The notes below the pieces were generated by a model. The model saw nothing but the letters and a program-made list of their open reading frames with translations. It had not been told where the DNA came from and ran no database searches. The position numbers and the translations under genes were made by a program. This document shows positions 1 to 17,365 of a stretch of 17,365 nucleotides of DNA, one piece after another. Within the stretch, counting starts at the first letter, position 1; the number at the start of each line of letters is the position of its first letter. Source of the DNA: a virus; IMG/VR virus record IMGVR_UViG_3300028833_002934; one strand, 5' to 3'.

Positions 1-76
1 ACCTTAACAACAGAATCAGACATAATTTTTATTCACCTTTCATTAATAAATTATTTTTTTTCTTTTTTACATACTT

Positions 77-105
77 ATTTTATAATATTTTTTTTAAATT
101 TGCAA
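77..105 (-). promoter_or_regulatory. sigma70-like promoter (minus strand: TTGCAA-17nt-TAAAAT), transcribes leftward out of window
   Basis: Plus-strand ttgcaa at 100-105 (self-complementary). Plus-strand atttta at 77-82 gives TAAAAT on the minus strand. Spacer is 17 nt. Confidence 0.35.
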
Positions 106-182
106 TTAGATTTCCTTTTTTAATAAGTATGCCGTTCATCTGTTTCTTTTTTAAAGATATTTCTTATCTTTTTTACAATTAT

Positions 183-211
183 ATTATATAATTTTTTTTT
201 TAAATTTTCAA
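183..211 (-). promoter_or_regulatory. Recurrent promoter module (minus strand: TTGAAA-17-TATAAT), transcribes leftward out of window
   Basis: Plus-strand tttcaa at 206-211 and attata at 183-188, with a 17 nt spacer. The module matches the copies at 5106, 7903, 12337 and 14878. Confidence 0.5.
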
Positions 212-1821
212 ATAGCCGTGTAATCTGCGATAACATCAGGGATACTAGAATTTAAATCAAATATTTCAGCGAATCTATCCTTATCAATCACATCATCTAA
301 TGTAATATAATATTTGACATCCCAAAGACGTTTGTCTATACGAGGTTTATTATTAAATACTTTAAAATATTCTGGGTTAGTATCAGGATCATATACATAA
401 ATGACATTATCATAATAAATAGGATTATTGTTATCATCATACCCAATTAACCAATGAAGGCAATCACAATGTTGTGCAAGATGAGAATAACCAGTTAGAT
501 CATCAACGACACATTCAGTTTCAAAACATTCTTCACAAATAGGATCATCTAAATCATCAATATAATAAAAATAATCTTTAGGAAGATAATCTCCGCAGCA
601 AGCGCAATAAGTTCCATTATCGCATTTTATGCACATTACGGCATTATCTCTTTCTCTATCTTCTATTGGTTGCCCACACCACATACATGTGGCTAAACCT
701 CCATAAGAAAATTCTGCCATATAATGCCAATTTGTTGCTTCTTTATCTTGCCATTCAGTTAAATGATATTTCCCTATTTTATTACGATTAATTCTTGCAC
801 GATGCGTATCAAGAGTCCCAAAATCATTATACATATATTGCTCAGGGGAAATATTAATAAGTAAATCATCATCTTCATTCCAAGGAATAGTATTAGCAAC
901 ATTTATTTCATCATTATCATAAGTCCATCCTAAATTATTTTCTGCCAATTCTTTAATCCACATTAAGACCGTATTTGTTAAATGTAGATCTTGGAAACAA
1001 TATCCTTTAATCTCTGACATCATTTCTGGATAAACAACGAATAATTCACGCCAATGTTTACTATTCCATTCCATACCTTGAATAGGCTCCATAGTATGTT
1101 CTGGATTATGCAAATATGCTACTAAAATATATGGAGAATTCATACACTCTATAGTGCCACATCTATAATCTCCATGATCCATCCAACTCATACAACTAGA
1201 CCAATTATTATTATTATCACTCATTGTCATAAAATCTAATGGATGGATTGATAAACAAAGTTCCCCATCAACCATTTTACTATTTAACATTTGAGAATGC
1301 CAAAGTCTAAAATTTTCAAAAATTTGTTCATCACATTTATATTTTTGTGCAATTTTAGATAAAATACGTAATGGGCGCATACCTTTTGATACTTTAAATT
1401 TTTCATTATCTGGTGGCAAATAATAGGTTGTCGTTGCATAAGGGTATTTATTATCTGCTAATACTGATAAATCAAAAGTATCCCTAATCATAGTATAAAC
1501 ACCATAATCTTGAGTTGACATAGGCCCCAAGACTTCTTTTTTTATCCACTATGAAAAATTCTCATAAGCTGGAGTATATTTCTCTATTGACATTTTTTTT
1601 ACTATTGCATCTGTATTATACATATAAGTATAAGGACGCCGCACAATAAAATTATTTCCTAAAAGTTTGTATAAAGTTTGTTTTTGGCGATCCCATTCGT
1701 GTAATATAATATCAAATCCACTAAAATCATGCTCTGGTTCATAATTATCATTAATGGGACCAAATGTTCTAATATAATTATAAATTAAATCTTTATCTTG
1801 TTCTGAAAGTTTTTCTATCAT
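208..1821 (-). CDS. Large Cys-rich hypothetical protein (~537 aa) if TAG at 1549-1551 is read through. Under the standard code it splits into two ORFs, 1549..1821 (90 aa) and 208..1530.
   Basis: Track ORFs 1549..1821 and 208..1530 share one frame (codon boundaries at 1821 and 1530 are both 0 mod 3). They are separated only by TAG at 1549-1551 plus 6 sense codons. RBS AAAGGAC lies upstream of ATG at 1821. The track's start at 1530 is TTG. The stop is TGA at 208-210. The C-terminal half carries many CxxC pairs. Function is not recognised. Confidence 0.5.
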
Positions 1822-1842
1822 TGTTTGTCCTTTAACAGCAAA

Positions 1843-1876
1843 AATTCAAAGGATTAAATATTAATCCTTTGAATTA
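1843..1876 (-). terminator. Intrinsic terminator-like hairpin between two minus-strand genes
   Basis: 14 bp perfect inverted repeat attcaaaggattaa/ttaatcctttgaat around a 3 nt loop. The plus-strand aaaaa at 1840-1844 is a U-run for the minus-strand transcript. The hairpin overlaps the TAA stop (1861-1863) of the upstream gene. Confidence 0.5.
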
Positions 1877-2793
1877 TCCTTTTCATTTACTTTATTATTC
1901 TTATCTTTCTTATTATTTAACATAAAATAAAGATATGGACTTCCACCCATTAACATCAACATAGTTGGATCAATATCTATATTATTTTTCTGTGTTAAAG
2001 CAAACAAAGCAAGTAAATTATTATTATTATTATTATCCTTAATAAACATTAAAGGAAGTAAACTACCAAATGGATTATTTGAATCAGCTTCTGGTAAATA
2101 ATCTGTAATAGATATAATAACAGTGACATAATTAAATCCAAATGGAGACATTGAAGGAAGGATTGTTAATTCTGTACCTTCATATGGGTTAATAACAACA
2201 AAACGGTTATCTTTAATTTCTTCAACAAACATCAAATTTCCATTATGAAGAACAATATCTCCAACCTCAACATCGCTTATTGCTTTTGGAAATTTATAGA
2301 AAATTTTAGAATTTTCAATTTCAATATTTAAAATATTAACATCAACAATAGCATTTCTCTAGCGATCAAAAGATACCCATTTATTCTCTTTATTTTTAAG
2401 AGCAATTCCAAAAGTAGAAAGACGTAAATTATTTGATGTATATGGGCCAAAACTAAAATCAGTATTACTCATTTTATCTTTTTGTTTTTCCTCCGCTAAT
2501 TTTTTCTCTATTATATCTTCTATAGACTACCATCCATTATTAGGCCATACATAAGATGACGATGTTAATGGTTGATAAGTAAAACTATAATCATTCGCAG
2601 TATAATCTCCTATTGAGATATTATTACTATATGTTTCTCCAGACTAAATAGTATATGTATCAGTAGATGATAGCCCAGTAACCTTGATACGATCATCTGC
2701 AATAGAAAACTATATACTACTATTATCATTACCACTTGTAATAGAATTTGAAGAACAAACTGTATTTACAGTGGATGTTAAATTATCAGACAT
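1861..2793 (-). CDS. Hypothetical protein, 310 aa, containing four in-frame TAG codons (recoded)
   Basis: ATG at 2793 lies 9 nt after GGAG. A single frame of 310 codons runs to TAA at 1861-1863. It is interrupted only by TAG at 2710-2712, 2644-2646, 2527-2529 and 2359-2361, with no in-frame TAA or TGA. The track saw only the last 124 aa (1861..2235). The N-terminus is Ser/Thr/Asn-rich. Confidence 0.6.
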
Positions 2794-2852
2794 TCTTTAC
2801 AACTCCAATACATTATTTTCTATATTAATTTTATCATTTTTTTTAAAGAATG

Positions 2853-3275
2853 TCAATAATCTTCATTTTCATCTTGAGCTTCTTGTTCAATAAAGAACAT
2901 TTCTCCATCAAAATGAACTTTTACTGTTTCATCTTCTATATAATTTTGGATATCTTCTGCTATTTGTTCTAATTCTTCTTCCGTATAAAGTTCCTCTATG
3001 TATTCGTTATCATAGGTTAAAAATAAAATAGCATCTTCAATAGAAGAACCAAATTCTCTATATTTATCATAAATATGAAAAAGATTTTCCTCAAAATTAC
3101 GAGCAAATGCTAAATCGAATAAATCTTCAATAGTATTTACTGTAAATTGTTTATCATTAACGACTATTGGGTCATCATTTTCATAAAGTTCTTGCAAAAG
3201 ATAAAAGTCATCTATATTATTATAAGATGTTAAACTTGCCATAGAACTTAGAAAAAAATCAATAGTTCTTGTCAA
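2853..3275 (-). CDS. Acidic hypothetical protein (140 aa from TTG). It may begin at ATG 3368 with a read-through TAG at 3306-3308.
   Basis: The track ORF starts at TTG. The same frame stays open upstream through a TAG to ATG at 3366-3368, 24 nt after the TGA stop of the upstream gene. Very acidic C-terminus. Stop is TGA at 2853-2855. Confidence 0.55.
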   Translation of the reverse strand: MTRTIDFFLSSMASLTSYNNIDDFYLLQELYENDDPIVVNDKQFTVNTIEDLFDLAFARNFEENLFHIYDKYREFGSSIEDAILFLTYDNEYIEELYTEEELEQIAEDIQNYIEDETVKVHFDGEMFFIEQEAQDENEDY

Positions 3276-3391
3276 TTCATGGTCATCAATTCCAGCAAGA
3301 TATCGCTACTTAGACGAAGTATCTAAATTTTTAAAATGAAAATATAAATCTTTAAATTCATCTAACATACTATTATAATAGACAAATTCTT

Positions 3392-3772
3392 TCAATATGA
3401 ATACCTCCTAGATGCTGGATCAACTACATCAACAGTTCCAATGAAACTCATATTCATATGCATTGGGTCATAATTTTCTCTTAGATTAAGGTATTGTACT
3501 AATCCATGGGCTAACTGATCGCAAAGACTTTCTTTAATATGAGCATACATTTTATCTTTATCTTCTCCTATTAAAGAGTAGCAACGAAGCATATGTTCAT
3601 CTACAATGGCTTTTGCTGCCAATGTCACCGTATCAGACTGCTCTTTAACAATATGGATAATTCCATATTCGTCTTTATTTTCAAATTCAGTTCCGCAATA
3701 TTCACAGTAATACTTACCCCAACCTTTATGTTTTACATGGCCTCCACAATTAGGGCATTTAAGTTCTTTCAT
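3392..3772 (-). CDS. Zinc-ribbon (CxxC...CxxC) hypothetical protein, 126 aa
   Basis: ATG at 3772 is preceded by AAAGGAG. The N-terminus reads CPNCGG...13 residues...CEYCG. Stop is TGA. Confidence 0.7.
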   Translation of the reverse strand: MKELKCPNCGGHVKHKGWGKYYCEYCGTEFENKDEYGIIHIVKEQSDTVTLAAKAIVDEHMLRCYSLIGEDKDKMYAHIKESLCDQLAHGLVQYLNLRENYDPMHMNMSFIGTVDVVDPASRRYSY

Positions 3773-3874
3773 TATTTATACTCCTTTGGTAAAAAAATAT
3801 ATATGACTCTAAGGATAGACCATAGATAAACTAGACCTATCCCTAAAATTGTAAATATTCCAATTTTAATAATT

Positions 3875-4609
3875 TTATTCTACAATTCCTAAATCCTCCT
3901 TAATAGTGCATCGGGTCAGTACAGTCTGTTTAACAGCCTTATATGTAGTATGGTCTTTAATTGTTCCTGCCATATAATACATATGGCCTTCTTCAAGATG
4001 CTTAGCCATAGTGCTCCATGTAAAAGCATTACCAGCTTCATCGGTGAAAGTATGAAAAATACTAGTTCCATACATATTATTTACTTCAATTGCTCTAACA
4101 CAAGTCAGATTAAGAGTAATACGATCGCCAATTTTCCCAATCCAAACAGAAGTGCCCGGGTCATACAACTTTTCATCAACAATAGCAGTAATATCTTTAT
4201 CAGAAATTAACTGACCATCAAGAGAAATTTCATCCCATTCCAATTTAACAGGAGTGATTCCCGCAGGGATAGTCTCTGGCATTTCTTCAGATGACGGCAA
4301 ATACCATCCCCATAATTTAGTATAACGGCAAGGAGAAAGTTTAAACCAATCAAGAAGACTATAAGTATCACCTTTAAAAATCCAAATATAACCGGCTTCT
4401 CCAAAACCAAGAACATCCCTACGACTTTTTGCAGGCCGAATAATCGTTACTTCTGGATTATAACGACGATATTCTGCTTCACTATATGCTCGTACAACTT
4501 TTTCATGACCATTTTTCATACGAACTTTTACATACATTTTACCATTAACTTCATATGGCTCGCACAACTGTTCCAATTCCTGGTAAGATTTAGCAACTAA
4601 AGCACTCAT
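3875..4609 (-). CDS. Hypothetical protein, ~244 aa
   Basis: The track starts at GTG 4624. An ATG at 4609 with upstream AAGGGTGGA is the more plausible start. The start region overlaps the TGA stop of the upstream gene. Stop is TAA at 3875-3877. Confidence 0.65.
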   Translation of the reverse strand: MSALVAKSYQELEQLCEPYEVNGKMYVKVRMKNGHEKVVRAYSEAEYRRYNPEVTIIRPAKSRRDVLGFGEAGYIWIFKGDTYSLLDWFKLSPCRYTKLWGWYLPSSEEMPETIPAGITPVKLEWDEISLDGQLISDKDITAIVDEKLYDPGTSVWIGKIGDRITLNLTCVRAIEVNNMYGTSIFHTFTDEAGNAFTWSTMAKHLEEGHMYYMAGTIKDHTTYKAVKQTVLTRCTIKEDLGIVE

Positions 4610-4614
4610 TTTTA

Positions 4615-5073
4615 TCACATCCACCCTTCAAAAATCATATTAAGTTCTTTTACTGCTTCTGGATTATTATTCATAAAATTAACAACAAACATATTTGCTT
4701 CAAATTCATCAAGAATATGCCAATAATCAAAAGCATTATATACACTTTCTTTTTGAAACTTAAAAATAATTTGTTCAAGATCATCATAATTGCTATCTGT
4801 AAGACAATGCCCTAATTCGTGTAAAAAAGTTAAAACAGAATTAGTAGCATTGATATCGCAACCATATTCATGAAGAAATTGACGGAAATCATTATGAATA
4901 GGTTTATCTTGTTTTCCTATATAGATAACTTGTTCTTTCCAAGCATAACCAGATTCTTTATTATATAAAAAAGTAAGACCATTGAAATGAAGATATTTTT
5001 GTACCCAATTATTTAAATCATCATTAAGAGTTCTAGGAACACTTATGCCAAAGTGAGAAAAATAATATTTCAT
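4615..5073 (-). CDS. HExxH zinc-metallopeptidase-like hypothetical protein, 152 aa
   Basis: ATG at 5073 with GAGG RBS. Contains FLHELGHCL (HExxH) and sits directly downstream of a consensus promoter module. Confidence 0.65.
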   Translation of the reverse strand: MKYYFSHFGISVPRTLNDDLNNWVQKYLHFNGLTFLYNKESGYAWKEQVIYIGKQDKPIHNDFRQFLHEYGCDINATNSVLTFLHELGHCLTDSNYDDLEQIIFKFQKESVYNAFDYWHILDEFEANMFVVNFMNNNPEAVKELNMIFEGWM

Positions 5074-5105
5074 AAAAAATACCTCATTTCTTATTTTCTA
5101 TAAAT

Positions 5106-5134
5106 ATTATATAATATTTTTTTAAAATTTTCAA
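5106..5134 (-). promoter_or_regulatory. Promoter module TTGAAA-17-TATAAT driving gene 4615..5073
   Basis: Plus-strand tttcaa at 5129-5134 and attata at 5106-5111, with a 17 nt spacer. It belongs to a ~75 bp segment duplicated at 7861-7935. Confidence 0.55.
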
Positions 5135-5142
5135 TTAAAAAA

Positions 5143-5172
5143 TTAAAGAGGCAATACAAATTGCCCCTTTAA
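5143..5172 (-). terminator. Intrinsic terminator hairpin after gene 5174..5509
   Basis: Stem ttaaagaggcaat/attgcccctttaa (13 bp, one wobble) around loop acaa. A/T runs flank it on both sides. Confidence 0.5.
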
Positions 5173-5173
5173 T

Positions 5174-5509
5174 TTACCACCATTCACAAAATAGATACAT
5201 TTGTGGAGTTTCTGACGCTGCAATTTCTGGGAACTCTTTCTTAAATAAATTAATAAAATCTTCCCAATCTTTTAGATCTATTTCTCTAGACATATTCATA
5301 TTAATTGGTTCATAATAATCAGTAGAACTGAGAGTAAGACCGCAAAAAACATCGCTATCAGCAGCATAACTATTAATATCACAAAAATAATCTTCAAGTG
5401 TCATATAATTCGCATCATTTATATTTTCAATTTTGTTCATATAATTCTGATGTTCATCACTTGAAATAATATATCCATATCCAATTCTTGCAGAAGCATC
5501 AACGCTCAT
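5174..5509 (-). CDS. Hypothetical acidic protein, 111 aa; paralogue of 7551..7868
   Basis: GGAGATTAATT precedes ATG at 5509. The N-terminus MSVD....GYGY..S.E is shared with the protein at 7868. Stop is TAA. Confidence 0.7.
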   Translation of the reverse strand: MSVDASARIGYGYIISSDEHQNYMNKIENINDANYMTLEDYFCDINSYAADSDVFCGLTLSSTDYYEPINMNMSREIDLKDWEDFINLFKKEFPEIAASETPQMYLFCEWW

Positions 5510-5545
5510 AATTAATCTCCTTATATTTAAGATTAGTAAAAATAT

Positions 5546-5785
5546 TTATCTTACTTCAGGAACGCTAGTAATTCCAAACTGTTCAATATAAGAATTTAGA
5601 CTATCTTTTCTCCATTGATTATCAATAGGATTATTAGGATAATTCCAAATTAAATATTTTGCTTCTTCCCAAATAGATAAAAGAATTTCTTCTAACAATC
5701 CTTTATCATAACTAGCATAATATAAAAGAGTGTCAGTCGTTTCTGCTCGTTTTTCTAGTTTATATAAAATATAAATATTATTCAA
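5546..5785 (-). CDS. Small hypothetical protein, 79 aa; weak member of the tandem LLQEIL family
   Basis: The ORF has the motif DKGLLEEILLS. Its start overlaps the end of the upstream gene (5778..6029). Confidence 0.55.
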   Translation of the reverse strand: MNNIYILYKLEKRAETTDTLLYYASYDKGLLEEILLSIWEEAKYLIWNYPNNPIDNQWRKDSLNSYIEQFGITSVPEVR

Positions 5786-6029
5786 TATAATAATCCTCCA
5801 AATTTATAATTTCATAAGCAGAAGTAGCCATAGGAGCCGCAAATTTTTTCCACCATTCTTGTGGAGTATAATATTTAGTTAAAGATGGCAAATTAAATGG
5901 TAAGGAAAAACAATAAATTAACCATTGCTCATATTCTGTATCAAAATAACTATCCATAATTATTTCTTGAAGTAATTCTCTATCATTAGAAGTATAAGTA
6001 ATTTTTTCATTTATAAAAAGAGCATACAT
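5778..6029 (-). CDS. Small hypothetical protein, 83 aa; tandem paralogue family
   Basis: ATG at 6029 is preceded by AAGGGGA. It shares RELLQEIIMDSYF and the C-terminal LEDYYIE with its neighbours. Confidence 0.65.
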   Translation of the reverse strand: MYALFINEKITYTSNDRELLQEIIMDSYFDTEYEQWLIYCFSLPFNLPSLTKYYTPQEWWKKFAAPMATSAYEIINLEDYYIE

Positions 6030-6044
6030 AATTTTTCCCCTTAA

Positions 6045-6296
6045 TTATTCAATATAGCAATCTAAATCTATAATATATTGTTCGCATAAAAAAGGATGTT
6101 CTTTTTCTACTTTCCAAAAAGAAATAGCATCTTCTGGACAAAGCCTATATTTTGTGCCCACGGCATGGCATTGAAGATTATAAGTGTAGTAAGCAAAATC
6201 AAAATAATCATCTGCTAAAATTTCTTGAAGTAAATCTTTATCAGAAGAAATATATTTTAGATTTTCTCCTATGTAATAACCATATAATTTATTCAA
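6045..6296 (-). CDS. Small hypothetical protein, ~83 aa, probable TTG start; tandem paralogue family
   Basis: GGAGGA lies 8 nt before TTG at 6294-6296. The protein then begins (M)NKLYGYYIG...DKDLLQEILADDYF...DLDCYIE, parallel to gene 6289..6576. The long hydrophobic N-terminus in the track ORF overlaps the upstream gene in another frame and is likely an artefact. Confidence 0.5.
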   Translation of the reverse strand: MNKLYGYYIGENLKYISSDKDLLQEILADDYFDFAYYTYNLQCHAVGTKYRLCPEDAISFWKVEKEHPFLCEQYIIDLDCYIE

Positions 6297-6576
6297 CTCG
6301 ATATTCCTCCAAATCTTTAATAAATCGAGAAGATAAATGAGAATTAACAAAATTAGAATCTTTATCTTTGGCCTGATGCCAAAAAACACGAGGAGAAGAT
6401 ATTTCATCAATTTCATGAAGCCAATATACAGAAGAAAATGATGTAAGATAACTATACCAATGGTATGCTTCTTCATAATAATCATCCATCAAAATCTCTT
6501 GGAGTAATTCTTTGCTAGAAGACACTTTCATAAGCACACTACCTTTAAAATATCCATAAAGTTTATTTGTCTCCAT
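6289..6576 (-). CDS. Small hypothetical protein, 95 aa; tandem paralogue family
   Basis: Strong RBS GGAGGG precedes ATG at 6576. The protein reads METNKLYGYF...SKELLQEILMDDYY...LEEYRVE. The TAA stop overlaps the next gene's start. Confidence 0.65.
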   Translation of the reverse strand: METNKLYGYFKGSVLMKVSSSKELLQEILMDDYYEEAYHWYSYLTSFSSVYWLHEIDEISSPRVFWHQAKDKDSNFVNSHLSSRFIKDLEEYRVE

Positions 6577-6883
6577 GCTTTCCCTCCATATCGCATCTAA
6601 AAAAGAAATCATAAATATCATCATAAGATTCAAAAATTTCATTAAGTTTGGTATTCCAAACAGAACCGCATTTCATAACGCCATTTACGCAATCGAGAAC
6701 TTCTTCCGCAACGCTTTCGTAATCTTCATAAATTTCTTTACATTTCTTTTCAGTCATTTTACGGAGAAGAATCCATGCTTCGTTGGCACAAAGATGGTCC
6801 ATATTTGTATCAGGAGCATTATATTCTAAATCCATAATATCAGCGATTAATTCACACATATCACAAAAAATAGTTTGATCCAT
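6563..6883 (-). CDS. Hypothetical acidic protein, 106 aa
   Basis: ORF in the minus-strand operon. It overlaps the downstream gene by 14 nt. Confidence 0.6.
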   Translation of the reverse strand: MDQTIFCDMCELIADIMDLEYNAPDTNMDHLCANEAWILLRKMTEKKCKEIYEDYESVAEEVLDCVNGVMKCGSVWNTKLNEIFESYDDIYDFFFRCDMEGKHGDK

Positions 6884-7165
6884 TTATACTTCCTCCATCC
6901 ACTTATGATTGCGCTTTATAATAGTAGAATGTATATCAGAATGAAAATGTACTTTTAGTTTAAGATGTCGCATTTTCCCAGAATCATGTAAAGTTTCAAG
7001 TTCGTTCAAAATTTCGATATTATTTAAATCTAAAAAGAAAGTAGTAGTTCCCGCTTTATATGCGGCGCGCACATATTTAAGAGTATCGTTTACAGTTTTA
7101 AAATGCTCGTCATAGATATTACCGGCCGGTGTGGGCCGCAGGTCATCGACATAAATAAATTTCAT
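6884..7165 (-). CDS. Hypothetical protein, 93 aa
   Basis: ORF that abuts its neighbours (6563..6883 and 7162..7548) with no gap. Confidence 0.6.
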   Translation of the reverse strand: MKFIYVDDLRPTPAGNIYDEHFKTVNDTLKYVRAAYKAGTTTFFLDLNNIEILNELETLHDSGKMRHLKLKVHFHSDIHSTIIKRNHKWMEEV

Positions 7166-7548
7166 ACTATACCAATCTCCTTAAAATTTATTTTAGCATA
7201 TCTACCTTCTAAATTTGCTTGGTCAAATGGATTGGGATCTTCCGCCCATACATTAAAATTTTCTACAATACACTGATTGACCCAATACCAAATTTTAGAT
7301 TCTACAAAAAGCCCAGTTTCAAACCAATATTGTGCTGTTTTATTTGTTTTATTATCTTTACATTCTAATAAAACATATAATTGAGCGCCACTATTGTCAT
7401 AATAAGTATAAAATTTAGATTGCTTTTGGCAAATAGTAAAACGACCATTCCAAACCCAATCATTTTTAATATTTTTATTTAATTCACGAATTATTTTATT
7501 AATATATCGTTGATACTTCTTACGTTTTAAACTGGTTAATTTCATCAT
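7162..7548 (-). CDS. Hypothetical basic, Trp-rich protein, 128 aa
   Basis: ORF with a 4 nt overlap onto the next gene. Confidence 0.6.
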   Translation of the reverse strand: MMKLTSLKRKKYQRYINKIIRELNKNIKNDWVWNGRFTICQKQSKFYTYYDNSGAQLYVLLECKDNKTNKTAQYWFETGLFVESKIWYWVNQCIVENFNVWAEDPNPFDQANLEGRYAKINFKEIGIV

Positions 7549-7550
7549 AA

Positions 7551-7868
7551 TTACGTCACCGCAAATCCTATATAATGATGCGCGATTTCATTGGATTTAA
7601 TTCCAAAGATATTCTTATATTCGGCAAGCATTTTGTGTAATTCATCATGATCCATTTCATCTACTACTGGAATTTGATATACTTCACATCCATCAACGAT
7701 CGCAAGTGTAATGCCAAAAAATCCCTTATAAGATTCAGAATAACCATCAAGGATTGTAAAATAATCACTGTCGAATAATTCATCGCGTTTTTCTGGGGCA
7801 AGTGTAGATATTTTTTCATCAGAAACTTCATAACCATATCCATAAAAAACTCTATAATCAACGCTCAT
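7551..7868 (-). CDS. Hypothetical acidic protein, ~105 aa; paralogue of 5174..5509
   Basis: The probable start is the second ATG, at 7868 (MSVDYRVFYGYGY...), preceded by TGAGGAA. The first 12 nt, ATGAGCGTTGAT, are identical to the paralogue's start. Confidence 0.7.
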   Translation of the reverse strand: MSVDYRVFYGYGYEVSDEKISTLAPEKRDELFDSDYFTILDGYSESYKGFFGITLAIVDGCEVYQIPVVDEMDHDELHKMLAEYKNIFGIKSNEIAHHYIGFAVT

Positions 7869-7902
7869 AAAAAAATTCCTCATTTCTTATTTTTCTATAA
7901 AT

Positions 7903-7931
7903 ATTATATAATATTTTTTTAAAATTTTCAA
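7903..7931 (-). promoter_or_regulatory. Promoter module TTGAAA-17-TATAAT driving gene 7551..7868
   Basis: Plus-strand tttcaa at 7926-7931 and attata at 7903-7908, with a 17 nt spacer. It is a duplicate of the 5106-5134 module. Confidence 0.55.
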
Positions 7932-7977
7932 ATAAAAAAATACTTTACCTTAAAAATAAGGTAAAGTATTTTTTTTA
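7932..7977. terminator. Bidirectional intrinsic terminator directly after the MVP-like gene
   Basis: Perfect 13 bp stem atactttacctta/taaggtaaagtat around loop aaaa. It is flanked by an A8 run on the left and a T8 run on the right. Confidence 0.6.

Positions 7978-17365: not shown

Follow-up and report, generated by a model that had tools for sequence, protein, structure and literature searches.

Copies A and B, two near-identical promoter-leader-start segments in a 17,365-nt stretch of viral DNA (IMG/VR record IMGVR_UViG_3300028833_002934; hereafter the window), are probably members of a multi-copy cassette that is conserved by selection and marks recombination junctions in large AT-rich, TAG-recoded phages. 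As shown by comparison of related sequences, ca. 60 nt of near-identical sequence present at many intergenic sites marks junctions of module deletion, insertion and allele replacement, and the likeness of A and B reflects common descent of cassette copies under strong purifying selection, not recent duplication. The lineage is TAG-recoded, has roughly 30% GC and has only metagenomes as its source. Megablast of window positions 4600-8000 gave no near-DNA match in 50,697 phage records, and the only protein tie was that of a vault-like protein, 39-41% identical, to huge uncultured phages of 462-735 kb. No T4 core genes were found in the window, which at 17 kb is too short to settle taxonomy.

All genes of the region around the two copies lie on the minus strand, and the cassettes and the hairpins adjoining them are laid out as follows.

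5071..5143, minus strand: cassette copy A (T-run, -35, spacer, -10, leader, Shine-Dalgarno (SD), ATG)
5134..5129, minus strand: -35 box of copy A, TTGAAA
5111..5106, minus strand: -10 box of copy A, TATAAT
5099..5082, minus strand: leader of copy A, AGAAAATAAGAAATGAGG, with SD GAGG at 5085..5082
5073..5071, minus strand: ATG of copy A
5140..5175, minus strand: predicted intrinsic terminator hairpin, 16 bp plus T-run; fold -18.9 kcal/mol, z = -7.2
7866..7940, minus strand: cassette copy B (T-run, -35, 17-nt A-rich spacer, -10, leader, SD, ATG)
7931..7926, minus strand: -35 box of copy B, TTGAAA
7908..7903, minus strand: -10 box of copy B, TATAAT
7896..7878, minus strand: leader of copy B, AGAAAAATAAGAAATGAGG, with SD GAGG at 7881..7878
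7868..7866, minus strand: ATG of copy B
7934..7975, minus strand: predicted intrinsic terminator hairpin, 19 bp, flanked by an A-run and a T-run; fold -21.1 kcal/mol, z = -8.0

Pairwise alignment bore out the near-identical promoter-RBS-start segments noticed in the sequence-only reading. A and B match over ca. 65 bases, from the T-run 5' of the -35 box through TTGAAA-N17-TATAAT and the purine-rich leader to the ATG, and their only differences are a substitution (t/a after GAGG) and two 1-nt indels (AAAA/AAAAA and an extra T). The intervals first given were right except that 5085-5140 omitted the SD-to-ATG part of copy A, which reaches 5071. The promoter matches 11 of 12 consensus positions, and an 18-bp perfect palindrome, AAATATTATATAATATTT, spans the -10 box and is exact in both copies. 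The leaders, of 18 nt in A and 19 nt in B, both end in GAGG, 8-9 nt from the ATG, and are unstructured relative to shuffled sequence (fold z = -0.7 and -1.35, respectively). An assembly artefact was ruled out by three independent assemblies, which reproduced the window sequence at 99.7-99.99% identity. The hairpin at 7934..7975, predicted to terminate the vault-protein-like gene, adjoins copy B and is symmetric and bidirectional because it is flanked by an A-run and a T-run. That at 5140..5175, predicted to end the copy-B operon, overlaps the stop codon of the gene at 5509..5174 and adjoins copy A. The T-run of each hairpin (7975..7934 and 5175..5140) abuts the -35 box that follows it.

The genes served by these cassettes, and two further promoter features of the window, are the following.

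4615..5073, minus strand: 152-aa gene (MKYYFSHFG...) behind copy A, unrelated to the MSVD family
5174..5509, minus strand: MSVD-A, 111 aa, diverged paralogue of MSVD-B and last gene of the copy-B operon
5546..7548, minus strand: central part of the copy-B operon, with seven small ORFans packed closely together (repeat families D8, D9)
7548..7162, 7165..6884, 6883..6563 and 5785..5546, minus strand: ORFans of the operon middle
6576..6289, 6296..6045 and 6029..5778, minus strand: three tandem paralogues of the copy-B operon
7551..7868, minus strand: MSVD-B, 105 aa, small alpha/beta ORFan and first gene behind copy B
7978..10425, minus strand: vault-protein-like gene of 815 codons, with TAG at codon 6, between P10489 and copy B
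10426..10495, minus strand: promoter module P10489, TTGATT-N17-TATAAT with leader ATAGAAAAAATAATAAAGGAG, predicted to drive the vault-protein-like gene
12337..12365, minus strand: third exact copy of the 29-nt promoter core, with a leader of a different class, ATATTTGTAAAAAAGATAAAAAATAA...

In-frame TAG is absent from all seven ORFans at 5546..7548. The ten genes at 7868..5174, the 152-aa gene and the neighbouring small genes had no Pfam match and at most weak hits to PHROGs of unknown function. MSVD-A and MSVD-B are diverged paralogues, as had been proposed: BLASTP aligned them at 25% identity (E = 1e-6; paralogue identity 25-27%), and in an alignment of 25 sequences M1, G10-Y-G-Y13, K27, Y43, F50, G52, L55 and Y99 were invariant across both subfamilies. 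The cassette pair and the paralogue pair are separate, as had been hinted, the paralogue at 5509..5174 ending the copy-B operon while copy A precedes the unrelated 152-aa gene; MSVD-A is preceded by a ribosome-binding region of its own, AAGGAGA, unlike that of the cassettes. In the window, the two MSVD genes are indeed identical over their first 12 coding nucleotides (ATGAGCGTTGAT). Their orthologues, however, use other synonymous codons at the start (ATGAGTATTAAT, ATGGGTGTTGAT); the identity is therefore ascribed to conserved residues and chance, with no sign of recent conversion.

The window holds 14 promoter modules with a common spacer motif, and background similarity among them is high. 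The 29-nt core TTGAAAATTTTAAAAAAATATTATATAAT occurs in three exact copies (5134..5106, 7931..7903 and 12365..12337) and in seven occurrences with three or fewer mismatches, where shuffles expect 0.00. A and B are the most similar pair of modules, with 92% gapped identity over 70 nt, versus 82% for the next best pair and a mean of 64%, and their excess similarity lies mainly in the transcribed leader (87%, against at most 77% in other pairs). Their likeness therefore exceeds that of any two AT-rich modules of the window, the level at which the sequence-only reading had set its own refutation.

The family extends well beyond the window. The leader pattern was found in five stretches of viral contigs and 89 metagenome stretches, and 89 promoter-bearing cassette instances represented 38 upstream contexts and led into 25 families of downstream genes. 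One contig of 239,565 bp carries four exact copies of the whole cassette, each before an unrelated gene. Orthologues of copy A are 98-100% identical in L001, L003, L015, L056, L066 and L100, and 93% identical in L054, where the -35 box and the upstream context differ; those of copy B are 98-100% identical in L003, L009 and L016. Cassettes of 98-100% identity stand before genes whose initial 300 nt are only 64-90% identical. Some members are devoid of the terminator hairpin (L010 and L011 contexts), and the leader is kept behind promoters with different cores in L007 and L008. Such extreme conservation of the leader suggests a function beyond that of a plain ribosome-binding site.

These comparisons bear directly on the origin of the A/B pair. 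Modular duplication within the element had been put forward in the sequence-only reading; taken as a recent segmental duplication specific to this genome, one that carried the promoter-RBS-start segment between the two loci and possibly the start of the MSVD gene with it, it would be consistent with A and B being the closest pair in the window and with the identical first 12 coding nucleotides. Yet L001, L003, L004 and L009 retain the A-type (AAAA, GAGGt) and B-type (AAAAA, GAGGa) variants at the orthologous loci, and in at least five related genomes each variant is conserved at its own locus; A and B differ at the same diagnostic positions in all related loci compared, despite 10-35% divergence of coding DNA, and their likeness within the genome is not above their likeness to orthologues in related genomes. 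Moreover, copy A is not attached to the paralogue, the promoter copies lie 2797 nt apart versus 2359 nt for the paralogue starts, the paralogues are only 25-27% identical and their orthologues differ in synonymous codons. With a multi-copy family before unrelated genes, such a duplication is highly improbable, and this part of the earlier proposal was not supported.

Recombination of expression cassettes, by contrast, found support in hybrid promoters at an indel junction, mosaic blocks ending at cassettes and alternative genes on the same context. Gene content of the region varies between relatives. The vault-protein-like module (window 10433..7924), which the window shares with L003 and L009, is missing from L001 and L004, where the flanking homology blocks of the junction overlap by 49 nt inside the promoter. 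This hybrid promoter follows P10489 as far as TATAATAT and copy B from there on, which identifies P10489, on sequence grounds, as the recombination partner of copy B. Similarity between the two is only about 75%, and the exactly matching run at the crossover, of 8-9 nt, is short for classical homologous recombination. The vault-gene difference between genomes would be a deletion or an insertion, in either direction, and the MVP-less genomes may all stem from one event. Differing crossover points are hinted at, L014 and L033 versus L001 and L029, and rest on single nucleotides.

Further junctions were found at both MSVD genes. Compared with L003, the window shows 91-99% identity through the vault-like gene and copy B, a drop to 60-77% over MSVD-B only, and 94-99% again at the next gene. 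For MSVD-B, dS was 1.03, versus 0.09-0.16 for its neighbours, with a dN/dS of 0.25, and the change is therefore read as an allele replacement, not fast evolution in place. In L004, MSVD-A is replaced by a 243-aa gene, the right breakpoint falling at window position 5140, the upstream edge of copy A. Elsewhere, one upstream context is joined via the cassette to alternative genes (U6 to D5 or D8, U7 to D6 or D9, and others). Other junctions lie at gene ends and not at cassettes, namely the right edge of the MSVD-B swap (ca. 7552), the insertion of a 98-aa gene in L003 and a change in copy number of the tandem paralogues; cassettes are therefore not the sole recombination sites.

These breakpoints away from cassettes would fit a purely functional similarity, in which promoter and leader are kept, or have converged, at the host optimum and junctions are incidental, as any intergenic site of a plastic region would show the same. 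The cassette is also far more conserved than the flanking genes, and the leader 21-mer coincides with the rpsF-ssb intergenic ribosome-binding region in MAGs of uncultured Bacilli and Erysipelotrichaceae, so that it may simply be a very good initiation region. Nevertheless, identity over ca. 60 nt that takes in non-consensus positions of the spacer and discriminator is beyond the reach of convergence, the L001/L004 hybrid promoter amounts to a crossover inside the cassette, and several upstream contexts meet alternative genes exactly at the cassette. We consider a purely functional origin distinctly unlikely.

If the cassette were an autonomous mobile element (MITE-like, or a target of a homing enzyme) placing copies of itself 5' of genes, this would account for its multi-copy state, its sharp boundaries (about -40 to GAGG) and its position before unrelated genes. 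Those boundaries, however, are the functional limits of the promoter and ribosome-binding site, and copies are always oriented alike relative to the downstream gene. Terminal inverted repeats and target-site duplications are absent, none of 20 window ORFs compared with Pfam and/or PHROGs had a transposase or homing-endonuclease match, and no empty and filled sites differing only by the cassette with duplicated target bases were seen, which makes such an element extremely improbable. An HNH gene was called in L004 and L108, away from the cassettes.

In the favoured reading, that of a conserved cassette at recombination junctions, the proposed unit would consist of four parts: an intrinsic terminator for the unit before it (not all members of the wider family have one); a near-consensus promoter of sigma-70/sigma-A type with a conserved A-rich spacer; the invariant, unstructured, purine-rich leader of 18-19 nt; and the GAGG SD, 8-9 nt 5' of the start codon. 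Host RNA polymerase would fire these promoters without phage factors, from which we infer expression of an early type, as we do promoter strength and leader function. The leader would give uniform and efficient translation initiation, and the terminator would shield each unit from read-through. Copy B would drive the ten-gene ORFan operon at 7868..5174, with MSVD-B first and the old paralogue MSVD-A last, and copy A would start the next operon, from 5073 downwards.

The invariant part of the cassettes could also be chiefly a regulatory target, the palindrome AAATATTATATAATATTT acting as an operator or the leader RNA being bound or cleaved by a phage factor, with recombination as a by-product; the cassettes would then define a co-regulated regulon. 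T4 RegA and RegB act on ribosome-binding sites of early mRNA. The palindrome, exact in A and B, is one mismatch off in two other modules where 0.01 are expected, and the leader is invariant though neighbouring coding sequence has diverged by up to 35%, persisting behind the different promoter cores of L007 and L008. Then again, ATTATATAAT is inherently palindromic and its AT-only flanks make extension easy, no candidate regulator was found, the operon proteins being without family matches, and the same 21-mer serves as an ordinary bacterial ribosome-binding region. This reading, possible though unlikely, is compatible with the main explanation and not exclusive of it. Rather unlikely is a bolder version, in which the invariant leader and palindromic -10 region denote a phage-wide early regulon with a dedicated factor that would bind or cleave the leader or -10 region, and the units also form a true cassette-exchange system. 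If so, units would be excised as mini-circles and re-integrate at any other copy, carrying ORFans, and also larger loads like the vault-protein-like gene, from one TAG-recoded jumbo phage to another, an integrase-free, integron-like gene shuffling outside the T4 superfamily.

Three known systems invite comparison. Early promoters of T4, T5 and SPO1 type are near-consensus and many, are used by unmodified host RNA polymerase right after infection, and form families defined by sequence and measured activity. As in the window, their conservation extends into the A-rich spacer and the upstream tract; the window cassettes differ in being conserved on through the transcribed leader to the SD, in having been shown to be recombination junctions, and in an activity inferred from sequence. 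In integrons, too, small genes, mostly unknown, lie between short conserved sequences (attC) at which modules are acquired, shed and rearranged. Integrons, however, depend on a tyrosine recombinase, on structured attC sites and on a single shared promoter, whereas here there is no integrase or attC-like fold and each module has its own promoter; modules would seem to be exchanged by general recombination, whether homologous or by microhomology.

The closest parallel is with the promoter-early stem-loop (PeSL) cassettes of T4-type phages (Arbiol et al. 2010, PMC2839356; Comeau et al. 2014, PMC4122927). PeSLs are repeated intergenic motifs composed of a terminator stem-loop, an AT-rich tract, a strong sigma-70-like promoter, an SD and a start codon, and each element has its counterpart here: a sigma-70-consensus promoter (11/12 positions; seven cores versus none expected), a stable stem-loop, predicted to be a terminator, and AT-rich tract 5' of the -35 box at A and B, and GAGG 8-9 nt from the ATG at the 3' end. 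Both occupy plastic regions, mostly before small ORFans, and in both, indels and replacements between relatives are bounded by motifs (here the vault-like module, the MSVD-B swap and the alternative genes on one upstream context), with one chimeric motif at the junction (here in L001/L004). PeSL mini-circles, excised with one chimeric cassette, and promoter and terminator activity were shown experimentally (PMC2839356; PMC4122927), whereas the window cassettes come from sequence comparison. The latter also differ in that their stem-loop, which some copies lack, lies 5' of the -35 box, and in a transcribed leader whose 18-19 nt do not vary, a point that is not emphasized for PeSLs. In architecture and mechanism the A/B cassette thus appears to match the published PeSL model, PeSLs coming from T4-type phages and the window from an apparently different, TAG-recoded lineage of roughly 30% GC sampled only in metagenomes.

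All genes between position 1 and about 10,500 of the window lie on the minus strand, in the order promoter module P10489, a vault-protein-like gene, a terminator, copy B of a promoter-leader-start cassette, ten small genes, a second terminator and copy A of the cassette. The ten small genes run from MSVD-B (7868) through MSVD-A (ending 5174), and downstream of copy A come a 152-aa gene (5073..4615) and further genes.

Cassette copies and adjoining features of the window
7978..10425, minus strand: vault-protein-like gene; its 780-aa ORF carries Pfam domains (MVP_shoulder, 1.7e-20; Vault_3, 1.3e-8)
7975..7934: predicted terminator hairpin and T-run before copy B (-21.1 kcal/mol, z = -8.0)
7940..7866, minus strand: copy B, aligned to copy A
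5175..5140: predicted terminator hairpin and T-run before copy A (-18.9 kcal/mol, z = -7.2)
5143..5071, minus strand: copy A, aligned to copy B
5102-5119 and 7899-7916: exact 18-bp palindrome AAATATTATATAATATTT, with the -10 hexamer of the respective copy at its centre

Both copies open with a T-run and then have TTGAAA and TATAAT, with an A-rich spacer of 17 nt between them, followed by ATTTAT, a leader and ATG. The leader is purine-rich, AGAAAA(A)TAAGAAATGAGG, and is separated from the ATG by 8-9 nt, (t/a)aTTTTTT(T). Pairwise alignment from the T-run to the ATG confirmed the two near-identical promoter-RBS-start segments noticed in the sequence-only reading, copies A and B differing by 1 substitution and two single-base indels. 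A 29-nt core is present in three exact copies in the window (5134..5106, 7931..7903 and 12365..12337), and in seven when up to 3 mismatches are allowed, against a chance expectation of none. When the 14 promoter modules of the window were compared pairwise, A and B were the closest pair, at 92% (runner-up 82%, mean 64%), and their excess of similarity was located in the transcribed leader and not in the core, which a third module carries exactly; their resemblance thus exceeds that among promoter modules of the window in general. Within the cassette family, similarity extends from about -40 to GAGG and so has the same bounds as the functional unit. The window was reproduced by three independent assemblies at 99.7-99.99% identity, which excludes an assembly artefact.

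Each hairpin lies directly upstream of its cassette copy, and the leaders of A and B fold no better than shuffled sequence. Unmodified host RNA polymerase would use the cassette promoters, leading to early-type expression; the unstructured purine-rich leader with its GAGG would give efficient initiation, and the hairpins would insulate each unit against read-through. A regulatory reading of the invariant part of the cassette, compatible with the main explanation of exchangeable expression cassettes, has as its grounds the invariance of the leader and the exact palindrome that spans the -10 box in both copies. The palindrome may serve as an operator or may simply follow from the AT-only surroundings of ATTATATAAT, itself palindromic; we consider the regulatory reading rather unlikely. 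With one mismatch, the palindrome is also found in two more modules (12333-12350 and 14874-14891; 0.01 expected). The leader itself contains an ATG (aaATGAGG; 5087..5071 and 7883..7866), which in copy A and most B orthologues opens a 5-codon mini-ORF, MR(Y/N)FL, with a stop overlapping the main start codon (ATGA); an extra T in the copy B of the window places it in frame with the gene. A uORF reading of this ATG (ATGAGG...) was dropped because frame and stop vary among copies, and the pattern, which is inconsistent across other family members, is probably incidental.

The genes MSVD-B (7868..7551, 105 aa), the first behind copy B, and MSVD-A (5509..5174, 111 aa) had been proposed to be diverged paralogues, and their relationship proved genuine but old: the proteins share 25-27% identity (E = 1e-6), and both subfamilies were retrieved from metagenomes with a joint profile. 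Residues M1, GYGY, K27, Y43, F50, G52, L55 and Y99 are invariant in all 25 MSVD sequences. MSVD-A closes the copy-B operon and has a ribosome-binding region of its own, unlike that of the cassette, and copy A heads the 152-aa gene; copy A therefore does not drive MSVD-A. Among the gene families found downstream of the cassettes is a third subfamily of MSVD (MSVNYSAKYGKG...; hhalign probability 98%). Scans of the operon proteins gave no match in Pfam and only weak ones, to families of unknown function, in PHROGs, and a peptide-pattern search of IMG/VR for MSVD-B returned 9 candidates, none of them confirmed. For a good AlphaFold2 model of MSVD-B (pLDDT 84.4), the PDB yielded nothing significant (best E = 0.38), and viral structures gave only weak, uncharacterised matches (best E = 4e-3, TM about 0.6). 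Three tandem paralogous small genes on the minus strand (6576..6289, 6296..6045 and 6029..5778; span 5778..6576) share the motif ...LYGY...S(S/D)K(E/D)LLQEIL..., and their copy number or arrangement differs in the metagenomic loci L003 and L004.

Loci L001, L003 and L004, which are syntenic with the window, were reached from those proteins of the MSVD family search that lie on long contigs. In all three, the cassette at the A locus is of A type (AAAA, GAGGt) and the leader at the B locus of B type (AAAAA, GAGGa). Between orthologous loci, the cassette has diverged far less than the gene behind it.

Identity of the cassette, and of the first 300 nt of the gene behind it, at orthologous loci
Copy B and L009: cassette 100%, gene 65%
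Copy B and L003: cassette 98%, gene 69%
Copy A and L066: cassette 100%, gene 77%

This difference in conservation indicates that the copies are old and under strong purifying selection. Given the type-specific differences and the conservation of the cassette at orthologous loci, the modular duplication offered by the sequence-only reading could not be sustained, and it is very unlikely that a recent duplication in the genome of the window made copies A and B, an origin that the orthologue comparison contradicts.

The other half of that proposal, recombination of expression cassettes, was borne out by a hybrid promoter, the swap of MSVD-B, the replacement of MSVD-A and alternative joins. Loci L001 and L004 lack window positions 10433..7924, comprising the vault-like gene and its terminator. 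The homology blocks on either side of this gap have 49 nt in common in L001, inside the promoter, and a six-sequence alignment showed the promoter of L001 and L004 to be of the P10489 type up to TATAATAT and of the copy-B type thereafter. Judged by its sequence, this hybrid promoter is the single chimeric cassette expected from exchange between flanking cassettes, in either direction. In a 100-nt identity scan of the window versus L003, values were 91-99% across the vault-like gene and copy B, dropped to 60-77% for precisely the extent of MSVD-B (7852..7553) and recovered to 94-99% from 7552. The dS of MSVD-B was 1.03, as compared with 0.09-0.16 for its neighbours, with a dN/dS of 0.25 and 63% amino-acid identity (7551..7868 versus L003:8001-8315). 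As read from this comparison, MSVD-B is a divergent allele brought in by a swap whose left boundary is copy B, marking an allele-swap hotspot. MSVD-A, too, has diverged beyond its neighbours (76% amino-acid identity, dN/dS 0.44), and in L004 a 243-aa gene occupies its place, with the right breakpoint at window position 5140, which forms the upstream limit of copy A. Through the cassette, alternative genes follow one and the same upstream context, and the reverse was also seen. Some breakpoints lie at gene ends and not at cassettes: the one on the right of the MSVD-B swap, those of an additional 98-aa gene in L003, and those of the copy-number changes of the tandem paralogues. Pure convergence cannot explain the similarity of A and B, as it provides no source for about 60 nt of identity or for the hybrid promoter.

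Two further loci are of note. L033 (Ga0326511_10030531) has an A-type leader (AAAA, GAGGt) before a B-type MSVD gene, and in L054 the 152-aa gene follows a cassette that differs in its -35 box and in the gene upstream of it; both look like further cassette-level exchanges or conversions. L033, as one case, is suggestive of concerted evolution (gene conversion) among the near-invariant copies.

The leader pattern ATAGAAAA(N0-1)TAAGAAATGAGG was found in five viral-contig stretches, and four of these copies, each with the whole ~60-nt cassette, precede four unrelated genes on a 239,565-bp contig. A metagenome scan for the pattern yielded 89 stretches, among them L043 and L061, which are parts of NCBI contig JAEEGL016295987 (GCA_016648615). 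Scan stretches pooled with the other loci in the comparison provided 89 promoter-bearing instances, in which promoter and leader were associated with 38 upstream contexts and 25 downstream gene families. That the cassette is a mobile element is extremely improbable, since it has neither inverted repeats nor target duplications, and since the 20 window ORFs scanned with Pfam and/or PHROGs yielded no transposase or homing-endonuclease family. The leader 21-mer ATAGAAAAATAAGAAATGAGG is also present in bacterial MAG contigs (L111, L114, L116, L118 and L119) and in L055, as an intergenic ribosome-binding region before a gene that starts MNRV.LVGR; the flanking genes we take to be rpsF (end) and ssb (MNRV.LVGR start). 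The MAGs belong to uncultured Bacilli and Erysipelotrichaceae (28-30% GC), and L116, deposited as a Treponema sp. MAG, has the same 21-mer context. The bacterial 21-mer is possibly a hint at the phage host group, or a generally strong initiation region.

The GC content of the window is 26-38%; ARAGORN and Rfam detected no RNA genes in it, and megablast of positions 4600-8000 against 50,697 phage records gave no DNA-level match. Viral MVP homologues have been reported (preprint 10.1101/2023.11.10.566534). The best relatives of the vault-like protein among deposited phages, at 39-41% identity, belong to uncultured huge phages of 462-735 kb, and its gene is a module present in some related genomes and absent from others. 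No cassette-type promoter was found on the strand scanned around the homologue in the 735-kb phage LR756501, indicating that the cassette family is not common to this phage, at least at the vault locus. As to stop codons, 16 of the 23 minus-strand genes end in TAA, 7 in TGA and none in TAG, and TAG occurs in frame in three genes of the window.

In-frame TAG codons
10410..10408, minus strand: codon 6 of the vault-like gene; CAG (Gln) in the 99%-identical L003 orthologue
2796..1861: gene with four in-frame TAG
about 1845..208: gene with one in-frame TAG, at about 1548

Orthologues in L001, L003 and L004 likewise contain in-frame TAGs, and the genome is apparently TAG-recoded. In-frame TAG is absent from the operons behind copies A and B; this, with TAG elsewhere, is consistent with their expression before any recoding machinery acts.

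Two other features were observed in the window.

Repeat array and promoter-hairpin units
13290-13770: iteron-like array; the unit, roughly CGTCAAAAAGTTGGTAAATTTTACCGAG, is repeated about eight times, in both orientations
15316..15205 and 15118..15090, minus strand: consensus promoters with an A8-N3-T8 hairpin (TATAATaccAAAAAAAActaTTTTTTTT) directly after

Each iteron-like repeat has an internal palindrome, CGGTAAAATTTACCG. The array lies where ORFs are few and GC skew is positive, and L001, L003 and L004 have repeats like these; it may act as an origin of replication or as a set of protein-binding sites. Beyond the hairpin of the consensus promoters lie short GC-rich segments without an ORF. 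The arrangement is kept in relatives (L001:151, L003:412 and L004:2987), and these units may represent small RNAs or attenuators.

The 60-nt signature can be used in metagenomes to locate putative early-type genes of this lineage and its module boundaries. The comparison of genomes marks MSVD-B as a hot-swapped gene, of the sort expected in host takeover or counter-defence, and the vault-protein-like gene as a movable module between two cassettes. T4-type phages are, to our knowledge, the only ones in which shuffling of promoter/terminator cassettes had been described. The PeSL (promoter-early stem-loop) cassette of those phages is the closest match to the A/B cassette: it combines a terminator in the form of a stem-loop and an AT-rich tract with a strong sigma-70-like promoter, SD and start codon, occurs about 50 times in a genome, chiefly ahead of ORFans in hyperplastic regions, and flanks indels, a chimeric PeSL remaining after excision (PMC2839356; PMC4122927). 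Architecture, multi-copy spread, conservation far above that of coding DNA and breakpoints in or at the cassettes are established here at the level of DNA sequence. The A/B cassette has every sequence-level defining feature of a PeSL and is on this ground classed as PeSL-like, in what appears to be a different phage lineage, its one distinctive trait being the invariant leader. It is not a new kind of system; it provides a clean comparative case and a lineage marker, and suggests that the same mechanism shapes variable regions in an apparently unrelated, uncultured lineage of large stop-codon-recoded phages.
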